Position numbers and translations under genes: made by a program
Shown: in pieces, positions 1-64,000 of the stretch
How positions within the stretch are numbered: position 1 is the stretch's first letter
Layout of the letters: each line of letters opens with the position of its first letter
Sequence record: PQ850594.1
Reading direction: 5' to 3' (one strand)
DNA from: Escherichia phage AnnaHegner_Bas87
DNA: 64,000 bases
The notes under the pieces: generated by a model
Seen by the model: the letters and a program-made list of their open reading frames with translations, nothing else
What the model was told of the DNA's origin: nothing
Databases searched by the model: none

Positions 1-1542
1 ATGTCGTTAGATAAAGAAATTTATGAAGCTCTAACTGGAGACAAGTTGAGTATAGAGGAAAAGAAAGCTTTGCTCAATATGTTAAAAGAAAGGGACCAGT
101 GGAGAAAATATAACAAGATGTTGGCTTTTAAAGCTTACGACTTTCAGAAGAAATTCTATGCAGCAGGGTTGAAGCATCGCTTTCGATTCCTGTGCGCAGC
201 TAACCGTGTTGGTAAATCTTACAGCGAGGCATACGAGTTTGCTTGTCATGTCACAGGTCGCTATCCAACTTGGTGGACAGGTTACAGGTTTAATCGACCC
301 ATATTGGCTTGGGCAGTAGGGATTACAGGGGACTCTACAAGAAAGGTATTGCAAAAGGAGTTGTTTGGAACACCTATCGGAAAGGATATGAATCTAATAG
401 GAACAGGTGTTATTCCTCGTGATGCTATCGTATTGGACACGATAGAACGAGATGGGAACAAATTACAGATTGTACAAATTAAGCATCAAAACGCGAGAGG
501 CGAGTTTGACGGTTTAAGTACATTAGAGTTCCGTTCTACCCAACAGGGTGAACATACATTGATGGGTGCTACAGTTGATTATATTTGGCTGGACGAAGAA
601 GATCCATATGAATCTATGGCAATCTTCTCTCAGTGTGTAACACGTACGCTTACAACTAAAGGTTTAGTTACTATTACAGCTACACCAGAGAACGGTTTAA
701 CAGAGCTGGTGGATAAGTTTATGAAAGGTGAAGGAGATGAGAACACAGGTTCTCTGTATTTCCAGAATGCTTCTTGGTGGGATGCTCATGTAGATTTAGG
801 TGGACATATCACTGACCAAGATATTAAAGACATGACTGAAGGTATCCCAACATGGCAGTTAGAGATGCGTTCAAAAGGTATGCCGTTGCTTGGTTCTGGT
901 TTGATTTATGATGTATCAGATGACATGATTAAGTGCGATCCCTTTGAGATACCTGATACGTGGAAACGTGTTTGTGCTATTGATATTGGTATCGATCACC
1001 CGACAGCTGCTGTTTGGACAGCATATGATGCTAACACTGATACGATTTATGTTTATGACTGCTATAAAGAAGGTGGGTTTACTCCGGTGTACCATGCACC
1101 AGCTATTAATGGTCGTGGTCAGTGGATTCCAGTTATTCTTCCTCACGATGCCGATAATATTGAGAAGGGAAGTGGTTCGTCTGTTGCTCAATTCTATAAG
1201 AATGCAGGGGTTAATGTACAGAGTGAGACCTTCTACAACAAGATTGGAATGGATGGTAAGAAGAACTTCTTTGTAGAGCCGGGAATTACTGATATTCGTG
1301 AACGTATGATGTCAGGTCGTTTTAAAATCTTTAATATTGCTTCGTGTGCTAAACTCTTTGAAGAGAAAGCTCGCTATCACCGTAAGGTTGGCAAGATTGT
1401 TAAGGAACATGATGACTTGATGGATGCTATGCGATATTCAGCTTGTTCTGTAACACATCGTGGACGTAGTAAGCATGATGCTAGTTATGGTAGTTCATCG
1501 CTTTATCAAGACAATATTAACAGATGGAATCAGACCTACTAA
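1..1542 (+). CDS. terminase large subunit
   Basis: 513-aa ORF with Walker A-like AANRVGKS near N-terminus; first gene of structural block, immediately upstream of portal. Confidence 0.75.
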   Translation: MSLDKEIYEALTGDKLSIEEKKALLNMLKERDQWRKYNKMLAFKAYDFQKKFYAAGLKHRFRFLCAANRVGKSYSEAYEFACHVTGRYPTWWTGYRFNRPILAWAVGITGDSTRKVLQKELFGTPIGKDMNLIGTGVIPRDAIVLDTIERDGNKLQIVQIKHQNARGEFDGLSTLEFRSTQQGEHTLMGATVDYIWLDEEDPYESMAIFSQCVTRTLTTKGLVTITATPENGLTELVDKFMKGEGDENTGSLYFQNASWWDAHVDLGGHITDQDIKDMTEGIPTWQLEMRSKGMPLLGSGLIYDVSDDMIKCDPFEIPDTWKRVCAIDIGIDHPTAAVWTAYDANTDTIYVYDCYKEGGFTPVYHAPAINGRGQWIPVILPHDADNIEKGSGSSVAQFYKNAGVNVQSETFYNKIGMDGKKNFFVEPGITDIRERMMSGRFKIFNIASCAKLFEEKARYHRKVGKIVKEHDDLMDAMRYSACSVTHRGRSKHDASYGSSSLYQDNINRWNQTY

Positions 1543-1547
1543 AAATA

Positions 1548-1570
1548 GGGGAGGCTTTGTCCTCCCTTTA
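1548..1570 (+). terminator. stem-loop (GGGAGG/CCTCCC) followed by TTTA between terminase and portal; weak terminator or attenuator
   Basis: 6-bp GC stem at 1549-1566, short T tract. Confidence 0.3.
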
Positions 1571-1607
1571 GTAGTTCCTTCCAAGCTATCACCGAGGGAG
1601 AGATTAG

Positions 1608-3851
1608 ATGGCTAAGAAGAAATTTAGTGAAGATGTTTTGGATGAATTACGCGTTGACCTTCAACGTCGATTCAATTATGCTCAAGGCTATGTAGACTTA
1701 GCTGTAAAAGGCTATGCTCGTGAGGCTTGGGAATACTTCTATGGGAACCTTCCTGCTCCAGTTACTGCTGGTAGTTCTAGTTGGGTAGACCGTACAGTAT
1801 GGGAATCAGTGAATGGTACGCTCCAAGATATCATTAACGTGTTCTGTTCTGGTGACGAAGCGGTAACTTTCGTAGCCGATAACCAAGAAGATAGTGATGC
1901 TGCTGACGTAGCCACTAAACTTGTCAACCAAATTCTGTTACGTGATAATCCGGGATACAATATTATCTCTTCAGCGGCACAAGAGTGTCTGGTTACACGT
2001 AACTCTTTTATTAAATATTATTGGGATGAACAAACTTCTACCCAAACAGAAGAAGCAGAGGGTGTTCCTCCGGAAGCTTTGGCTGCATATGTCCAAGGTT
2101 TAGAAGCTGGTGGGCTTCAAGATTTAGAAATCTTTACCACTGACAACGAAGATGGTACAGTGGATGTTAAAGTAACTTACAAACAAACAGTAAAACGCGT
2201 TAAAGTAGAATATGTTCCTTCAGAACAGATTTTTGTTGACGAACATGCTACCTCTTTTGCAGATGCTCAGTATTTCTGTCATCGCACACGTAAATCTAAA
2301 GAAGATCTGGTTGCTATGGGCTTCCCTAAAGATGAAATTGAAGCTTTTAATGACTGGACTGATACAATGGACACTACTCAATCTACTGTTGCATGGTCAC
2401 GTACTGACTGGAGACAGGATACAGATGCTGATATTGGTGTTGACACTGAAGATATCGCAAGTATGGTATGGGTTTACGAGCATTACATTCGTACTGGTAC
2501 GCTCGATAAGAACAAAGAGTCAAAACTCTACCAAGTTATTCAAGCAGGCGAGCATATTCTCTCTTGTGAAGAAGTAACTAGCATTCCTTTTGTAACATTC
2601 TGCCCTTATCCTATTCCGGGTTCATTCTATGGACAGTCGGTTTATGATATTACTAAAGATATTCAGGATTTGCGTACCGCTTTGGTTCGTGGTTATATCG
2701 ATAACGTAAACAATGCTAACTATGGTCGATATAAGGCGCTTGTAGGCGCGTATGACCGTCGTTCTTTGCTAGACAACCGTCCGGGCGGTGTAGTAGAAAT
2801 GGAGCGTCAGGATGCGATTGATCTCTTCCCATACCATAATCTACCTCAAGGTATCGATGGCTTGCTGGGAATGTCTGATGAGTTGAAAGAAACTCGTACT
2901 GGTGTTACTAAACTCGGTATGGGTATTAACCCTGATGTGTTTAAGAATGATAACGCATATGCAACTGTTGGATTGATGATGAATGCTGCTCAGAACCGTC
3001 TCCGTATGGTCTGTCGTAACATTGCTCACAACGGTATGGTTGAATTGATGCGTGGTATTTATAATTTAGTCCGAGAAAATGGTGAGGTTCCTTTACAAGT
3101 ACAAACCCCTCGTGGTATGGTTCAGGTTCATCCTAAACAACTGCCTGCTCGTCACAATCTACAAGTTGTTGTAGCTATCTCTCCTAGCGAGAAATCAGAA
3201 CGTGCCCAGAAACTAATCAGCCTGAAGCAATTGATTGCTGCTGATGCTCAGTTAGCACCTCTGTTTACTCTGGAGCAAGATCGTTACATGACTGCACAGA
3301 TCTTCGAGTTGATGGGAATTAAAGATACTCACAAATACTTAATGCCTCTGGAACAATATCAACCGCCAGAACCTTCTCCGATGGAAATCCTCCAGCTTGA
3401 GATGACTAAAGCACAGGTTGAGAACGTACAGGCTTCTTCTCAGAAGATGATTGCTGATGCATTCGACCAGCGTGAACGCACTACGTTTGAACAGCAGAAA
3501 GCTGCGGACGAGTTCAGCTTACGTCAAGAAGAACTGCAATTTAAGCAAGAGAATGCTGCTGATCAGATGACTTTGGAGAATCGTAAAGAAGACAACAGTG
3601 CTACACTTGAACAGGCTAAGCACAAGTTGGCTCTGCTCCAGCAACAGGTCCGTCAGTATGAATCTGTACTTAAAGAATTGCAGATGACTCTTAATCATCA
3701 GGTCGATGTTGAGAAAGTTGCAAATCAGGCTAAAATTCAAGATAAGACTTTGGAACTCCAAAAGAAAGAAGCAAATGAAACTAAGAAAGAACAGCAAAGT
3801 TCAATCAAAGATTCACGGATTCCTAACCGTCGTCTTGGTAGTAGAAAATAA
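1608..3851 (+). CDS. portal protein (probable)
   Basis: 747-aa ORF directly after terminase with strong RBS (GAGGGAGAG); coiled-coil C-terminal region; position and size typical of portal. Confidence 0.6.
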   Translation: MAKKKFSEDVLDELRVDLQRRFNYAQGYVDLAVKGYAREAWEYFYGNLPAPVTAGSSSWVDRTVWESVNGTLQDIINVFCSGDEAVTFVADNQEDSDAADVATKLVNQILLRDNPGYNIISSAAQECLVTRNSFIKYYWDEQTSTQTEEAEGVPPEALAAYVQGLEAGGLQDLEIFTTDNEDGTVDVKVTYKQTVKRVKVEYVPSEQIFVDEHATSFADAQYFCHRTRKSKEDLVAMGFPKDEIEAFNDWTDTMDTTQSTVAWSRTDWRQDTDADIGVDTEDIASMVWVYEHYIRTGTLDKNKESKLYQVIQAGEHILSCEEVTSIPFVTFCPYPIPGSFYGQSVYDITKDIQDLRTALVRGYIDNVNNANYGRYKALVGAYDRRSLLDNRPGGVVEMERQDAIDLFPYHNLPQGIDGLLGMSDELKETRTGVTKLGMGINPDVFKNDNAYATVGLMMNAAQNRLRMVCRNIAHNGMVELMRGIYNLVRENGEVPLQVQTPRGMVQVHPKQLPARHNLQVVVAISPSEKSERAQKLISLKQLIAADAQLAPLFTLEQDRYMTAQIFELMGIKDTHKYLMPLEQYQPPEPSPMEILQLEMTKAQVENVQASSQKMIADAFDQRERTTFEQQKAADEFSLRQEELQFKQENAADQMTLENRKEDNSATLEQAKHKLALLQQQVRQYESVLKELQMTLNHQVDVEKVANQAKIQDKTLELQKKEANETKKEQQSSIKDSRIPNRRLGSRK

Positions 3852-3860
3852 GGATACTGA

Positions 3861-4097
3861 ATGAATACAAGACAGCAATTCAATAAAGAGCACGCCGCCG
3901 CTTTGGCGGCTCTCAATCACAACGGCATTCTTGACGCAGCATTAGAGGCATTAAAAGAAACCCTCATGAGAGATATTGTATTAACCGAGGCTCATGAGAA
4001 TAAGAAACGCGAAGAGTGTTATCAAAAGTATAAAATGGTTGGTAGCTTAAAAGAGGTCATAAAAGCTGCTATCAATAATGCAGGAGATATTTCCTAA
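3861..4097 (+). CDS. hypothetical small protein
   Basis: 78-aa ORF with RBS, abuts next gene (ATG overlaps stop). Confidence 0.4.
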   Translation: MNTRQQFNKEHAAALAALNHNGILDAALEALKETLMRDIVLTEAHENKKREECYQKYKMVGSLKEVIKAAINNAGDIS

Positions 4098-5179
4098 TGG
4101 CAAATGATTATATTGACCCGAACGATTTTAAATCTTTCCTCCAACTAGACGACTTAAAAGGCTCCTTTAAAGAAGAGCTTAGTCAATTAGAATCAGAACG
4201 TGAACCAGAAGTGAACATTGATGATGAATTCCCAGAACAGTCTGAGACTTTTGATCTTGATGCTTCCGACCTTCTCGGTGATGACGATACGTTAGCGTTC
4301 GAAGATGAAGATGGTTGGGAAGATCGTGAAGAGGAAGGCGAAGAAGAAGAGGAAGAGTCTGAGTTCTCTGATGAAGACGATGAAGAAGATGATTCCGGTG
4401 AAGCAGATCACGATGAAGCTGCTAACAGTGATGAAGATGGCGAAGAAGGTGAAGTCTTTGACGTAGATTATGAAACTGTTATCACCCTTCCTGATGGTCG
4501 TGAGATGACTATTGAAGAGTTGTCTAATGGCTATTTGACTGGTGCAGAAATGTCCGAACGTGAGACTACTTTGCAGCGTCATGTTGAAGCTTTTGAAGAA
4601 CGTGTTTCTGGCTTGGGTGATGTATTAGAACTAGCTGCCCTAGAAGCAGACCGAGTAATTGAAGATTACAACGGTTTTGATTGGGACAAACTCGCACAAG
4701 AAGATCCTCAAGCTTATGTAGAAAATAAACGTTTCTTAGAAAAATATACAGCTCGTCGCCAACAGCTTGAACAAGCTCAGCTTAAAATCAAGCAAGAAGC
4801 ACTAGCAAAAGAACAACAGCTCTTCCAAGCTAAATGTACTGAGTGTGTAAGCGTACTTAAACGTGAGATTCCTAATTGGGATGACAACTTGTATCAGAAC
4901 CTGATGCAGTATGCAATCGACTTAGGTGCTACAGAAGAAGAAGTGCTGAAAGAGAACCGTCCGTCAATCTTCCTAGCTCTACACAAAGCATACCAGTTTG
5001 ATAAAGGTAAGCAGCAGGTGATGGCTAAGATTAAACGTCCCGGCTCTCCACGCAAGGTTGTGAAGTCCGATGCTTCTAAGTCTCGTTCTTCCAATACGCC
5101 AGACAACGCTAAGGTTGCCAAGGCATTCTCAGAGGGTCGTATTCGTCACGAAGACGCATTTAAGTATCTCGTAGATTAA
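4097..5179 (+). CDS. scaffolding protein (probable)
   Basis: 360-aa highly acidic (E/D runs), helical/coiled-coil protein between portal and major capsid. Confidence 0.55.
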   Translation: MANDYIDPNDFKSFLQLDDLKGSFKEELSQLESEREPEVNIDDEFPEQSETFDLDASDLLGDDDTLAFEDEDGWEDREEEGEEEEEESEFSDEDDEEDDSGEADHDEAANSDEDGEEGEVFDVDYETVITLPDGREMTIEELSNGYLTGAEMSERETTLQRHVEAFEERVSGLGDVLELAALEADRVIEDYNGFDWDKLAQEDPQAYVENKRFLEKYTARRQQLEQAQLKIKQEALAKEQQLFQAKCTECVSVLKREIPNWDDNLYQNLMQYAIDLGATEEEVLKENRPSIFLALHKAYQFDKGKQQVMAKIKRPGSPRKVVKSDASKSRSSNTPDNAKVAKAFSEGRIRHEDAFKYLVD

Positions 5180-5219
5180 TCGACAAATTTATTTTTAATA
5201 GTATAGGAGCTAATATAAC

Positions 5220-6275
5220 ATGGCAAATCCAACTTTATTTGTATCTTACGACCAGAATGGTAAAAAACTTTCTTTTGCTAACTGGATTTCTGTCCTGTCT
5301 CCGCAAGACACTCCGTTTGTGTCTATGACTGGTAAAGAGTCTATCAATCAGACTATTTTCAGCTGGCAGACCGATGCTCTGGCGAGCGTAGATGCTAACA
5401 ACGCCCACGTCGAAGGCTCTCGTGCTGAAGATGGCGAAATGAAACCGACTGTAATCAAGTCCAACGTTACCCAAATTCTGCGTAAAGTTGTTCGTGTTTC
5501 TGATACTGCTAACACCACCGCTAACTACGGTCGTGGTCGTGAACTGATGTATCAGCTGGAGAAGAAAGGTAAAGAGATTAAACGTGACCTCGAGAAAATC
5601 TTGCTGTCCGGTCAGGCTCGTACCGATATTCTGGCAGACCAGTATCTGACCAACTCTGCAACTGATCCTGCTGTTGTAGGTCAGAATGATACCTCAGCTG
5701 CTCGTAAGACTGGTGCTTTCCAGTTCCTGTGTGCACACAATGGTGTTACTGGTGGTGTTGTTAAGAAAGAAGATGGTCCTGCTGACCCGGATACTGGTGC
5801 AGTAACTGTTAAAGTTGCACAGAATGCTTCTAACCCGACTACGAACATCGGTTTTGATGAAGCTGATATCTTTGATATGACTCTGCAACTGTATACCGCC
5901 GGTTCTGAAGCAGACATCATCATGATTAACCCTGCTCACGCTAGCATCTTTGCTAAGCTTCAGGAAAACTCTGTTGGTTCTCGTCAGCGTATCTTTGAGA
6001 ACACCAAACAGTTCATCTATGAAGTTAACAGCATCACTGACCCGCTGGGTCAGAGCTATAAAATCATCGTTAACCGTTGGATGCCTGCTGATGCAGTTTA
6101 CTTCTTCCGCAGCTCTGACTGGACTCAGATGGTTCTTCGTGCTCCGAAACGTACTGAACTGGCGAAAGATGGTTCTTACGAGAAATGGATGATCGAAATG
6201 GAAGTTGGTCTGCGTCACCGCAACCCATATGCTTCTGGTGTACTGTTCACCGCTGCGGGAAAGGTGGAGGCGTAA
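5220..6275 (+). CDS. major capsid protein (0-frame product)
   Basis: 351-aa ORF after scaffold with strong RBS; followed in -1 frame by an Ig-like extension. Confidence 0.7.
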   Translation: MANPTLFVSYDQNGKKLSFANWISVLSPQDTPFVSMTGKESINQTIFSWQTDALASVDANNAHVEGSRAEDGEMKPTVIKSNVTQILRKVVRVSDTANTTANYGRGRELMYQLEKKGKEIKRDLEKILLSGQARTDILADQYLTNSATDPAVVGQNDTSAARKTGAFQFLCAHNGVTGGVVKKEDGPADPDTGAVTVKVAQNASNPTTNIGFDEADIFDMTLQLYTAGSEADIIMINPAHASIFAKLQENSVGSRQRIFENTKQFIYEVNSITDPLGQSYKIIVNRWMPADAVYFFRSSDWTQMVLRAPKRTELAKDGSYEKWMIEMEVGLRHRNPYASGVLFTAAGKVEA

Positions 6276-6296
6276 CAGTTGACAGCGTAACTGTTA
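6257..6296 (+). promoter_or_regulatory. -1 programmed ribosomal frameshift signal: slippery heptamer G_GGA_AAG plus 9-nt spacer plus 8-bp stem-loop
   Basis: GGGAAAG at 6257-6263 in capsid 0-frame 10 nt before its TAA; perfect hairpin TAACAGTT (6273-6280) / AACTGTTA (6289-6296); -1 frame stays open to 7630. Confidence 0.6.
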
Positions 6297-7630
6297 GTCC
6301 CGCGTCAGTGGCTATTCTGCTGACCGGGGCTACCCAACAGTTTACAGCTGAAGCAGAACTAAGCGATGGCTCCACATCTACTACAGGCTTCGATTGGTCA
6401 GTAGCCGGTGGTGGGGCCATTTCTGTTTCTGGACTGTTCACTGCTCCGGGTTCGCCTCAAACCGCTGATATTGCAGTGACTGCTACTCTTAAAGGTGTAT
6501 CAGGTACTGCCGTTATCTCGGAAATTAAAGCTCCAATCCCTGACCCAGCTTCCATTGCCGTGACTGGTGGTGGTCTGACTGGTGACACTCTTACCTTAAC
6601 TGTTCCAGATGCTACCAACCTGACTGCTTCTGTATCTCCTGCTGGTGCACCTCAAGGCGTTACTTGGGAAATTGCAGATCAGACTAAGGCTACGGTAACA
6701 ACTGCTGGTCGTGTAACTGCTGTTGAAGCGGGCACTACTACTCTTACAGTTAAATCTTCTACTAAACCTTCTGTCACTAAAGTAATTAACCTTGTTGTTA
6801 ACCCCCAGCCTCCGACTATCGTAGCTAAAGCTGCTATTACTGGAAAATCTGGTGGAGATACCGTTGCTTTTACAGACATGTTTACCGTCCAACGCTCGGC
6901 TGCTAGTGATTATACTTTTGTAGTTACTCCAACTGCTGCTGGTACCGTGAATGCGTCCGGTCAGCTCTCTTTAGCTAGTACCGCTAGTGGTAACGTAACT
7001 GTTAAAGCTACTCACAAGACAGAAACATCTGTTACTGCAACTGCTAATATTAATGGTGTAACCCCTCTCCCAACGATTGAAGCGAAAGCTCCTATCACTG
7101 GTAAAGTAGGTGGTTCTACCACTGCATTCACCACCATGTTTACAGCAACCAATTCAGCTGCGTCTGACTACAATTTCGTAGTAACTCCAACTGAAGCAGG
7201 TACTGTAAGTGCTGCTGGTCTTCTGACCTTAGCTGACAGTGCTAGTGGAGATGTTACAGTAAAAGCTACTCATAAAACCCAGACTTCAGTAACTGCAACT
7301 TCTACCATAGAAGACGTAATACCTAAACTTACTGGTTTAGTTGTTTCAGCAGTGTCTGATGGGTCAGTAGCTGGTGATACTTTGACAATCTCAGACCCAA
7401 GCCAACCGGGAGTTTTTAACATAGCTTCTGTTCCTCAAGGTGCTCCACTAGGAACTATCGTATATGATGTAGAAGGCACAGATGCAGACAAATTGAGTAT
7501 TACCATTTCTGGTGATGCTTTAACAATTACGCTCTCTGGTGCTATCGCTAGTGAAGATACTAAAGTAACCCTGAGAACTGACCCAGGTTCTACAGTGTTC
7601 AAAACCTACACCGTTAAATCTGGTGCTTAA
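6257..7630 (+). CDS. -1 frame C-terminal extension of major capsid protein with Ig-like (Big_2-type) domains
   Basis: open -1 frame from slippery site; Big_2-like sequence (VTVSPASVAILLTGATQQF...) and internal repeats; no independent RBS at the in-frame Met 6185. Confidence 0.55.
   Translation, partial: GKGGGVTVDSVTVSPASVAILLTGATQQFTAEAELSDGSTSTTGFDWSVAGGGAISVSGLFTAPGSPQTADIAVTATLKGVSGTAVISEIKAPIPDPASIAVTGGGLTGDTLTLTVPDATNLTASVSPAGAPQGVTWEIADQTKATVTTAGRVTAVEAGTTTLTVKSSTKPSVTKVINLVVNPQPPTIVAKAAITGKSGGDTVAFTDMFTVQRSAASDYTFVVTPTAAGTVNASGQLSLASTASGNVTVKATHKTETSVTATANINGVTPLPTIEAKAPITGKVGGSTTAFTTMFTATNSAASDYNFVVTPTEAGTVSAAGLLTLADSASGDVTVKATHKTQTSVTATSTIEDVIPKLTGLVVSAVSDGSVAGDTLTISDPSQPGVFNIASVPQGAPLGTIVYDVEGTDADKLSITISGDALTITLSGAIASEDTKVTLRTDPGSTVFKTYTVKSGA
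6812..7327 (+). repeat. tandem duplication, 2 x 258 bp (86-aa units) within capsid Ig-like extension
   Basis: units starting PTIVAKAAITGKSGGDTVAFTDMFT... and PTIEAKAPITGKVGGSTTAFTTMFT... are clearly homologous. Confidence 0.6.
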
Positions 7631-7635
7631 AACTA

Positions 7636-7665
7636 AGGCTGCCTTCGGGTGGCCTTTTCTCATTT
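7636..7665 (+). terminator. rho-independent terminator after capsid gene
   Basis: hairpin AGGCTGCC-TTCG-GGTGGCCT followed by TTTCTCATTTT. Confidence 0.45.
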
Positions 7666-7688
7666 TAAGACCCTTATAAGGAGATATG

Positions 7689-7697
7689 TAATGTATT
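7689..7697 (+). promoter_or_regulatory. phage promoter-like motif TAATGTATT
   Basis: variant of TAATGTATA motif, ~35 nt upstream of ATG 7731. Confidence 0.35.
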
Positions 7698-7730
7698 CTC
7701 TTTGTCTATACACAACTAGGAGGACAAGTT

Positions 7731-8477
7731 ATGGCAATGCCTGACGTTCAATATCCCATCAATACCTACGGATGGCTCAAGAAAGCTGTGTCCCTCTGGG
7801 CTGACAGGGATGATGATGAATTTGTTAATCAGATTCCAAACTTTATTAACTTTGCAGAGAAAGAAATCTATCGTAACTTACGAATTCCTCCTCTGGAAAA
7901 AGAAGTATATTTAGATATTAAAGATGGTGTGGCTTTTATTCCACCAGACTACTTAGAAGCTCAGTGGATGATGAGAGCAAGTAATGGACATATGTTCCGA
8001 GTAACTTCTCCAGAAGAGTTAGATTGGCTGAAAAGAAATAACTCAGTAAACCCAACTAACTGGAATCAGGGAGAAGTGAGTTTTACTAGGTTGGGAAGTC
8101 GGTTCCTGTTCTACCCAGCCATCAACGCTGATACTCCGGTCTACCCTGATGATGGAAGCCCTCTTATTCCAGCGGAGAATTCGGTAATTCTTAGCTATTA
8201 TGCAGACCCTCCGGAGTTTCATGAGGATTCTGATACAAGTGCAATTTTAACAATAGCTCCAGAGCTTCTTCTATATTTCACATTACGTCATGCAAGCTTA
8301 TTTGTCCAAGATGATAATGGGGTTCAGAAGTGGTCTGCTTTAGGGAAAGCTATTCTAGATGAGGTAGTTGAGCAGAGTAAGAAAGCTGAATACTCAGGCT
8401 CTCCTCTAGTTATTCCTAGAACTATTGACCGTCTTCACAGCTCTCGTGAGTTGTATGGAATCAAACACTACAGTTAA
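7731..8477 (+). CDS. hypothetical virion structural protein
   Basis: 248-aa ORF with AGGAGG RBS in structural block. Confidence 0.5.
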   Translation: MAMPDVQYPINTYGWLKKAVSLWADRDDDEFVNQIPNFINFAEKEIYRNLRIPPLEKEVYLDIKDGVAFIPPDYLEAQWMMRASNGHMFRVTSPEELDWLKRNNSVNPTNWNQGEVSFTRLGSRFLFYPAINADTPVYPDDGSPLIPAENSVILSYYADPPEFHEDSDTSAILTIAPELLLYFTLRHASLFVQDDNGVQKWSALGKAILDEVVEQSKKAEYSGSPLVIPRTIDRLHSSRELYGIKHYS

Positions 8478-8486
8478 GGAGAGATT

Positions 8487-11264
8487 ATGATCGTTTATAA
8501 CAACCAAGCACCAGCTAATCCTAATAATGTTGGTCAGTTTGGTGCTACAGAAGGCTCTATCGGAGCCTATAAACAAGCAGCGGAATATGCTGCTGATTCT
8601 AAATATTGGGCACTTTTAGCAGAATCTAAGTTTGGGACAATTGATGATCTGATTGCACAGGTAGAGCGTCTATACCAACAAGGTGTTTTACTCCGAGAAG
8701 ATATTGAAGATTTGAAGCAGGATTTTGCTGCTCAAGACGTTCGCTTAATGAACCTGATTGCTCAAACAAACGCTGCTGTTGCAGATGCCAATAACTCAGT
8801 TGCACTTATTGATCAAAAGATTGTAGAAGTCCAGAAGCAATTGGATATTCTAATGGATATGAAGGTTACTGTCACTACCCTGCCTCCGGGTTCTCAAGCT
8901 ACTGGCTCTTTTGATAACCAAACTGGTGAGATTAAGCTGGGAATTCCTGAGGGTGAAAAAGGTGCAGATGGCTCTGTAACTGACTTATCAACAGTATCTT
9001 CTGGGGTTCCCGAGTTAGGGGATTTAGGTTTTTATGTAGACAAAGATGATAACACTGTACATAAAACCACCCTAGAAAACATTGCTAACCTGATCCCTTC
9101 TGTTCGCTCTATCTCTGTCAATGGTGGAGAGGCTCAGGATGGTGACGTTGCTTTGGATATTAATAAAACCACAGTAGGTTTAGGTAATGTTCTTAATGTA
9201 GCTCAGTACAGTCGCCAAGAGATTAATGATAAGTTTGACAAACCTATTAAGATTTATCAATCCAAAGCAGAAGCAGATGCAAATGCTCAATATCGTCAAG
9301 CCGGAGAATCTGTTTTAGTTTGGGAAGACACTCAGTATGTATTCTACACTGTTGCTGCTAATAAAACCTTAACTCCAGTTAAATCTGAAAGTCGTATATT
9401 GACAGTAAACTCAAGATCTCCCGACTCTACAGGTAATATTGATATTACAATACCTACAGGGAACCCTTCTCTATATTTGGGTGAAATGGTAATGTTTCCA
9501 TATGACCCTAACAAAACTGTAGCATACCCCGGTGTGTTGCCTGCTGATGGTAGATTAGTTTCTAAAGAAAACGCATCTGACTTAGGTCCATCTCTTGTTA
9601 GTGGACAGTTACCAGTAGTTAGCGAAACCGAGTGGCAAGCTGGTGCTAAACAATATTTCTCTTGGGGTAAGTTAGCTGATGGTATCACTGATGCAGACTC
9701 TACCAACTTCATTAATATTCGACTTCCAGACTGGACTGGTGGAGAAGCCATTCGTGCTCCAGATTCTATTAAAGACTCTAATTACAAAGGTCGTATCCAG
9801 AATCAGATTCCTTACATTGTGACCGTAAATGGTAAAGGTCCAGATGATGCTAATGGTAATGTGGTATTATCTGCCTCTAATATCGGAGCAGCTGCTTCTG
9901 GCGCTAACTCGGATATCACTTCACTCTCCGGTTTAACTACACCACTATCTCCAAGTCAAGGTGGTACAGGGGTAACCGATCTTGGAATGCTTCGTAGGGC
10001 TATTCTAGTTCAGGGTGTAGAGTGTAATGATCAAGCAGGTCCACAGTCTTATAACAGCTACAAATCCCCTAATGGGACATATACTTTTAAAGTTGATAAC
10101 TCTGGGTTAGTTGCTGCTATTAATACAGGCACAGAAGCAGTTGTTCCTTTTGCAGTAAGTGCAGGAGGTACAGGAGGCACTACTCCGGCTGAATCTCGTA
10201 GTAATTTAGGGCTTGACAGGGTTGATCAAAGAGAATTAGAGACTGTAATCTACTCTCCCGACAAGAACTCCTATATCTTTATGAACAACGGAGATTGGGG
10301 GTGCTTTAGTAATGTTTCAGGGACTATAGCTCTTTCTATTCCGCGTGGTGGTACAGGTGCACAAAGTGTTGAGGGAGCTAAAACTAATCTCGGAATCGAT
10401 AAGTTTGTACAAAGTTCTACGGATACTAAGGTGTTGGATGGTGAAGGGACTCATACATTCTTTGTAGCCGGAAATGATTGGGGGTATTTTAATAACGCTG
10501 ACTCTGTACGAGTTGCGCTTCCTGTAATAAGTGGCGGTACAGGAGGCACTACCCCAGCTCATTCATGCGAAAATCTATCTGCGCTACACACTCAATATGG
10601 AGCTGACACTTTTTATGGTAGTGAAGATTTACCTTCTGGAATAGGTTTTTATTCTGGTGACTCTTCTCCTTTTCCGGGAGGCAACGGGGCGCCTTACACT
10701 TACGCCGAAATTATGACTATCGCTGAAGGTGGTCGTGGTGGTAACTGGTCTCAGATTGGTTTCTCTACTATAACTAACCAAGCTCCTCGGTATCGTCAAA
10801 GAACTAATGACCCAGCTTTAATTACAAACTGGAGAGATTTCTTAATCCGAGATTTAAACACAACAGTAGATGTTAATGGTTTTGTCAAAATAGCGTCGCC
10901 TATTGTGAAAGTTAAGTCTGACGGCTCTTTTGAAGTTAACGATGCAGCGGTTGGTGCGACAGTAGAGAAGCTGGGGGTTGGTATTTATAAGGTTTCTGGT
11001 GTCTTAGGTTTTAACTCTGACCCTTCTTGGGGAGGGACTTCTGGTGGATTCTCAGTTCCTTACAACTCTAACGGATTGGCTCTGCTCTGGGTCGACTATG
11101 AGATTGAAGAAACTGGTGATATTATCCTGAAAACCTACCATCGTGTCCATGCTGATGCTCCTGTTTTTGCTAGAAATGAAATAGATGGATTAGCGGATGG
11201 GGATCCTGTAGATATTCCAGAAGGTCGGTGGATTGATCTTCGTGTCGAAATGCCATCCAAGTAA
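8487..11264 (+). CDS. tail fiber protein with repeated GGTGG-T motifs
   Basis: 925-aa ORF; N-terminal coiled coil; recurring ...SGGTGGTTPA.S..NLG.. segments typical of phage fiber repeats. Confidence 0.55.
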   Translation: MIVYNNQAPANPNNVGQFGATEGSIGAYKQAAEYAADSKYWALLAESKFGTIDDLIAQVERLYQQGVLLREDIEDLKQDFAAQDVRLMNLIAQTNAAVADANNSVALIDQKIVEVQKQLDILMDMKVTVTTLPPGSQATGSFDNQTGEIKLGIPEGEKGADGSVTDLSTVSSGVPELGDLGFYVDKDDNTVHKTTLENIANLIPSVRSISVNGGEAQDGDVALDINKTTVGLGNVLNVAQYSRQEINDKFDKPIKIYQSKAEADANAQYRQAGESVLVWEDTQYVFYTVAANKTLTPVKSESRILTVNSRSPDSTGNIDITIPTGNPSLYLGEMVMFPYDPNKTVAYPGVLPADGRLVSKENASDLGPSLVSGQLPVVSETEWQAGAKQYFSWGKLADGITDADSTNFINIRLPDWTGGEAIRAPDSIKDSNYKGRIQNQIPYIVTVNGKGPDDANGNVVLSASNIGAAASGANSDITSLSGLTTPLSPSQGGTGVTDLGMLRRAILVQGVECNDQAGPQSYNSYKSPNGTYTFKVDNSGLVAAINTGTEAVVPFAVSAGGTGGTTPAESRSNLGLDRVDQRELETVIYSPDKNSYIFMNNGDWGCFSNVSGTIALSIPRGGTGAQSVEGAKTNLGIDKFVQSSTDTKVLDGEGTHTFFVAGNDWGYFNNADSVRVALPVISGGTGGTTPAHSCENLSALHTQYGADTFYGSEDLPSGIGFYSGDSSPFPGGNGAPYTYAEIMTIAEGGRGGNWSQIGFSTITNQAPRYRQRTNDPALITNWRDFLIRDLNTTVDVNGFVKIASPIVKVKSDGSFEVNDAAVGATVEKLGVGIYKVSGVLGFNSDPSWGGTSGGFSVPYNSNGLALLWVDYEIEETGDIILKTYHRVHADAPVFARNEIDGLADGDPVDIPEGRWIDLRVEMPSK

Positions 11265-11274
11265 ATTTAAGAAT

Positions 11275-11295
11275 GCCCTCTTCGGAGGGCTTTAT
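11275..11295 (+). terminator. rho-independent terminator-like hairpin
   Basis: GCCCTC-TTCG-GAGGGC followed by TTTAT. Confidence 0.4.
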
Positions 11296-11307
11296 GGAGG
11301 ATTATAA

Positions 11308-13476
11308 ATGTCTAGAGAGTTAATGCCCAAATCTGGGATAATGATGCCTCACGTGGTAGTTACTAGAGATGCCGCAGTAGTGGGTGTATCTACTGTAGAT
11401 GGGGCCGCTGGTGCTATCAACTTAACAGAAAAATACCTTCAGAAGTCTGACGCTGAAGCAACCTATCAAACGAAAGCAGAAGGGGCTACTAAGCAATATG
11501 TAACCGACGCTATCAACCCCATTATGACAAATGCTCTTTTTAAAGATGACCCCTTTGTTAATAATGACACACCTATTCGCTCTGGCGGTGGTAATGGTGT
11601 TGAATCGGTAGATATGATTAAAGTCACCCCTGAGAACACCATCAAACTAGGGAGCTATGCTTCTTCTGTTCAGGGGGTTGAGATTCATTCTGCTGGTCGT
11701 CTTCAGGTTGTTGACCAGAACGACTCTGGGGTCGAAACTAAATACCCGGTATACTCTAAAAGATATCGCCCAGAAGTTGAGGATTTACCTTTCGCTTCAA
11801 TTGGTTCCTATGTTAAAGACTCCAAAGGACGCACAATTGGTGTAACTCGTACTGGCATCAACTCTGATATCAAACAACTCACCCAAAAGGTCACATTTAC
11901 CCAACCTGTAACCGTACCTGATGCTGTGGGTGATTATGATGCAGTTACTTTGAGACAGCTTCGTAATAGTGGTGGCGGTTCTGGTGGTCCTACCATGAGC
12001 GGTATCTCTAACTTCGGAATTGGCGACTTTCATTTACGTGACAGCCGTGCTTTCATCCCAGCTTTTGAGGTAGTGTCTGATGGGCAGCTTTTGAATCGTG
12101 CTGACTACCCAGATTTATGGGCTTATGCACAACTGCTATCTCCAATCGAAGACTCTCTTTGGTTGTCTAATATCTATCAGAGGGGTAGGTATTCTACCGG
12201 AAATGGTACAACAACTTTCCGTGTTCCTGACCGAAATGGTATCCAAGAGGGGTCACTGAGAGCTTTATATGGCCGTGGTGATGGTGGTAATTCTGCTGCA
12301 AATGGTCAAGTGTTTGATTCTGCTGCACCGAATATCACATATGCGTCCCCTCACACAATGGTAACACTAGCCTCCGCTCCGGGGCAGGTGGCGACTGACG
12401 GGGCACTTCAATCGATCACTTCTACAGACAATGTGGCTCCAGTGGGGACTGGAGGTAAATACATATCCACAAACTTTGACGCATCACGTTCTAGTCCTAT
12501 TTATGGCCGCTCCACTGAGGAGATTCTGACCCGTAACTTTGTAGGCGTTTGGACTATTCGTGCGCATGGTGGTTTTACTGCTGCTAATACTTCTTGGTCA
12601 GTTATTAATAGTGATGCAAACCGTCCTGCTGGTGGAACTCGAGCAACTAGTGGTTCTGTTGTTGCTGAATATAAAATTGGTTCAGAAGTAGAGGCTTCTA
12701 CTACGCTCCAAACTGATGCTTATATCGACGGAGTTTATTATGGGATTATCAATGTTTATAATAAAACCAAAGGAGTTACCAAGCAATTAGCTTTTGACGA
12801 TTCTGGAACCCTGAACTCTGATAGATATGCTGCTCGGTTTGGCACTTTGATGGCTTGGAGTGAAACAGGAACTAAGAGAGGCACCTTCTCTATGGACAAC
12901 CAAGGGATAGGGACTAACTTCCCCTTCAACTCCATACTAAGTGCTTCTCAAGCAACTAGTGGGGGGTACAAAACTACCACTCATGTTGGCATGATTCACA
13001 ACGATGCTGAGTCTTTTGCTGATTCATGCTGGCATGTTGCAGGGGATGAAGACAACAAATACGGTTGTCGTTTAACCCTTAGGCCAAGCAGGAATGAGAT
13101 TTATTACTACACTTGGCAGCCCGGCTCCACTGGAACTTACACTCTTGCTATGAATCCTGTGTCTGATGAAAAGTTGAAACATAACATCCAAGATATCTCG
13201 CCTGATGAAGCAATTCGTGCGATAAAAGGTTTGGATTTCAAATCGTTTGTGTACAACAATGATAATCAAGGAAGAACTCGTCGTGGTATCATTGCACAGC
13301 AGGCAGAGAAAGTTGAACCTCTTTATGTTAAAACTCGTAAATTCCATGACAACGATGGGGTAGAGCAGGAACAGAAAGAGTTGGATGCAACTCCAATGCT
13401 TTTAGATACCATGCAGGTTGTTCAAGATCTGCTGAAGCGTATTGAAGTTCTAGAAGCGAAGTTAGCAGAGAAGTGA
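11308..13476 (+). CDS. tail fiber/tailspike with C-terminal intramolecular chaperone (peptidase S74-like) domain
   Basis: 722-aa ORF; C-terminal ...NPVSDEKLKHNIQDISPDEAIRAIKGLDFKSFVYNN...GIIAQQAEKVEPLYV... resembles autocleaving chaperone domain of endosialidase-type fibers. Confidence 0.6.
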   Translation: MSRELMPKSGIMMPHVVVTRDAAVVGVSTVDGAAGAINLTEKYLQKSDAEATYQTKAEGATKQYVTDAINPIMTNALFKDDPFVNNDTPIRSGGGNGVESVDMIKVTPENTIKLGSYASSVQGVEIHSAGRLQVVDQNDSGVETKYPVYSKRYRPEVEDLPFASIGSYVKDSKGRTIGVTRTGINSDIKQLTQKVTFTQPVTVPDAVGDYDAVTLRQLRNSGGGSGGPTMSGISNFGIGDFHLRDSRAFIPAFEVVSDGQLLNRADYPDLWAYAQLLSPIEDSLWLSNIYQRGRYSTGNGTTTFRVPDRNGIQEGSLRALYGRGDGGNSAANGQVFDSAAPNITYASPHTMVTLASAPGQVATDGALQSITSTDNVAPVGTGGKYISTNFDASRSSPIYGRSTEEILTRNFVGVWTIRAHGGFTAANTSWSVINSDANRPAGGTRATSGSVVAEYKIGSEVEASTTLQTDAYIDGVYYGIINVYNKTKGVTKQLAFDDSGTLNSDRYAARFGTLMAWSETGTKRGTFSMDNQGIGTNFPFNSILSASQATSGGYKTTTHVGMIHNDAESFADSCWHVAGDEDNKYGCRLTLRPSRNEIYYYTWQPGSTGTYTLAMNPVSDEKLKHNIQDISPDEAIRAIKGLDFKSFVYNNDNQGRTRRGIIAQQAEKVEPLYVKTRKFHDNDGVEQEQKELDATPMLLDTMQVVQDLLKRIEVLEAKLAEK

Positions 13477-13479
13477 GAT

Positions 13480-13500
13480 AAGCCCCCTTCGGGGGCTTTT
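13480..13500 (+). terminator. rho-independent terminator
   Basis: AAGCCCCC-TTC-GGGGGCTT then TT. Confidence 0.45.
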
Positions 13501-13566
13501 AGGAGTGAAACTGGTGAATAAGTAATGAAACTACTATATCCAAAAGGAAAATGAAAGGAGAAGAAA

Positions 13567-13785
13567 ATGAAAATGATGAAACAGGTAACTTATGGTCTAG
13601 CTTGCTTAGGGACAGGTTTTGTGATTTCCACAGCAGTACCTGTAAATGCAGTAGGCTCTCATTCTATTATAGAAGCTCCTGTAGAGAAGCTTAGTTCTCA
13701 ATGTAAACAAAGGACCATTCAAAATAATTTGGTTGTTATTTGCCCAGACGCTCAATCTTCAGCTCTGAGAAAAATTCTTCCTTAA
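13567..13785 (+). CDS. small protein with N-terminal signal/TM segment (holin or secreted protein candidate)
   Basis: 72-aa ORF, strong RBS, hydrophobic N-terminus, immediately upstream of lysozyme. Confidence 0.35.
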   Translation: MKMMKQVTYGLACLGTGFVISTAVPVNAVGSHSIIEAPVEKLSSQCKQRTIQNNLVVICPDAQSSALRKILP

Positions 13786-13818
13786 TTGACCTAAAATAAC
13801 AACAAAAGGAGGTCAAAG

Positions 13819-14310
13819 ATGGACGCTATCGCATTGCCGCCTGTACAGATGAGCCTAAGTCCGGCTGGTATGGAGTTTATCATGAAGCATGAAGGCATGA
13901 GAACTAAAGCCTATAAAGACTCCGCTGGAATCTGGACTATATGTGTAGGGGCTACGCGCGATATGAATGGGTATCCAGTAAGACAAGGATTAACGTATTC
14001 TATAGAGGATTGTCTAGCTCTGCTAGATAGAGACACACAAGACTCTGTTCGTGCTACTCAGAAAAACATAAGAGTTCCTATGCTAGCTCATGAATTTGAT
14101 GCTGTCACTTCTTTCAACTTTAATGTTGGTGGTGGTGCTTTGTCAGCTTCAAAACTTAGGAAAGTGATCAACGGAGATGTGAAGGGTGATGTTTACTCAG
14201 AGTTCTTACGTTGGGATAAGATAACTGTTAAAGGTGTAAAGCAGCGGAGTCCGGGACTTCACAATCGCAGGGTTGCAGAAGCAAATCTATACACTACAGG
14301 AAAATATTAA
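13819..14310 (+). CDS. lysozyme (GH24, T4-lysozyme-like) endolysin
   Basis: E-x8-D-x5-T catalytic spacing in ...KHEGMRTKAYKDSAGIWTICVGAT... Confidence 0.75.
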   Translation: MDAIALPPVQMSLSPAGMEFIMKHEGMRTKAYKDSAGIWTICVGATRDMNGYPVRQGLTYSIEDCLALLDRDTQDSVRATQKNIRVPMLAHEFDAVTSFNFNVGGGALSASKLRKVINGDVKGDVYSEFLRWDKITVKGVKQRSPGLHNRRVAEANLYTTGKY

Positions 14311-14322
14311 TGGAGGTGCCTT

Positions 14323-15126
14323 TTGGCTATCGAAACAACTGCAGTAGTTACTACCGACTTAAACCCTCTGTACCCACGGGACAGGGATTATCTTTATGAA
14401 GGGGCTGCCCAGATACGACTGGTCAAACAAGTCTTAATTAACACTTTCCCTAACATCACAGAGCCGGTTCAACTTGATTCGGATTCTTTCAATATCCTAG
14501 CAAACAAGGTCTCTTTTACTGGAGACTCTATGGATGTTGGTGGTTTGATGATCAAAAACTTAACTCCGGGAACAGGAGACAAAGATGCTGTAACCAAGGG
14601 TCAGATGGAAGCTTTCATGTTAAACTGGATGCAGAATAAACTCTATCGTATTGGAGCTTACTATATCACTGAAGAAGATATCAACCCCGGAGATTCTAGC
14701 TCTCTTGGCTTCGGTTCTTGGGCTAAAGTAACTGGTGTTGTTATGGGTACTGGTGTTGTTAACCCTGACGGTTCGGTTCCTAACGCCCAGCGTGTGGAAT
14801 TCCAAGCAGGTGGCACAGGAGGTCGAGTATTCAACACAATCCGTGCTGACAATATGCCTCTTACTACAATCAATGGTTCCAGTTTTCAAGTTAGTTCTTA
14901 TTCTCACTCACATAATATCACGATGGGTCGTGGAGATGCTAGCGGTCACAACAGCAGTCCTAATTGGTACAGTCCGGGTGGTGGTTATACTCAGGTAACT
15001 GATACTAACACTCACTCTCACTCGATTACAGGTTCTGTTAGTTTTGGACGTGATGATGTATCGAGACAACCTATCAACACTTTGCCGCCTTTCAGAGCAG
15101 CGCATATCTGGAGACGTATTAGCTAA
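14323..15126 (+). CDS. tail fiber-like protein with His-x-His motifs
   Basis: 267-aa ORF (TTG start after GGAGGTG); HSHNIT and HSHSIT motifs and RGD near C-terminus. Confidence 0.45.
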   Translation: MAIETTAVVTTDLNPLYPRDRDYLYEGAAQIRLVKQVLINTFPNITEPVQLDSDSFNILANKVSFTGDSMDVGGLMIKNLTPGTGDKDAVTKGQMEAFMLNWMQNKLYRIGAYYITEEDINPGDSSSLGFGSWAKVTGVVMGTGVVNPDGSVPNAQRVEFQAGGTGGRVFNTIRADNMPLTTINGSSFQVSSYSHSHNITMGRGDASGHNSSPNWYSPGGGYTQVTDTNTHSHSITGSVSFGRDDVSRQPINTLPPFRAAHIWRRIS

Positions 15127-15135
15127 GGAGGAACT

Positions 15136-18100
15136 ATGGCGCTTTATCCAATAAAATCTTTAGGGGCTGTAGGGGTTATTGCTGACCAAGCTCCGACTGA
15201 TTTAGCACCTAATGCTTTCACTAATGCTATCAATGCCCGCTTTGTAGAGCAAAGAGTTTTTAAGACGGGGGGCAATGCCCCTCTTTCTTATGTAGAAGAA
15301 GATAAAGAGATTACACCACTTTCTTTTATATCAATGCCTTTTGACTACTATAGTGCAGGTAATAGCTTTCTGATTGTTGGTACAGACAAAAAGCTATACA
15401 AGCTAACAGATGAAAGTTTGACAGATATTAGCCGAAAGGTTGCTACTGTCACAAAAAGAGCTTCCGCTTCTATTAAGATATATCCGGTTGTTTCTCAGAT
15501 TGTTCCTAAAGAAACTTCTATTTCAATGAATTTCAATCAAACTAAAGCCTTGGAAGTTTCTATTCTTCCTGAAGATGCTAATAACACAGCTTTAGTTTGG
15601 GAGGTTAGTAATTCTTCTTATGGTAAAGTAGAAGCTGACACCGAGAACCCTAAAACTGCAACCTTGACGTCTTATGAAAAAGAAGGGAATTTAGTAGTTA
15701 CTGTATCAACAGCTGATAAATCTATTAGTGCTCAGATTGCAGTAAACATCATAGATGGTGATTCTGGTATCTTCTTAAGTCAGGATACAATAACTGTCCG
15801 CAAAGGTGGTAACACAACGCTAACTGCTGTTACTGGAAAAACTCCTGTAACTTGGGTCTCTAGTAATGCTTCTGTTGTGTCTGTAACACCTAATGCTAAT
15901 ACACTGACAGCTACTTTGTCTGCTAATGGTGAGGGTACTGTAACAATAACTGCTGATAACGGAACTAAGAGTGCTTCTTGTCAAGTTACTGTTATACCTC
16001 AGATAGATAGTATCACTCTGAGTCAGACAAGCGTTCAAATGAGCAGGGGTACTCAGTATGTTTTAACTGCTACGGTTAATCCTTCAGATGCTCCCAATAA
16101 AAGCATAACTTGGACTTCCTCTAATCCTACCATTGCCACAGTTTCTGGAAATAGTACAGAAGCGGTAATAACAGGGTTACTAGCTGGGTTTACTGAAATC
16201 ACAGCTGTTACTCAAGAGGGTGATAGATCAGCAACCTGTACAGTGAGAGTTGATTTAGCTGGGAGAATGATGCGAACTTCTGCAATGGCTTTATCAGAAC
16301 CTGTTGTAGATTCTATACAAGAAGAAGAAACCAATAATACTCCTATCGAATCAGAAGAGGTTTTATATTTTGTTAATGAGCCATCTGGAGTTGATACCTC
16401 AGGAATGTATGAAGGTAACAACTTCTATGATTACTCAAACGTCAACGATATGGAAGGTTTTGCACGAGCTGCACTCATGTCCAGCGATACTCCGTTGCAA
16501 TCTTTATCACTAGATATCATCGATGCCTCTCTTGATGTTGGGGAAGATATTGTAATCACAGCCAATGCTTTGCCTGAGGGAGAGTATTTCTATCAGTGGA
16601 CAGTGGACAAAGCAGGATATGTTTCAACCACATCTACTACCGGGAAATCTCTAAAACTGACAGCTATTCGTAAAGGTGAGATCAAAGTTACTTGTACTGC
16701 TAGTCAAATGACTCAGAAAGATTATGATGCTTTTGACGACTATCCTTGGTATCACACCATAATCTCTAACTGTGCAGTGGCTACCACTCACTATGAAACA
16801 CCACAGGTCAAAGAATTTGAATCTGAGTATTTCGTAGATCTTCCGGGATGGGGTGAGCAAACAGTCGTTGATAATGATGGCAACCCTTCTGTTAAGAAAT
16901 TTAACTGGAAGTGTGAGCGTATTCGTGCATTCAACAACAGACTTTTTGCTCTGAATATGAGGGAATCTAATGCATCTGGTGTAACTACTCACTACCCTCT
17001 AAGACTTCGGTGGTCGAATTTCGCTAACGAAAACAAAGCTCCATCTCTTTGGGATGATTATGCTTATGATCGTTTAACAACTTCAGACCTATCAGCAAAC
17101 ATTGTTGGTCAAACTGAGGCTTTGGAAAATGGGTACGCTGGGTATATAGATTTAGCAGATTCTAACGGAAGCTTGATTGATGTACTTCCTCTGAAAGATT
17201 ACCTTTTTGTTTACACGGAGTTCGAAACCTACATTGGCTCTCCAACCAATAACACATATCAGCCCCTTATGTTTAAGAAGCTGTTTAATGACTCTGGCAT
17301 ACTTGCTCCTGAGTGTGCAGTTGAAGTCGAAGGTGGACACTTCGTAGTAACTCAAAATGATGTGATCTTACATAATGGTGCATCTAAAAAATCTATAGCA
17401 TCTAACCGAGTCAAGAATCTTCTCATTAATGAGATCTGTCTAGTAAACCCTCTAGCTACTAGAGTTCACCTACACCAAGACAAGAAAGAGGTTTGGGTTT
17501 TATATGTAGGTCCGGGAGAGCCTAAAGAGAGTTTTGCTTGTAATAAAGCCGCTGTTTGGAATTATGAGTTTGACACTTGGTCTTTCCGTACAATACCATA
17601 TGCTCAGTGTATTGGGTTAGTCGATCCACCAGTTCTTGAGAGAGGTCCAATCTGGGCAGATTTTCAAGAGATCACTTGGGATGATCCCTCTATTAACCAA
17701 TTAGTCTGGAGAAAGGATGCTAATAACTTCCGTCAAAGGATTACAATAGTTGGCTCTTTCCTGAAGGGATTCTATCAAGTGGATGTTGGTGCTCTGGACT
17801 ACATCTACGATAGAACCAATGATAGGATTATAGAAAAACCTTTAGAAATGAGGCTAGAAAGAACTGGTATTGATTTTGATAATGTCACTAATGAGTGGAA
17901 TCAAAAACATATTAATAGATTTAGACCTCAAGTTACTGGTACAGGTACTTATACTTTTGAAGTCGGTGGAAGTCAATTCTCAAACGAGTATGGACACAAT
18001 CACTCAACTAAAGAGTTTAGGGTAGGCTCAGATCGTCATGTATCCGTGAGACTGAACCATCCATACCTATTCTATAATGTTATAGATAATGATGTTAACA

Positions 18101-18156
18101 GTAATGCTTCTATGAATGGTTTAACCATAGAGTTTAGTGTTGGCGGTCGAAGATAA
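15136..18156 (+). CDS. large virion protein with three Ig-like (Big_2-type) domains
   Basis: 1006-aa ORF; three ~80-aa segments with Big_2-like pattern (e.g. ITLSQTSVQMSRGTQYVLTATVNPSDAPNKSITWTSSNPTIATV...). Confidence 0.55.
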   Translation: MALYPIKSLGAVGVIADQAPTDLAPNAFTNAINARFVEQRVFKTGGNAPLSYVEEDKEITPLSFISMPFDYYSAGNSFLIVGTDKKLYKLTDESLTDISRKVATVTKRASASIKIYPVVSQIVPKETSISMNFNQTKALEVSILPEDANNTALVWEVSNSSYGKVEADTENPKTATLTSYEKEGNLVVTVSTADKSISAQIAVNIIDGDSGIFLSQDTITVRKGGNTTLTAVTGKTPVTWVSSNASVVSVTPNANTLTATLSANGEGTVTITADNGTKSASCQVTVIPQIDSITLSQTSVQMSRGTQYVLTATVNPSDAPNKSITWTSSNPTIATVSGNSTEAVITGLLAGFTEITAVTQEGDRSATCTVRVDLAGRMMRTSAMALSEPVVDSIQEEETNNTPIESEEVLYFVNEPSGVDTSGMYEGNNFYDYSNVNDMEGFARAALMSSDTPLQSLSLDIIDASLDVGEDIVITANALPEGEYFYQWTVDKAGYVSTTSTTGKSLKLTAIRKGEIKVTCTASQMTQKDYDAFDDYPWYHTIISNCAVATTHYETPQVKEFESEYFVDLPGWGEQTVVDNDGNPSVKKFNWKCERIRAFNNRLFALNMRESNASGVTTHYPLRLRWSNFANENKAPSLWDDYAYDRLTTSDLSANIVGQTEALENGYAGYIDLADSNGSLIDVLPLKDYLFVYTEFETYIGSPTNNTYQPLMFKKLFNDSGILAPECAVEVEGGHFVVTQNDVILHNGASKKSIASNRVKNLLINEICLVNPLATRVHLHQDKKEVWVLYVGPGEPKESFACNKAAVWNYEFDTWSFRTIPYAQCIGLVDPPVLERGPIWADFQEITWDDPSINQLVWRKDANNFRQRITIVGSFLKGFYQVDVGALDYIYDRTNDRIIEKPLEMRLERTGIDFDNVTNEWNQKHINRFRPQVTGTGTYTFEVGGSQFSNEYGHNHSTKEFRVGSDRHVSVRLNHPYLFYNVIDNDVNSNASMNGLTIEFSVGGRR

Positions 18157-18161
18157 CAAAT

Positions 18162-18189
18162 AGGGGCTTCGGCCCCTTTTATTGTTTTT
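18162..18189 (+). terminator. rho-independent terminator
   Basis: AGGGGC-TTCG-GCCCCT followed by TTTTATTGTTTTT. Confidence 0.5.
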
Positions 18190-18191
18190 AA

Positions 18192-19172
18192 TTGGAGGTA
18201 CTTATGGGTGCTGGAGGTTTTCGAAAGAATACTGGTAGAAACAACACCACACTTCCGTACAATGTTGGTTTTCTAAACAATGTGCAGGATACAGAAACTT
18301 ACAACGTTGCCGTCTATGATGAACTACAAAAAGTTAGTACAGCAACTAATCAGATGTTTCAAGCTATTGATGAAATACATGAAGAAATTGATGTTAGGAT
18401 TAAAGCTCTTAATGCAATGAATCTTCAATTTGATGAACTTGAAAACAGAATTACTACAGAGATCGAAACAGCTATTGCTGATATTCAAACACAGATGGGC
18501 AATCTGTCCACTGAAGATATTTGGGATAATTCAGTACAACCGCCAGTTAAGCTAGAAAGTTCTATGGCAGGGTTTAAAACTTCTATAGAAGGTAATGAGG
18601 TTAAGATACAATCTGTTGAGGGAATCGTAAACCAGCAGGGAGAGGAAATTGGCTTAGTTCAAACAGAGATCTCCAACATTAACAGCAGTCTATCTTCTTA
18701 TATGAAGCTATCTGACTACGAAGCTACGTGGGGAATTAACTCAAATGTCAACGGTAGGTATGCTGGTGTCAAACTAACTAACAACGGCACGAATAGTCAG
18801 TTCCAAGTTACAGCTGATAAGTTTGTTGTAGGTGATGGTAACTCGGGTAATACACCTTTTGTATTTGAAGGAGGTCGAGCTAAGATAGAGTTTGCTGATA
18901 TTAAGAACGTCAATATCACAACTGCTCAAATTGCTAATGCTCGTATTCAGTTTGCTCAAATAGATAACGTGTGGATTACTGATGGTCAGATTGCCAATCT
19001 TACAGCTAACAAGATCACTGCTGGCTCTATGAGTGGTTCAAACTGGAGACTTACTGTTGGTGGGGATTTTGTGATGGGTGGCACAGGTGGGGCACAGCTC
19101 TGGATGAATGGTAATAGAATTGATTTCTATGATGGGAGCGGTGCACTGAGAATCAGAATAGGGAGTTGGTAA
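18192..19172 (+). CDS. tail fiber-like protein (coiled-coil N-term, beta-rich C-term)
   Basis: 326-aa ORF; likely true start ATG at 18204 after GGAGGT. Confidence 0.4.
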   Translation: MEVLMGAGGFRKNTGRNNTTLPYNVGFLNNVQDTETYNVAVYDELQKVSTATNQMFQAIDEIHEEIDVRIKALNAMNLQFDELENRITTEIETAIADIQTQMGNLSTEDIWDNSVQPPVKLESSMAGFKTSIEGNEVKIQSVEGIVNQQGEEIGLVQTEISNINSSLSSYMKLSDYEATWGINSNVNGRYAGVKLTNNGTNSQFQVTADKFVVGDGNSGNTPFVFEGGRAKIEFADIKNVNITTAQIANARIQFAQIDNVWITDGQIANLTANKITAGSMSGSNWRLTVGGDFVMGGTGGAQLWMNGNRIDFYDGSGALRIRIGSW

Positions 19173-19173
19173 T

Positions 19174-20205
19174 ATGGCTTATGGAATATGGTGTCAACCT
19201 GTAGGACCGGGACCAGCTTCCCCAGCTCCTCTCTTTATTGATAGCGGAAGCACTTTTCCTCAAATAAAAAATTCAATAAGTGGGAGTTTCAACTTTAACG
19301 GGGCTGGTAGATCTTTTCCTATTAGTGGGTGGGATGGGAGTGGTCAAATAGTGATTGTACCAACAGGCTCTCTTTGTTGGCAATGGGAGGTTCCTCCTAA
19401 TTTAGTTCCTGATGTATATTGTGTCAACAATATCTATGTAGAGAATAACACATCATTCAGGGTTACATTAAACCAAAACCCGGGAAGCAACCCTTTGTTT
19501 GACTGTGGTTTCAATGTATATCAAATCTACCCAAGAGCTGATAGGAACTATGGAATAACCTTCTCTAATACAGCTGATTATTTCTCTATCTCAGATGCTG
19601 GGATTGTGGGTCAATGCATCTGGGCTTGGCAAGGAACTATAAACAACGCTCTACAGATACCTGATATTGGTGGTTTCTATATGCCTAATGCTGTAGTTTT
19701 TGCTAACTGGTCTGATGGTGGTGTTGGTTTATCTTATACATCAGGAGATAGGGTGATTCGAGTTTATCAAAACAGGTCTTATAACAATGGCAACACTAAT
19801 GAAGGTGGTTCTGTGTTTGCTAGGGTTGCTGTATTTTGTAATGGTGCTGGGGTTCCTGAACACAACGGCGGTTTAAATATATACTCTCCCGGAACTACTC
19901 AGTGCGTATTCTCTACTTATAGGTCTCCTTTTACAGTAGACACTTTCGTAGGCTCAGCAGGTGGAAATACTGGCTTAGCTTATCCTATGATTCCTCTGTC
20001 TTCTGGAGTTGGAGCTATCAGAGGAAGTGGGAGTGGTTGGTATTATCAACAAATGCGTTCTCATACCATGTCAGGGTCTTCAATAGGAACTGGATATGGT
20101 AGATATATGTTCCAATGGTCTAACAGTTATGACTTAGGTTCTAATGCTGCTGTTAATATCTCCATCCCTGTAATCAACGCTGCTAAGATTTTTGCAGGTT
20201 TATGA
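19174..20205 (+). CDS. hypothetical virion protein
   Basis: 343-aa ORF abutting previous gene. Confidence 0.4.
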   Translation: MAYGIWCQPVGPGPASPAPLFIDSGSTFPQIKNSISGSFNFNGAGRSFPISGWDGSGQIVIVPTGSLCWQWEVPPNLVPDVYCVNNIYVENNTSFRVTLNQNPGSNPLFDCGFNVYQIYPRADRNYGITFSNTADYFSISDAGIVGQCIWAWQGTINNALQIPDIGGFYMPNAVVFANWSDGGVGLSYTSGDRVIRVYQNRSYNNGNTNEGGSVFARVAVFCNGAGVPEHNGGLNIYSPGTTQCVFSTYRSPFTVDTFVGSAGGNTGLAYPMIPLSSGVGAIRGSGSGWYYQQMRSHTMSGSSIGTGYGRYMFQWSNSYDLGSNAAVNISIPVINAAKIFAGL

Positions 20206-20217
20206 TAAGGAGTTTTT

Positions 20218-21015
20218 ATGACAAAAATAATGGGAGTGTCAGAGCTTGACCCTTTGGTCCAACAAGCTTCTAAGAAATATGGCATTCCTGCTGCTCTTAT
20301 ACATGCAGTGATTCAGAGAGAGTCTAATGGAAGACCTTCTGTTGAATCTGGTACAGGACCAGTAGGTTTAATGCAAATCAGTAAGGGGTTGGCTAAAGAT
20401 TATGGATATAAACTTGAAGATAGGTTAGACCCTGCAAAGAATATTGACATGGGTGCTAGATATTTAAGAGATAACCTGAAAGCTTTTGATGGTGATGTGA
20501 GGAAGGCTTTGGTGGGGTATTCAGAAGGAACTGGTGGTGCTAAGCAAATGTTTGCTGGTAAGAGAGGGTTTACACCTCAAGCTTTAGATTCAATGAATAA
20601 TAAGCTGTTCCTACCATTCTTTGATAAGAACACAGCAGCGGCACAAGTGGCTAATCCTGTAGGTGCTTTGAAAGCAGTTCAGCCTGTGGACCAGTTTGAT
20701 TCTAATACGCTGACTAGAGAAGGTGCTGCAAACGCTCCTACTCAAGCAGAGATAGCTGCAAGCAAGGCTGGAGCTTTAGGTGGTCGTCCTGTAGAGTTTT
20801 ACTCTGATGAACAATCTACTGGGGAAAATCAAAAACCTCAACAGAACTTTGGAAATGCTGTATTGGCAGCTGCTTCTATGCTTGCAGGAAAACAGCCTAA
20901 CTCTCAAACCGTACAGAGAGCACATGCCCCTACTCAAGCAGGTTCTCGATACAGTCCACAAACACAAGCCGTGCTGAGACGTTTGTCTAGCATAGGTACT
21001 GATATTTACAGATAA
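20218..21015 (+). CDS. lytic transglycosylase (SLT domain) virion protein
   Basis: ...IQRESNGRPSVESGTGPVGLMQIS... matches SLT catalytic Glu region. Confidence 0.65.
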   Translation: MTKIMGVSELDPLVQQASKKYGIPAALIHAVIQRESNGRPSVESGTGPVGLMQISKGLAKDYGYKLEDRLDPAKNIDMGARYLRDNLKAFDGDVRKALVGYSEGTGGAKQMFAGKRGFTPQALDSMNNKLFLPFFDKNTAAAQVANPVGALKAVQPVDQFDSNTLTREGAANAPTQAEIAASKAGALGGRPVEFYSDEQSTGENQKPQQNFGNAVLAAASMLAGKQPNSQTVQRAHAPTQAGSRYSPQTQAVLRRLSSIGTDIYR

Positions 21016-21024
21016 GGAGGACGT

Positions 21025-22077
21025 ATGTCTCTTTTCGGTTCTGCTCCTAAATCTAAGACTACGGTAGCTCCGTCTTCTCAGGTTGATGCTCTTCTGAAAC
21101 AGATTGTAGCAAATGCTCAGGCTATGAATCAAAACGATCAAGGTTTTATTAATCGTAACATAGCAGGTTTTAATGAAAATCAAACAGCAGCTCTTTCTAA
21201 TTTAGCAAATTCTAACACACTCAACCAACTCAGTAAGATGTACACCCCTAGAACTCAACAAGGGTTGGACCAGATGAATGAGTTGGCTCAGAAATATCAA
21301 AACCTAGTTAATAAAGGTGGTATCACTGCTCAGGATGTTAATAATTTTAGCTCTGGATTGAATAGCTCTGCTTTAGCTAAGTCTACAGGTAAAGCTGCTG
21401 CTAATGTATCTCTTGGTAATGGTTCTGATTCAGGTTCTCTTAGACGTGCTGCTGCTCAAGGTGCTGCTCTCTCTTCAGCGAATACAAACCTTTCTCGTTC
21501 TATTCAAGGTAAAAACATGGGTGTTAGCAATCTTATGAATAACAACTCCTATCAGCAAGGTTTGCTCAATGCTCAATCGGGTCTAGCAAATCAGAATCTG
21601 AATCTAGGAGCTGCTGGGGTACAAGCTGGTCAACAGGCAATACAGAATCAGCTCACTGCTGGGAATCTTCAACAACAGCAAGATCAACTCCAAGCTAACA
21701 ACAATTGGGAGAATGCTATTGGCAATCAGCAGTATGGTTGGAATCAGCTTAACAACCAGCTTAATGTATTAAACTCAGTAAGCCCAATGGCTGGGTACAC
21801 CATTACTAACAAAGGTGCTGCCCCTAATGTTTCACAACAAATCCTTGGTGCTGGGGTTACTGGTCTTGGTATTGCTGGACGTCTAGGTGCTTTTACCCCT
21901 AATCAGCAAACTACTAATGCTTGGAACTCATACAATGCTTCTGGAGGTCAAGCTGGGATGGCTGGTCCTATGATTGGTGGCTCAAACCTGTCTCAACAGA
22001 ATGGTCAGAGCAACTGGTTATCTACCGCAGGAAGTAATATCTTAGGTGGTGTTCTAGGAGCCTTTGGAGCAAATTAA
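21025..22077 (+). CDS. Q/N/G-rich low-complexity virion protein
   Basis: 350-aa ORF; N-terminus MSLFGSAPKSKTT; poly-Q/N segments. Confidence 0.5.
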   Translation: MSLFGSAPKSKTTVAPSSQVDALLKQIVANAQAMNQNDQGFINRNIAGFNENQTAALSNLANSNTLNQLSKMYTPRTQQGLDQMNELAQKYQNLVNKGGITAQDVNNFSSGLNSSALAKSTGKAAANVSLGNGSDSGSLRRAAAQGAALSSANTNLSRSIQGKNMGVSNLMNNNSYQQGLLNAQSGLANQNLNLGAAGVQAGQQAIQNQLTAGNLQQQQDQLQANNNWENAIGNQQYGWNQLNNQLNVLNSVSPMAGYTITNKGAAPNVSQQILGAGVTGLGIAGRLGAFTPNQQTTNAWNSYNASGGQAGMAGPMIGGSNLSQQNGQSNWLSTAGSNILGGVLGAFGAN

Positions 22078-22086
22078 GGAGGAGCT

Positions 22087-23055
22087 ATGGCTTTATTTGG
22101 TAGTGGGAGTAGCAAGACTACTTCTAAAATGACAAGACCTGACTACATTCAGTCCTATATTGATCAGTTGGTCAATCAGGTTAATAACACTAGTTCAGGC
22201 GATTATGTGTATCGAGAAAATGTTGGACTTAATCAAAACCAGCAAGAAGCTCTGAACAATCTATCACAATCTGGTGCATTAGGTGCACTTTCTTCTCAGT
22301 ATATGGATGCTGCTCAATCTGGTTTAGGTTATCTAGATAATGCATACTCTGGATATAACAACCTGTCTAACTCTGGTCAAATCACTGGGGAACAGATTGG
22401 TGCTCTTGCAGGCCAGCTCTATGACGACGAGGCTGTGCAAGCAGCTATTGCAGCGAATAATGAACAAACCCAACAGAGTTTGGCTAGGAATGCACTTCCT
22501 CAAATCTCTCAGCAGTTTGCTGGTCAGCAAGGTTCTGGTGCACGTATGGCTAAATCTTTTGCTCAGGGTGATGCTCTGAACCAGATGCAGAACACAGCAA
22601 CTAATATTACTAACAGTGCTTATGACTCCGCTCTAACTCAAGCACAGAACATTCTTTCTGGTAATAGACAAACACAAGCATCTGCTTTGGGTGGTTTATC
22701 TAACATTGGCTCCAATCTTGCTAATCTAGGAAACCAAGCTGGTCAGTTATCACAACAGCAAATGATGAATCAGTGGAATGCAGGACTGCAACAGCAGCAA
22801 CAACAGCAGTCTGATTTGAACAATGCTTATGAGAATGCTCAGAATGCCGCTAATTGGGGTTGGCAGGATATTAACAATCAACTAGGTGCTGCCGGGGTTC
22901 TTAATGGAGCTTTAGGGACAACCACAACTACTAAAACATCTGGTGGTAGTGGAGGCTTCCTAGGTGGTGCTGCTAGCGGTGCTGCTGCTGGCTCAGCTTT
23001 TGGCCCTTGGGGTGCTTTAGCTGGCGGTGTTATCGGTGGCTTAGCTAGCTCTTAA
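22087..23055 (+). CDS. Q/N/G-rich low-complexity virion protein (paralog of 21025-22077)
   Basis: 322-aa ORF; N-terminus MALFGSGSSKTTSK; similar composition and motifs. Confidence 0.5.
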   Translation: MALFGSGSSKTTSKMTRPDYIQSYIDQLVNQVNNTSSGDYVYRENVGLNQNQQEALNNLSQSGALGALSSQYMDAAQSGLGYLDNAYSGYNNLSNSGQITGEQIGALAGQLYDDEAVQAAIAANNEQTQQSLARNALPQISQQFAGQQGSGARMAKSFAQGDALNQMQNTATNITNSAYDSALTQAQNILSGNRQTQASALGGLSNIGSNLANLGNQAGQLSQQQMMNQWNAGLQQQQQQQSDLNNAYENAQNAANWGWQDINNQLGAAGVLNGALGTTTTTKTSGGSGGFLGGAASGAAAGSAFGPWGALAGGVIGGLASS

Positions 23056-23069
23056 TTAGGAGAATAATT

Positions 23070-24737
23070 ATGCAACAAACTTCTTATGCGTATCTTCGCA
23101 GTCAAGACCCAAGAAATCAGATTTATGGTGTTAAACAAGGGGCCGCTTCGGCCTCTCCATACATGGCAAGACCTGCTTATCCAGCTGCTGATGTTTCTAT
23201 GTATAACCGGAGACCTCCTGCCTCTCCTGTAGGTTTATCCTCTCTTGTTGCTACTACTCAAGAAGACCAAGAAGCTATGTTAAATCCGGGATTTAGGCAG
23301 CGCCTTATGGAAGCAGAGAATCAAGGGACTCCTACAAGCCTTCAGGGTATTGATATTGGCGAACCAGCTCCTGCTATGAATAACCCAGATCTATCCTCTG
23401 ATGAGGGTCTACAAGCTGCTGGGTTGATGCCTAGTGACCCACTTCCTGTTACTCCTCCTCGTAAACCTCTGGAAGAAACAGATAAAGAGTTCTCTCCAGT
23501 TCAGGTGGAACAGGCTCAGAATGTTATTAACACTTTAGCTAATAGTAATCCAGCTCCTGAAGGTATGGCTGGTGCAACTCGTGCTAAAGACCAAGAACGT
23601 ATTAATAATGATATTATGGAAGTAGCTAAAGCTAAAGATCCAGCACAAGCTTGGAATGAGCTTCAGAAGCAACCGTTCTACCAGAAGTCTAGTTTCTATA
23701 CTGGCTTAATGGGTGTTGGTCTTTCTATCATGTCAGGTAAATCCCCTATTGAAGCTTTCCAGATTGGTTCTGGCTTAGCTGCTCAGGATGAAACTAAACA
23801 ACAACTAGAAGCCAACCGTGATGCTCTGTTAGAACAAGGCTATTCTCAAGATTCAGTTGCTGCTGCAATTGCTTCGGGAGATCCCTCCCTTCTCAAAATG
23901 CGTCAGATTAGTCCTCAGGAGAAGATGGCTCTTGCTGCTCAGGATGAAGAACGTGCTAATCGTGAGTGGGATAGACGTCAACAGATTCAAGAGAATTCGA
24001 TGCGGGAACGTGCTGCTGAAACTCGTCGTGCTGCTGAAGAACGTGCTAATGCTCAGTTCGAGAAACAGAAAGAACTTATTGGATATCGTGATCAAGTTAA
24101 AGCAGAGCGTGCAGAGAAGGCTGCTCAGAGCTTTACTTTCAACCCTAAAGAAGTTCGTCTGGCTCAGAACACAGCAGAAGGTACAGTTGCTAAGCAGTGG
24201 GCAGAGAAAGCAGGTCTGTTCAACCAGTCTCATAAGGACTTGGATTTAGCAGACAAAGCTGTTAAGGATAAGGATTACCAAACTGCTCGTTCTGCTTACA
24301 TGCAGGCTATTATGAACTCCGCAAGGGCAGAAATTGGTGCTAACCGTTCTCTCCAAGCTGATGACTTGGCTCACTTTGCAGAAGACCCGTCAATCTTCGT
24401 TAAGGTTGGTAATACTTGGTCCCTTAAAGCAGGCTATCGTCCTTCTGATGCTGCTCTGTCATATGCTCGTAAGCAGGCAACTGTTGGTGCTACTTCCGCT
24501 GAGAAAGGTGTGAAGGATGCTAAGAAAGCAACAATTGAGGCATATATCGGTTCTGGTATGGATAAGAAAAGAGCTACAGCTCTTGTCAACCGTGCTATCC
24601 CATCTGCTGGTTTCTATGACCCATTCGGTACGTTTGAGAGTGAAGCTGAAGCAGCTGTTGGTGGAGATACTACAAATCCTCGCTTAACAGGTGCTCTTTC
24701 TTCTTCAGCGGCAGATACGAGTTGGATGTTCCAGTAA
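23070..24737 (+). CDS. hypothetical internal virion protein
   Basis: 555-aa ORF with RBS in structural block. Confidence 0.45.
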   Translation: MQQTSYAYLRSQDPRNQIYGVKQGAASASPYMARPAYPAADVSMYNRRPPASPVGLSSLVATTQEDQEAMLNPGFRQRLMEAENQGTPTSLQGIDIGEPAPAMNNPDLSSDEGLQAAGLMPSDPLPVTPPRKPLEETDKEFSPVQVEQAQNVINTLANSNPAPEGMAGATRAKDQERINNDIMEVAKAKDPAQAWNELQKQPFYQKSSFYTGLMGVGLSIMSGKSPIEAFQIGSGLAAQDETKQQLEANRDALLEQGYSQDSVAAAIASGDPSLLKMRQISPQEKMALAAQDEERANREWDRRQQIQENSMRERAAETRRAAEERANAQFEKQKELIGYRDQVKAERAEKAAQSFTFNPKEVRLAQNTAEGTVAKQWAEKAGLFNQSHKDLDLADKAVKDKDYQTARSAYMQAIMNSARAEIGANRSLQADDLAHFAEDPSIFVKVGNTWSLKAGYRPSDAALSYARKQATVGATSAEKGVKDAKKATIEAYIGSGMDKKRATALVNRAIPSAGFYDPFGTFESEAEAAVGGDTTNPRLTGALSSSAADTSWMFQ

Positions 24738-24762
24738 TCTAAGACCTAAGTCCTATCTCTTA

Positions 24763-24771
24763 TAATGTATA
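24763..24771 (+). promoter_or_regulatory. phage promoter-like motif TAATGTATA
   Basis: exact 9-mer 37 nt upstream of ATG 24808; AAGGAG RBS between. Confidence 0.45.
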
Positions 24772-24807
24772 TAGGAGGTAGGACATTTTTATTTATAAGG
24801 AGACGTT

Positions 24808-27800
24808 ATGGCTAATTTAAAATCGTGGGAAGAAGCTTCCAAAGCTCCTGCGTATCTGAATGCCTCTCCAGAGCAACAGGCTCAAATGAGAGAACAATAC
24901 AAGGCAGCAGGGGGCACTATTCCTGAGACTCAACCACAAGAGCAACCACAACAAGAAGAACGAGGTGTTATTGGGGAGTTTGCTCAAGGTGTGTCTAACG
25001 CTCTTCAATCAGGTGGTGCTAACATTGCAGCTAGTGCTGCTAAAGGTTTAGGTGGGCTGGTAGAGATTGGTGAAAACCTAACTGGTTCGGAAACAAGCTA
25101 TGGTAAGCGCATTCAAGAGAACTCTAAGCAATTGCTGGAAGAACGCTTATCTAAGATAGAAGATGGTTTTGGTAAAACAGCTGGTCAGTATGCTGGTGTT
25201 GCTGCTGATATTGGTTTGACAGTTGCAAACCCTGCTGTTGCTGCTGCTGTTATCGCAGCTCGTGAAACAGGTCGTGCTTATGCTGATCAAACTCCTAAAG
25301 AAGATGAAGATAAGTCAATCTTAGATGCTGCTCTTGTTGGTGGTGCTAACTACGCTGCTCAGAAGATACTTCCGGGCATGACTGGTACAGCTTCTACTAC
25401 TCTAGGTCGTGTAGGACAAAGCGTAGCCTCTAACGCGGTTGCTGGTGCTAAGGGTGGTGCTATTGTTGGTGCTGCTGAAGCTCAGAACAAATATGGAGAT
25501 GATACTACTCTAGCTAATGTCTTAGAAGGGGCTATTGAAGAAGGTGCACTCGGTGCCGCTTATGGTGGGGCGATTGGTGGGGTTCATGGGTTAATAAGTC
25601 GTCCTAGTCCTCAAGTGTTTGATCGTACTCCTGAGCATGTTAAGACTGACATTGCTGCTGAAGATGAGGCTATTCGTAAAGCTGCTAACGCTGATGAACT
25701 TCGTGAAGCCTATGCTAAAGCTGAGAATGCTAATGCTGCCTCTGCTTTAAACCTTCTGGATGAAAATGGTTTCCGAATCACAGATGCAGTTGCTATGGAC
25801 TCTCCTGCTGTTCAACGTATATTAAATACAGATCAAAATCGTGCAGAGAAGGCTGCTACGGTTCAGAAAGATAGTTCTAACGTTCCCGGTCTTAATCCTT
25901 TAGCTTCTCCTAAGAAGACTCAAGGTAAAGCTTTTGCGGACAACGAGTACAACCAGAAACAAGCTGTGGCAATGAAAGATGCAATGGCTGACTACACTAA
26001 AGATAACACCAAAGCCCTTACTGATGTTCTAGACAACCTAGACCGAGAGTTAGTAGCTCTGAGAGCAAGTGGTGATTTTACTGGTAGTGCTATTGACATT
26101 AAAAACCGTACTCAAGCTGATCGTGATTTTATTGATGCTTATAAAACTTTTTACAGTGAAGCTAATCGTTTCAAAGCTCGTGATGGTGAAGACCTAAACA
26201 ACTTCATTGATAAAGCTACTCAGTTGCAGAAGCTCTCTGAAAATGTTTCTCCAGAAATGAAGAAGGCCATTGGTGGATTAAAGAAACTAAAAGGTATGCC
26301 TGAAGGTTTTAACCCTATCCAAGATGCTTTCACTCTGAATAATACAGCTAAGTTCATGAGTAACCAAGACCGTGGTTGGACCTCTCTGACTGATGACGGT
26401 TTTCGTGAAGCTCCGGCTCCTGTGTTAGTTAAGAATCCTCTCGGTGCAGCCAAGTATGTACTTAACCGCTTTACTTCCGATCGTGCTCGTGCTCAACGTG
26501 AGAAGCAACAGTCAGCTAATAGTGAAGCTATCCGCTCTTTGGCTAGGGCTGATTTAGAAGTACAACGAGCTAGAACTCAGGCTGAAGAAGCAAGAGCAAA
26601 AATGGAAGAAGAACCAACTACAGAAGATATCAAATTCCGTACTCAAAATGATGCACCTTCCGAACCGGTTCGTGAGGAGCCTTCTGCTACTACTGTGACG
26701 GAAGAAATTCCTTCCTCTCCAGCTCCAGCTGAAACACCTCTTACTGCGAGGGATTTGGTTGCTCAAAGACGTGCTCTCCAACAAGCAGAGCTTAGACGTC
26801 AAGAAGCTGAAGCTGCTCAGGCTCAAGAAAGTGCTACATCAGAACCTGAACCACAGCAAGAAGCTCTTACAGCTAGAGAATTAGTAGCTCAGCGTAGGGC
26901 TGTAGCAGAGGCTAAGAAACGTCAAGAGGCAGAGGAAGCAGAACGTGCTAAAGAAGCTCCTGAGGAGGCCGTAGAAGAGCCTAAAGAGAAACCTGAGCCA
27001 TTACCTGCTCGTGCTCCTAAAGCTCCTGAGAAGGCTCCTGAGCCTGTTAAACCATCACTCGGTGTAGAGCGTCTGGCTTCTATGTCAACTGCTGCCCGTC
27101 AGGCAACAAAAGATCGTGCTGACCGATTTGCTCGTTCTTTGTATTCGGCTGCTGCTAAAGCTAAAGCTACTGCGGAAAACTTCCTTTCTTATAAAGGAGA
27201 CCCTAAAGAGCTTATGCGTCGTATCCGTCAGGAAGACCAAGCAAACAACACACAGCGTCATGAAGAGATGGCTAGAAACCAACTAGCTTCACAGCAAGGC
27301 ATTGCTTCTGCTAAATCTCAACATGTTCGTGCTTCTTTTGCTGATTGGGTGAAAGAACGTGGGTTGCCTTCTGATATTGCTACTAAGGCTTTACGGGCTG
27401 AAGAGAAAGGTTTAGGTGGGAACGTCACAAGTCTAGATTCACTGAAGCGAAGAGCTGAGCGTTTATATCAGAAACAAAGAGATGATGAGTTTGACCGTCT
27501 CTATAGAGAGGCTCTGGAAGAGAATAAAGCTTTTGATAAGAGAGATGCTCCTAAACTGGTAGACCAGAAGAAAGAGCTTCAGGATGAAATTGGTGCGTTG
27601 CTTGATGCTGAACCGTTACGTCCTGCTCAGAAAGATGCTATGCGTAGGATTATGGAAGACTTCGTGGAGAGCAAGTTTAAATCTTCAGAGAAAGCTGGAA
27701 GGGTTGAGGCTTTGGAAGTTGGTCAGATGAAGGATGTGTGGGATGGGTTTATTAATACCTATAACCGAGAAGTTAACATGTTCAACAAGGCTAACAAGAA

Positions 27801-29253
27801 TTCTCAATACGAAGCAGCAGCTAAACACTTGCAAGCACGTCAAGAACGTCTTGAGACGCTCCGTAACAGAGCTAAGGCTCGCAGTGATGCTAAGGCAGCC
27901 ATGGAGGCTGAGAAGCAGTCCTTGGAGGCTATAGCGGCTCAGAAATCAGAGATAGAGAAGATGTTCAAAGAATTGCCTGAAAGTGTCAGAGAGGCTCAGG
28001 AAGGGCGTACTTTGAAACAGCTTGCTGCTCACCATGATAAGAACTCTCCAGTACCACCGGAGCGTTTCCGTAGTATTATTGAACGTATCCACAACGCTGA
28101 GAGTGATTACCTCGATCGCAAACGTCGTTTGACCGAAGCAGAGGAAGATGCTCGTGAAGCTAAGTGGAACAGGATGTATGAACAGGCTGAGGAAATGAAC
28201 CGTAGGTTTGATATCGATGCTAGAGTGAAGAGAGATAAAGCTCTAAAGGAAGCTCAAGAACGAGAGAATGACTTAATGGCAGTTCAACGTCAGCGTGATG
28301 ACATTCATAAGCGTTTAGTCAATACTCTGGAAGAGAAGGGAGTTTCTAGGGAAGATGCTGAAGCGTATGCTGGGTCTTACATGGATAATCGGTATGCTTT
28401 GTTAGAGAAACCAATGACTCCAGTGGAACACCAGAATGCTCGTGCTCGTATTGAATCTGACGTAGAGAAGTTTGTTAAGAAATACGAAACAGCTACTCCA
28501 ATCGAAAGAGAGATCGCTAAAGCAACTGGTGATGTAGATGGGAAACCTTCTGACTTAGATGCAGAAACATTAAAAGCTATCGAAGATGCTCGTAAAGTTG
28601 ATTCCGATTTTAAGAAACTCTTAGATGAAGAGAAGGAAATGGAGAAGATTCGTTCAGCTCTACCTGAAGATGAAAGATCTCAGGCGAACTCTGATATTCT
28701 GGAAAGTATCAAGAAACAGGAAGATGATTTTGCTAGCAAAGCAGAGAAAGCTTTTATTGAAGGGAAGGATTTGCAGGAGTTAGCGAGTGTTGCAGAAGTT
28801 CTAGATAGGGTTCATGGTGCAGACAAGGCTGGTAACAACCGTCGATTTGTACGTGCTCTACAGACTGCTGCCGAGAACAAGAAACGTTATGGGGATAATC
28901 CAGTGGCTTGGTTTAGTGCTGATGATTACTCTGCTATTGCGAAACTTGGTGCTGCTTCGGCAGGTGGTAACAAATCTCGAGCACTTGAGAAAATCTTTGG
29001 TTCTACAGCAGAACAAGCTAAAGGGAAACTTTTAGGGCGGGATGATGTAGCTAAGATTAGGCGTGTGATTGAAGCGAATCCTAATGTTAAGATTCCTTCT
29101 TACAAGACAACTACTCGACAAGAGTACATGCAGTTCTTGGAGAAGTATAATGACGAGGGAGAGTTGAAAGTCAAACGTGGTTCTCTGTCTGACAAGTTGG
29201 AGAGAGGTAAGCGTCAAGCCAAACTCCGTGTTAGAGTTCGAGCTAAAGAGTAA
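24808..29253 (+). CDS. giant internal virion/ejection protein
   Basis: 1481-aa Ala- and charge-rich ORF with long helical regions; last gene of structural module. Confidence 0.55.
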   Translation: MANLKSWEEASKAPAYLNASPEQQAQMREQYKAAGGTIPETQPQEQPQQEERGVIGEFAQGVSNALQSGGANIAASAAKGLGGLVEIGENLTGSETSYGKRIQENSKQLLEERLSKIEDGFGKTAGQYAGVAADIGLTVANPAVAAAVIAARETGRAYADQTPKEDEDKSILDAALVGGANYAAQKILPGMTGTASTTLGRVGQSVASNAVAGAKGGAIVGAAEAQNKYGDDTTLANVLEGAIEEGALGAAYGGAIGGVHGLISRPSPQVFDRTPEHVKTDIAAEDEAIRKAANADELREAYAKAENANAASALNLLDENGFRITDAVAMDSPAVQRILNTDQNRAEKAATVQKDSSNVPGLNPLASPKKTQGKAFADNEYNQKQAVAMKDAMADYTKDNTKALTDVLDNLDRELVALRASGDFTGSAIDIKNRTQADRDFIDAYKTFYSEANRFKARDGEDLNNFIDKATQLQKLSENVSPEMKKAIGGLKKLKGMPEGFNPIQDAFTLNNTAKFMSNQDRGWTSLTDDGFREAPAPVLVKNPLGAAKYVLNRFTSDRARAQREKQQSANSEAIRSLARADLEVQRARTQAEEARAKMEEEPTTEDIKFRTQNDAPSEPVREEPSATTVTEEIPSSPAPAETPLTARDLVAQRRALQQAELRRQEAEAAQAQESATSEPEPQQEALTARELVAQRRAVAEAKKRQEAEEAERAKEAPEEAVEEPKEKPEPLPARAPKAPEKAPEPVKPSLGVERLASMSTAARQATKDRADRFARSLYSAAAKAKATAENFLSYKGDPKELMRRIRQEDQANNTQRHEEMARNQLASQQGIASAKSQHVRASFADWVKERGLPSDIATKALRAEEKGLGGNVTSLDSLKRRAERLYQKQRDDEFDRLYREALEENKAFDKRDAPKLVDQKKELQDEIGALLDAEPLRPAQKDAMRRIMEDFVESKFKSSEKAGRVEALEVGQMKDVWDGFINTYNREVNMFNKANKNSQYEAAAKHLQARQERLETLRNRAKARSDAKAAMEAEKQSLEAIAAQKSEIEKMFKELPESVREAQEGRTLKQLAAHHDKNSPVPPERFRSIIERIHNAESDYLDRKRRLTEAEEDAREAKWNRMYEQAEEMNRRFDIDARVKRDKALKEAQERENDLMAVQRQRDDIHKRLVNTLEEKGVSREDAEAYAGSYMDNRYALLEKPMTPVEHQNARARIESDVEKFVKKYETATPIEREIAKATGDVDGKPSDLDAETLKAIEDARKVDSDFKKLLDEEKEMEKIRSALPEDERSQANSDILESIKKQEDDFASKAEKAFIEGKDLQELASVAEVLDRVHGADKAGNNRRFVRALQTAAENKKRYGDNPVAWFSADDYSAIAKLGAASAGGNKSRALEKIFGSTAEQAKGKLLGRDDVAKIRRVIEANPNVKIPSYKTTTRQEYMQFLEKYNDEGELKVKRGSLSDKLERGKRQAKLRVRVRAKE
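26740..26991 (+). repeat. tandem 126-bp (42-aa) repeat inside giant protein gene
   Basis: LTARDLVAQRRALQQAE... / LTARELVAQRRAVAEAK... Confidence 0.4.
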
Positions 29254-29300
29254 ACAAAAAAAGCCCCCAACCTGTAAAAAGGAAGGGGGCTTCTTTATTT
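29254..29300. terminator. bidirectional rho-independent terminator at convergent junction
   Basis: AAGCCCCC...GGGGGCTT hairpin flanked by A7 upstream and CTTTATTT downstream. Confidence 0.55.
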
Positions 29301-29358
29301 CTAGATGTTAGAATCCATCGAATTCATCACACATCCCAATTTTCTTCTTCGAAGTCAA

Positions 29359-29625
29359 TCATAAGACCTCCCAATCATCTGCAAATAAATCACCCTGAGA
29401 TGGAACCCATCCGGGTTGCATAATACCCTGAGCATTCTTTAAGTCTAAATGAGGGGCGATAGTGAATCGACCTGTGATGCCAGCTTTTTCATAATCAGAA
29501 CCCGGTCGAGCTTCTTCTACTTCATATCCACCTGCTTTGATGACGAACTGATTTGCACCATTCCAACCAGAACGAGCAATCTTCTTACCTTCTTTTACTT
29601 TAATAAGTGCTGAACTAAAATCCAT
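29359..29625 (-). CDS. DUF2829-like protein (Tad2-like anti-defense candidate)
   Basis: 88 aa; ...EGKKIARSGWNG... and C-terminal ...WVPSQGDLFADDWEVL match my recollection of DUF2829. Confidence 0.5.
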   Translation of the reverse strand: MDFSSALIKVKEGKKIARSGWNGANQFVIKAGGYEVEEARPGSDYEKAGITGRFTIAPHLDLKNAQGIMQPGWVPSQGDLFADDWEVL

Positions 29626-29633
29626 TTGTTCTC

Positions 29634-29936
29634 CTAGATTAAATCATAATACTTAATAATATCGGAGAGCTTAAACTCTCGAATGTCATTCTTGTCGTTG
29701 TCCCAAGCGGTCATTATCCAACAAGGTTTGCCCCCATTATGATAGCGGGAAGAAGCAACTGAGGTTCGTAAAGGAATAACGGAGCGGTCTGCAACTTCAC
29801 CTCTCCAATTACGATAGCTAAAGCGAAGAACTTGTTTCGTAGATACTTGATCATGTGTGTTTTCCTTGTTCATAGATTCAAAGACTTCTCTTTCTTCAGG
29901 AGTCTCTAGATTTTTTAAATTCACGTCTTGCATCAT
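29634..29936 (-). CDS. hypothetical protein
   Basis: 100-aa ORF. Confidence 0.4.
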   Translation of the reverse strand: MMQDVNLKNLETPEEREVFESMNKENTHDQVSTKQVLRFSYRNWRGEVADRSVIPLRTSVASSRYHNGGKPCWIMTAWDNDKNDIREFKLSDIIKYYDLI

Positions 29937-30300
29937 TCTCTTCCTTAGTTTTTATCTTATGGCAAGGCTCTTTGCATAAGACTTGAAAACCATCTTTCTC
30001 AACTAAAGCCCTCTCGATGATTTCATCCCAAGTAGCTTCATGGTCCACTGGAACAATAGGCTCTACATGGTCTACTGCTACGTCTTTAAGAGGAGAATCA
30101 TTACCACACATGGCGCATTTGTAATGCATTGCCAGTTTGCCAGTTTTAGGGTTGATTTTACGTTCTGTCTGAGCCTCTTTGAGAGAATCAAACATAGGTT
30201 TCCATTTCCTAGTCAGAGAACGAATCCCTGACTTAATGAAGGAGTTATAACGTGCTTCAGTCCACTGACCAGAGCATCTTGTCTTCTCAGCTTTCGCCAT
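29896..30300 (-). CDS. HNH endonuclease
   Basis: ...CAMCGNDSPLKDVAVDHVEPIVP... HNH motif. Confidence 0.6.
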   Translation of the reverse strand: MAKAEKTRCSGQWTEARYNSFIKSGIRSLTRKWKPMFDSLKEAQTERKINPKTGKLAMHYKCAMCGNDSPLKDVAVDHVEPIVPVDHEATWDEIIERALVEKDGFQVLCKEPCHKIKTKEENDARREFKKSRDS

Positions 30301-30478
30301 AACCTACATCCATATCAGCGTCTTCCCAAATGCGTTTATTGACTCGGTGTGATTCTTTATCAGCACGAGGGATACGACCTGTGCGACGATCAAATGCTTG
30401 GTGCTTAATCTTTTGATCTTTACGAGATTCACGAGTAGAGAAGTTTTCATCATACGAACGATAGTCAAATTTACCCAT
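30287..30478 (-). CDS. hypothetical small basic protein
   Basis: 63-aa ORF. Confidence 0.3.
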   Translation of the reverse strand: MGKFDYRSYDENFSTRESRKDQKIKHQAFDRRTGRIPRADKESHRVNKRIWEDADMDVGYGES

Positions 30479-30488
30479 TATAATATCC

Positions 30489-31334
30489 TTATTCCCAAGT
30501 TTTATCTAACCATGACCAATCAAAGAGGTCACCTTCAGCTTGTCCAACGAAGAGCAATCGAGCGTTTTCTAACATCTTATCTTCTGCTTCTTCCTCGAAC
30601 CTCTTATAGTATTCCATTCGTATAATATGATAAAGAGTCCACTTATCGAATACCTTCTCAATAAGTTTGATTGCAGCCTTGCTACCAATGCCTTTACGAC
30701 GCATTACTAGATTGCCACCCCACATCATTTCAACCTTCTCACCACATCCGGGAATGTTATCTGTGCTATCCCCGATCAGCATCTGGTAGAAGAAGTTCTG
30801 CCATGCTACTTCCTCTGGTACATAGTGGGGAGGTACTTCTTTCTGTCTCTCCCCGCAAGCCCAACGGTAATGCCATCCGGGGGTGATTAACAAATCTTTA
30901 TCACGGGTGCAAATGATAGTGTTCTTATCACGTCTCTGTCTTTCAGCTAAGGCATCATCTGCCTCTCTCCCAAAAACTTCAACGAATTCATAATTCTCTT
31001 TAATGTAATCACTGACATTTTGCCAGTGGTGAGGTCTTTCTCCCGGTGGTCGATTAGCTTTATAACCTTGCTGCTTAGCAATATCAAACCGAAAATTACC
31101 ACCTTCGCTGAAGTAAAAGATTGTTTTCTCGCAACCAGACCTTGCAATGATTACATCTATTTTATGTTGAAGTCGTTCAATCAAGAATCCATAATCAACT
31201 GGAACACGACCTGTGTCTAGAAAAGGATGCTCTTGTGTAAGAGCACCGACTTCATATCGCAGAACATCTGCATCCACAATTGCTACTTCAGGATAGATTA
31301 CATCAGACATAGAGACCTCTCCGTGTCCCTTCAA
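30489..31334 (-). CDS. 5'-3' exonuclease / flap endonuclease
   Basis: ...LIGDSTDNIPGCG... motif characteristic of FEN / T5 D15-type exonucleases. Confidence 0.7.
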   Translation of the reverse strand: MKGHGEVSMSDVIYPEVAIVDADVLRYEVGALTQEHPFLDTGRVPVDYGFLIERLQHKIDVIIARSGCEKTIFYFSEGGNFRFDIAKQQGYKANRPPGERPHHWQNVSDYIKENYEFVEVFGREADDALAERQRRDKNTIICTRDKDLLITPGWHYRWACGERQKEVPPHYVPEEVAWQNFFYQMLIGDSTDNIPGCGEKVEMMWGGNLVMRRKGIGSKAAIKLIEKVFDKWTLYHIIRMEYYKRFEEEAEDKMLENARLLFVGQAEGDLFDWSWLDKTWE

Positions 31335-31899
31335 TAATCCACTCTAAATCCTCAACTGCCTCTTCTACAGAACGGTCATTAAAGAGGAGGTAGGTTGGTA
31401 GGTTTGTTCCTTCAATATAAGAACGGGAGTCTCCTTCAAAGGAGCAGCCATCGCGGAGAATCTGAACTACTCGAACATGGAAGTGTTTCTCTAGTTCTTC
31501 AACTTCTGCTTTAAATCCACCATCAGAGAAGACGATAACATCATTCTGTGATGGGATACGTTGTTGAATACTGCTAACAGCAAGTTTACCCATGCAGGTC
31601 TCACCAAACATAGGCTTCAGGTAATTCTCGCTAGTTGCAATCATCAAGTCTCGAACTGACTTACCGTCCCATTCAGGACGGCTATGTTCTTTCCACTCAC
31701 GGTCGTTGTACAGCTCCATGAACTCGTAAAGAGGTAGACCTAATGCAGCAGCAGCCACTCGATACATAGGCTCCTTAAAAGCCTTTACATGCGGCCTAAA
31801 CTCGGTGTTACCAAGTGTTTTCTCTAACCAAGAATTAGCGATTGTATCTTTACCACAACCCGGTGGTCCATTCAGAATTACTACTAATGGTTTACTCAT
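31303..31899 (-). CDS. P-loop nucleotide kinase (dNMP kinase candidate)
   Basis: Walker A GPPGCGKDT at N-terminus; 198 aa. Confidence 0.5.
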   Translation of the reverse strand: MSKPLVVILNGPPGCGKDTIANSWLEKTLGNTEFRPHVKAFKEPMYRVAAAALGLPLYEFMELYNDREWKEHSRPEWDGKSVRDLMIATSENYLKPMFGETCMGKLAVSSIQQRIPSQNDVIVFSDGGFKAEVEELEKHFHVRVVQILRDGCSFEGDSRSYIEGTNLPTYLLFNDRSVEEAVEDLEWIIEGTRRGLYV

Positions 31900-32549
31900 T
31901 ATTGAATCATCCCTTGAAGATCTTCTTTATCAAAGTGCTTCTCTACTACCGCTTCATACAGATCACGATTCTCTGAATAACGACGATAGAAGGTTCCGTG
32001 TGAAATTCCCAACTCTTGCTGGATGTGATCATGTGGGATGCCGAGAAAGAGCATTGAGAACATGCTTGCCATCTTACGGTTTTCCATAATGTCACTCAGG
32101 TCTTGGAAGAAGAAAAAGATTCTAGATTCCAAGAACGGGTCTCCAGTAGAATCATGCTTATCCATCGCAATCTCTAAAGGACTTTCCCATGAATTCATCT
32201 CAGGAGGTCTAAACATATCAGCCTCTGGAATAGAGTAGATACGTCGGTCTCCAACTGTCTGACGATTAGAACGAATCGACCAGATGATATTCTTGACACG
32301 ATAAGTCATGTGCTCAATATCTTTTTCATCAGTGAGCAGAAGTTCTTCTTGCTTTGCAAATACAAAACGCCAAGCGTTCAGTAACACTTCCTGAGCAACA
32401 TCCTCTGCCTCGTGATAATCTTTAATGTCATACATAAAATACTTATGCACAACTTTCCAGTTCTCTCGATAAAATTCATCGAAGGTTGGATAATATTTAA
32501 TAGGAATGCCATGAATACGATAGCGTGTGGGTGTTGTCTTCTTCTTCAT
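31899..32549 (-). CDS. phage-encoded sigma factor (sigma-70 family, ECF-like)
   Basis: region-2-like ...[15 protein letters not shown]... and C-terminal HTH-like ...[17 protein letters not shown]... Confidence 0.55.
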
Positions 32550-32573
32550 AAGTCGTCCTTAACTTACTTTATA

Positions 32574-32798
32574 TTAAACTACACAGAACAAATATATTGC
32601 TGTGTCAGGACAAGGGATGTGATCACTAGGTTGCCTAATTCTATCCCATTCATCATCTTCTGCTATATAATAAGCCCAATAAGACTCACCATCGTTGATG
32701 AAGAATTTGAATGTTCGTCCCCAAATCTGATTATTATGTTCCCATACTGCATGAAATTGAGTAACACCTTCTGGTATTGTAAGTTCCGCTCTGATCAT
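32574..32798 (-). CDS. hypothetical protein
   Basis: 74-aa ORF. Confidence 0.3.
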   Translation of the reverse strand: MIRAELTIPEGVTQFHAVWEHNNQIWGRTFKFFINDGESYWAYYIAEDDEWDRIRQPSDHIPCPDTAIYLFCVV

Positions 32799-33094
32799 TG
32801 TATTCCTCTCTCCTTGAGAGCTTTAAGTAAACCATTATGGTTAGCAGCACAGGTTGTATAATTATCCTGATACCACTCAAGTGTTGTTGCAAATGCCACT
32901 CCCTGTGCACTCTGAAGTAAAGGGAGGTCTACATCACATTCAGCTTTTAGGTTTGTTGGTAAGGGCATTAGCTGCCTGCTGTTGTCGCTCATTGAACAAG
33001 CCATCAAACTAGAAGCGAGCAAAATCACCAAACAACTCTTTTGCTTTTTCTTTGTAAGCATTTTCTGCACCTTCTTGAGTGCTATGATAACCAA
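32795..33094 (-). CDS. lipoprotein, outer-membrane spanin (Rz1-like) candidate
   Basis: signal peptide with lipobox LMAC; likely start at internal Met (33061); overlaps 3' end of HNH gene. Confidence 0.4.
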   Translation of the reverse strand: MVIIALKKVQKMLTKKKQKSCLVILLASSLMACSMSDNSRQLMPLPTNLKAECDVDLPLLQSAQGVAFATTLEWYQDNYTTCAANHNGLLKALKERGIQ

Positions 33095-33533
33095 GCCAAA
33101 TTACTTTGTTTTGATATCCGATACGAGCACTCCATTTATTAATATCTGACCTGTATCCTACACCTTTTATTCCAGTTAAAGAGTTCTTTTGAACTATTTT
33201 ATTGGCATTGTTGAGGACAGGTGTTGCTTTTCTTAGATTGCTCCAAGAGTTATTAGACTTATCTAAATCTTTATGGTCTATTTGGAAATCGGGAATTTCT
33301 CCAGTTTTTATATACCAAGCAACTCGGTGAGCTTTGTATGTCTTTCTCTGAAAATTCAATGTTACATAACCAGCTTTTGTTTTACACCCTGCAACCTTTC
33401 CTGCGAGTCTTGAGTTCCACTGAGCGCTCTTATCTTTAGAATGTTTCCAGTACAGAAGACCGGAAGCCTCGTCATAAGACAGATATTTAATTAATTCTTT
33501 AATTTCAGTGCCTCCGCTGCTTGTTGTTGTCGT
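33009..33533 (-). CDS. HNH-AP2 homing endonuclease; N-terminal region lacks a canonical start codon
   Basis: open frame reads ...LSYDEASGLLYWKHS...AGYVT-NFQRKTYKAHRVAWYIKTGEIP...IDHKDLDKSNNSWSNLR... then AP2-like domain; only in-frame ATG/GTG/TTG is TTG at 33359. Confidence 0.55.
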   Translation of the reverse strand, partial: TTTTSSGGTEIKELIKYLSYDEASGLLYWKHSKDKSAQWNSRLAGKVAGCKTKAGYVTLNFQRKTYKAHRVAWYIKTGEIPDFQIDHKDLDKSNNSWSNLRKATPVLNNANKIVQKNSLTGIKGVGYRSDINKWSARIGYQNKVIWLGYHSTQEGAENAYKEKAKELFGDFARF

Positions 33534-33856
33534 TCATTGAAAAGTCCTACATACTCATCGCTAGCACACACATTGTAAAAAACTGGCTTAGTCTTTTCAT
33601 AATGCATCTCTTTGTAAATAGTTTCCGTGTTCTTCTTCCAGTTTGATAAACCAGTTAGAACTTTCTGAGCCACTTCATCAGCAGCCCTAGCCCTCTCAAT
33701 CTCTATCTCGTGCTGCTTCTTCTCTTGGTCAAGAGTGTTGCTATCATTTCGATATTGCTCAAACTTCATTCCACCAAAGAAAATAAGAGCTGTGAAAATA
33801 AGAAAGCCTATATTGTTTTGAAGCTTTTCCATTTTAACTCCAACGAAAAAAGCCAC
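33491..33856 (-). CDS. inner-membrane spanin (Rz-like) candidate
   Basis: N-terminal TM helix then charged coiled coil; 121 aa. Confidence 0.4.
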   Translation of the reverse strand: MAFFVGVKMEKLQNNIGFLIFTALIFFGGMKFEQYRNDSNTLDQEKKQHEIEIERARAADEVAQKVLTGLSNWKKNTETIYKEMHYEKTKPVFYNVCASDEYVGLFNERQQQAAEALKLKN

Positions 33857-33868
33857 CCAAAGGTGGCT
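33843..33868 (-). terminator. rho-independent terminator (minus strand)
   Basis: AGCCACC-CAAA-GGTGGCT hairpin followed on minus strand by TTTTT. Confidence 0.45.
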
Positions 33869-33890
33869 AAGCTATTACAAGGAGAGATTC

Positions 33891-34631
33891 TTAGAATGGA
33901 GAGTCATCCTCTTCAAAGGTTGATTGCGGCTCTTCATTAATGGTAGGGATGCTTGGAGTAGCATCTTTCTGTTCAGTGTCAGAAGCTTTAGTAACTTCAC
34001 GACCAGCCAGAGGGATATTCTTAGCATCGTTAGCTTGAGTCAAGAGGCTACGTTGGAATGGGAAGATTGCTTGATAAGCAGCTAAGTTAGCGTCAGTCTC
34101 AGCATACGGTTCGAAGAAGATCAACTCACTACGAGGAGCACCTACCGCGTCACGATATTTAGTCGGGATTGGAGTGATGCTTTTAATGGAGTTTTTCTTC
34201 TCACCAGCTTTGTTTACATAGGAATTAACCAGAATGTTAACAGGCTGACCTAACAGCATATCTTTAAACCAACCCAAATCACCTTTCAGTGCTTGAACAC
34301 TTGGGTCGATCATTTTAATCAGATTTAGAATACCAGAGTTCTTAGCTCGTGGATTTACATCGAAAGATTTAAACTGGCAAGCAGGACGAGGGTCCAGAGG
34401 TTTGCCTTCATTATCAGTCCCTGTTGCATCTACGCCAATCAGCTCAAAAGCTAAGTCCATACGGAAAGCTGGATTCTTAGGAGTAACTGCTTTGGTTTTA
34501 GGGTCAATCCAAGGGTCACGATTGTGAACACCCAAACCTACAACACGAACAATACGTGCTTCGTACTCACCATCAGGGATTACATCGTAGTTGGATTTAC
34601 GGGATACAGACAGTTCAGGGATCATAGACAT
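33891..34631 (-). CDS. ssDNA-binding protein candidate (acidic C-terminal tail ending in Phe)
   Basis: 246 aa; C-terminus ...STFEEDDSPF resembles SSB/gp2.5-type tails; otherwise unverified. Confidence 0.4.
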   Translation of the reverse strand: MSMIPELSVSRKSNYDVIPDGEYEARIVRVVGLGVHNRDPWIDPKTKAVTPKNPAFRMDLAFELIGVDATGTDNEGKPLDPRPACQFKSFDVNPRAKNSGILNLIKMIDPSVQALKGDLGWFKDMLLGQPVNILVNSYVNKAGEKKNSIKSITPIPTKYRDAVGAPRSELIFFEPYAETDANLAAYQAIFPFQRSLLTQANDAKNIPLAGREVTKASDTEQKDATPSIPTINEEPQSTFEEDDSPF

Positions 34632-34690
34632 ATTAATATTTCCTTATATAGATTTAAGATTGTTGCTCTCTTTGAGCGGTTTGTATACTA

Positions 34691-34699
34691 TATACATTA
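34691..34699 (-). promoter_or_regulatory. phage promoter-like motif TAATGTATA (minus strand)
   Basis: ~60 nt upstream of start 34631. Confidence 0.4.
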
Positions 34700-34761
34700 C
34701 ACTTATACAGATAAGGTTCTATTATACTATAACCTTTTTGGTAGTAGATAATGACAAGTAG

Positions 34762-34770
34762 TAATGTATA
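34762..34770 (+). promoter_or_regulatory. orphan plus-strand copy of TAATGTATA motif in ORF-free region
   Basis: no plus-strand ORF downstream; faces antisense to phosphatase gene. Confidence 0.3.
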
Positions 34771-34964
34771 TATGGTATAGCTAGTAAAGCTATTGCAGGC
34801 TTGTATATTGGGCAATCATTGTAACCCTTGCAAGTACCGAAGGGCAGGAGACACCTGCGAGATAAAAATAGAGAATTAAGGAAATCCTTGATTTAGGTTG
34901 AGGACTCCTAGGACTTTGATTCTCTATTAAAATCAAAAGAAAACTTAACTTAAAACAATAACTT

Positions 34965-35603
34965 CTACCATTCTAAAAGACCTTTAAAACTAGTTTGTTC
35001 TACTGTTCTCTGATAAGGTAAGTTAGATTCTGCTTGTTTGCTTAACATCTCTTGTACTTTATCAGTAATTGGATAATCTTTTTGTAATAAAGAAGCTATC
35101 CACTCTTTCCTACTTTCCAGTTCTTTTCTAATCTCTTGCAGAGACACAGCTTTGTAATCAATTTGTTCCATAGAGGTACAAAAATATCTCCAATCTTTGA
35201 TAGTAGAGTTATGAGTATGAGCATAGATATTATACTTTCCTCTCATTTCATCAGAGTGAATAGGAATATGAGTTACCCAAAATTCTTTGTATTTATAATC
35301 ACCACTGATGTGTCTAAAGACTTTCATCATATCAGGGAGAAGTTCTAATCTGTCATGATTTCCTAAGACAAGATGTTTCTCTCCCTTTACTTCAGCGATA
35401 ATATCAAGTGCATATTTCTCAAACACCCAATCACCTGTAAAGAAAGTTTTATCACGTTTAGTAACATGGTCGAACGCTGCTAAGATAGCTTTGTCATGTT
35501 CTTCAATACTACTAAACTTCTTTCTAAAATTACAGATGTTACGATGGCCTAGGTGACCATCACCTGCAAAATAAACTTCAGCCATTCTCGTATGTGTCCT
35601 CAT
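34965..35603 (-). CDS. metallophosphoesterase (Ser/Thr phosphatase-like)
   Basis: GDGHLGH and LVLGNHD motifs of calcineurin-like phosphoesterases. Confidence 0.65.
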   Translation of the reverse strand: MRTHTRMAEVYFAGDGHLGHRNICNFRKKFSSIEEHDKAILAAFDHVTKRDKTFFTGDWVFEKYALDIIAEVKGEKHLVLGNHDRLELLPDMMKVFRHISGDYKYKEFWVTHIPIHSDEMRGKYNIYAHTHNSTIKDWRYFCTSMEQIDYKAVSLQEIRKELESRKEWIASLLQKDYPITDKVQEMLSKQAESNLPYQRTVEQTSFKGLLEW

Positions 35604-35763
35604 AATATGAGTAGTTGAAGGATTCAGCTTTCGTTTCAGCCTCCTCCATATCGTCTGTTTCCAGAATCACTTTCCAGCCAGAACCTTCAGGATACTCAGC
35701 CCCTTCGTCTAGCCAGACTTTATACCGTTTAGATAGTGCAACCATCGCAGATATAATCTCCAC
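35578..35763 (-). CDS. small acidic protein (paralog of 36313-36492)
   Basis: shared pattern Y.VW..E..E....GW..IL.TDD.EEAE...N..YYE. Confidence 0.45.
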   Translation of the reverse strand: MEIISAMVALSKRYKVWLDEGAEYPEGSGWKVILETDDMEEAETKAESFNYSYYEDTYENG

Positions 35764-35932
35764 TCAAGGATTCTTGTAAGAGACGAGATTGCTCATCGGC
35801 ATACAAAGCATCAATTTCTTCCTTGAGCTTTGCAAGCTCTACAAAGTTGATAAGTTGCCCATAATCTGTCGCATCTGTGATAAATTGAAACAAACCTGTC
35901 GCATCATTTTTAATAATATATTCATTAGACAT
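35729..35932 (-). CDS. hypothetical small protein
   Basis: 67-aa ORF. Confidence 0.35.
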   Translation of the reverse strand: MSNEYIIKNDATGLFQFITDATDYGQLINFVELAKLKEEIDALYADEQSRLLQESLSGDYICDGCTI

Positions 35933-36156
35933 TATAGCAACTCCCTTTGTTTACTGTTGATAACAGTCATCGCTGTTACTGGGTTGTTTGTTCCAAGATA
36001 TTCTAGAACAGAGACACCCTTAGTCGGTTTATCAGCCTCTATGTAATTCTTAACCTTGCCACCAAGAACCGCTAGAGAAGCCTGAGCTTCTGCTTCATCA
36101 GTATGAACTCGGTCAACTGTTTTCTTTCCAATCGTGTAAGTGTGAACGTAAATCAT
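35932..36156 (-). CDS. hypothetical small protein
   Basis: 74-aa ORF. Confidence 0.35.
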   Translation of the reverse strand: MIYVHTYTIGKKTVDRVHTDEAEAQASLAVLGGKVKNYIEADKPTKGVSVLEYLGTNNPVTAMTVINSKQRELL

Positions 36157-36359
36157 TTAACTTCCTCAATATTGACTAATTCAAAACTTCCTATTTCTTC
36201 AAGTTTGATAATCTCTTTAACCTTCTCAACAGCTTTAATAGGGTTTTCTTCTTCTACAACTTTACACCCTGACACTTCAAGACTTCCTGTTCCACGAAGG
36301 TATAAATTTAACTTATAAACTACTTTGTAGTATTTCATCGTGCTCCCAATTTCTTTCAT
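36153..36359 (-). CDS. hypothetical small protein
   Basis: 68-aa ORF. Confidence 0.35.
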   Translation of the reverse strand: MKEIGSTMKYYKVVYKLNLYLRGTGSLEVSGCKVVEEENPIKAVEKVKEIIKLEEIGSFELVNIEEVK

Positions 36360-36492
36360 AATATCCAGAGTTGTAGTTTAGGGCGCATTTCTCGGCCTCT
36401 TCTATGTCGTCTGTGTTTAGGATATTAACCCAACCACCAACTTCATCAAAACCCTCTTCTTCTTCATTAAACCATACGCTGTATTTCTTCAT
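36313..36492 (-). CDS. small acidic protein (paralog of 35578-35763)
   Basis: likely ATG start at 36492 (MKKYSVWFNEEEE...). Confidence 0.45.
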   Translation of the reverse strand: MKKYSVWFNEEEEGFDEVGGWVNILNTDDIEEAEKCALNYNSGYYERNWEHDEILQSSL

Positions 36493-36664
36493 CTTGATAA
36501 GACTCTCCCCCAATCCTTGATGTAACAGCGACCGTCAACCCACTTGGTCTCTGATTTAAACTCTTTTGAGATTCGAGTCTCGCAATCTTCTTTACTGTAA
36601 TCTCCAAGAGCATCCATCGCCCAAAGAAACAGAGCAATTACAATAGACCAGATTAGAAACTTCT

Positions 36665-37057
36665 TCATCGTATCACCAGAGGCTCTTCAGAGTATACAGG
36701 AGAGGCTATTTCTACCGGAGGTGCTGCTCTAAGGTCATTAAGCCTTACGCCCTTCAGCATACCATCTAGGTGGTCCATTTTAGGGATACCTACAGGGAAG
36801 TCATCAATCCAAACATCCACAAAGAAACCCAAGCTCTGAGTGACGGAATCCTTCTGAACACCGTTGCAAAAGATAACAGGAATATCTAGACTTGCTGCAT
36901 CTGCTAGAAGCTCCTCATTTGAATACCCATTGGGTTGAGCAAAACGATAGGTGACAATACGTACGTCATGTCCACGAGATTTCATAAGACCTACAATGTG
37001 GGTCCACATCTCTTTGTCCACTGTAAAAGTATCATCATAATCTAAACCAATATTCAT
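36665..37057 (-). CDS. HAD-superfamily phosphatase (nucleotidase candidate)
   Basis: N-terminal MNIGLDYDDTFT = HAD motif I DxDxT. Confidence 0.5.
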   Translation of the reverse strand: MNIGLDYDDTFTVDKEMWTHIVGLMKSRGHDVRIVTYRFAQPNGYSNEELLADAASLDIPVIFCNGVQKDSVTQSLGFFVDVWIDDFPVGIPKMDHLDGMLKGVRLNDLRAAPPVEIASPVYSEEPLVIR

Positions 37058-37095
37058 ATTAGCCTCTTAGACAAGAAAAGCCACCCGAAGGTAGC

Positions 37096-37338
37096 TTATT
37101 TATTCTGTGTTTCCAGTTCGCTGATACGAACTTTCAAACCATTGATTTCAGCCTGAGCGGCTTCTAGCTTAATTAGAGCTTCTTCAGCGTCAGCTTCTGT
37201 TTGAAGAACCGCAGTAGTTAGTTCATACAAAGCCTGACGTAGTGAATCTTTGCCCATAGAATGAATCTGTGCAACAAAGAATTGCTTACCTTCAGTTGTT
37301 TCTAGAGTCTCTTTCAATTCTTTAGATGTTAAAGTCAT
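37096..37338 (-). CDS. hypothetical coiled-coil protein
   Basis: 80-aa ORF. Confidence 0.4.
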   Translation of the reverse strand: MTLTSKELKETLETTEGKQFFVAQIHSMGKDSLRQALYELTTAVLQTEADAEEALIKLEAAQAEINGLKVRISELETQNK

Positions 37339-37340
37339 TA

Positions 37341-37508
37341 TTACTCCCTTTCATAAATTTTGAGAACTGTACCACCATCTGCTTTAATCTGAGCAGCGAC
37401 TTCATCGCGTTCTTCATCAGAATAAACCAGTTGGTTGTGAAATTTTCCTGTAGCATCTTGGAAATATACATTCCATTTTGGAGCAGGTTTACGAATCAAA
37501 TCCATCAT
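37341..37508 (-). CDS. unlisted small ORF (55 aa)
   Basis: ATG start, TAA stop overlapping next start (TAATG); MMDLIRKPAPKWNVYFQDATGKF... Confidence 0.35.
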   Translation of the reverse strand: MMDLIRKPAPKWNVYFQDATGKFHNQLVYSDEERDEVAAQIKADGGTVLKIYERE

Positions 37509-37639
37509 TGATCTTTCTCCTCTCGTTCAACCCATGTACGGAAAAGCTCCCCATACACTTTGGCATCATCAAAACGTCCTTCTTCCTGTGCGAGTTTTTG
37601 TTGCTTCAAGCACCATTCAGAACTTTTTACTTCTTCCAC
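37505..37639 (-). CDS. unlisted small ORF (44 aa, GTG start)
   Basis: AAGGAGACAAGGAA RBS; stop overlaps next ATG (ATGATG). Confidence 0.3.
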   Translation of the reverse strand: MEEVKSSEWCLKQQKLAQEEGRFDDAKVYGELFRTWVEREEKDQ

Positions 37640-37696
37640 TTCCTTGTCTCCTTAAAAAGAACTAATCAATAAGACTAGTTCATTTCGTAATACGAT

Positions 37697-37888
37697 TCAG
37701 CTCTTCCACGGGAGGTTGATGGTTAAATTCTTAATGGAGAAATCTTTATCAGGAAACTCTTCCATTAACTCAGCCGCTTCTTGAATAGCTTTTCTTTCTG
37801 TGTTATAGATGCAGAAATGTCCATTACAGCAAACAATTGCATCTTTTGCTCCCGTAATGGCCCATGTTTCATGTACATGTCTAGTCAT
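37697..37888 (-). CDS. hypothetical small protein
   Basis: 63-aa ORF abutting DNA polymerase gene. Confidence 0.35.
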   Translation of the reverse strand: MTRHVHETWAITGAKDAIVCCNGHFCIYNTERKAIQEAAELMEEFPDKDFSIKNLTINLPWKS

Positions 37889-37905
37889 TATTCCTCCACT
37901 ACAAA

Positions 37906-39753
37906 TTAGTGAGTGTGATTCCAGTTTAACCCAATCTTACAGTCAGATGCCAGAGGGCATTCCATTTTGAGATACTCACCTGCTTTACGAACACACTCTT
38001 CAGTGAGGGTACGAAGTTTGTTAACATCGTCACGATGTACAGTGAACTGGCCTTCATCATGCATGTCAATAACCTTCGCACAACGAACACCATCACGCTC
38101 AATCCATTTATTAAGGAATAGCATTGCATACTTCATAACAATCGCCCCAGCGCTCTGTAAGAGAGTATTTAAGGCTTTATGAACCATAACCTTTCCAGTT
38201 GCATCTCTTCTCATTGTAATACGACGTCCATCCACACCGTAGATGTATCCACTTTGTGCTTTCTCTGTCATACGTTCAATAAGAATTGCAATACAAGGAT
38301 TCTCTGCTAAGAATCTTGCCCTCATGACAGCTCCTTCATCAGAGCCACCGCCTACGATGCTTCCTAACTTAGCGTCACCAGCTCCGTAGTTGAATGCGTA
38401 GATAAATGTTTTAGCATTATCACGAGTAGGAAGGCCAGCAAGTTTTTGGTTATGTGAGTGAATATCTCCTTCTAAAAGAATATCTCTGTACATAACAGCA
38501 GAAGCTAGACCGCGTTCAGCTTCTCGTTTCTTAGCCGGGTTGTTTTCTCGCTCTGCTTCAGCGAGCATCTCACGACACTCTTTAATAAGGTAGTGAGCTA
38601 GCATCCTCAGCTCAAGACCAGAGCCATCGTAACCTAAGAAGATTTCACGACCAGCAGGAACATAGAACTTATAGGCACCTACAGGTTTGTCTTTCTTGCC
38701 CGGTTTTCCCACTTCGTAGATAGTGTTAGTACCCTTTCGTACGTAACACCCATCAGGGATATGGTTGGTAATGGTGAAAGGATGGTTATGACTATCGTCT
38801 GAGGAATAGTCAGATTGAAAAAGACTGCGGCACTCGTGACCAAACAAACCGCGAGAAGGAATATTAACAACAATGCGATGTTTAAAACGAAATGTCGGAG
38901 TAGCGCAGCTATTAGCTTCGGCGGACAACTTACCATCTTTACGTTCCTTGTCGATAAGCCCGCTAATCAAACCTAGCCTGTGAGCCGCTACAACGCGTCT
39001 CTTAAGCAAACTTCCTACACCCCCTAGCTCACCCCCAAGCCCTTCTTCAAGAGTCTCCTCAAGGTTTGTAGGGGCTGTAGGCCACTTGTTTGATGTAGCC
39101 AAAGCTTTTTTGATTTCATCAAAGGTTACAGGCTTCTTCCTATTAGGGTTAAGACCTAAACCGCTGACATAGGCTTTCATATAATTGACAGTGTGATAAC
39201 GGAAGTGCTTATCCAAAAACCTTCGGATATCAGCATCTATCATCTCTGCTGTCTGTTTCTCTTTAGCGTTACCTCGAATCCAAGCAGAATACCATGCAGA
39301 GTATGTACCATACTTCTTCATAGCTTTACGAATTTCAAAAGTATTCCAAGGTTTCTTAGAATAATTCCACTCTGGAGGTATAAAACCTTCATCCATCAAG
39401 GCTTCTTTAATACGTGCATCTTTTGATGGGTCAAAATCTACATACTCAACGCAAGTAAACGCCCCACCGATATCTTCTCTTTTAAGACCAACCCTATCGC
39501 AATAGAGCTGAGGCCACTTCTGTAAAGCACCTGACTTCTTAAAAGGCTTAGCATAAGTTGAACCATCCACCCGCATTTTAGGGAGGAGAGGAATCAGTTC
39601 TTTATCAATATTGACAATAATCTCTTTGAGAAGGTGAACAAACCACCGAGCGTTTCTTCTGTTGAAGTTGACTCCATGCTTCGCTTGTTTTGAGATTATA
39701 TCAGCGACTGTCATCTCCGTTATGAAAGGTAACTTATCAGGGTTATCCATCAC
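37906..39753 (-). CDS. DNA polymerase, family A (polymerase domain)
   Basis: motif A YDGSGLELRMLAH, motif B RDNAKTFIYAFNYGAG, motif C MHDEGQF. Confidence 0.8.
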   Translation of the reverse strand: MMDNPDKLPFITEMTVADIISKQAKHGVNFNRRNARWFVHLLKEIIVNIDKELIPLLPKMRVDGSTYAKPFKKSGALQKWPQLYCDRVGLKREDIGGAFTCVEYVDFDPSKDARIKEALMDEGFIPPEWNYSKKPWNTFEIRKAMKKYGTYSAWYSAWIRGNAKEKQTAEMIDADIRRFLDKHFRYHTVNYMKAYVSGLGLNPNRKKPVTFDEIKKALATSNKWPTAPTNLEETLEEGLGGELGGVGSLLKRRVVAAHRLGLISGLIDKERKDGKLSAEANSCATPTFRFKHRIVVNIPSRGLFGHECRSLFQSDYSSDDSHNHPFTITNHIPDGCYVRKGTNTIYEVGKPGKKDKPVGAYKFYVPAGREIFLGYDGSGLELRMLAHYLIKECREMLAEAERENNPAKKREAERGLASAVMYRDILLEGDIHSHNQKLAGLPTRDNAKTFIYAFNYGAGDAKLGSIVGGGSDEGAVMRARFLAENPCIAILIERMTEKAQSGYIYGVDGRRITMRRDATGKVMVHKALNTLLQSAGAIVMKYAMLFLNKWIERDGVRCAKVIDMHDEGQFTVHRDDVNKLRTLTEECVRKAGEYLKMECPLASDCKIGLNWNHTH

Positions 39754-39766
39754 CCACTCCTTATAG

Positions 39767-40120
39767 TTATTGGTATATTAAATCTGTGAATGCTTGGTTG
39801 TCTTCAACAATATCTAAAGCTTCATATGAATCAGCCAATTCATCCACATAAAAGACTGCTGGAATATCTTCTGCTCGTTGTCTACGAGCTTCTCTCCGTT
39901 CGTTGCTGTTTCTCTGAACCTGTGCAAGTTTCATACCCCACACCTGCTCATATAACTCTGGATACTTGTCACTAACCACTACATAGTTTCGAGCTGGTTG
40001 GTTTCTATTAATCTTCGCTGTCAACTCAATAAACTGGCGAAACTCTTGAATAGAGAGGTTGTCATGAATATTATCCCACTTGAGAACGCAGTGACGTTCT
40101 AGGCGTTGAGGTACTGGCAT
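39767..40120 (-). CDS. hypothetical protein
   Basis: 117-aa ORF. Confidence 0.4.
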   Translation of the reverse strand: MPVPQRLERHCVLKWDNIHDNLSIQEFRQFIELTAKINRNQPARNYVVVSDKYPELYEQVWGMKLAQVQRNSNERREARRQRAEDIPAVFYVDELADSYEALDIVEDNQAFTDLIYQ

Positions 40121-40123
40121 AAC

Positions 40124-40393
40124 TTACTCCACTGTAGGGAATGGTTTTAGGTTGTTCATGGCTGTACGAACATCAGCACAGACTTCAGGGTCACGATAAG
40201 AGAGGAATTTACCATCCTTACCACGAATCATTACATTAGTCCGTGCTGTTTTATTAGGCAATAAAGAAATCCCTCCAATCAGGTGATTGGTAGGGTGTTG
40301 TCCTTGATTAACCTTGTAGTCATGAGTCTGAGCGTCACCATTAAAGAGATGATCACGAATTTGGATTAAGCTGATCTTCATATTATGCACCAA
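40124..40393 (-). CDS. hypothetical protein (tandem paralog A)
   Basis: shares TARTNV.(I/L)RG.DGKF(L/I)S(Y/F)RD...NLKPFP with next ORF. Confidence 0.45.
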   Translation of the reverse strand: MVHNMKISLIQIRDHLFNGDAQTHDYKVNQGQHPTNHLIGGISLLPNKTARTNVMIRGKDGKFLSYRDPEVCADVRTAMNNLKPFPTVE

Positions 40394-40634
40394 AGTTAGG
40401 GAAAGGTTTCAGATTTTCAATAGACTTAGCAATACGCTTAGGAACAATCTTATCACGGAAGGAGATGAACTTGCCATCAGGGCCACGAAGGGCTACATTA
40501 GTACGAGCTGTTGTTTTGTTAAACTGAATCATCTCAACAGAGCTTGTAACATTTTCTACAGGAAAAGTATAACTCTCAGTTGTGTTCAGAGAAGGAAGGA
40601 AATCAGTTACAGTGATATAAGTTACTTTAGACAT
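40383..40634 (-). CDS. hypothetical protein (tandem paralog B)
   Basis: see paralog A. Confidence 0.45.
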   Translation of the reverse strand: MSKVTYITVTDFLPSLNTTESYTFPVENVTSSVEMIQFNKTTARTNVALRGPDGKFISFRDKIVPKRIAKSIENLKPFPNFGA

Positions 40635-40653
40635 ATTTATTACCTTAGGTTAC

Positions 40654-40687
40654 ATAAAAGAAAAGGCCACCCGAAATGGGTAGCCTT
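40654..40687 (-). terminator. rho-independent terminator (minus strand)
   Basis: AGGCCACCC-GAAAT-GGGTAGCCT hairpin (one G-U pair) followed on minus strand by TTTTCTTTTAT. Confidence 0.45.
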
Positions 40688-40690
40688 ATA

Positions 40691-41008
40691 TTAACTTGAG
40701 CTTAAAGCTCCTTTTCGACCGCCTGCTGATTTTCCAGCACGATCTCCACTTTTGCCGCCGTTCGAGCGATTTCGAGAGACTGATTCAACACGTAAGTTAC
40801 TTGACGCATTAGAACCTCCCGACTTGATTGATCGTTTGTGTCCAACATCTTTACCTCGGACAGCAGCTTTTCCATCGCGCTTTTCAACGATGCGACGTGC
40901 ACGGTGGCGCTGAGCATCTCCGCTCTTGCTACCAACGCCGGTCTCACCCCTTGCGATTGCAGTTCTTCGTTCTTGTGCATAATCACGTTTCGCCTTATCG
41001 GTCATCAC
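40691..41008 (-). CDS. basic Gly/Lys/Arg-rich low-complexity protein (frame uncertain)
   Basis: ATG directly downstream of promoter motif; overlapping alternative frame 40702-40986 also open. Confidence 0.3.
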   Translation of the reverse strand: MMTDKAKRDYAQERRTAIARGETGVGSKSGDAQRHRARRIVEKRDGKAAVRGKDVGHKRSIKSGGSNASSNLRVESVSRNRSNGGKSGDRAGKSAGGRKGALSSS

Positions 41009-41030
41009 AACTCCTTAACATATCAGTGTA

Positions 41031-41039
41031 CACTAAGGA
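41031..41039 (-). promoter_or_regulatory. phage promoter-like motif TAATGTATA (minus strand)
   Basis: exact 9-mer ~22 nt upstream of ATG 41008. Confidence 0.4.
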
Positions 41040-41052
41040 GTATACATTATGT

Positions 41053-41790
41053 TTATGATTTTTCAGATTCCATTGCTTTAACAATAGCTTTACAGAAACC
41101 TGAACGAACAATATCGTCTGATTCACCATCTACTAGAGCGGCAAATTCAAATAACTGGTGACGGTAGATGAAATCAGTAGCCCAATCCAGACCACTCTCA
41201 CCACGCATATCATGCTGATTAGTATCTCCCATGCAGAACATCTGAGAGGTTTCACCAAGACGTGTCATGATTGAATATGCTTCATCAGGAGTAGTATTCT
41301 GGAACTCATCAACAATCACGATGGCGTCATTGAATGATCGACCACGCAGATATTCCAGAGGTACGAACTCAATGTTACCATTACCTACTTGACATTCGTA
41401 GAAACCTTTACCGTAGCGCTGAGTAATAACATCAACGATTGGCATCAGGTATGGTTCAAACTTCTCACGAAGCCCACCGGGAAGTAGTCCAAGACTGTTA
41501 CCCATACCAACAGCAGGTCGGCTTAGGATAATCTTCTCAATCTTCCCACTCTTCAGAGCATCGATCACTGTAGAAGTGATTACGAATGTCTTACCACAGC
41601 CAGCAGGAGCATCTGTGAATACAACCTGTTTGGTTTTAATTGCATCAAGCAGCTCACTCTGGAATTGGTTCTGAGGTACTACCGGCTTAGCAAGAACTAC
41701 TTCTTCAAATTCCCGCTTTCCTTTCTTGGTGACGAGAGCTTCACGACGTAATTCTCTCCGTGATGCTTTCCGAGATTCTCTACGACTCAT
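41053..41790 (-). CDS. phoH: PhoH-like ATPase
   Basis: Walker A ...DAPAGCGKTF...; 245 aa. Confidence 0.75.
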   Translation of the reverse strand: MSRRESRKASRRELRREALVTKKGKREFEEVVLAKPVVPQNQFQSELLDAIKTKQVVFTDAPAGCGKTFVITSTVIDALKSGKIEKIILSRPAVGMGNSLGLLPGGLREKFEPYLMPIVDVITQRYGKGFYECQVGNGNIEFVPLEYLRGRSFNDAIVIVDEFQNTTPDEAYSIMTRLGETSQMFCMGDTNQHDMRGESGLDWATDFIYRHQLFEFAALVDGESDDIVRSGFCKAIVKAMESEKS

Positions 41791-41968
41791 TTCCTACCTC
41801 CGTGTTCTTCATATAAGAAGCTACAGGATTTACACTCTGAGCAATGGATACCTATAACCTTAATTTCGACAAACTTCTTATTCTTCCCTTTAGTCGGGGA
41901 GCCTTTGGCAAGCTCCCGTATTACTTTCGAGTCCAAATGGAGAAGAGTTGATTCACATTTAAAACATT

Positions 41969-42289
41969 TCAGATTGATTTGTCCTTATGTAAACGGTATA
42001 CTTCAGTAGCCATACAAGCTATACGCTCGTCATGAGGAAGATGCATACCAGTGGAGCCATTCCATCCATTGAACTCTGAATCGAAGAATCCAATAGGCTC
42101 AGGATACATCTCTTGCAAGGTGGTTAAGTCATCAGCCACTTGTTGCCACTTATCGTCAGACCAGATTGGGTCATCCAACCAATAATACAAATAGGAGTGG
42201 ATAAGCATCTGTGTTCTGTGTCGTTTAATCACTTCAGCAGGACTGATTTCATTTCCGTTACCAGTCCTAAATGTATTATTGTTGATCAT
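41969..42289 (-). CDS. hypothetical protein (motif resembling NAD-ligase domain Ia)
   Basis: ...LIHSYLYYWLDDPIWSDDKWQQVADDLTTLQEMYPE... ; weak. Confidence 0.35.
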   Translation of the reverse strand: MINNNTFRTGNGNEISPAEVIKRHRTQMLIHSYLYYWLDDPIWSDDKWQQVADDLTTLQEMYPEPIGFFDSEFNGWNGSTGMHLPHDERIACMATEVYRLHKDKSI

Positions 42290-42765
42290 TCCAAAACCCT
42301 TTCTTCTAAATCATAAAAGATTTGATTTGTCCCATTATTCTCAACAAGCACTGTTCCATTATCTAACAGGGTAGCAACTTGGGAATAAGGAATGTTCTTT
42401 AACATCAGAGAGTTGGTGGTTGGCTTCTTTTTGAAGTAAGCGACAGGCTCAACGTAGAAGGAAATCCCACGACTCCCTTTGATTGGAGTACTCGAAGACA
42501 ATACCCAAATTGTTTCTGGATTGCCTACTCCTTTTTCAACACCGACCTCAACAAGAGAGTCAGCAGCGAAACCTACAGGACGCCTAGAAGAACCAAGCAA
42601 CCGAATATATCCCGGTAGTTTTGACATATTAGACCAACTGCCAGTGTTTTCATTAAACATAGGTCGTGTATTTCCATATGCCCAAACCTGATTATCACAA
42701 TCGCGGGCTATGTATTTGGTCCACTCAGGAACATCATATTCTCTTCCTTCAAAAATAGCTTTCAT
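42286..42765 (-). CDS. hypothetical protein
   Basis: 159-aa ORF. Confidence 0.4.
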   Translation of the reverse strand: MKAIFEGREYDVPEWTKYIARDCDNQVWAYGNTRPMFNENTGSWSNMSKLPGYIRLLGSSRRPVGFAADSLVEVGVEKGVGNPETIWVLSSSTPIKGSRGISFYVEPVAYFKKKPTTNSLMLKNIPYSQVATLLDNGTVLVENNGTNQIFYDLEERVLE

Positions 42766-43074
42766 TTAGATAACCTTGTGCTTGTAGGTGTTAGGTTTGT
42801 AGTAATGCAACCAGTTTATGTGTTGCTTCTGTTCAAGGTAGTGCCTGCAATCATGACAAAAAGCATGACCCAAACCTGTTTCCTCGTTCAGCTTGAAATT
42901 GATAAGAAGCTTCTTCTTTTGACAGAAGCTACATACTTTAGTGGGCTTCACGTAGTGCGTCCCATGAGATTGGGAAAAGTTTACGAAGCTCTTCATCAAC
43001 AGTTGATGCGAATAAACGCACTTCGTATTGAGCATGGTCTGACAGACGTTGACGACACAACTCTGACCAACCAA
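42766..43074 (-). CDS. Cys-rich zinc-ribbon-like protein
   Basis: CSFCQ...CHDCRH motifs; 5' end overlaps ThyX gene in another frame, start uncertain. Confidence 0.3.
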   Translation of the reverse strand: MVGQSCVVNVCQTMLNTKCVYSHQLLMKSFVNFSQSHGTHYVKPTKVCSFCQKKKLLINFKLNEETGLGHAFCHDCRHYLEQKQHINWLHYYKPNTYKHKVI

Positions 43075-43588
43075 ATAAAGACCCTGTCCACACCCACTCA
43101 GTGATCATGCCCTGAGGCAATACGAATCGAGCTTGCTCTGGAGCGATAAACTTAATCAATTCATCATACGACTCAAGAGCTGTTTCGTATGCCCGATTAA
43201 TCAGAACTAGTGCAGAGTTTTGTGCTCCTGTGGTGAGGAGATTCCCCGCACCTGCATGGAGGTCCGAAGGTCTTTCAAAAATCTCTTTAGGGATGAAGAG
43301 TTCAACTGCTCCATCTTTATACCGCCGGGACATTTCGTTCCATGAGAATCCAACTTGGTGTTTATTGAGTTGTCTAGCAATTGCAATGGGAGCCTTACAC
43401 CGAAAGGTGATTTGAGGGTGTCGAAAAGGAGTCACATGACGTTCCCGAGCTAAGAATTTAATCAACCGCTCGTCACGTTCGTTCAGATCACCATCTCGTG
43501 TCACACCAAAGGAAACCCTTGCTGCATTGACCACAGATTTGTCGGAACCCATGTGCTCTACCAGTGTTGCTTTTAAAAAATCAGACAT
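42938..43588 (-). CDS. thyX: flavin-dependent thymidylate synthase (ThyX)
   Basis: ...TPFRHPQITFR...ARQL.KH....SWNEMSRRY ThyX-like signature. Confidence 0.65.
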   Translation of the reverse strand: MSDFLKATLVEHMGSDKSVVNAARVSFGVTRDGDLNERDERLIKFLARERHVTPFRHPQITFRCKAPIAIARQLNKHQVGFSWNEMSRRYKDGAVELFIPKEIFERPSDLHAGAGNLLTTGAQNSALVLINRAYETALESYDELIKFIAPEQARFVLPQGMITEWVWTGSLFGWSELCRQRLSDHAQYEVRLFASTVDEELRKLFPISWDALREAH

Positions 43589-44048
43589 ACTTCAACTTCT
43601 CCTTGTTGTAAACTTCTTCTGCCTCTTCGCAAGAAGCAAAAGTCCCTAAATGTATATTCTTACCTTTGACGCCAATGATGGCTCGGTATCTATCACCAGA
43701 AGTTGTCTTACGAAGATACACACCCCTAGGAAGATTTCCTATCTTGCTATCAACATCATACTGCTTTCTGTTATGGCAGTTAGTGGATGGATTTACATCT
43801 CTTAGGTTATCAATCGAATCATTAAGTTTGTTCTGGTCGATGTGGTCAATTTCAAACTCAGGAAACTTTCCATGAACAAAGAACCAAGCAAGGCGACAAG
43901 CTCTGTAGCTTTTCCCTTCATACTCAATATAACGATAACCTAGAGAAGATACATATCCAGCTTGATTCCCTTTAACCCTTCGACCTTTTGTGTTCTTCCA
44001 GAAGAAGGCTCCAGTCTTAGGGTTATATTCCAAGTCATCTTGTATCAT
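43581..44048 (-). CDS. HNH-AP2 homing endonuclease
   Basis: N-terminal ...YNPKTGAFFWK...AGYV..LGYRYIEYEGKSYRACRLAWFFVHG...IDHID... plus AP2-like ...DRYRAIIGVKGKNIHLGTFASCEEAE... Confidence 0.65.
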   Translation of the reverse strand: MIQDDLEYNPKTGAFFWKNTKGRRVKGNQAGYVSSLGYRYIEYEGKSYRACRLAWFFVHGKFPEFEIDHIDQNKLNDSIDNLRDVNPSTNCHNRKQYDVDSKIGNLPRGVYLRKTTSGDRYRAIIGVKGKNIHLGTFASCEEAEEVYNKEKLKYV

Positions 44049-44055
44049 CTCTTCC

Positions 44056-44268
44056 TTAATAATAAACTTTTGGTACTACTACAATGAAACCCGCTGCTGT
44101 CATATATGCACGGTGGATTGAAATCTTCGAATCACGACCCATCTTCTTGAGGGCACGTTTAGTGCATCGTGCAGTTTTACGAGTAGCACACGTGTTAACC
44201 CTTGGATACTCCATCTCTGGATATTCAGAAACAACAGCCCAAAAATACACATCTTTTCCTTGAGTCAT
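44056..44268 (-). CDS. small protein, paralog family member 1 of 4 (C-terminal K-V/I-Y/H-Y)
   Basis: 70 aa; shared TR.EAR..K.. and C-terminal PKVYY. Confidence 0.45.
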   Translation of the reverse strand: MTQGKDVYFWAVVSEYPEMEYPRVNTCATRKTARCTKRALKKMGRDSKISIHRAYMTAAGFIVVVPKVYY

Positions 44269-44283
44269 AATAGCACCTATTCT

Positions 44284-44499
44284 TTAATAGTAAATCTTTT
44301 TATAAATCAGGTTGCTTCCACTTTCTGTTTCAATCCCTTTCTGGATTGTAATCTTAGAAGCACCGGTATTAGCAATTTTTAAAGCTCGTTTAAAGCGGCG
44401 AGCCTCTCTCCGTGTTGTGTATGAGGAGAAGCTAGGGATTGTACTATCAAAATTAAACCACTTAACTACCCAAAAAGTAATCCAAGGTTTCTTTTCCAT
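44284..44499 (-). CDS. small protein, paralog family member 2 of 4
   Basis: 71 aa; TRREARRFKRALK ... KKIYY. Confidence 0.45.
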   Translation of the reverse strand: MEKKPWITFWVVKWFNFDSTIPSFSSYTTRREARRFKRALKIANTGASKITIQKGIETESGSNLIYKKIYY

Positions 44500-44500
44500 A

Positions 44501-44776
44501 TTAAATACCTTTCAGAGCTGTATCTAAAAACGCACGGAGGTTTGATTCAGTTTGCATACCGGACAAGCTGTAGTGAGCACCACTGTTCATGTTAGGAACC
44601 ACAAAGGCTGGGATACTGCGAACACCATATTCAATGGCTCGCTCTCGACCATCACCTTCAGAGATATTTACTTCTTCAACTTCTACGTTGTAATCAGCTA
44701 CAACTTTCTTAAACACAGGAGCCATAGCTGCACATGGAGCACAGGAATTACTATAAAACTTAATTACTTTACTCAT
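44501..44776 (-). CDS. thioredoxin-fold (thioredoxin/glutaredoxin-like) protein
   Basis: CAPC active-site-like motif after beta strand (KFYSNSCAPCAAM); likely start MSKVIKF with AAGGAA RBS. Confidence 0.55.
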   Translation of the reverse strand: MSKVIKFYSNSCAPCAAMAPVFKKVVADYNVEVEEVNISEGDGRERAIEYGVRSIPAFVVPNMNSGAHYSLSGMQTESNLRAFLDTALKGI

Positions 44777-44777
44777 T

Positions 44778-44954
44778 TTATTCCTTGTTAATAAACAGAT
44801 TGATATGACGCTGGGTAGCAGGAACAACAATAAAAGATTTATACTGACCTTTTGCTAAGTCATGAGCAATCTTCTTTGTCTGACCAAGACCCATCACACA
44901 GCCACTAACGATAATGGCATGTGCTTGTAATTCTTCAGGTAGGTTTAGTTTCAC
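44778..44954 (-). CDS. unlisted small ORF (58 aa, GTG start)
   Basis: AAGGAA RBS; stop overlaps thioredoxin ATG (TAAAATG). Confidence 0.3.
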   Translation of the reverse strand: MKLNLPEELQAHAIIVSGCVMGLGQTKKIAHDLAKGQYKSFIVVPATQRHINLFINKE

Positions 44955-44966
44955 TCTTTGGATTCC

Positions 44967-45152
44967 TTATAGCATACAAAGAATAATAACAAGAGGTAGT
45001 GTTATAGCAAAATGTACCAGAACAACACTACCTAGCTTGATAGCTTTAACATCCTCTTCTGCTGGGTTTTCTTTAATTGCTAAATTTCGAGCTTTATATA
45101 TAACAGTACCAACTATTAACGACCACACGGCCCACACAATCAGTGAAATCAT
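44967..45152 (-). CDS. small membrane protein (2 TM), tandem paralog
   Basis: shared K.NP...K.IK.GS.ALV.F pattern with next ORF. Confidence 0.45.
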   Translation of the reverse strand: MISLIVWAVWSLIVGTVIYKARNLAIKENPAEEDVKAIKLGSVVLVHFAITLPLVIILCML

Positions 45153-45161
45153 ATCAAACCC

Positions 45162-45383
45162 TTATGCAGTCAACAGGTGGAGAAGGAAAGGAATGACAAC
45201 AGAGAAAACTACCAGAGCAATGCTACCATGTTTAATAGGTTTGGCATCATTTGGATTTTCTTTAAGCATCTGCTTCTGAGCCAGATAAACGATACCACCA
45301 ACAAGGATTGCCCATACAGACCATACGATTGCTGAAAACATACTCATATCCTTATAAAGAAGTTCGCCCCACCTCTTGAACAA
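45162..45383 (-). CDS. small membrane protein (2 TM), tandem paralog
   Basis: see above. Confidence 0.45.
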   Translation of the reverse strand: MFKRWGELLYKDMSMFSAIVWSVWAILVGGIVYLAQKQMLKENPNDAKPIKHGSIALVVFSVVIPFLLHLLTA

Positions 45384-45404
45384 AGAGACAGGGCGGAGGT
45401 TTGA

Positions 45405-45980
45405 TTAGTAAGACACATCACCACTGGAGTGGGACATGTTGCTCTTGACGAAGTAACAGAACTTGCCAAGACCTTCATTAATTTCTTGAAGCATACTCTG
45501 GTCCACTGGATAGGTGCACAAGTCTGAATCAAACTCATCCATCTTCTCAATGATACACATAAGAGTCATGCACATGTCGGAAAGCATACCGTCCATGTCG
45601 AGATCAGCGTTACCTTCTCGGAACCAAGCATGGCCTAAATAATTACTAGCAGTAGCATCCACTTTAACACAATGAAAGCGCATACGCTCTGCTATTCGGT
45701 CGCCTGCCTCACGAGCATAATCTTCTAGTTCATCGAACATACCATGAACACCTTGGAAACCAGCTCCAGAGACGTTCCAGTGGTAGTTCTTTGCTTTGAT
45801 GTGTAGAAGTTCAAGGTTAGCTTGCACACCACACAAGATGTGTTCTAAGCTGTTACCGCTAATCAGTTTATTCATTCCCTCAAGACGAGAGATAGAAGAG
45901 TCAGTAGTAGAGAATGGGTTGCTAGAACCCACTCGTGTTAGTTCTGGTAAGTCGAAGACATTATTATGCATTAGGTGCAT
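45405..45980 (-). CDS. Dps/ferritin-like protein
   Basis: ...KAKNYHWNVSGAGFQGVHGMFDELEDYAREAGDRIAERM... matches Dps ferroxidase region. Confidence 0.6.
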   Translation of the reverse strand: MHLMHNNVFDLPELTRVGSSNPFSTTDSSISRLEGMNKLISGNSLEHILCGVQANLELLHIKAKNYHWNVSGAGFQGVHGMFDELEDYAREAGDRIAERMRFHCVKVDATASNYLGHAWFREGNADLDMDGMLSDMCMTLMCIIEKMDEFDSDLCTYPVDQSMLQEINEGLGKFCYFVKSNMSHSSGDVSY

Positions 45981-46311
45981 CCCCTTCTAAGTTAGTTGAA
46001 TTAGCTACATTACGAGCAATGTTATCCATGACCTGCTGGGTAATAACAATGCAATTCTGTGGGTCTACAGACTTAGAACGCCCCATTTCAGGGTCATAAA
46101 CCTTAACACGCTTGGCTGTTGAGCCAGTAACTTGCAACACTTTGAGAAGATAACCTTGGTTTCCAATAGACCATGCAACAACATCACGATTCTTGATATA
46201 ACGACCAAGCATATCACGATGATAGAACTGCTGCATAACTTTAGCTTTGCTAATCTCTTCAGATGGCGGGGCCACTTTACTCAAATCTAACATAACTCTC
46301 TCCTGTTTCAT
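45964..46311 (-). CDS. hypothetical protein
   Basis: 115-aa ORF. Confidence 0.4.
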   Translation of the reverse strand: MKQERVMLDLSKVAPPSEEISKAKVMQQFYHRDMLGRYIKNRDVVAWSIGNQGYLLKVLQVTGSTAKRVKVYDPEMGRSKSVDPQNCIVITQQVMDNIARNVANSTNLEGDAPNA

Positions 46312-46330
46312 ACAATATTCTTATACTGTA

Positions 46331-46339
46331 TATACATTT
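46331..46339 (-). promoter_or_regulatory. phage promoter-like motif (AAATGTATA, minus strand)
   Basis: ~20 nt upstream of start 46311. Confidence 0.3.
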
Positions 46340-46363
46340 GAGAGTTATCATATCTACTACCAA

Positions 46364-46579
46364 CTAGTAATAAACCTTGCTGGATATGAATCCAGCACTG
46401 TTATGGATATTTTCAATCCAACGATGAATCTCCACCTTTTCAGCGATTCCTAAAGCTTTTGTAGCTTTTATAGTTTTCTTAGCAAGACGAGCCTCTTGTC
46501 TTGTGTTGAATAATTGAATACAATCACCACCAAGAGCTTTGTTAGCCCATTTAGTACGAACTGCCCATAATTTATCCAT
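46364..46579 (-). CDS. small protein, paralog family member 3 of 4
   Basis: 71 aa; TRQEARLAKK ... SKVYY. Confidence 0.45.
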   Translation of the reverse strand: MDKLWAVRTKWANKALGGDCIQLFNTRQEARLAKKTIKATKALGIAEKVEIHRWIENIHNSAGFISSKVYY

Positions 46580-46791
46580 TAGTAATGTACCTTTCCGCTG
46601 ATATAGAAACGACCTGATTTAAAGTCTTGAGCTTTGTGGATAGTGATCTTATTAATTGTGCTTTCACAACTTAACAAGAACTTCTTATGAGCGCGAGCTT
46701 CTTGACGGGTATTCCTAATACCCATTGACTCTGTACCACTGCTCCAGTGAATACGAACTACCCAACGTCTTTTCATTGTTCCAAACTCCAT
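46579..46791 (-). CDS. small protein, paralog family member 4 of 4
   Basis: 70 aa; TRQEARAHKK ... GKVHY. Confidence 0.45.
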   Translation of the reverse strand: MEFGTMKRRWVVRIHWSSGTESMGIRNTRQEARAHKKFLLSCESTINKITIHKAQDFKSGRFYISGKVHY

Positions 46792-46982
46792 TATCTGTCA
46801 ACCAATTTAGGGACAAACTGCATTACACAGACCTGACTACGAGGGAGATTTATTTCACAAGCGGCTCTTCTCGTCTCAATCTTAACGCTAGAATCTGGAC
46901 CAACGTTAGATATAAATACTCCCATAGCAAATGCCCCAACTACAAAACCAATAGCTAAGTAAGTAGCTTTTTCTTCTTTCAT
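46791..46982 (-). CDS. small membrane protein
   Basis: 63 aa with one TM segment. Confidence 0.35.
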   Translation of the reverse strand: MKEEKATYLAIGFVVGAFAMGVFISNVGPDSSVKIETRRAACEINLPRSQVCVMQFVPKLVDR

Positions 46983-46987
46983 CTTGG

Positions 46988-47521
46988 TTATACACCTTTA
47001 GATGCAACTACCCCATTGCTGCCATTGTAACGACCCTTCACTGCATAGGAATCATCACCAGCGTGAGAGTGTTCAAACATAACCATCTGACCAACACGCA
47101 TCCCAGCACGAACTCGTAAGCTGTGGTTGTGGGTAACGTTATGGAATTCAAAGGTCAGCTTACTGCTGTTAAACCCTGCATCAGCCCAACCAGCATGTAA
47201 GTGGTTCAAACCACAACGAGCCATTGAGGAGCGAAGTACAAACAGACTTGAGATGTTATCTGGAAGGTTAAACTCTTCCATTGAGTGCGCTAAGAAGAAT
47301 TGTCCCGGAGTGATGACAATACCATCTTCAGGGATTTTCACCTCTTTCCACTTGAGGTTTTCTTTAGCATCAATGTCAACAATGCCGTCAGCCTGTTCTT
47401 CAACAAGGATAGTATCACCAATACGGATATCCACACTAGCAGCGTTAACATATTTATGCTCCGCATCTAAAAAGCCATTATCAATAACACTGTGTAATTC
47501 TTGAGAACCTAAAAGACTCAT
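46988..47521 (-). CDS. dCTP deaminase / dUTPase-family enzyme
   Basis: ...NAASVDIRIGDTILV... and downstream motifs typical of dCTP deaminase. Confidence 0.6.
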   Translation of the reverse strand: MSLLGSQELHSVIDNGFLDAEHKYVNAASVDIRIGDTILVEEQADGIVDIDAKENLKWKEVKIPEDGIVITPGQFFLAHSMEEFNLPDNISSLFVLRSSMARCGLNHLHAGWADAGFNSSKLTFEFHNVTHNHSLRVRAGMRVGQMVMFEHSHAGDDSYAVKGRYNGSNGVVASKGV

Positions 47522-48966
47522 GAGTTTCTGTTTCCTTGTACAGATGATGCCAAATTGTTAATCATGTTACGAGCTGTTTCACGAGTCAGCGTAACACCTG
47601 CTAAGTTACTATCAAGTTCACCAACTAATTCACGAGCTGTTGCTCGGAGTTCTGCACCAAGTGTAGTGTTAGAATGAGCCAGACCATTACGACGACCGAC
47701 AGGTCGAGGAGTATTGTTAGCATCATTAGCTAAAGATGCAAAACCAATACGAGCAGCTTCACGAGCGGCTATAGCTGCTACCCGATCTTCCGTAGGGGTT
47801 GGCAAATCACCAACTTCTACACGTTCTATATCACTAGAACGTAGACCCTGAACAACAGAGCTAACTGTTTCCCATGAACGACGGGAGCGCTGCAAATCAC
47901 CCATAGATGGAGAAGAAGCAGGTCGAACAGTTACTCCACCTGTATCATGAGTGACGTGCCATGTACGAGTACCCATTCCAGAAGAACGGGCACTACCAAA
48001 ACTACCAGTGAAAGTATCACGAGGTGACTCTGTAGCAGGTGCTGCGAATCTTGTCTGTTGCCAAGAGTCACGTCTGTCAGTTCCCGGAGTCCAAGGCTGC
48101 GTAATTGCTTCAGCACCTATAGTGGTTAATCCGCTAGACCATTCTGTCTGTAGATTAACTTCCTCGTCCAGATAACTACGACCCCTTTCCTGAGGAATGT
48201 TTAATATAGTTTCCATCATCTTCAGGGTATAATGACGACGCTGATTCTGATATAAATTTACACCAGCCATAGGTCCAACTAAATCACTAATCAGGTGAAC
48301 TTCTGGCTCACCGAAAGCTCCCATTGCAAGGTGCATGTATTCAGTAGAACTGCTATAAACTGCAACAGTTGCTTCAGGCCACTTCTTGTGAACATACTTC
48401 ATTTCACGACTAGATACCACAGGAATGTCACGAGTGTATGACATTGCAAACAAACCTTCGTTTGACACATACAGATTACCAAGAGTCATAAACCCTTGAC
48501 AGATCATAGGAAAGCGACGGCTTAAAGTATCCATATCCAAAGGTAGATTAATCATCATCTGGATTTTAACTTGATCAATCTCAATTTCCAGAATCTCTTG
48601 GAAAGTGAAAAGCGCTTCAGCATAGGTTGTCCCGTTAACAGGCTGAATTAGTCGAGATGTAACCTGAAGCCCCTTACTTTCTGTCCAAGATAAGAAGTTG
48701 TCAAGGAATAGTGCAGCATTACCTACGTTAGCAGGGCTGTTTTCTTGACGAGTGTTCCAACGAAGCCCTCCTTGAACTAGGAAGATATCAACATCATTCG
48801 GAGTTCTATTTTGAAAGAACGTATCACGGATAGCACCACCTGCAATAACAGGATAGATGCCATCAGGGACTACGTTATCTCTGATCAAATTACGAATCAG
48901 GTCAAGCCCTACACTGAGGGCTTCTCCTTCTTGAAGGTTCAATTCAGATAGTGGAATCTTAATCAT
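47518..48966 (-). CDS. Pol-beta-superfamily nucleotidyltransferase (CCA-adding/poly(A) polymerase head-like) with low-complexity C-terminal half
   Basis: ...VIAGGAIRDTFFQNRTPNDVDIFL... (GG..RD...DxD); C-terminal ~230 aa rich in R/S/T/G/A. Confidence 0.55.
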   Translation of the reverse strand: MIKIPLSELNLQEGEALSVGLDLIRNLIRDNVVPDGIYPVIAGGAIRDTFFQNRTPNDVDIFLVQGGLRWNTRQENSPANVGNAALFLDNFLSWTESKGLQVTSRLIQPVNGTTYAEALFTFQEILEIEIDQVKIQMMINLPLDMDTLSRRFPMICQGFMTLGNLYVSNEGLFAMSYTRDIPVVSSREMKYVHKKWPEATVAVYSSSTEYMHLAMGAFGEPEVHLISDLVGPMAGVNLYQNQRRHYTLKMMETILNIPQERGRSYLDEEVNLQTEWSSGLTTIGAEAITQPWTPGTDRRDSWQQTRFAAPATESPRDTFTGSFGSARSSGMGTRTWHVTHDTGGVTVRPASSPSMGDLQRSRRSWETVSSVVQGLRSSDIERVEVGDLPTPTEDRVAAIAAREAARIGFASLANDANNTPRPVGRRNGLAHSNTTLGAELRATARELVGELDSNLAGVTLTRETARNMINNLASSVQGNRNS

Positions 48967-48968
48967 TT

Positions 48969-49517
48969 CTACATTTTCCAGTTGAGAGATGGGGGATTCT
49001 TATAATCAAATCCAGCCATTTGGCAAAGACACATGTAAACCTTAACTGTCAAGTTAACGTCTTGTTCACAATACGTGAACATGTCTTCAGTGAAAGCATC
49101 CCATGCTTCTTCCTGTTCACCATAGTCACCCTTCAGCTCTCCCAGAAATTCGCCCCATTGCTTGAGGCCATGACCGCGAGGTCCGTGTCTAGGGTCGCCT
49201 TTGGGATATTCTGGACTGTCACCAATACGGTCAGGCTTGAGGTATCGACTCAGGCACAGGGTATCAAAGACATTAAAACGAAAAGGTATCACATGAGAGT
49301 AGAATTTAAACAAAGCAGGAAGGTCAAAATCAATAATATTGTGACCTATTACTACATCAGCTTCTTTCAGTTTGTGTAGTGCTTCTTCAATTTGGTGAGG
49401 GCGATACCCCCACCGTTCTCCAGACAGTACATCAAATATCCATATACACCAGACATTCTGAATACCATCATAGAGGTTATCACCTTCAATATCAAACGCA
49501 TACAGTTTCTTTACCAC
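48969..49517 (-). CDS. DEDD-family 3'-5' exonuclease (DnaQ-like)
   Basis: Exo I YAFDIEGD, Exo [16 protein letters not shown], Exo III YCEQDV. Confidence 0.6.
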
Positions 49518-51301
49518 GGACGTGCCTCCCCTTCTTGTGAAAGTAAGGAAGCTGCATCTTCTCCGTTGGTGACTGTAAACGGATTATCTTCATCAACTTC
49601 ATGATCTTCTCGTTCCACAAGACGACCTGTTTCGTTAATGTATTTGGTATAGCAAACCCCTGTCTGTCCATAGTTACGCTCTTTGAGCAGACGTATGATT
49701 GACAAGTTTTTACCTAACCCATCCGCTTGTTTATTACGTTCGAAACCGATAATACATTGACACCAGCGCATTAATGAACGTGAGCCAGTAAACTGTACTT
49801 CTTTAACCTGACCACCTTCTTCGTGAGGGGCACCGCCCGCCGGAGCATTCAAGTGAGATAACACAAAAGCAGTGAAGTCTAATTCCTTACACATACCAGC
49901 AAGCTCTGAAGCAATCTTACTGATTTCTGTATTCACTTCGGATGGAGTTAAGTGAGATACCAATGCAGTGATGTTATCAAGAATGATAAATTTACACTGA
50001 TTCTCAACTACCCAAAAGCGAATACACTGCTTAATGTCTTCCCATTCGTTCTGCCCAAAGTTGTCATACAAGAAAAACTTATCAGCGTATCGAAGTGCTT
50101 CATCTCGTAGCTGGCTTTCTTCGTACTCAACATCTGGTCGGTGGAAAGGTACAGATGCTGACTTACCTGCAATGTTCTTAACAGACATGCCTACCTTCTC
50201 TTCCAAGAAGAAGCCACCACCATTAAAACCATGCTCAAGGCAAAGCCATGCTACCAGTTCGTGTGCGATTAAGGTTTTACCTGAACCAACACCACCGCCG
50301 ATTGCAACCATCTCTCCCCAACGAATACCGAAAGTCATGTCGTTAAGAGTTTTCCACGGATAAGGGATACCCCACTCCGCTTTCTTCAGAGCATCTTCAA
50401 GGCAATCAAAAACTGTAACAGCGCCGGCAGGAGATTCCCGCTTAGCTGAATATTTCAGATTGTTGAAAAGCTCTTGACCTCTCCCTGCAAGTAACATGTC
50501 GTTTGCATCTTTGATTTCCTTTTCTTGTCCGTTATAAGTGAACGTACCTTTTGGAATTCTTGCAAACTTGACATGTGGGTACAGAGAACGACCTTTAGTC
50601 AATGCAATCTCTCCTGCATCATCATTGTCCATGCAGAGTACAATCTCCTCGAAACCATTAATAAAATCACGATTTCTTGACAACACAGAAGAGATTGAAC
50701 CTGCACCGAACGGAAGAGAGACACAAGCAGGTTTGATATTAGTTGCGTTTGTGAACGCAGTAAGTACGTGGAATCCAGACATACAAGAGAGTGGGTCTTC
50801 GAAGATGAAGAGCTTCTTATTGTAAACATCGCCACGTTGTGCTTGAGCCATACCAAATAAGTCGGCTTCTTTCACATTACCTACATAATAGAACTTCTTG
50901 CTGTCTAGAAGTTTTACTTCATATCCAACAATATTCCCATCACGTTCACGAGGGAAGAAGTAGCTGTCAGGAGTTTGACCATCTGTTTGGCTTAAACCGA
51001 TACGGCATCCATAACGTTCAGATACAGCTTTAGGAATTAAGCGACGAGTCAACTCTCCCTGAGGAAGCTCTAAGCAATCGTCTAAGACTTCTCGGAGTTC
51101 TTCAGGGGACAGCTCTTTCTTTTCATTAGGAGTGGGCGTCGTTCCTTTCTCGAAGATTTCATACGCACCACATCTGTTACATGAACCCCACTCCTCACCG
51201 GACTCTTCATTTCGGAAGAGAATCATGTGATTGCGGGTCTTATCACGACCATGAGAGATACACTCTTTACAGCCTGTGTCTCCCAAAATGATCTTTGACA
51301 T
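49511..51301 (-). CDS. primase-helicase (T7 gp4-like)
   Basis: N-terminal Cys4 zinc ribbon, central primase region, C-terminal DnaB-like helicase with Walker [10 protein letters not shown]. Confidence 0.8.
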
Positions 51302-51336
51302 GCTCTATCCTCCTTGGAATTCCTTGAGCAATCTTC

Positions 51337-51594
51337 TTAATAAAACGATCGTATTTCTTCCCACACGTCATCTTGCAAGTTTCGGAAACCCTGCAAGGTT
51401 TGCTTTGTTCTGTGAATAAATTCTTCAGAGTGCTTATCAGGTGTGAGCATACTGACAAACTTTTCATAGCGATTAATCTTCCACCGCATCTTTAAGTAGT
51501 CAGATTCAAGCTTTCTTAATTTCTGCCTGTCAGTTACTGTCATCCTTCTCACCTGCCAGATATGCTGTCCAGTCACCCGATTCAACCAGAACAT
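51337..51594 (-). CDS. hypothetical protein
   Basis: 85-aa ORF; likely shorter true start. Confidence 0.35.
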   Translation of the reverse strand: MFWLNRVTGQHIWQVRRMTVTDRQKLRKLESDYLKMRWKINRYEKFVSMLTPDKHSEEFIHRTKQTLQGFRNLQDDVWEEIRSFY

Positions 51595-51961
51595 CTTGTT
51601 CTTCGTCGATGTGATAAATCCACGCTTCCACAGTTTCGCCGCTGTCCAATAATACTGGAATCAGCGTACGCTTATAAAAGGTGTATGGGTTATCATTGCC
51701 ACGGTGACCTTCCAGACCGTCATATGGGCCTTCCAGACCAGCTTGGGTTGTTTCAAAGACTTCTACACGAACAGGCTTACCATTGCTGTCATGCTCCAAA
51801 GATACACTTGGGAAGTATGCTGTGCAATACTGATACAGGTTACAGTTGTTTACTGTCCACCCTTCACCAATAGACACACCACCTGCACGAGCATTGATAG
51901 CATGGTTGTGTTGACCTTTTCTCAAGCTTCCGTAAGTTGCAACTAGTACTTTATCAGACAT
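51530..51961 (-). CDS. GGCT/AIG2-like protein (gamma-glutamyl cyclotransferase fold)
   Basis: N-terminal VLVATYGSLRKG motif; 143 aa. Confidence 0.5.
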   Translation of the reverse strand: MSDKVLVATYGSLRKGQHNHAINARAGGVSIGEGWTVNNCNLYQYCTAYFPSVSLEHDSNGKPVRVEVFETTQAGLEGPYDGLEGHRGNDNPYTFYKRTLIPVLLDSGETVEAWIYHIDEEQDVLVESGDWTAYLAGEKDDSN

Positions 51962-52027
51962 TATATTACCTTTTAGTGTTTCAGTTAAATTCGAACTAGC
52001 CTCCTCTTTCGAAGAGGCTAAAGCAAA

Positions 52028-52213
52028 TCATTCTACTTCGAAGTGTTTGATCACACCAGTCAACACATCAGATTGGAATGTACCCACTAGCTCTGTACCT
52101 CGGAAGAAGTTAACACTTGTTCCAAGTGATTCAAAGCGATCTGCTTGAATGTCCAGAGATTGAATATTTCCTTCTGCTGACATTGTACGAAACATGATTG
52201 TGTATTTATTCAC
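52028..52213 (-). CDS. hypothetical small protein
   Basis: 61-aa ORF in cassette. Confidence 0.35.
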   Translation of the reverse strand: MNKYTIMFRTMSAEGNIQSLDIQADRFESLGTSVNFFRGTELVGTFQSDVLTGVIKHFEVE

Positions 52214-52452
52214 AGACTTGTTACTCCCTTATCTGCTTGTGCAATTGCGATGATACGCTCAGCACATTCCATTGAATATTTATCACCTCGTTTGAGGAAG
52301 GTGATGATTGCAGAGAACTGATTACCAATCATTCTCTTATTTGTGATACCGAACTCTTCACAGAGTTGGTTGATAGCTTTACGAGAGCCTACAATCAGAG
52401 GCTCTTTTTCTTCGGTCATTCCACGGCTGATCAAATCTTCGATAGACAACAT
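52210..52452 (-). CDS. hypothetical small protein
   Basis: 80-aa ORF in cassette. Confidence 0.35.
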   Translation of the reverse strand: MLSIEDLISRGMTEEKEPLIVGSRKAINQLCEEFGITNKRMIGNQFSAIITFLKRGDKYSMECAERIIAIAQADKGVTSL

Positions 52453-52478
52453 TACAAATTCCTTTTTGTTTAATTTAA

Positions 52479-53714
52479 TTACAGAGTTACTGCTACTTCG
52501 CTACCTTCAACATTGACAGACTCTAACTTGCGAGGGTTATGAATCTGTACCGGATTAACCGGAACGTTCCAACCACTACGGTAGAAGTTACGACCATCAC
52601 AGAACAAAATGACATTGGCAGACATTGCATTCGGTTGCAGGTTGTTATGGACATGACGGATATCTGCAATCCAATAACCACGAGACAAAGTGTAACCAGT
52701 AGGTGCATTACGAATAGTTTGAGTATTCATCTGACCTTCCAGTTGCATCTCTTCAGGAACTACATCTACCGAATCAACTGGCTGTGCTACCTGATCTTCC
52801 AGTGCAAAGTTTTCATCATTAGCGCTTTCGCTGTCATCTACCAACTCACCGTCTCCATCTTCAATCGGAGTCTGGTAAACCACTTTATACTGAGGAGTAT
52901 AGAGAGGGTTCTGAGCTTTAACAAACTCAAGGATGTTATGGCGGTAGGTATCCAGAGTTGTACCAGTCAGGCCCGGTGCTGTATTAACTTCCAGTACCCA
53001 CGCTTCTTGACCTTTGGTGATAATATCAACTGCACCGAAATCCAGACCCATTGATTCAACAGCTTTCACCGCATTGATCAGAGAGGCGTCATTCGGAGCA
53101 TCTGTGAAGGAGCTTGAGTAAACCCAGCCAGTGTGGTGATTACGAATATCTTCACGATAGTTAGGGTCTTCGCGATAACCATTGCGACGAATCTTCTTCT
53201 GAACATAGGTGATTACACCTTTGAACACATGGACACGCCACTCACGACGTGGGCCTTGAATGCCTTTAGTGTACAGTTCAGCTCGACCAAGACCATCACC
53301 CGGTTCTACAACAACAATACCCGAACCAGAGTGACCAGTCAGCTCATGGCGCTCATACACAATATTACCAGTGTTTGACCACTCCTGAGCAGTCTCTTGA
53401 ACATCTGTGTATTCCACAGTTTTAACACCTGCTTGGTCCATCACACTGAAAGCACGACGTTTGTTCGCTGCCATATATAAGGCTGCGGTACGGTTAAGGA
53501 CGGTTGCAGAACCAAAGAATGATTCAGGATAGCGACGGTTCCCGTAGTTAACAACCACATCACCTTCACGAGAACGCCAGCGGCTATTCTCTGAAAGAAG
53601 ACCCATCACGTTAGCATTGATGCGTTCATCACGGATAGTATCACTGATAGCAGATACTAGAGCGTTAACAGAATCAGACGGGCCATACGGAAGAACACGG
53701 ATACGAGTAGTCAT
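52479..53714 (-). CDS. ATP-grasp ligase (RimK-like)
   Basis: ...DFGAVDIITKGQEAWVLEVNTAPGL... ATP-grasp signature; ~130-aa C-terminal extension. Confidence 0.6.
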   Translation of the reverse strand: MTTRIRVLPYGPSDSVNALVSAISDTIRDERINANVMGLLSENSRWRSREGDVVVNYGNRRYPESFFGSATVLNRTAALYMAANKRRAFSVMDQAGVKTVEYTDVQETAQEWSNTGNIVYERHELTGHSGSGIVVVEPGDGLGRAELYTKGIQGPRREWRVHVFKGVITYVQKKIRRNGYREDPNYREDIRNHHTGWVYSSSFTDAPNDASLINAVKAVESMGLDFGAVDIITKGQEAWVLEVNTAPGLTGTTLDTYRHNILEFVKAQNPLYTPQYKVVYQTPIEDGDGELVDDSESANDENFALEDQVAQPVDSVDVVPEEMQLEGQMNTQTIRNAPTGYTLSRGYWIADIRHVHNNLQPNAMSANVILFCDGRNFYRSGWNVPVNPVQIHNPRKLESVNVEGSEVAVTL

Positions 53715-53716
53715 TT

Positions 53717-53947
53717 TTAGATACCTTTTAGTTTAAGAATTTCGTTACGACAGGATTGAATTTTAGCTTCGATTGCCCAATACTCAGCGAACATTTCGTC
53801 TTCTTGGGCATCGCTTGGAGAGTCAATTAAGTTAAAAGCAAACGGATACAGCTTTCGCTGCTCCGTTACCAGTTGTTGAAGTCGGAGTTGTTGATACTCC
53901 AGCATTGTCAGGTGAGGCTTAGCTCCCTTGCTTGACATGAGGCTCAA
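53717..53947 (-). CDS. hypothetical small protein
   Basis: 76-aa ORF. Confidence 0.35.
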   Translation of the reverse strand: MSLMSSKGAKPHLTMLEYQQLRLQQLVTEQRKLYPFAFNLIDSPSDAQEDEMFAEYWAIEAKIQSCRNEILKLKGI

Positions 53948-54152
53948 CTTTAATCCCCTTCATTTTAACATAGTCAGCCAACACGTTATTGATAACGGTT
54001 GGAAAAGGGATTTCTACTGGAGAGTCAACCAGCTTCCCAATACCTTCTTGCATCCACTTCTGGATTGCTCGGAGGTTATCACATCCTGTGCTTGTCATCG
54101 GAATACGGCGGGTAGTTACCACGTTATCCAACATCAGTTTACGAACTTCCAT
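53919..54152 (-). CDS. hypothetical small protein
   Basis: 77-aa ORF. Confidence 0.35.
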   Translation of the reverse strand: MEVRKLMLDNVVTTRRIPMTSTGCDNLRAIQKWMQEGIGKLVDSPVEIPFPTVINNVLADYVKMKGIKVEPHVKQGS

Positions 54153-54163
54153 AACTATACCTC

Positions 54164-56197
54164 TTAGTGTTTACCTTTACAGTAATCTGAATTACAGATC
54201 ACCCTGTTTTCTTTGTTCAGTGAGCAAGTTTCTGCATCACGCCACGGAATTTGTTTATAACAGACTGCACAAAACCCAATTGAAGTCCAGAGGGCTTTTG
54301 TAAACTCAGCTGTTCGTTGTCCATCGTAACTGACAACTGTTTTTCGGAGAGAGGTTGACTTTTCTGGAAATGTCTCCGCTTTCTCAGCGGGTACCTCCTT
54401 TGGGGCATTCTTTGGACCATAAACAGAGATGGCATAAGTATCACCACCACGTTTTTCCAAATACGAATTAGGAACATCTGCAAGTGTGATGTCCCCTGAA
54501 CGTTTTGCTGAGCTGACCATTACAATCATACGGCTAAGCATACGTTCATCAACACGAACAGCTACTTCAGGACGACGTGGGTTGGTTGTGTCTACTGCTT
54601 TAGTCCAAATATAACCTTCAGATAGAGTAACATTCTTTACTTTATCTTTGATTTCTTTGGAGCAGATATAACAAACGTCTTCACCACGAAGTTTACTCAT
54701 TTCGTTGTCAAACTCGAAATCAGTCTTGACTTCACCACAGATAGCACATACACCCAAAGGCACATCTTCTTCCTCTTCAGAGGTTTTAGATAACGCTTCG
54801 AAGCATTCTGGATGCCAGTATGCCTGATAAGCAAACACAGCCTTACGAGCATCTTTCCAGTCAATGTGCTTATCACAACCACCACAGTCACCATGAGAGT
54901 GAGATTCCCAGAACTTACGAGTGACTTCTACACCATTCTTAGTGATGAAGGAGTCCTCTGCATCAAAAGGGATATCATCATCAAAATCAGCAGTAGTGCT
55001 TTGAGGCTCCTTATCTGTAGCATCAACAAACAGCCCTGAAGTTAGTACGAGGCGAATCATACTGTCCACTTCGGAGATACAAGCGATTGTCCCGCGATAT
55101 ACTACCTTTGGGTTTTCAAGAGCCTTAAGATATTCATCTTTGGCTACGTTGTGAACATCCCCTTCGACATACTCTTGGGCTTTATCATCGTAGATGTAAC
55201 CAACCATCTTACCACGATCTGTGTTGTTATAAGCATGGAACTCGTGAGGAATAATATCCACACGACCATCACGACGATAAGGAAGACCACGATCGGCAGC
55301 CAGTTTGTTCTGGTCTTCAATCGCTTTACGACGACGAATGTCTCCGCTTGTCACGCCGGGCTTGTCGTCTTTGTTTCCGTAAATGTCGCTTGTGCTGCTG
55401 CTTGGTTTGTTTGTCTGTTGGTTCTGATAAAGAGAGGAGTTCGAGTAATAGCCGCCCCAGCGACTCGTTACCGTAAAAACCGGAAGCTTGTGCTCCACCT
55501 CTTGAACCAGAGTCATACGACTGTTAGACACATCAAAGATATACTCAGTTCCCACTTTACACTCGAAGTGGTCATTGATACGGTTCTTGTGGGATTTAGA
55601 ACGCTCTAAAATCCACATAAGCATAGCTTCTTCAGAAGCCCCAAACCAATCCAAACCACAGCGGGCTAGGTGGAAAGGACGCTCATCATTACGGATAATG
55701 TGAAGCGTGTTGTCTTTAGCATCATGCCAAATCAAAGTGAATGCACCATCCAGTTTTTGGATAGTCTCTGCTGCTCCAATGGTGTTAATTGAGTGGCAGA
55801 TGTTTTCACTATCAACTTCGAAACGCTTACTGTCAGGAAGGAGATCTTGATCTAACAGGGTTCCATTATGAACCAGAGTAATATCCCCGTGAGTAAATGG
55901 GTGAGCATTTCGAGCATTGACAGCCCCACGAGTGGCATGTCGGCTGTGACCAACAATCCACGAAGGAGGAACTACGTAGTTCGTAAGCCCTTTGGTAATA
56001 TTTGTATATTCTGTCTGGAGCATAAAAGCATAAGAAGGAAGAGCTTCTTTATAAGAGAAGACTTGCTTTTCACCTTTACGCTGACCAAACACACCAGTTG
56101 AGTGCTGTCCACGGAAAACACCAGCATACAGAAGTTGGTTGAAAATGTCCAAATCTGCTGAGGTCATGTTGCCGCCAGCTAATACGATACCACAAAT
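54164..56197 (-). CDS. class-II (Ntn) glutamine amidotransferase domain fused to Cys-rich zinc-ribbon region; probable AUU start directly before catalytic Cys
   Basis: in-frame ...TAG AAA ATT TGT GGT ATC GTA... gives (I)CGIVLAGGNMTSADL...FRGQHSTGVFG matching GAT-II N-termini; AGGTGG 8 nt upstream of ATT; no asparagine-synthetase PP-loop seen. Confidence 0.55.
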   Translation of the reverse strand: MCGIVLAGGNMTSADLDIFNQLLYAGVFRGQHSTGVFGQRKGEKQVFSYKEALPSYAFMLQTEYTNITKGLTNYVVPPSWIVGHSRHATRGAVNARNAHPFTHGDITLVHNGTLLDQDLLPDSKRFEVDSENICHSINTIGAAETIQKLDGAFTLIWHDAKDNTLHIIRNDERPFHLARCGLDWFGASEEAMLMWILERSKSHKNRINDHFECKVGTEYIFDVSNSRMTLVQEVEHKLPVFTVTSRWGGYYSNSSLYQNQQTNKPSSSTSDIYGNKDDKPGVTSGDIRRRKAIEDQNKLAADRGLPYRRDGRVDIIPHEFHAYNNTDRGKMVGYIYDDKAQEYVEGDVHNVAKDEYLKALENPKVVYRGTIACISEVDSMIRLVLTSGLFVDATDKEPQSTTADFDDDIPFDAEDSFITKNGVEVTRKFWESHSHGDCGGCDKHIDWKDARKAVFAYQAYWHPECFEALSKTSEEEEDVPLGVCAICGEVKTDFEFDNEMSKLRGEDVCYICSKEIKDKVKNVTLSEGYIWTKAVDTTNPRRPEVAVRVDERMLSRMIVMVSSAKRSGDITLADVPNSYLEKRGGDTYAISVYGPKNAPKEVPAEKAETFPEKSTSLRKTVVSYDGQRTAEFTKALWTSIGFCAVCYKQIPWRDAETCSLNKENRVICNSDYCKGKH

Positions 56198-56274
56198 TTT
56201 CTAATCCACCTGAAGGGTAAACCCTTTCATCTAATTAACCTTTAAATGCGCCCTGTATAAGAGCGCCCGTTGTG

Positions 56275-57375
56275 TTACAGTAGTCGTTCTAATTGCATTT
56301 CCAGATGGTCTGGAATATAACCAGTGACGTTATCATCACTGCTACCTGATTCACGCATCAATGCAAACATGTGACGAATTTCACGAACCGTTGCGATTCG
56401 AGTGCTTTCAATCTGAGGGGTGTAGTAGGTCATGATCTCTTCGTAGACACTGTTGGCATTACCGCGCACATATCCCAAGAAACCATAGAAGTCATTCATA
56501 TCACGTAAGTTGATAAGGACTTCACCATCAGGGCCAGTCTGTTGCACACGAACACGACCAACCAAAGTCACAGATTGCTCACGACAGAAGAGAATATCAC
56601 GAGCAAGACGATACCCTTCAGTGAGATCACTGTCTCTTGGAGTATAGTCTAGGGGTAGATGTTGAATCATAGGAGCGAAGCGCAGCTCATTCAACTTCTC
56701 AACATAAGCTTCATTGTCTAAATCTGCATATTCAACAGCCAGTTTCTTGAGAACCAAGAAGCGGTTGACCAGATTCAGAAGTTGGCTCTTTTTCCACTTC
56801 GGCTCTGAGATACGGAACTCAACAGAACCAAATTGAGATAGAGGCAAAAGATTAAGGGAGGTATATTTATCCCAGCTATTAACAAGAGAGTGGAAGAAAG
56901 CTTCCCCGTCTCGGTTGAACGCTGACGAAGCATTCATAACTTGTGCTTGAACGACAGCAAAAGCTGGACAGAAGTTGCTACGATAGCGATGGTATCCAGA
57001 ACATTTGAACATCATCTTTTCATAGAACGTCCATCCAAGAATAACTTTCTTAAGGATGTTACTATCAGCGTCACGCATATCCATATGAACATGAGTGGAG
57101 CAGCGCCAAGTTCCCTCGGCTCCAGAATCCTGTACTGCTTCACTCAGATTGTTAATAGCACGAAGTAATTCTTCACCGTTGTAAGGTCGTGCACATACTA
57201 ATTCACAACCATCACGAAGAGAGCCATCTTCAGTACAAACCCACATATCAGCGTCAATGTCAGTTGTACCTTCGACTTCTAACTCAATACCAACACCACA
57301 CTGAAAAGCAATACTTGGATGCGGTTCAGATAAGCGAGGGTTACGGTATCCAAAAACTTGTGCTACGGTTGTCAT
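56275..57375 (-). CDS. GS-like carboxylate-amine ligase (amidoligase) candidate
   Basis: 366 aa with ...WRCSTHVHMDMRD... (HVH motif); adjacent to second such gene. Confidence 0.45.
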   Translation of the reverse strand: MTTVAQVFGYRNPRLSEPHPSIAFQCGVGIELEVEGTTDIDADMWVCTEDGSLRDGCELVCARPYNGEELLRAINNLSEAVQDSGAEGTWRCSTHVHMDMRDADSNILKKVILGWTFYEKMMFKCSGYHRYRSNFCPAFAVVQAQVMNASSAFNRDGEAFFHSLVNSWDKYTSLNLLPLSQFGSVEFRISEPKWKKSQLLNLVNRFLVLKKLAVEYADLDNEAYVEKLNELRFAPMIQHLPLDYTPRDSDLTEGYRLARDILFCREQSVTLVGRVRVQQTGPDGEVLINLRDMNDFYGFLGYVRGNANSVYEEIMTYYTPQIESTRIATVREIRHMFALMRESGSSDDNVTGYIPDHLEMQLERLL

Positions 57376-57998
57376 AATGATTCCACCAACTCTACATTAT
57401 ATGATGACAGGTCTGAAGAAATATGCTTGAACTTCTCCAGAAGGTTTAAAGATTGACGACCATTGTCGCCATAACCAGCTTCAAGAAGCACGTTTCCAAC
57501 GTAAGCCCCTTTGTAATAAACTTTTCCATCGACAGGATTGATATAGATGAAACGAGTAACCAACCCTTCAAACTCTGGATTAAACAGGTTGTACACCAAA
57601 TCACCCGGAATCGAACGTCCGAGAGAAGGTGGAGTACCACGAAGTTTATTCCCCATCAAGCCTTTAGCTCGCTGACGAACAGGGTTGATATGGGTCCAGC
57701 TCACCATGTTATTACCATGCTGAAGGTATCCTACATCTGGAGACTCCAGAATGAGGCTGTGATCAAACACTGGGATATTACTAACAATCTGACGTTCAAA
57801 CTGACCTTCGGAGTTTTTAGTCCAGCGTTCCGCCTCAAACACTAAAGACATTTCAGCGTCGTGTGAGTAGTCGTCAATATCAAAGTTACCTTGCTGACGA
57901 ACATCAAGCACATATAGAGGGAGGTTTTTACCATCAGGTGATCGCTGGGCAATCCATGTTCCACAATAATAGTGTTGAAAATCTCTTAACAAGCTCAC
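57372..57998 (-). CDS. hypothetical protein (cassette member)
   Basis: 208-aa ORF overlapping neighbours by 4 nt. Confidence 0.45.
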   Translation of the reverse strand: MSLLRDFQHYYCGTWIAQRSPDGKNLPLYVLDVRQQGNFDIDDYSHDAEMSLVFEAERWTKNSEGQFERQIVSNIPVFDHSLILESPDVGYLQHGNNMVSWTHINPVRQRAKGLMGNKLRGTPPSLGRSIPGDLVYNLFNPEFEGLVTRFIYINPVDGKVYYKGAYVGNVLLEAGYGDNGRQSLNLLEKFKHISSDLSSYNVELVESL

Positions 57999-58007
57999 AA
58001 TATCACC

Positions 58008-58859
58008 TTATACAATCTGGAGTTTAGAGGAGAATTTATCCGCTTCTTTAACATCGTTACTGTTGATGATGTTGTGAAGCTTTTCAATTGGAAGGCGAGA
58101 ATGAAGTGACATCAATACTTCCATATCACAGCCTTGAACAACCTTATCAACTTGCTCATAAACAAACTTGCGGGTTGACTTCTCGCCAATCCAGAAGTTA
58201 GAAAGAGAACGATATTCAATACCGTAATCTTTGTAGCGAATGGCAGAAGCCTTTCCGTATAACTCTTTACGACGAGTGTCTTTATCCATGATCACAGCTG
58301 GCAAGGACAGGAAGTAATCACACAACACACCCAACATCATTTGAGTCTGACGACTAATTTCCAGCGTACCAGTGACGCCAAGGTGAACATGACCGCCAGC
58401 AGTACGCAGACCTTTGTCTGTCGCTACTGGAGATGGGTTTTTCTGACCAGTGAAGGCGTTGAAATCAGGAGTACAACCAAATACAAAAGCTGACGGGTGG
58501 AATGATTCAAGCTCTTCTGAAGTGAACACATGAGAGCTAATCCCAAGCGCTGCTTCCAGACCACGATCATTCAGGATTTTGTTAGTCAGATCAATACCAC
58601 GCTGAATATTATCATCAAACGCTTCAAATCCTTTCTGTGGGTTAATATCGAATTCAGCCAGAACGTTGTCTTCTTGAAGACGAACATCAGGGGCCAGATC
58701 AATTTTGTTGTCTTTAGAGCAGCCCAGCTTACCAGCCACAGAGGTGATAATACCAGAAGCAGTACGAACAAACATTTCAGGGTCAGAACCAATAAGGAAA
58801 GCACGCTTAGTCATTGTAATACTCCACGAGTTCATCAAAAAGGGAAACAACACGAGCAC
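58008..58859 (-). CDS. GS-like carboxylate-amine ligase (amidoligase) candidate
   Basis: ...RTAGGHVHLGV... motif; probable start MTKRAFLIG at 58814 overlapping upstream stop (AATGACTAA). Confidence 0.45.
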   Translation of the reverse strand: MLVLFPFLMNSWSITMTKRAFLIGSDPEMFVRTASGIITSVAGKLGCSKDNKIDLAPDVRLQEDNVLAEFDINPQKGFEAFDDNIQRGIDLTNKILNDRGLEAALGISSHVFTSEELESFHPSAFVFGCTPDFNAFTGQKNPSPVATDKGLRTAGGHVHLGVTGTLEISRQTQMMLGVLCDYFLSLPAVIMDKDTRRKELYGKASAIRYKDYGIEYRSLSNFWIGEKSTRKFVYEQVDKVVQGCDMEVLMSLHSRLPIEKLHNIINSNDVKEADKFSSKLQIV

Positions 58860-59757
58860 CAGCTTCTTCTGGTGTCATTGAGGAAGGTACTGCTTGCATC
58901 AGTCGTTCGATAAAACTGCGAACAGTGATTCTGTCCATACGCTGATCTAATACTTCTCGCTTGTGACCTGCACAAGTTGACCAGAGACGCAACCACTCAC
59001 TCATACTTTCATAATGGTCAGGGTCTTGGTCACGACGGCGTGCCATACGACGGAGAACTCCATCATTATGGTTTCGTACATAACCATCTCGGTTATCATC
59101 AACACCGAACACATTCTGAACCCATACGTTTTCAGAAAATTCATCAGTGGTGCAAATTAGTGGCAGAAATGCAATTGCACTCATGTCACCATCAAAATAA
59201 GTCGCTGCTGACTCATCGGTTGAGTCTACGTCATTACTATAACACCAGCGACCAAAGAAGTTACGACTTAAACCAGCTAAGCGTAGAGCTAAACCGATTC
59301 GTTGTCGCTTAAGCAACTCTTCCTTGTCTTGTACGCCTTCCTGAAGGAACTCCATTCCATTAAAATCACCATCCAAATAACTACGGATGGTCATTAGTCC
59401 AGTAAACACCTTGTCTGCTGGATGGTTTCGAAGGTTCACGGCAATGGAGTTCACCGAAGTGACAGAGAACATATCTTTATAGCAAGACATTGAGTTAAAA
59501 ATGTCTGTTGCTTCAACTAAAGCTCTTTCGATATCTTTAGCCGGCACGCCATAAAAATTGTGAGGCCAGAAGTTAATAACTTCAATTTCTGAAGTTCTGT
59601 CACGAAGGCTTGTTCGGTTACGACTTTCACCGTTAATGTCTGTAACAGAATACATGTGCATACAGTTAAAAGTACCAAAGCAAGCTCTTCCTTTGAACAC
59701 TGACTCACCGAAATCCTCTGCCGGTGTTACCGGAGCAATCGATGCGGAGATTGACAT
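58807..59757 (-). CDS. hypothetical protein (cassette member)
   Basis: 316-aa ORF. Confidence 0.45.
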   Translation of the reverse strand: MSISASIAPVTPAEDFGESVFKGRACFGTFNCMHMYSVTDINGESRNRTSLRDRTSEIEVINFWPHNFYGVPAKDIERALVEATDIFNSMSCYKDMFSVTSVNSIAVNLRNHPADKVFTGLMTIRSYLDGDFNGMEFLQEGVQDKEELLKRQRIGLALRLAGLSRNFFGRWCYSNDVDSTDESAATYFDGDMSAIAFLPLICTTDEFSENVWVQNVFGVDDNRDGYVRNHNDGVLRRMARRRDQDPDHYESMSEWLRLWSTCAGHKREVLDQRMDRITVRSFIERLMQAVPSSMTPEEAGARVVSLFDELVEYYND

Positions 59758-59765
59758 ATTCGCCT

Positions 59766-60983
59766 CTATTTATTAAAGAATAATTTTTCCATAATGGTTT
59801 CCCACTCTTCTGAGGGGAGGGTTGAGAACCCGTTTCCGTGAAGCCTGTTTGTCATGCAACTAATAATATTGTACATGTTGTAGCTTCGGGTGGATTCTGT
59901 TCCATTGTTCCAGTTATAACCGAAAACAATTTTATCGAAGGAGGTTTTATCCGTAGTTACTTCTCGGATGAACTCAACCAAGAGCGATTTCTCTGTGATG
60001 ACCGCACGTTCACCATCTGGCAGATTACAATACTGAGGAAGAAGGATTGGTAAGAACATCGAATTGTTCACTCGACAATCGCGCACACCTTCACTGCGAT
60101 AGATTAGGCTTGAGAAGTCTTCATCACGCAGGTGTCCTTCACCTTCAGTGTATTCACACTGTCGCCATTTGGTCTGGCGAGGTTTAACCATTGTACTACC
60201 AACGCCTACTGTATACAGAGACGCTTGGAAGATACATGAATCGTAATCATTCCCTGTTAAAGCAACTTGCTCATTGCCGAACACATCCACTGAAGAGTTG
60301 ATCAGTCGGCTGAATGCAAGAGAGGCTAAAGGGGACCAACCTTTCTTATACATCTTGTTCAACATTTCATACACAGCAGATTTTTCATCATCTGTATAGA
60401 ATGTACGATTCAGCATCAGATAGAACAGAGCGCGATCAGCAGGACAACCATCAGTACAAACACCCATGAATCCTACTTCATGCCATACCAGACATGAGTC
60501 AGAATCCTTATCCATGAATGCTTCAAAGGCTTCCATTACAGCCCTGTCAGTAACATCAGGACGGTTGTTTTCTTCTGCCCATGTTTCTACATGAGAAGGA
60601 GGACGAGGGTCTCCATTCTCCACCCCTTCGCGGAAATATTGAGTGGTAATAGGCTTTTTATCACCATAACGTTTTACACCATAAGCGGGAAGGTGTGTAC
60701 CAGAGTTCCAGATGTACTTAATTTCGGACATAGGCATCATGTTTTCAAGAACGTTCTCTTCAGCAGTGCCTTGACGAACCATCATATTTTCACTCCACAC
60801 CTTAATGCGGATATTCCAGCCGTAGTTGCTGTCATACGTGTTATAATAATCAGGATCACCATCTTCATCTTCATCATAATCACCACCCTGATAGTAACCT
60901 GCTTTCAGGAAACCATAACAAGGAGGCCAGATGGTTACAACATCATCTGATTCTTTCCAGCTTTGAAGTGTTACAGGGAACAT
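59766..60983 (-). CDS. hypothetical protein (cassette member)
   Basis: 405-aa ORF, first long gene of cassette. Confidence 0.45.
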   Translation of the reverse strand: MFPVTLQSWKESDDVVTIWPPCYGFLKAGYYQGGDYDEDEDGDPDYYNTYDSNYGWNIRIKVWSENMMVRQGTAEENVLENMMPMSEIKYIWNSGTHLPAYGVKRYGDKKPITTQYFREGVENGDPRPPSHVETWAEENNRPDVTDRAVMEAFEAFMDKDSDSCLVWHEVGFMGVCTDGCPADRALFYLMLNRTFYTDDEKSAVYEMLNKMYKKGWSPLASLAFSRLINSSVDVFGNEQVALTGNDYDSCIFQASLYTVGVGSTMVKPRQTKWRQCEYTEGEGHLRDEDFSSLIYRSEGVRDCRVNNSMFLPILLPQYCNLPDGERAVITEKSLLVEFIREVTTDKTSFDKIVFGYNWNNGTESTRSYNMYNIISCMTNRLHGNGFSTLPSEEWETIMEKLFFNK

Positions 60984-60994
60984 CTTTTACCTCT

Positions 60995-61357
60995 TTACTC
61001 TGCTACCAAAAGGCTCAGAGATTTGCGAATGTAGTCAATACTACGGAAGTTTCGATAGTTCTCTTGGAAGCGCATTTTTTCAAACTCTGCTTCCTGAAGC
61101 TCTACCTCTGCTGCTTTATATCCTGATAAAGCTAAACTTACCACATCCTGAGGTAAGGTATTACGACGGCGAATAAGATATTTATTCGCTTTTAGTTTAC
61201 CTTGTGCACGAGCCATTTTGGCCTTTGCCGCCTTGATACCATGAGAAATCCAAAGCAGTTGCTGTTTCAGATCTTCCTCATCCATACCACCTAAATCATT
61301 TGCTACTTTATGAAGCGTAGACAGGTTCACATGGCCTTTAATGGGGCGTAGGTTCAT
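60995..61357 (-). CDS. hypothetical protein
   Basis: 120-aa ORF. Confidence 0.4.
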   Translation of the reverse strand: MNLRPIKGHVNLSTLHKVANDLGGMDEEDLKQQLLWISHGIKAAKAKMARAQGKLKANKYLIRRRNTLPQDVVSLALSGYKAAEVELQEAEFEKMRFQENYRNFRSIDYIRKSLSLLVAE

Positions 61358-61521
61358 AACTTCTCCTGTTTGTCACATTGATTGGTTAGCCAGTTGTAAG
61401 ACCCTCTGTTATTCTTGCTTAACTCGCAAGATGCAAAAGAGTACATCCTGACAAACCCCACAGTGGCTAAGCAAATAAAGATTGCTGCCAATAAGAATTT
61501 AGCTTTCAACTTATTATCCAT
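61354..61521 (-). CDS. unlisted small membrane protein ORF (55 aa)
   Basis: MDNKLKAKFLLAAIFICLATVGFV...; stop overlaps next ATG (ATGA). Confidence 0.3.
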   Translation of the reverse strand: MDNKLKAKFLLAAIFICLATVGFVRMYSFASCELSKNNRGSYNWLTNQCDKQEKL

Positions 61522-61762
61522 ACAACCTCTTCTTTGAACTTAAAAAAGGACTCTCATAAGAGAGCCAAGCTTTAAGGCCAATTAAATAGATATCACCCAA
61601 TATCTGTGGATAACCTGCTCTTAAAATATTCTATCCGACGGATGTTCGAGGATTATTCCTCTCCCTAGCATCGGCCCCATACGGGAAAGATTAAATTAAG
61701 ATTAGGTTAGTTGAGCCAGAATAGCTCACATAGCCCTCTGATACTCACGAGGGCTATAGATG

Positions 61763-62014
61763 TTACTCTGTATCTCCGTCGAAGCGGAGGATTGCTGTCG
61801 GAACAGGAATAACTGCCATGTCAATCTCTAAACGGAAGAGATGACCTGTGCTCAACTGAACTGCTGTTACCGGCTTAGCGATACCAGCAACAGAGGCAGA
61901 AGGGATTCGGATAAAGAATTCCCCCGGATATTCAACCGAACGAAACACATCTCCCGGTGTCATATCTTTTACTTGAACAGTAGGCTCAGGAGGTGTTTTA
62001 TTGGAAATTTGCAT
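61763..62014 (-). CDS. hypothetical protein
   Basis: 83-aa ORF. Confidence 0.4.
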   Translation of the reverse strand: MQISNKTPPEPTVQVKDMTPGDVFRSVEYPGEFFIRIPSASVAGIAKPVTAVQLSTGHLFRLEIDMAVIPVPTAILRFDGDTE

Positions 62015-62247
62015 TACAAACCTTTCTTAGCACGATCTTTGGCAGTCTTGCCAGTGCGAATACGGTGGGAAACATTAACCAGTTCGCCGCCTTCGACGAT
62101 GGTTACGCTTTTATTTTTCGCAATATCGAATACAGTCTTCTCTGTACCGCCCAGACGAATCTGTTTAGGTTCGCTGTGGGTCTGAGTTGATTTAGACTGG
62201 AACTGGAACGGCTGACGGATGGCATCAATTGCGCTAACTTTAGACAT
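62014..62247 (-). CDS. hypothetical protein
   Basis: 77-aa ORF with AAGGTAA RBS. Confidence 0.4.
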   Translation of the reverse strand: MSKVSAIDAIRQPFQFQSKSTQTHSEPKQIRLGGTEKTVFDIAKNKSVTIVEGGELVNVSHRIRTGKTAKDRAKKGL

Positions 62248-62274
62248 GCTTTATTACCTTACATTAAAGAGAGA

Positions 62275-62703
62275 TTAAACAACAAATTGGAACGCTTCGT
62301 ATCCAAACTTGTATGAGAAGTCATGCTTGAATTTCACTACACGACCACGATCACGGAAAGATTTCAGACGACTAATAAAGCCAGCCATCGGCTCAGGGTC
62401 AATAGGGCTACGAATCTTCATAGCTACAGAGTGCAGCTTGAAGCGTTTACCAGTGCTACAGGCCATCATCACATACTCCATACGAGTAGTCCAGATGTTG
62501 AGCACCATGCTTGTTTTCTCCGCTGACCAACCAGTCTTGCGGGCGATTTCTTTATGGACATTAAGCTCCAAAGGAAGAGGGAATTGCTTGTTGAATGAAG
62601 CCGGATATAGCTTGACCAGAAGGTCAATGTTTTCTTTATACGTTAAGTAAGCCAATTTCTTGCTTACGTTAGGGAATTTCCCAGACATTTTTTGAAGCTC
62701 CAA
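62275..62703 (-). CDS. hypothetical protein, possible ProQ/FinO-like RNA-binding domain
   Basis: ...LYPASFNKQFPLPLELNVHKEIARKTGWSAEKTSMVLNIWTTRMEYV... loosely fits FinO/ProQ pattern. Confidence 0.35.
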   Translation of the reverse strand: MELQKMSGKFPNVSKKLAYLTYKENIDLLVKLYPASFNKQFPLPLELNVHKEIARKTGWSAEKTSMVLNIWTTRMEYVMMACSTGKRFKLHSVAMKIRSPIDPEPMAGFISRLKSFRDRGRVVKFKHDFSYKFGYEAFQFVV

Positions 62704-62887
62704 AACAGCGCCGAAAAGAGAGGCGTCATAGTAGCTAAAGGGAGGAGAGAAGAGGGATTATTTACTTACCTTTTTCTGTCCATTGATATACCAGATAACT
62801 GAACCGTCAGGCTGTCGTTGACCGAAGCCTTTCAAGTTAACCATTTCTTCTTCAGAGTAGGCACGTTTTCTCACTGAGTTTCTCCTG

Positions 62888-63145
62888 TCAATAGAAGGTG
62901 TGTGTAGAGTCATCGTTCATACATAACCAAACGAAGAAGACAATCACACAGAAAGCAATAACACCGAGAACTGCAAGGATTATAGTGTTAGCTAATGTGG
63001 TATCTAACACGCTTTGCAGGTACATAAAGAATTGTACGATACCACATAACCCTAGCACGACCCCAACGACAATGAGGAGCCAATATGTGCAGAGAAGGAC
63101 TGCATCTAATAGTGATACATACTTTGGATGATCTTTATGTCTCAC
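62888..63145 (-). CDS. small membrane protein (2 TM)
   Basis: 85 aa, two hydrophobic helices. Confidence 0.4.
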   Translation of the reverse strand: MRHKDHPKYVSLLDAVLLCTYWLLIVVGVVLGLCGIVQFFMYLQSVLDTTLANTIILAVLGVIAFCVIVFFVWLCMNDDSTHTFY

Positions 63146-63401
63146 TGATCTTTTCCACTAAATCCAGAGTTGCTGATTCAAATACAACACCAACTACCAT
63201 ATTAGGTGCCATATTACGAACGTATCCGCTCTGCATAGACACGGCCCGAGAGTATTCAGAACCGTTAGAACTTTTGTTTACCTTCATGTAAAGGGTTTGC
63301 TCTTTATCTTCTTTCAGAGTAAAGAAAGAGCCGGGAAGAAGCCTCTGAACAGTCAGAGGGATATCTGCAACATGAGTCTTATTGATAGTAAGAACTGTCA
63401 T
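63135..63401 (-). CDS. hypothetical protein
   Basis: 88-aa ORF. Confidence 0.35.
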   Translation of the reverse strand: MTVLTINKTHVADIPLTVQRLLPGSFFTLKEDKEQTLYMKVNKSSNGSEYSRAVSMQSGYVRNMAPNMVVGVVFESATLDLVEKISET

Positions 63402-63404
63402 TGC

Positions 63405-63659
63405 TTATTCCTTAATAGTTGCTTCAGCTTTAATAGGAATAACAGCAACATCTTTACGAGGTGCGGTCGCTCGACCTGTGTTAAGGCAGGCTACAAGTCT
63501 GTGCTCATCCGCACCTTTAATACACAGTCGAGTTGAGAACTCGGTAGATAGTAAGATGTACAAATCGTCATCTTCACTGTTAGGATACATGAAGCAATCC
63601 CCAAGACGCAGAGCGCTGAGTGGTATTGCGTTCTTACTGGCTGGTTTATTAACTTTCAT
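63405..63659 (-). CDS. hypothetical protein
   Basis: 84-aa ORF; most upstream minus-strand gene in window. Confidence 0.35.
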   Translation of the reverse strand: MKVNKPASKNAIPLSALRLGDCFMYPNSEDDDLYILLSTEFSTRLCIKGADEHRLVACLNTGRATAPRKDVAVIPIKAEATIKE

Positions 63660-64000
63660 TTTACCACCTTTAGTTATGGACCAATTTATGAGAGAACTCT
63701 CGGAAGAATGCTTTCATAAATAGGGGGAGGGGACGAATCCTCCCATATCCTATTAATTAATGTTGCATGTAAGACCTAACAATCCGATGCTGTAGTGGAT
63801 AGCGTAAAACGCTTACCGGCATTAAACCCAGCCCATGAGGGGCTTATGTGATTAAAATGCTCAACATTGAGCGGTTAGTTGATAGGAGATCTGAAGTCCT
63901 ATCTCAAAGGACTCTCGTAAGAATCCTTCACGATATCACTTAGTAAGAAAGATTATCAACTTATCCGCTACCCAGCCTATTAACATAAGGACAGGTAAGA

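Follow-up and report, generated by a model that had tools for sequence, protein, structure and literature searches.

The stretch of DNA analysed here (the window, 64,000 nucleotides of sequence record PQ850594.1) comes from Escherichia phage AnnaHegner_Bas87, a phiEco32-like podophage of the Gordonclarkvirinae whose closest record is ECBP2, with 95% identity over the region of interest. The minus strand of this region carries, in order, a dCTP deaminase gene, small paralogous open reading frames (ORFs), a gp68-like gene, a Dps/ferritin-like gene, two small genes that we call copy B and copy A, a further small ORF (orf58) and a thioredoxin gene. Past thioredoxin, the order continues with two small ORFs, an HNH endonuclease and ThyX. 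Copies A and B, together with the expression signals near them and the lysis genes elsewhere in the window, are the subject of this report (Table 1).

The first-pass annotation had placed two adjacent small ORFs at this locus, and two minus-strand genes are indeed present there. They are separated by 9 nt and each has its own Shine-Dalgarno sequence (for copy A, TAAGGG, 6 nt 5' of the start). Their equivalents are annotated as hypothetical proteins in ECBP2 (ECBP2_0064/0063), NJ01 (NJ01_080/079) and SU7. As such, the pair is ordinary: lineage-restricted ORFans, already annotated as hypothetical in many GenBank records. New here are a corrected start for copy B, an account of the alleles, the cassette and the expression signals, and arguments against calling the pair holins.

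The region had been taken to end at 45383, which is the boundary of an over-extended ORF. Read from a TTG, the longest ORF of copy B (45162..45383) encodes 73 aa; its start is almost certainly the ATG at 45341..45339, giving a protein of 59 aa (MFSAIVW...). This ATG is favoured because it has AAGGA 7 nt upstream, because the profile of its protein family (PHROG 9296) begins at residue 15 of the 73-aa TTG ORF, and because the annotated homologues are all 59 aa long. Moreover, the TTG-extended ORF would overlap a conserved RNA hairpin.

Table 1. Positions of the genes and signals discussed in the text, numbered from the first letter of the window (TM, transmembrane).
Feature	Position	Strand	Description
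Annotated holin	13567..13785		72 aa; PHROG 11161 'holin'; direct upstream neighbour of the plus-strand endolysin
Endolysin (lysozyme)	13819..14310	plus	PHROG endolysin, E=8e-46
Likely o-spanin	32795..33094	minus	lipobox-bearing ORF
HNH endonuclease	33009..33359		between the spanin genes
i-spanin	33491..33856	minus	Rz-like
orf58	44778..44954	minus	58-aa soluble ORF; PHROG 19504 (unknown function), E=1.5e-45; accompanies copy A
Copy A	44967..45152	minus	61-aa two-TM hairpin protein (predicted); accessory paralogue of the phiEco32 gp66 family; equivalents ECBP2_0063 and NJ01_079
Copy B	45162..45341	minus	59-aa two-TM hairpin protein (predicted); positional orthologue of phiEco32 gp66; equivalent ECBP2_0064
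Terminator-like RNA hairpin	45365..45395	minus	AACUUCUUUA follows it; located after the Dps-like stop codon and before copy B
Putative promoter motif AAATGTATA	46331..46339	minus	fits the tAATGTAtA element of gp36 (phage sigma) promoters

The gp66 family and its predicted membrane hairpin

Copies A and B are true paralogues. They are 45% identical over 58 residues (BLASTP, E=2e-17), and their Smith-Waterman score of 139 is far from what shuffled sequences give: full shuffles of copy B score 25 +/- 4.6, shuffles that keep the composition of TM1, loop and TM2 score 34 +/- 8.6, and in neither case do any of 5000 reach 139. Hydrophobic composition is therefore no explanation for the match. The first-pass annotation had described tandem paralogous proteins with two TM segments and a conserved loop, and both descriptions are borne out, the loop motif common to the two copies being KENP..K.IK.GS..LV.F with a two-residue indel.

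Both proteins match PHROG 9296, a family of unknown function, over the whole of its profile (positions 1-59 of 59), with E=2.3e-30 for copy A and E=7.2e-32 for copy B. Judged by sequence, PHROG 9296 is the family of phiEco32 gp66, and copies A and B belong to it. A tblastn search with copy B returned 97 phage records, all of them Escherichia/Shigella phages or records labelled 'phage', and those whose taxonomy was checked are Gordonclarkvirinae. A DNA search with the region matched 98 records, 97 of which have a copy B homologue, once each. These two counts indicate that a gp66-family gene is essentially universal in the phage group.

Wider searches stayed close to this group. From 5.8e9 clustered proteins, two word-indexed searches retrieved 18 clusters, every one a close relative, and a full HMM search of 1.84e9 representative proteins gave six matches, four of them clear family members. 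A fifth, to P0019 (1106 aa, repetitive and Cys/Val-rich), was rejected as a spurious low-complexity hit. The sixth, P0020 (56 aa), is encoded on a distant phiEco32-like metagenomic contig, L006, in the order ferritin-like gene, P0020, thioredoxin and ThyX; this equivalent slot marks it as a true orthologue. Scans of copies A and B against Pfam and NCBIfam gave no match at E<=1, the PHROG scan gave only matches of unknown function, and a search of PDB sequences gave no match. That is, no remote homology beyond the phage group was found in Pfam, PHROGs, NCBIfam, the 5.8e9 proteins, the HMM search of 1.84e9 representatives or the PDB sequences, and the HMM search returned no homologue from bacterial or prophage sequence. 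A literature search on the function of gp66 found no paper. The gp66 family is thus a set of very small proteins, predicted to lie in the inner membrane and restricted to the phiEco32-like lineage.

Each copy has two hydrophobic segments. AlphaFold2, given an alignment of 13 sequences, predicts a tight helical hairpin (helices 2-28 and 32-60, mean pLDDT 91). Of the 14 members examined, 13 have all their Lys, Arg, Asp and Glu residues within positions 20-39, as do both window copies; the exception, P0006, has an extra C-terminal Glu. Across all family members examined, the loop has 3-5 Lys/Arg and the termini have none. Taken by the positive-inside rule alone, this pattern suggests that the loop (~20 residues, charged and helical) is cytoplasmic and that the topology is N-out/C-out, with both termini at the periplasmic face. 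In the model, nothing of either copy projects past the membrane at either terminus. Topology prediction, which the first-pass annotation had named as a check on its membrane-protein claim, agrees with it, as a helical hairpin with its charges confined to the loop and a predicted place in the inner membrane.

The residues invariant in the family alignment are M1, S3, I5, W7, W10, G15, Y19, E28, P30, I38, S42, P53 and L58. Conserved residues concentrate in the membrane, especially at the outer-leaflet ends, and at the turn; the remaining loop is variable. Fold searches with the model were uninformative about function: they returned only the gp66 family itself (BFVD) or generic TM hairpins (E>0.4), which in the PDB are the HtrII transducer (rank 1) and ATP-synthase c subunits (TM-score 0.75-0.78, E>=0.48). 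Being generic hairpins at E>0.4, these matches were rejected as evidence for function. That copies A and B are membrane hairpin paralogues of the gp66 family is close to certain.

Allele types, the copy A cassette and expression signals

The slot between the Dps-like and thioredoxin genes holds a homologue in phiEco32, NJ01, SU7, ECBP2, E20-1 and the distant contig L006. In phiEco32, this is a single gene, gp66, flanked by gp67 (Dps family) and gp65 (thioredoxin). The related Grimontviridae examined (ECO319P1, Privateer, SE131 and BUCT695) keep the gp68-like and Dps-like genes, often with thioredoxin and NrdD nearby, and have no two-TM ORF alongside. For this reason, we rejected an argument from guilt by association that would take the Dps-like gene as the guide to function.

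Three allele types can be distinguished in the alignment. Type A (61 aa) ends in ILxML, type B (59 aa) has a KENP loop and ends in IPFLLHLLTA, and type C, the phiEco32 type (59 aa), has an EETP loop and the same C-terminus as type B. The motif IPFL(L/I)HL near the C-terminus is common to types B and C and to the distant P0020, and is absent from copy A. Types B and C share one genomic position, which holds a B-type gene in 23 records and a C-type gene in 74. The DNA of copy B itself looks mosaic, with codons 1-18 and 48-61 76% identical to type C and codons 19-47 63% identical to copy A, versus 44% to type C.

This B/C gene is the fastest diverging in its neighbourhood, with 51% aa identity to phiEco32 versus 79-93% for the neighbours compared (dCTP deaminase, gp68-like, Dps-like, thioredoxin and ThyX). 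Comparisons inside each type give dN/dS values of 0.04-0.36 (B), 0.08 (C) and 0.29 (A), and replacements are mostly conservative swaps between hydrophobic residues. The low ratios and the conservative swaps mark copies A and B as real, constrained coding genes.

Copy A has a narrower distribution. At an aa identity of at least 80% it occurs in 44 phage records (100% identical in 34 of these), next to either B-type or C-type genes. At an aa identity of at least 95%, orf58 occurs in 50 records, which include all the listed A-carrying records that were cross-checked. Six orf58 records carry copy B and no copy A (E20-1, EK010, TH42, TH34 and MLP3 among them); in E20-1, copy A is removed exactly. 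phiEco32 has neither copy A nor orf58, and the indel spans start codon to start codon. At the DNA level, copy A is 100% identical to its ECBP2 counterpart. Identities to SU7 are 100% for copy A, 99% for orf58 and 90.6% for copy B; identities to NJ01 are 91% for copy A, 94% for orf58, 79% for the Dps-like gene and 74% for thioredoxin, with copy B left out as a different allele type there. The A-orf58 cassette thus keeps 91-100% DNA identity where its flanks have 74-79%. Together with the clean indels, this identity argues against a recent duplication of copy A in this genome. As we read these alignments, copy A arose as a paralogue long ago; its spread, in company with orf58 and by recombination, is recent, and the phage can do without it. 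On the same comparisons, copy B is the core gene and copy A an accessory paralogue lost in some close relatives.

Expression of the pair would depend on signals further 5'. The motif AAATGTATA lies ~20 nt 5' of the gp68-like start, and AATGTATA stands at the equivalent position in phiEco32, NJ01, SU7, E20-1, ECBP2 and L006. In phiEco32, a gp36-dependent promoter, one of six mapped, lies 5' of gene 68 (PMC4331800, PMC8948821). AAATGTATA is presumed to be the promoter of a unit comprising the gp68-like and Dps-like genes, copies B and A, orf58 and thioredoxin. This places the pair 3' of a gp36-type gene 68 promoter motif, in an arm classed as middle in phiEco32.

Between this putative promoter and the pair stands the terminator-like hairpin, with a 13-pair stem that includes 7 G-C pairs (MFE -18 kcal/mol, z=-2.2). 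Its 11-pair core is identical in five phages, and in L006 the equivalent place is taken by a hairpin whose sequence differs and which has a GAAA loop and U-rich tail. An Rfam scan of the region gave no match. The hairpin is 24 nt from the start codon of copy B; this gap leaves no room for a promoter, so copies B and A would be transcribed by read-through. The hairpin probably attenuates or gates the expression of the two copies, or else stabilises the 3' end of the upstream transcript.

Lysis genes and candidate functions

The first-pass annotation had suggested that the pair is either a holin and antiholin or a set of superinfection-exclusion proteins, and had remarked on the distance from the lysozyme. 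The remark is accurate: the endolysin lies ~31 kb from copies A and B, on the opposite strand. An equivalent holin-endolysin pair appears in the ECBP2 annotation, and the pair is annotated alike across the phage group (PMC7881722, PMC4281155, PMC9965538); spanins are also listed for the group (PMC6139136). In the window, the spanin genes lie in the same minus-strand arm as copies A and B, 3' of a TAATGTATA motif. The ORF at 33009..33359 was considered as a spanin and rejected, as it encodes the HNH endonuclease. Since the spanins are placed like copies A and B, position and timing are not decisive against a lysis role for the pair.

A full lysis set can be named without copy A or copy B. On the other side stands the nature of the annotated 72-aa holin: its one hydrophobic segment, at the N-terminus, might just as well be a signal peptide. 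This holin was assigned by its position and its PHROG name, and the true holin could lie elsewhere. Since the endolysin lacks a TM or SAR segment at its N-terminus, some gene must supply a real holin.

Could that holin be one of our two copies? We consider it distinctly unlikely that they form a holin/antiholin pair or lysis-timing module, in which one paralogue would form holes or pinholes, the other would antagonise it and the annotated 72-aa holin would be something else. The idea draws on their small size and two TM segments, on the lack in copy A of the PFLLHL motif conserved in B-type proteins (as might be the case for a diverged regulator), on the grounds on which the present holin was named, on the scattering of the lysis genes, with spanins in the same arm behind a similar promoter motif, and on the plain endolysin. 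It is opposed by the anatomy of the proteins, which have no charged C-terminal tail, end inside TM2 (...ILCML and ...LHLLTA) and are predicted to be N-out/C-out. They show no similarity to holin families in Pfam, PHROGs or NCBIfam (E<=1), they are 31 kb from an endolysin that has a conserved holin-named ORF abutting it, and about half of the phages have a single copy. A lambda-like dual start in copy B was also considered and rejected, being unconserved and adding no Lys or Arg: the M-S-M double start occurs in the AnnaHegner_Bas87 window only, SU7 and E20-1 have V/M-N-M, phiEco32 and NJ01 have no upstream start, and the extra start has a Shine-Dalgarno spacing of 1 nt. A charged tail, endolysin linkage, family similarity and a dual start are thus four tested features of holins that the pair lacks, and small size and TM helices are all that it shares with them. 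Of the earlier suggestion, the membrane-protein part stands, as a predicted hairpin, and the holin part is disfavoured on these four counts; copies A and B are probably not the lysis holin of this phage. The 'holin' label found in E20-1 was rejected as evidence, since it sits on the thioredoxin gene and is a mis-annotation.

The reading we prefer, and hold tentatively at a little under even confidence, is that these gp66-family membrane hairpins have a host-interaction or exclusion role at the level of the membrane before late expression, rather than acting as a lysis trigger, with copy B as the core form and copy A as a variant. Under this proposal, two diverged paralogues would each form a hairpin in the inner membrane with the loop in the cytoplasm. 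The phage-sigma promoter 5' of the gp68-like gene would drive their transcription along with that of the 'middle' genes for replication and nucleotide metabolism, and the need to read through the terminator-like hairpin would probably keep their dosage low. They would act inside the membrane by packing their helices against each other or against a membrane partner from host or phage. Candidates for the contacts are the conserved small-xxx-small pair A/S11-G15, W7/W10 and, in copy B, P53-F-L-L-H57. Copy A may then be a specificity variant or a modulator of copy B. The fast divergence of copy B suits a host- or competitor-facing function. Several points tell against our preference: the mechanism is drawn from anatomy and context, copy B is core whereas exclusion and anti-host accessory genes are usually variable, the overall dN/dS below 1 gives no signal of positive selection, and the single-segment holin leaves room for a true holin elsewhere.

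Superinfection exclusion of the T4 Imm type, in which the hairpins would block DNA entry of secondary phiEco32-like or other phages and copies A and B would cover different targets, strikes us as unlikely. It would fit the predicted inner-membrane location and the pre-late gene arm. The near-identity of the A-orf58 cassette across diverged genomes, which suggests the recent horizontal spread of a useful accessory function, also speaks for it, as does the dimorphism of alleles (B against the phiEco32 type), most of which falls in the middle of the protein. It sits poorly with the core status of copy B, the lack of similarity to annotated exclusion proteins in PHROGs, Pfam and NCBIfam, the lack of bacterial or prophage homologues, and a predicted topology that leaves almost no residues exposed on the periplasmic side, the side from which an ejection apparatus would come in. 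Very unlikely, in our view, is a membrane tether or assembly factor for the replication and nucleotide-metabolism machinery, whose loop would recruit the Dps-like protein, thioredoxin or ThyX. Even a distant relative keeps its homologue between the Dps-like and thioredoxin genes, and enzyme genes share the arm and are presumably co-transcribed. But the loop that would do the recruiting offers only ~20 cytoplasmic residues and is the least conserved part across types (KENPNDAKPIK, EETPDKKGEIQ, KEEGKDKKK), and the Grimontviridae retain the gp68-like and Dps-like genes, with thioredoxin nearby, in genomes that have no two-TM gene. By analogy with ATP synthase subunit c, the hairpins might even be decoys that enter or adjoin the host c-ring or another hairpin assembly and alter membrane energetics in mid-infection, the paralogues tuning the effect; this we regard as highly improbable. 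Homology to subunit c was rejected: hhalign against E. coli AtpE gave a probability of 0.2%, there is no Pfam match to PF00137, TM2 of copies A and B has no Asp or Glu, and the fold resemblance is non-significant (Foldseek E>=0.48).

There is, finally, next to no chance that the ORFs are fortuitous or mis-called and yield no protein. They are very short and hydrophobic, and the supplementary files of the SU10 proteomics have no entry for the gp66-family gene. Such ORFs would not be expected to combine correctly spaced Shine-Dalgarno sites and tight gene packing with a dN/dS well under 1, changes that are mostly synonymous or conservative, conservation in 97 records and a distant syntenic contig, and a confident AlphaFold2 model; the conservation pattern effectively refutes this possibility.

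Collections for phage therapy against E. coli often include Kuravirus and Suseptimavirus phages. A solved function for the pair would put a name to a core ORFan of a phage group in therapeutic use, and would explain the recent spread of the copy A and orf58 cassette across diverged genomes. Should copies A and B prove to be the real holin, lysis genes would have to be re-annotated throughout the group. In practice, this analysis is useful mainly for correcting the start of copy B, for sorting out the alleles and the cassette, and for its evidence against the holin label, which has already been misplaced once, in E20-1.

Comparison with known systems

Like class II holins and pinholins, copies A and B are small two-TM phage membrane proteins, and a paralogue could, in principle, act as an antagonist. 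In class II holins and pinholins such as phage 21 S68, both termini are cytoplasmic (N-in/C-in), the C-terminal tail is charged, and the gene belongs to the lysis cassette. Copies A and B, in contrast, have the opposite predicted topology, no tail and no sequence similarity to these proteins, and they lie in the middle-gene arm.

The likeness to F-type ATP synthase subunit c (PF00137) is one of shape: both are helical hairpins with an N-out/C-out arrangement (predicted for copies A and B), the cytoplasmic loop is polar, and Pro occurs at the turn and again in TM2. Copies A and B differ from subunit c in having no counterpart of its TM2 carboxylate, its glycine-rich TM1 or its loop arginine.

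T4 Imm represents a type of inner-membrane superinfection-exclusion protein. Like copies A and B, proteins of this type come from a virulent coliphage, are very small and lipophilic, lie in the inner membrane and are expressed before the late genes (for copies A and B, both location and timing are predicted). They differ in that the two groups have no detectable sequence relationship and that copy B is a core gene.

The closest counterpart is phiEco32 gp66 itself, which matches in sequence (E ~1e-30), is of equal size, shares the two-helix architecture and likewise lies between a Dps-like gene (gp67) and a thioredoxin gene (gp65). It differs in being a single copy of the other allele type, 51% identical to copy B and 33% to copy A. 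To this shared gene, the AnnaHegner_Bas87 window, ECBP2, SU7 and NJ01 add copy A and orf58.

The gp68-like/Dps-like pair and its flanking hairpins

The gp68-like and Dps/ferritin-like genes overlap, and even the distantly related Grimontviridae keep them paired. Among the four Grimontviridae loci, two (ECO319P1 and BUCT695) have the pair directly upstream of an anaerobic ribonucleotide reductase gene, and in Privateer the gene that follows is a short ORF annotated ribonucleotide-reductase. Three of these four loci also have a thioredoxin gene close by. The arrangement hints that the pair serves nucleotide metabolism and not DNA binding.

Coordinates of features in the window
Feature	Position	Strand	Remark
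Rz-like i-spanin gene	33491..33856	-	
HNH/AP2-type homing endonuclease ORF	33009..33359	-	between 33491..33856 and 32795..33094
Lipobox-bearing ORF (LMAC)	32795..33094	-	
~70-aa basic paralogues (four)	44056..44268, 44284..44499, 46364..46579, 46579..46791	all -	shared terminus and motif
Dps/ferritin-like gene	45405..45980	-	
gp68-like gene	45964..46311	-	

A terminator-like hairpin with a U-rich tail (45365..45395, minus strand) separates the Dps-like gene from copy B, a two-TM hairpin protein gene. Its core is identical across five phiEco32-like phages; a differing hairpin with a GAAA loop occupies the same slot (4662..4700) in L006, a distant phiEco32-like metagenomic contig. We also observed a second terminator-like hairpin (46378..46397, minus strand), in which eight pairs are followed by AGGUUUAUUA. 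It lies directly upstream of the gene-68-type promoter motif, and the transcription unit before that motif may end there.

Annotated and candidate membrane proteins

Two GenBank labels in relatives are mis-annotations. In the relative E20-1 (OP293233.1; loci of mis-annotation at 1494..1769 and 2191..2757), the gene labelled 'holin' is a thioredoxin gene, and the 'integrase' label is carried by the Dps/ferritin-like gene in several relatives' records. The ORF labelled holin across the group (13567..13785, plus strand) encodes only one hydrophobic segment, which is N-terminal, with Lys residues before it and ..VNA-VG after it; the C-terminal part is hydrophilic, Cys-containing and 45 residues long. 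Its product might just as well be a signal-peptide or signal-anchor protein, and the holin label seems to derive from the position of the ORF alone. Separately, an 85-aa ORF in the early-gene region (62888..63145, minus strand) has two strong hydrophobic segments and no PHROG match at E<=0.01, making it another candidate uncharacterised small membrane protein.

HNH genes, spanins and a second small-gene family

The lipobox-bearing ORF is probably the o-spanin gene. In ECBP2 the two spanin genes are adjacent; here the HNH/AP2-type ORF stands between them. A related second HNH gene (43581..44048), missing from most relatives, sits between ThyX and the small paralogues.

These ~70-aa basic proteins are a second, uncharacterised multi-copy small-gene family, besides copies A and B (the paralogous two-TM proteins). 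They share a C-terminal (V/I)(Y/H)Y and a T(R)xEAR..K motif, and both of the two scanned matched PHROG 4939. The four genes form two tandem pairs, one on each side of the Dps-TM-thioredoxin block. At the equivalent place phiEco32 has three such paralogues (gp69-71), as does L006.

Follow-up and report, generated by a model that had tools for sequence, protein, structure and literature searches.

The window, a 64,000-nucleotide stretch of Escherichia phage AnnaHegner_Bas87 (sequence record PQ850594.1), comes from a phiEco32-like podophage of the Gordonclarkvirinae, genus Suseptimavirus. A single open reading frame on the minus strand (45405..45980), which contains KNYHWNVSGAGFQGVHGMFDELEDYAREAGDRIAERM, encodes 191 aa when read from the first ATG. 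It was observed that an AAGGGG Shine-Dalgarno sequence was located 9 nt 5' of the second ATG (45971). Met4 was invariant across the family alignment, and the relatives are annotated from this residue. Because of these three features, the real start is probably Met4 at 45971, and the Dps-family mini-ferritin gene would occupy 45405..45971 on the minus strand and most likely encode a protein of 188 aa, counted from Met4, with the N-terminus MHNNVFDLP.

A sequence-only reading of this DNA had proposed a Dps/ferritin-like protein with a match to the Dps ferroxidase region and had named an HMM search as a check. The search matched the Pfam family Ferritin (PF00210) with an E-value of 7e-8 and 32.9 bits against a gathering threshold of 24.5 bits, the match of the single sequence covering residues 59-102 only. 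PHROG 3636 was matched along the full length of the reading frame (E 1e-52). About fifty solved Dps sequences in the PDB were also matched by the single sequence, the best being Dps2 of M. smegmatis at about E 1e-9. We then ran a family profile, consisting of a 24-sequence homologue alignment with 26-83% identity, against the PDB. The profile matched B. anthracis Dlp-2 over its full length (residues 4-142 of 146, E 3e-27), and the next matches were the Dps proteins of S. aureus, B. subtilis (MrgA), Listeria and mycobacteria. The Pfam, PHROG and PDB matches were far beyond chance and bore out the proposal; the product of 45405-45980 is almost certainly a genuine and complete Dps-family protein.

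This identification was already known, having been annotated since 2008, when the phiEco32 genome paper appeared. The phage Dps had the same sequence as SU7_66 (100% identity) and was 84% identical to phiEco32 gp67, whose record (YP_001671812) reads 'DNA binding protein, member of the Dps family'. The surrounding 3.2 kb were 97.8% identical to Escherichia phages HC-25922 and 101114UKE3. In phage SU10, CDS67 (with a Dps domain), CDS65 (thioredoxin) and CDS68 were reported among the few middle genes common to all five C3 phages then known (PMC4281155). The Dps gene is conserved in all long-headed (C3) podophages, and the thioredoxin gene is conserved alongside it. Our literature searches found no experimental or functional study of this phage Dps family.

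Many GenBank/RefSeq records (e.g. NC_070982.1 gp069) label the same gene 'integrase'. Ferritin was the only Pfam family found in the reading frame, and no recombinase domain gave a Pfam hit at E-values up to 0.1. All PDB sequence hits below E 0.1 and all top fold hits were Dps proteins, and the label was rejected. It could wrongly mark these lytic phages, which are therapeutic candidates, as temperate.

The putative gp68-Dps transcription unit

Directly upstream of the Dps gene lies a gp68-family gene (45964..46293, minus strand; phrog_10984), which encodes 109 aa from Met7 and is preceded by an AGGAGAG ribosome-binding site. Its stop overlaps the Dps start by 8 nt (ATGCATAA), so that the two genes are translationally coupled, with Dps as the second cistron. 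An AATGTA element was found at 46333..46338 on the minus strand, inside CTCAAATGTATATA, about 40 nt 5' of the gp68-like start codon. It was assigned as a P68-type middle promoter element by motif and by conservation with phiEco32, since the 33 nt around AATGTA are nearly identical to the region upstream of phiEco32 gene 68; the SU7 record annotates a promoter at the equivalent place. Previous work has reported that the middle and late promoters recognised by gp36, the phage sigma factor, share the consensus AATGTA centred at -11.5, and that the "middle promoter P68" used in assays was activated 3-fold by gp79 (PMC12276001). If the published P68 is taken to lie upstream of gene 68, this conservation suggests that the gp68-Dps unit would be expressed from a gp36-dependent, P68-type middle promoter. 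A sigma-70 promoter scan of 44000-47600 returned fewer sites than in shuffled controls.

On the other side of the Dps gene, the terminator scan identified a 13-bp GC-rich hairpin (45365..45395, minus strand), 10 nt past the Dps stop, with a folding energy of -18 kcal/mol. Its stem is kept in phiEco32 with a different loop. The hairpin is probably a terminator or an RNA-stability element that closes the unit; because the T-run behind it is weak, the terminator function is tentative. In summary, we read P68, gp68, Dps and the hairpin as a putative bicistronic unit of the middle class.

The gp68-family product is basic (pI 9.1) and has an SH3-like (KOW/Tudor/PWWP-like) beta-barrel followed by a C-terminal helix. 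We found no Pfam family for it, and the precomputed PF23835 tag carried by some homologues was not reproduced. Homologues with 36-38% identity (E 6e-16 and 5e-18) were present in Proteus phage Privateer and Aeromonas phage LAh_8, and in both phages the gp68-like gene stands directly 5' of the Dps gene, overlapping or abutting it. By tblastn, gp68 was found in 130 phage records and Dps in 133, with near-identical genus counts; two Synechococcus phages of the Dps set had no gp68-like match. We considered gp68 as an obligate partner of Dps. Despite the near-perfect co-occurrence in cultured phages, this idea was weakened by the metagenomic relatives L008 and L010, in which the gp68-like gene is directly coupled to NrdD and no Dps gene intervenes.

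Fold, cysteines and ferroxidase centre

An AlphaFold2 monomer model was built on the 24-sequence family alignment. The model had a mean pLDDT of 86, and nearly all 10-residue blocks of the core were above 90. The predicted helices spanned residues 45-69, 75-102, 111-116 (the BC helix), 129-149 and 158-180. A Foldseek search of the model against the PDB returned only Dps proteins as top hits, with target TM-scores mostly of 0.8-0.9 and RMSD values down to 1.2 Å. The model, the Foldseek hits and the profile alignment agreed on the presence of the ferritin-like four-helix bundle and of a short BC helix in the long B-C loop.

The earlier reading had also described a Cys-containing C-terminal extension. 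This description did not hold: in the Dlp-2 profile alignment and in the model (pLDDT >90), residues 103-180 correspond to the BC, C and D helices of the Dps fold. Because the profile alignment and the predicted helices both cover this region, it is the second half of the fold in diverged form. The actual C-terminal tail spans some 10 residues and lacks Cys. The phage protein has six Cys in total, and no CxxC motif was found in it. At the sites of three of the six (C137, C142 and C175), Dlp-2 and other solved Dps proteins have Leu, Ser and Val, and these three Cys are conserved only within the clade that carries an N-terminal extension. A Cys-rich C-terminal extension working with thioredoxin was thus discarded as a candidate, since the region consists of the C and D helices and its Cys residues occupy Leu, Ser and Val positions. 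The addition to the canonical fold is N-terminal instead. It comprises about 45 aa, is acidic, contains the conserved motifs MHNNxFDLP and SxxRL(E/D)xM, and includes a low-confidence helix (residues 29-41) in the model.

The residues of the ferroxidase centre were all present, namely H67, H79 and D83, D94 and E98, plus W68 (numbered from the first ATG). In the family alignment (26-83% identity), H67, W68, H79, D94 and E98 were invariant, and D83 was found in 23 of the 24 sequences. In Dlp-2 the corresponding positions are His/His/Glu, Asp and Glu. The sequence-only reading had named missing ferroxidase-centre residues in a proper alignment as the observation that would speak against it; the alignment showed the opposite, with the five phage residues placed on the ligand positions of solved Dps proteins. 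The centre at the two-fold interface is therefore intact, with H67, H79 and D83 supplied by one subunit and D94 and E98 by its partner.

The dN/dS ratio against phiEco32 was about 0.05, with dS near saturation. In the same comparison, dN was 0.057 for the Dps core, which is under tight constraint, and 0.33 for the much less constrained N-terminal extension. The Dps gene is under strong purifying selection. Collectively, the intact centre, the complete fold and the purifying selection support, at the level of sequence, a protein that would oxidise iron.

Neighbourhood and proposed role during infection

A short thioredoxin gene was found downstream of Dps at 44501..44776 on the minus strand, about 630 bp beyond the Dps stop and separated from it by three small ORFs. 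It encodes 91 aa from MSKVIKF, with a CAPC motif and a cis-Pro context of SIP, and matches Pfam Thioredoxin (PF00085) at E 2e-12. Against PDB thioredoxins it scored E 2e-8 and aligned to residues 23-104, so that the first ~20 canonical residues have no counterpart. In this alignment CAPC lies over CGPC and 'SIPA' over 'GIPT', and both the CxxC motif and the cis-Pro of a thioredoxin are present. The thioredoxin-fold gene (CAPC) that the earlier reading had placed about 600 bp away was thus confirmed.

The further neighbours of Dps, besides this gene, are those for dCTP deaminase, ThyX, primase/helicase and DNA polymerase. Dps sits in a nucleotide-metabolism and replication neighbourhood, within the middle-gene cluster downstream of P68. 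The link between Dps and thioredoxin is one of synteny, and adjacency by itself does not show a Dps-thioredoxin redox system. The thioredoxin is explained at least as well as a partner of the T7-gp5-like DNA polymerase or of ribonucleotide reduction. The phage DNA polymerase (37906-39753) resembles T7 gp5 (E 6.5e-33), and its comparison with the thioredoxin-binding region of T7 gave a weak partial match to gp5 residues 290-355 (domain E 2.8). The authors of the Privateer study proposed, as a hypothesis, a processivity role for the thioredoxin (PMC7881722). A link to ribonucleotide reduction is plausible because NrdD and NrdG adjoin Dps in relatives.

The gene order in the relatives bears on the role of Dps itself. 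Across the lineages, a block of primase/helicase, exonuclease, dCTP deaminase, (Trx), gp68-like, (Dps) and NrdD was observed. Privateer has the contiguous order Trx, gp68-like, Dps and an NrdD-like fragment; LAh_8 has NrdD, NrdG, gp68-like, Dps and an ATP-cone regulator; and the metagenomic relative L006 has dCTP deaminase, gp68-like, Dps, further ORFs (two Nmad5-domain genes among them) and NrdD. Dps could accordingly be an accessory of deoxynucleotide synthesis, instead of serving in general stress, that joins thioredoxin and the gp68-like product in managing iron and oxygen for ribonucleotide reduction. In the relatives it would supply iron to the oxygen-sensitive NrdD/NrdG or shield them, and in AnnaHegner_Bas87 it would serve host enzymes. 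The conservation of the block from dCTP deaminase through (Trx), gp68-like and (Dps) to NrdD in Privateer, LAh_8 and L006 is consistent with this idea, although such synteny among relatives may reflect just common descent. The coupling of gp68-like to NrdD in L008 and L010 points the same way, and PHROG files the Dps family under nucleotide metabolism. However, AnnaHegner_Bas87 and the kuraviruses (phiEco32) keep Dps, gp68 and thioredoxin without a reductase gene: AnnaHegner_Bas87 has ThyX, dCTP deaminase, a dNMP kinase and thioredoxin, and no ribonucleotide reductase gene was found in it. In addition, we know of no biochemical link between Dps and ribonucleotide reductases. We consider this role rather improbable.

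Database labels call the protein 'DNA-binding', and we weighed a nucleoid-type function in which Dps would coat phage DNA against nucleases or restriction, or compact the host chromosome. Some cellular Dps proteins do bind DNA, and in E. coli and mycobacterial Dps the binding is mediated by Lys-rich tails; several Dps proteins without such tails (Listeria Dps, Dlp-1/2) lack DNA binding. The phage Dps has a pI of 4.8. Its N-terminal 48 residues hold 3 Lys/Arg versus 5 Asp/Glu, its C-terminal 16 residues hold 1 Lys, and a counterpart of the Lys-rich tails is absent. The co-translated gp68 product is basic and has a fold frequent among nucleic-acid binders, which would be in keeping with DNA contact. 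The label on Dps comes from the family name. Because the Lys-rich tail is absent, the 'DNA-binding' label is unsupported by the sequence, and a nucleoid-type function is very improbable.

Mass spectrometry of purified SU10 and Privateer virions has identified Dps. A purely cytoplasmic role does not predict this observation.

One explanation of these detections is that Dps is a virion component, placed in the long prolate head with the genome or bound to the particle, where it would organise or protect the DNA or travel to the next host. In SU10, Dps was identified with 35.8% coverage and 6 peptides, and thioredoxin and gp68 were detected too (PMC4281155); however, that preparation was not clean, as DNA polymerase, the sigma factor and early enzymes were also in it. 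The cryo-EM study of SU10 gives gp20-24 as the ejection proteins, which the virion contains and loses upon genome release; gp67, gp65 and gp68 appear in neither the text nor the supplements. In Privateer, Dps was detected in virions purified by step and equilibrium CsCl gradients, and this was reported separately from the ten predicted virion-associated proteins verified in the same sample (PMC7881722). An iron-loaded cage of ~250 kDa, with a density near 1.5 g/ml by our own rough estimate, could co-band in CsCl. Co-banding is a plausible artefact, since the estimated density of the loaded cage is near that of the phage.

The two phages with such detections have Dps proteins that are only about 41% identical, and Dps is kept in every C3-morphotype lineage. 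Nevertheless, it is a middle gene of the replication cluster and not a late structural gene, and a 9-nm cage is too large for the tail channel. Outside this family, the ferritin-like gp346 of the unrelated Bacillus phage G was found in particle proteomics (PMC12484599) and is a fold match to our model. In BFVD, Dps-fold domains also occur in uncultured phages as fusions to proteins that are named 'prohead protease'. On balance, a place for Dps in the virion is unlikely.

We favour, with a probability of roughly 0.6, the account in which this protein is the Dps mini-ferritin of a lytic phiEco32-like (Suseptimavirus) podophage, guarding the replication phase from iron and peroxide chemistry. As to its physiological role, a cytoplasmic Dps cage that clears Fe2+ and peroxide during replication is the most likely mechanism, at odds slightly better than even. 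The phage Dps would assemble into a predicted 12-subunit cage within the infected cell, where it would oxidise Fe2+ by H2O2 or O2 and store the Fe3+. This storage would leave less free iron and less Fenton chemistry during the synthesis of phage DNA and dNTPs. Replicating DNA would benefit, as would nucleotide enzymes that depend on iron or radicals, namely phage NrdD/NrdG in the relatives and host enzymes in AnnaHegner_Bas87. The phage Dps itself would probably not bind DNA alone, and a partner, for instance the basic, SH3-like product of gp68, may mediate any DNA contact.

The earlier suggestion that the phage manipulates its iron or redox state, or protects replicating DNA from oxidative damage, can be retained in part. 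The intact ferroxidase centre, the complete fold, the selection and the position in the middle replication cluster argue for it. Protection by direct DNA binding is not supported (pI 4.8, no basic tail), and the thioredoxin link amounts to synteny. Two further points count against a protective cage: the E. coli host has its own Dps, and AnnaHegner_Bas87 itself encodes no ribonucleotide reductase or obvious iron enzyme. Benler et al. proposed, as a hypothesis, an oxidative-stress role for the Dps genes of gut phages, in which the phiEco32-like family was not cited (PMC8008677).

The practical value of these results is modest. Two misleading labels are corrected, and a compact unit of P68, gp68, Dps and hairpin is defined. 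What remains of interest are the conserved Trx/gp68/Dps(/NrdD) block and the repeated detection in virions. It is doubtful that prolate C3 virions carry the Dps cage as a genuine, conserved component, packaged with the genome or bound to it, that thioredoxin, gp68 and Dps form an iron/oxygen module for radical-based nucleotide reduction, or both. If either were true, a mini-ferritin would have a phage-specific job distinct from the bacterial starvation response.

Comparison with known systems

The closest counterparts are phiEco32 gp67, SU7_66, SU10 CDS67 and the Privateer protein QIN94861, which are orthologues. For gp67 and SU7, the gene order and the sequence upstream of gene 68 are the same, and nothing of substance differs. 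The Privateer Dps, at ~41% identity, keeps these ferroxidase residues and also has the gp68-like gene upstream. It belongs to a clade of shorter proteins, with those of Salmonella, Cronobacter and Aeromonas phages, that lacks the ~45-aa N-terminal extension and C137, C142 and C175.

Dps and manganese-catalase genes also occur in the 'Gratiaviridae' gut phages and in Lactobacillus phages (PMC8008677, PMC6669764), and Orf120 of Lactobacillus phage LP65 and phage Semele gave fold matches to our model. These are unrelated lineages whose hosts are strict anaerobes or lactobacilli, and their Dps genes are probably independent acquisitions. Encapsulins with ferritin-like cargo combine an HK97-fold shell with an iron-oxidising protein of the ferritin superfamily. 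The likeness to the phage Dps would be one of analogy only, applying if Dps were indeed carried in the virion; encapsulin membership is not claimed. Virion association, if true, would represent a new use of a mini-ferritin, parallel to ferritin-loaded encapsulins.

A recent capture of host dps was considered and rejected, as E. coli Dps gave a weak single-sequence match (E 0.04-0.09). The nearest genome matches were actinobacterial, with 27-33% identity, in a pattern-based scan that is biased. The sole genome match at 43% was a 568-bp scaffold that looks like phage contamination.

The phage protein shares with cellular Dps proteins (M. smegmatis Dps2, 2z90 and 4m35; B. anthracis Dlp-2, 1jig; Listeria Dps, 1qgh; E. 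coli Dps, 1dps) the four-helix bundle, the BC helix, the His/His/Asp and Asp/Glu ligands, and the Trp. In contrast, its identity to them is just ~22-26%, its N-terminal extension is acidic rather than Lys-rich, and it contains six Cys. Unlike the cellular genes, the phage gene is carried by a lytic phage and would be read from a phage-sigma middle promoter instead of a host stress-response promoter.

Annotation and occurrence of the Dps homologues

Homologues of the Dps gene of the window (45405-45971, minus strand), which codes for the phage mini-ferritin, were found to carry the annotation 'integrase' in many GenBank and RefSeq records, such as NC_070982.1 (45258-45824) and those of IME267, MLP3, ES17, and EcoN5. 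The phages with this label are strictly lytic, and no recombinase domain was detectable in the Dps homologue that bears it. During the screening of candidates for phage therapy, the label could falsely imply a temperate lifestyle.

Dps (43% identity) and gp68-like proteins, related to the SH3-like-barrel protein encoded directly upstream of Dps, both of the type found in C3 phages (the long-headed podophages), were also encoded by short scaffolds of actinobacterial genome assemblies. These were L012 (Herbiconiux daphne scaffold643, 568 bp), P0107 (Kocuria sp., 'UNVERIFIED_CONTAM'), and P0111 (Herbiconiux daphne, partial), which most likely represent phage contamination of the assemblies and not cellular genes. 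In two metagenomic contigs from distant relatives (L008:4001-4294 and L010:4001-4297), no Dps lay between the gp68-like gene and the gene for the anaerobic ribonucleotide reductase NrdD, and these two genes were translationally coupled. In a further metagenomic relative (L006:4001-4745), two genes of the nucleotide-modification-associated family Nmad5 lay between Dps and NrdD.

A Dps-fold domain was fused to a protein named 'prohead protease' in three BFVD entries from uncultured tailed phages (A0A6J7XDU5, A0A6J7WPK9, and A0A6J7WIS1), and ferritin-like gp346 of Bacillus phage G has been reported in particle proteomics (PMC12484599). The fusions and gp346 hint that some phages place Dps-like domains inside capsids.

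DNA polymerase and nucleotidyltransferase

The T7 gp5-like DNA polymerase of the window (37906-39753, minus strand) was without an exonuclease domain, the exonuclease being encoded by a separate gene. Its residues 65-134 weakly matched T7 gp5 residues 290-355, which take in part of the thioredoxin-binding loop. This match is compatible with a role of the phage thioredoxin as a processivity factor. The 482-aa 'nucleotidyltransferase' (47518-48966, minus strand) had a long C-terminal half rich in Arg, Ser, Thr, and Gly, which is probably disordered and is unusual among enzymes of this class.

Small paralogous genes and the HNH endonuclease

Four paralogous, basic ORFs of about 70 aa belonged to phrog_4939, a family of unknown function. 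They formed two tandem pairs (44056-44268 and 44284-44499; 46364-46579 and 46579-46791; all minus strand) flanking the gp68-Dps-Trx region on both sides, and all shared a TR(Q/K/R)EAR..KK motif and ended in KVYY, KIYY, or KVHY. Between ThyX and the thioredoxin region, the window contained an inserted HNH homing-type endonuclease gene (43581-44048, minus strand; Pfam HNH_3, E 5e-10). At this position the endonuclease was missing from the close relative 101114UKE3, in which a single gene is annotated between ThyX and Trx, where the window carries a phrog_4939 pair. The SU7 'baseplate wedge subunit' gene at the equivalent position is probably the same endonuclease. Between Dps and thioredoxin, the window carried two tandem paralogues of phrog_9296 (44967-45152 and 45162-45341, minus strand), small hydrophobic proteins that are probably membrane proteins; one is annotated at this position in phiEco32.

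Follow-up and report, generated by a model that had tools for sequence, protein, structure and literature searches.

Escherichia phage AnnaHegner_Bas87 (record PQ850594.1; the window analysed here is a stretch of 64,000 nucleotides) carries a gene that combines an apparent nucleotidyltransferase domain with a long C-terminal extension of biased composition, which raises the questions of whether one protein or two are encoded, to which class of enzymes the product belongs, and on what molecule it would act. The ORF is a genuine gene, and its product is a single, translated protein of 482 residues. It is 99.9% identical to Bas86_0066 of Escherichia phage Bas86, annotated as 'nucleotidyltransferase', and is matched end to end by the profile of PHROG 12715 (E=6.1e-169; residues 1-475 aligned with profile positions 1-456/457), the group that includes Bas86_0066, phiEco32 gp73 and SU10 gp74 and bears the same annotation; this label is already in the public records for the protein family. 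The SU10 orthologue, gp74, has been detected by mass spectrometry and placed among the 'early gene products' (PMC4281155).

The C-terminal half could be suspected to be an annotation artefact, that is, a separate or frameshifted gene, given that the GC content is higher in the tail region (0.47-0.50, compared to about 0.40) and that XT32, a related record, annotates two coding sequences. However, the frame is kept in all nine genomes compared, with a single ORF, a length divisible by three, and every indel a multiple of three. The five other frames of the tail are closed by 3-25 stops apiece, and therefore, the open frame is not due to chance. The dN/dS value of the tail in the nine genomes (0.31) and its GC content by codon position (GC3 of 0.22 against GC1 of 0.60 and GC2 of 0.61) are typical of coding sequence read in frame. 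The PHROG profile spans the whole protein, and on the coding strand, no internal promoter or terminator signal for a separate tail product rises above chance. The kept frame, the dN/dS value and the closed alternative frames rule out a frameshift or a two-gene artefact, to which we assign a vanishingly small probability. Thus, residues 277-482 are translated and form a fast-evolving, lysine-free extension that is under purifying selection.

Table 1 Features of the nucleotidyltransferase locus (positions in the window)
Feature	Position	Strand	Remarks
Nucleotidyltransferase CDS	47518..48966	(-)	Complete; 482 codons plus stop; orthologue of Bas86_0066, phiEco32 gp73 and SU10 gp74
Folded catalytic core, residues 1-276	48139..48966	(-)	N-terminal strand and helix, class II-like nucleotidyltransferase head, short helical region 207-266
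Motif A, residues 43-62, GGAIRD-x9-DVDIF	48781..48840	(-)	Predicted metal-binding aspartates D58 and D60
E124, candidate third catalytic carboxylate	48595..48597	(-)	Strand 122-130 (AlphaFold2); Asp in most relatives
Motif B position, residues 150-158, RRFPMICQG	48493..48519	(-)	Equated by hhalign with KRRDLTINA of E. coli Cca
Residues 185-197, SSREMKYVHKKWP	48376..48414	(-)	Conserved helix peculiar to the family; Y191 and K195 invariant
C-terminal tail, residues 277-482	47521..48138	(-)	Predicted disordered; Arg/Ser/Thr/Ala/Gly-rich, lysine-free, net charge about 0
Tail motif, residues 316-329, RDTFTGSFGSARSS	47980..48021	(-)	Comparable stretches in most long-tailed lineages
Tail motif, residues 352-366, SPSMGDLQRSRRSWE	47869..47913	(-)	Overlaps low-confidence predicted helix 355-372
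C-terminal helix motif, residues 458-475, VTLTRETARNMINNLASS	47542..47595	(-)	AlphaFold2 and family comparison
dCTP deaminase, downstream neighbour	46988..47521	(-)	Pfam DCD, E=1.6e-34
3'-5' exonuclease subunit of split family-A DNA polymerase, upstream neighbour	48969..49517	(-)	Invariably adjacent
ATGA overlap of nucleotidyltransferase stop and dCTP deaminase start	47518..47521	(-)	

The sequence-only reading placed the gene between those for dCTP deaminase and an exonuclease, and both neighbours are found there. In all Gordonclarkvirinae-like podophages examined, the genes for the primase/helicase, the polymerase exonuclease subunit, the nucleotidyltransferase and dCTP deaminase comprise a fixed operon, so the nucleotidyltransferase is a fixed gene of the replication and nucleotide operon of this subfamily. 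Among the relatives examined, it always lies between the exonuclease subunit and dCTP deaminase, and the position of the latter is kept in all of them; one of them, L018, carries an HNH gene between the nucleotidyltransferase and the deaminase. The stop codon of the exonuclease subunit is 2 nt ahead of the nucleotidyltransferase ATG, and the ATGA overlap at the opposite end suggests that translation of the nucleotidyltransferase may be coupled with that of dCTP deaminase. Exact copies of TAATGTATA, which we take to be the phage middle/late promoter motif, occur at positions 24763, 34691, 34762 and 41041, none of them directly upstream of the nucleotidyltransferase; this observation is a lead only.

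Residues 1-276 form a divergent, minimal Pol-beta nucleotidyltransferase of class II, the type of the CCA-adding enzymes and poly(A) polymerases. The folded core thus extends to about residue 276, beyond the approximately 250 residues that the sequence-only reading assigned to the N-terminal domain. It has the alpha-beta fold common to the known members of the Pol-beta-like superfamily, and the best 33 Foldseek matches of the AlphaFold2 model in the PDB are all class II tRNA nucleotidyltransferases, with the match spanning the head alone, about 150-165 residues. The structural match ends at the head, and no helical neck, body or tail domains of the kind that bind tRNA or RNA were detected. At the sequence level, residues 35-167 align with a profile that combines Cca and PcnB with head-only proteins (hhalign probability of 98.7%, E=2e-16). 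When the profile is restricted to Cca and PcnB of E. coli, only motif A aligns (E=0.0016, probability of 16%). The core scores 12.1 bits against Pfam PolyA_pol (PF01743), and the eight scanned relatives score 13.5-21.5 bits, all below the gathering threshold of 23 bits. Apart from these sub-threshold Pfam matches, the searches for curated families by sequence returned nothing meaningful in NCBIfam and nothing in PADLOC, and a search of the PDB with a single sequence gave no match. In precomputed data, PF26128.2 is attached to phiEco32-type homologues; local Pfam scans did not recover it.

The family is very narrow; a cutoff of E<=1e-30 leaves 29 clusters among the 1.84 billion protein representatives. 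A word-indexed protein search retrieved only relatives with more than 86% identity; more distant ones were reached with an alignment as the query and by exhaustive profile searching. The proteins phiEco32 gp73, SU10 gp74 and Bas86_0066 share the operon position, the lysine-free tail and the core, which is about 32-33% identical between genera (residues 1-283). The tail differs in sequence as well as in length, with 213 aa here and about 150-180 aa in Kuravirus and Nieuwekanaalvirus. Beyond the family, the closest proteins by sequence are the head-only PolyA_pol proteins (about 170-230 aa) of Autographiviridae and other phages, such as Gp22 of fHe-Kpn01, which match the family with E values of 1e-8 to 1e-3 and are also recovered as structural matches in BFVD; a structure of a stand-alone head domain is available (PDB 2la3). 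In profile alignments, these proteins bridge the family to the class II enzymes, but have no counterpart of the first 35 residues, the helical region 207-276 or the tail of the phage family.

The Pol-beta signature noted at the outset is present, with GGAIRD at residues 43-48 and NDVDIF at residues 57-62. The superfamily pattern, in which an hG[GS] loop leads into a strand bearing [DE]h[DE]h, appears as G43-G44 and D58-V-D60-I, and the class II pattern GGxVRD-x(8-10)-DxD as GGAIRD-x9-DVD, which aligns to the CCA enzyme 6ibp; motif A is the sole stretch that aligns directly, by sequence, to solved CCA enzymes. In an alignment of 35 sequences, G43, G44, R47, D48, D58, D60 and F62 are invariant, as are the V between the two aspartates and the following I. 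Position 124 is a nearly invariant acidic column that fits h[DE]h on a neighbouring strand, and the probable catalytic role of E124 is assigned from its place in the Pol-beta fold. The predicted metal-binding residues D58, D60 and E124 are thus intact.

The other class II motifs fare differently. Motif B of class II enzymes touches the ribose and the triphosphate of the incoming nucleotide, and its RRD is not conserved here: hhalign sets KRRD of Cca opposite RRFP, and the family keeps [F/M]-P only, with P153 invariant and F or M at position 152 in the 35 sequences. Because motif B is absent, the use of ribonucleotides is not assured. No conserved copy of motif D (EDxxR), which supplies the base-templating residues of the neck, was seen on reading the same alignment. 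At a comparable place, the family has a conserved x-[DE]-x-x-Y-x-x-x-K helix (residues 187-195); judging by its position, helix 185-197 is a possible counterpart of motif D.

These features bear on the proposal of the sequence-only reading that the protein repairs tRNA 3' ends. A tRNA 3'-CCA repair enzyme would restore tRNA ends after attack by tRNA-targeting host defences, and motif A is typical of class II tRNA nucleotidyltransferases, with CCA-adding enzymes among the closest solved structures. Against this, the features that such an enzyme would need (RRD, EDxxR, and body and tail domains) were not found, and the window contains no tRNA genes. There are no Rfam matches in the window either, so a link to phage tRNAs was rejected. 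Compared with the class II CCA-adding enzymes (1miv, 3h37, 1ou5, 6ibp), the phage protein lacks motif B and any apparent motif D, with no tRNA-binding body or tail detected and PolyA_pol remaining below threshold. It is only 11% identical to E. coli poly(A) polymerase I (PcnB, PDB 3aql), which possesses the RRD motif B that the phage protein lacks. An EDxxR motif and neck, body and leg domains are further features of poly(A) polymerase I, none of which were seen in the alignment or the model of the phage protein. The description as CCA-adding-enzyme-like holds for the class II-type head, motif A and the closest structures; it does not extend to RRD, to body and tail domains or to a match above the Pfam threshold. 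The protein is not a canonical CCA-adding enzyme, and the role in tRNA repair appears unlikely.

The tail was described as low-complexity, rich in R, S and T, disordered in appearance and basic. The enrichment is evident: in residues 251-482, Thr (11.2%), Arg (10.8%) and Ser (10.3%) lead the composition, followed by Ala (9.9%) and Gly (8.6%). Disorder is likewise predicted, with pLDDT values below 50 in the AlphaFold2 model at residues 277-434 and 449-482 and with 56% disorder-promoting residues, compared to 42% in the core. The tail falls near the line of the Uversky charge-hydropathy plot, just inside the 'folded' side, and therefore, the disorder call depends on the pLDDT values and the share of disorder-promoting residues. 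The low-complexity label is apt for the biased composition only, given that the Shannon entropy is 3.35-3.52 bits (3.54-4.03 bits in the core) and there are no tandem repeats. An origin of the tail from low-complexity sequence or repeats was rejected on the latter ground, and no paralogue of the core or the tail exists elsewhere in the window. The tail is not basic: 25 R and 0 K are offset by 11 D and 16 E, for a net charge of about -2.

Lysine is absent from all 1,665 tail residues across 30 lineages of the family, which points to a chemical constraint not found in ordinary disordered linkers. The tail also contains a few conserved short motifs. Most long-tailed lineages have [ST]-F-[EG] or FxSARSS stretches, as judged by eye in a weak alignment; SPSMGDLQRSRRSWE resembles APAMRRAQESRR of the phiEco32-type proteins and [ST]-M-E-E-V-R of more distant members, and VTLTRETARNMINNLASS resembles RTLEEVRIRVNNIAQN and RTMEEVRRNVNEMAHQ from members with weakly similar cores. 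In homologs, the C-terminal half shares these motifs and the avoidance of lysine, and its length varies from 12 to 213 aa across the family. Near-tailless orthologues (279-290 aa) exist in unchanged synteny, as do short-tailed members, and therefore, the tail is unnecessary for the core function. Such a motif-bearing, lysine-free tail with predicted disorder is a clean case of compositional selection in a disordered region of a phage protein.

What, then, would the enzyme do? The sequence cannot reveal the specificity for the nucleotide or the substrate. The best explanation, which we favour tentatively and at somewhat less than even confidence, is untemplated 3'-end tailing of RNA by the core, with the tail replacing the RNA-binding domains. 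The core would add nucleotides, without a template, to the 3'-OH of a nucleic acid, most likely RNA; like a poly(A) polymerase, it would tail host or phage transcripts, or small RNAs, early in infection. The tail would substitute for the missing domains by holding the enzyme on RNA through its arginines and aromatic residues, or on a partner protein through the conserved helices. Cut down to the catalytic head, the enzyme is a compact test case for substrate choice by a class II nucleotidyltransferase without the usual RNA-binding domains. In favour of RNA tailing, Gp22 of fHe-Kpn01, a distantly related phage protein that consists of the head alone, is toxic on expression in E. coli (PMC7291057), which is consistent with action on a host molecule. 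Evidence against RNA tailing comes from the absence of motif B, from the profile of Cca and PcnB alone, which aligns with motif A only, and from the non-basic tail.

The fixed place of the gene in an operon for replication and dNTP metabolism points to DNA as much as to RNA. A DNA-directed enzyme could perform a step of covalent DNA modification behind the restriction resistance of Gordonclarkvirinae or could add deoxynucleotides to DNA 3' ends. Primase/helicase, polymerase exonuclease subunit, dCTP deaminase, thioredoxin and ThyX accompany the nucleotidyltransferase in invariant synteny among relatives with 21-25% identity in the full-length alignment, the apparent coupling to dCTP deaminase fits a role of this kind, and without motif B, the enzyme might be less selective for the sugar. 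Gordonclarkvirinae are reported to show unusually strong resistance to restriction-modification systems, without a known mechanism or modification pathway, and the same work points to the nucleotidyltransferase locus (PMC11990801); covalent DNA modification has been suggested as the cause (Humolli et al. 2025). However, dCTP deaminase and ThyX suffice to account for the dTTP supply, and no DNA-binding domain is detectable. Furthermore, to our knowledge, no class II head-type nucleotidyltransferase is known to act in DNA modification, and searches revealed none. We regard the DNA-directed role as doubtful. If true, a DNA modification or marking pathway would explain the resistance of Gordonclarkvirinae, common broad-host-range E. 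coli phages employed in therapy studies, to restriction-modification systems. It is quite improbable that the protein supplies the enzyme still lacking from a new pathway of DNA modification or nucleic-acid marking, or else is a self-nucleotidylating, protein-primed polymerase with its own tail as the acceptor.

Under another alternative, protein nucleotidylation, the core would modify Ser/Thr residues of its own tail, for self-priming or autoregulation, or of a host protein. Ser and Thr account for approximately 21% of the tail residues across the family, and their abundance in lysine-free tails suggests selection on side-chain chemistry. Among other Pol-beta-fold enzymes, GlnE, GlnD and MntA nucleotidylate proteins. 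However, the nearest structural relatives all use the RNA 3'-OH, and near-tailless orthologues exist; we regard this activity as very unlikely. Finally, the head fold could be catalytically inert and persist only for a structural or binding role in the replisome, while the tail would serve as a hub for interactions; the conserved short helices of the tail are typical of binding motifs, and the gene belongs to a replication operon. Such a scaffold is hard to reconcile with the three catalytic acidic positions and the GG-x-x-RD loop, which are invariant or nearly so across members with 21-25% identity in the full-length alignment, or with the core dN/dS of 0.095 in the nine genomes, and we consider it highly improbable.

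The protein encoded by the 482-residue ORF under study (minus strand, ATG start) is a divergent, minimal variant of the class II nucleotidyltransferases (tRNA CCA-adding enzyme/poly(A) polymerase type) with an unusual lysine-free extension that is predicted to be disordered. What the sequence-only reading observed at this locus is confirmed, with three corrections that concern the boundary of the core, the charge of the tail and its complexity. The gene shows 99.9% DNA identity to Bas86_0066 of Escherichia phage OliverMaurmann_Bas86 (PQ850622.1) and 88-93% identity to its counterparts in ECBP2/SU7/EK010-type podophages (21 other records, several classified in Gordonclarkvirinae, genus Suseptimavirus). 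The match to PHROG 12715 spans the full length (E=6e-169). The gene carries the annotation 'nucleotidyltransferase' in RefSeq and from the BASEL authors and has been remarked on in print, and hence does not count as a find of a new kind. The window coordinates equal those of PQ850622.1 at the first genes and are offset by +599 bp at the nucleotidyltransferase gene, so that the two sequences are not identical: the window represents either a very close relative that has indels in other places or a copy that was assembled differently.

In an AlphaFold2 model built from a 35-sequence alignment (full-length identities down to 21%), residues 1-276 are folded, with block-mean pLDDT mostly 80-92 and lower values in loops 68-74 and 109-118 and in a softer stretch around 221-240. 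The closest structural matches are E. coli poly(A) polymerase I (3aql, score 10.5), the B. stearothermophilus CCA-adding enzyme (1miv, 9.5), 4wby ('Poly A polymerase; tRNA-processing enzyme', 9.2), a CCA-adding enzyme from Thermotoga maritima according to the Foldseek PDB search (3h37, 9.0) and the human CCA-adding enzyme (1ou5, 8.8), each aligned over ~150-165 residues; the top 33 Foldseek matches in the PDB are all class II tRNA nucleotidyltransferases. The sequence link is thin: Pfam PolyA_pol scores 12-21 bits in the members scanned (threshold 23), and both the family profile against CCA enzymes in the PDB (E=0.036) and hhalign against E. coli Cca and PcnB (E=0.0016) align motif A only. 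The family is bridged to class II enzymes by phage PolyA_pol proteins of ~200 aa that are reduced to the catalytic head and are common in other podophages. These are the next-best matches when 1.84 billion representatives are searched exhaustively, and also in BFVD; with them in the profile, hhalign yields 98.7% probability (E=2e-16) over residues 35-167. Such head-only proteins (~170-230 aa; P0113-P0138 and BFVD) are widespread in T7-like and other podophages, among them Providencia PS3, Aeromonas phiAS7 and Pantoea LIMEzero. The literature that we found on them gives no characterisation except one toxicity report, on the distant relative fHe-Kpn01 Gp22, which is toxic in E. coli (PMC7291057). 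A precomputed table assigns Pfam PF26128.2 to most phiEco32-type orthologues (P0023-P0064), for which local hmmscan returned sub-threshold PolyA_pol only.

Both motifs quoted in the sequence-only reading, GGAIRD (residues 43-48) and NDVDIF (57-62), are present, and its N-terminal Pol-beta domain holds up in motifs and fold, except that it extends to residue 276, not ~250. G43, G44, R47, D48, D58, D60 and F62 are invariant in the 35 sequences, and an acidic residue at 124 is nearly so, on the strand that carries the third carboxylate in Pol-beta enzymes; we infer that the enzyme is active. An inert scaffold is very improbable. Class II motif B is absent: hhalign sets KRRDLTINA of Cca opposite RRFP-MICQG, and only [F/M]-P is kept family-wide. 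No EDxxR motif D was seen when the alignment was read by eye; a family-specific helix, x-[DE]-x-x-Y-x-x-x-K (residues 187-195; Y191 and K195 invariant), occupies a comparable location and, by position, might be its equivalent. Past residue 206 the core consists of short helices only, up to 266, and the structural match, confined to the head, revealed no counterparts of the class II body and tail domains, which hold the tRNA elbow. The protein thus resembles the catalytic head of CCA/poly(A) enzymes but falls short of a CCA-adding enzyme in several defining features. tRNA CCA repair is a rather unlikely function.

This is a small family, with 29 clusters at E<=1e-30 among 1.84 billion representatives. 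In every member with readable context the genes run DnaB-type primase/helicase, polymerase exonuclease subunit, nucleotidyltransferase and dCTP deaminase, with an HNH homing endonuclease gene inserted before the deaminase in one contig; thioredoxin and ThyX come next in all readable contexts, and a Dps/ferritin-like protein in most. The order holds even for 71-100 kb contigs in which the protein is only 21-25% identical to that of the window (full-length alignment). Several of these relatives have 279-290 aa and almost no tail; the conserved functional unit is thus the core, to which a variable tail (12 to 213 residues, longest in the lineage of the window) is appended. In the window, the flanking genes are those originally described: dCTP deaminase (Pfam DCD, E=1.6e-34) directly downstream, with an ATGA overlap, and, directly upstream and separated from the ATG by 2 nt, the 3'-5' exonuclease subunit of a split family-A DNA polymerase, preceded by a T7 gp4-like primase/helicase. 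The two polymerase ORFs lie ~9 kb apart. In Bas86 the annotation puts a thioredoxin gene into this block. A Ferritin-domain gene occurs also in two distant relatives (contigs L018 and L020). A conserved cluster lies upstream of the replication genes, and its GGACT gene is found again upstream of the nucleotidyltransferase locus in distant relatives. From the resistance of these phages to restriction-modification systems, the BASEL paper speculates that the dCTP deaminase and nucleotidyltransferase locus serves covalent DNA modification (PMC11990801). We consider a DNA-directed role in the replication module unlikely, if less so than CCA repair.

Features of the window and of the tail of the protein
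Feature	Position	Strand	Remarks
Nucleotidyltransferase	47518..48966	-	
Lys-free C-terminal region	47521-48138	-	
Exonuclease subunit	48969-49517	-	182 aa
DNA polymerase	37906-39750	-	614 aa; matches annotated Bas86 DNA polymerase by size and position
Dps/ferritin-like protein	45405-45980	-	Pfam Ferritin, E=7e-8; inside nucleotide-metabolism block
Conserved cluster	51530-51961, 52479-53714, 54164-56167	-	GGACT/AIG2-like gamma-glutamyl cyclotransferase; by position, Bas86 RimK-like ('S6 glutaminyl transferase') and GlmS-type amidotransferase
Lys-depleted ORF	19174-20205	+	343 aa, 0.6% K, Lys-free run of 305 residues
Lys-depleted ORF	22087-23055	+	322 aa, 1.2% K
TAATGTATA	24763	+	
TAATGTATA	34691	-	
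TAATGTATA	34762	+	
TAATGTATA	41041	-	
Tail island [ST]-F-[EG]/FxSARSS	residues 316-329		
Tail island SPSM-x-DLQRSRR	residues 352-366		cf. APAMRRAQESRR
Tail island G-F-A	residues 406-415		
C-terminal helix island VTLTRETARNMINNLA	residues 458-475		appears as RTLEEVRIRVNNIAQN or RTMEEVRRNVNEMAHQ where cores are only weakly similar

The suspicion that the C-terminal half is a frameshifted separate gene or annotation artefact is rejected and retains practically no probability. The gene is a single ORF in 9/9 genomes compared (1404-1473 nt, always a multiple of three), differing in length by in-frame indels only, clustered at residues 299-345. Averaged over pairs, dN/dS is 0.095 in residues 1-285 and 0.31 in residues 286-482, so the tail is under purifying selection, with weaker constraint than the core. 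Its GC3 of 0.22 against GC1 and GC2 of ~0.60 is the signature of coding sequence in the annotated frame and accounts for the locally elevated GC; each of the other five frames is interrupted by 3-25 stops, and no promoter- or terminator-like sites above chance were found on the coding strand. A mass-spectrometry survey detected the SU10 orthologue (predicted 50.9 kDa) through one peptide and lists it with the early gene products (PMC4281155). The vB-EcoP-XT32 record splits the orthologous gene into two hypothetical proteins (P0065, 358 aa), probably because that genome contains a frameshift or a sequencing error.

The tail had been described as basic, low-complexity and disordered. With 25 Arg, no Lys and 27 Asp+Glu, it is not basic; the R/S/T/G bias is real (residues 251-482: T 11.2%, R 10.8%, S 10.3%, A 9.9%, G 8.6%), but no tandem repeats were found and the composition is biased rather than low-complexity. 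Disorder is predicted by pLDDT below 50 for residues 277-434 and 449-482, whereas charge and hydropathy alone are borderline; disorder-promoting residues account for 56% of the tail and 42% of the core. The model contains only low-confidence helices here (355-372, 393-417, 435-455 and 462-478). Among the three E. coli-phage genera the tails align poorly, yet they have islands in common, and the pattern is that of a disordered linker bearing short recognition motifs. The most striking feature of the tail is lysine avoidance: the 1,665 residues after core position 270 in 30 representative lineages (47521-48138 in the window; homologues P0037, P0068 and P0074-P0107) include no Lys and 10.3% Arg, against 2.1% Lys in the family cores, themselves Lys-poor, and 5.4% in the ORFs of the window overall. 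In one lineage the tail Arg codons are mostly AGA, one transition away from Lys. The two Lys-depleted ORFs elsewhere in the window appear to correspond by position to the Bas86 'membrane protein' and 'DNA ejection protein'.

Our literature search found no experiment on any family member. The functional interpretation in the sequence-only reading (tRNA 3'-end repair, RNA tailing or synthesis of a nucleotide signal as possible roles, with a basic tail that could bind RNA) is supported in part, but not as to the charge of the tail or the hallmarks of CCA-adding enzymes. Since extension of RNA 3' ends is the activity of all the nearest structural relatives, we tentatively rank first a template-independent 3' tailing of RNA, in which the core would add nucleotides to RNA 3' ends and the tail might act as a substitute tether to RNA or a partner. 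Nucleotidylation of proteins or of the enzyme itself is improbable, slightly less so than the inert scaffold. These rankings are judgements; the data show only identity, architecture, selection and context. The sequence TAATGTATA, presumably a middle/late promoter element of phiEco32, occurs in four exact copies in the window. Relative to transcription, the minus-strand copy at 41041 is downstream of the block that includes the nucleotidyltransferase gene, which fits the listing of the SU10 orthologue as an early gene product.
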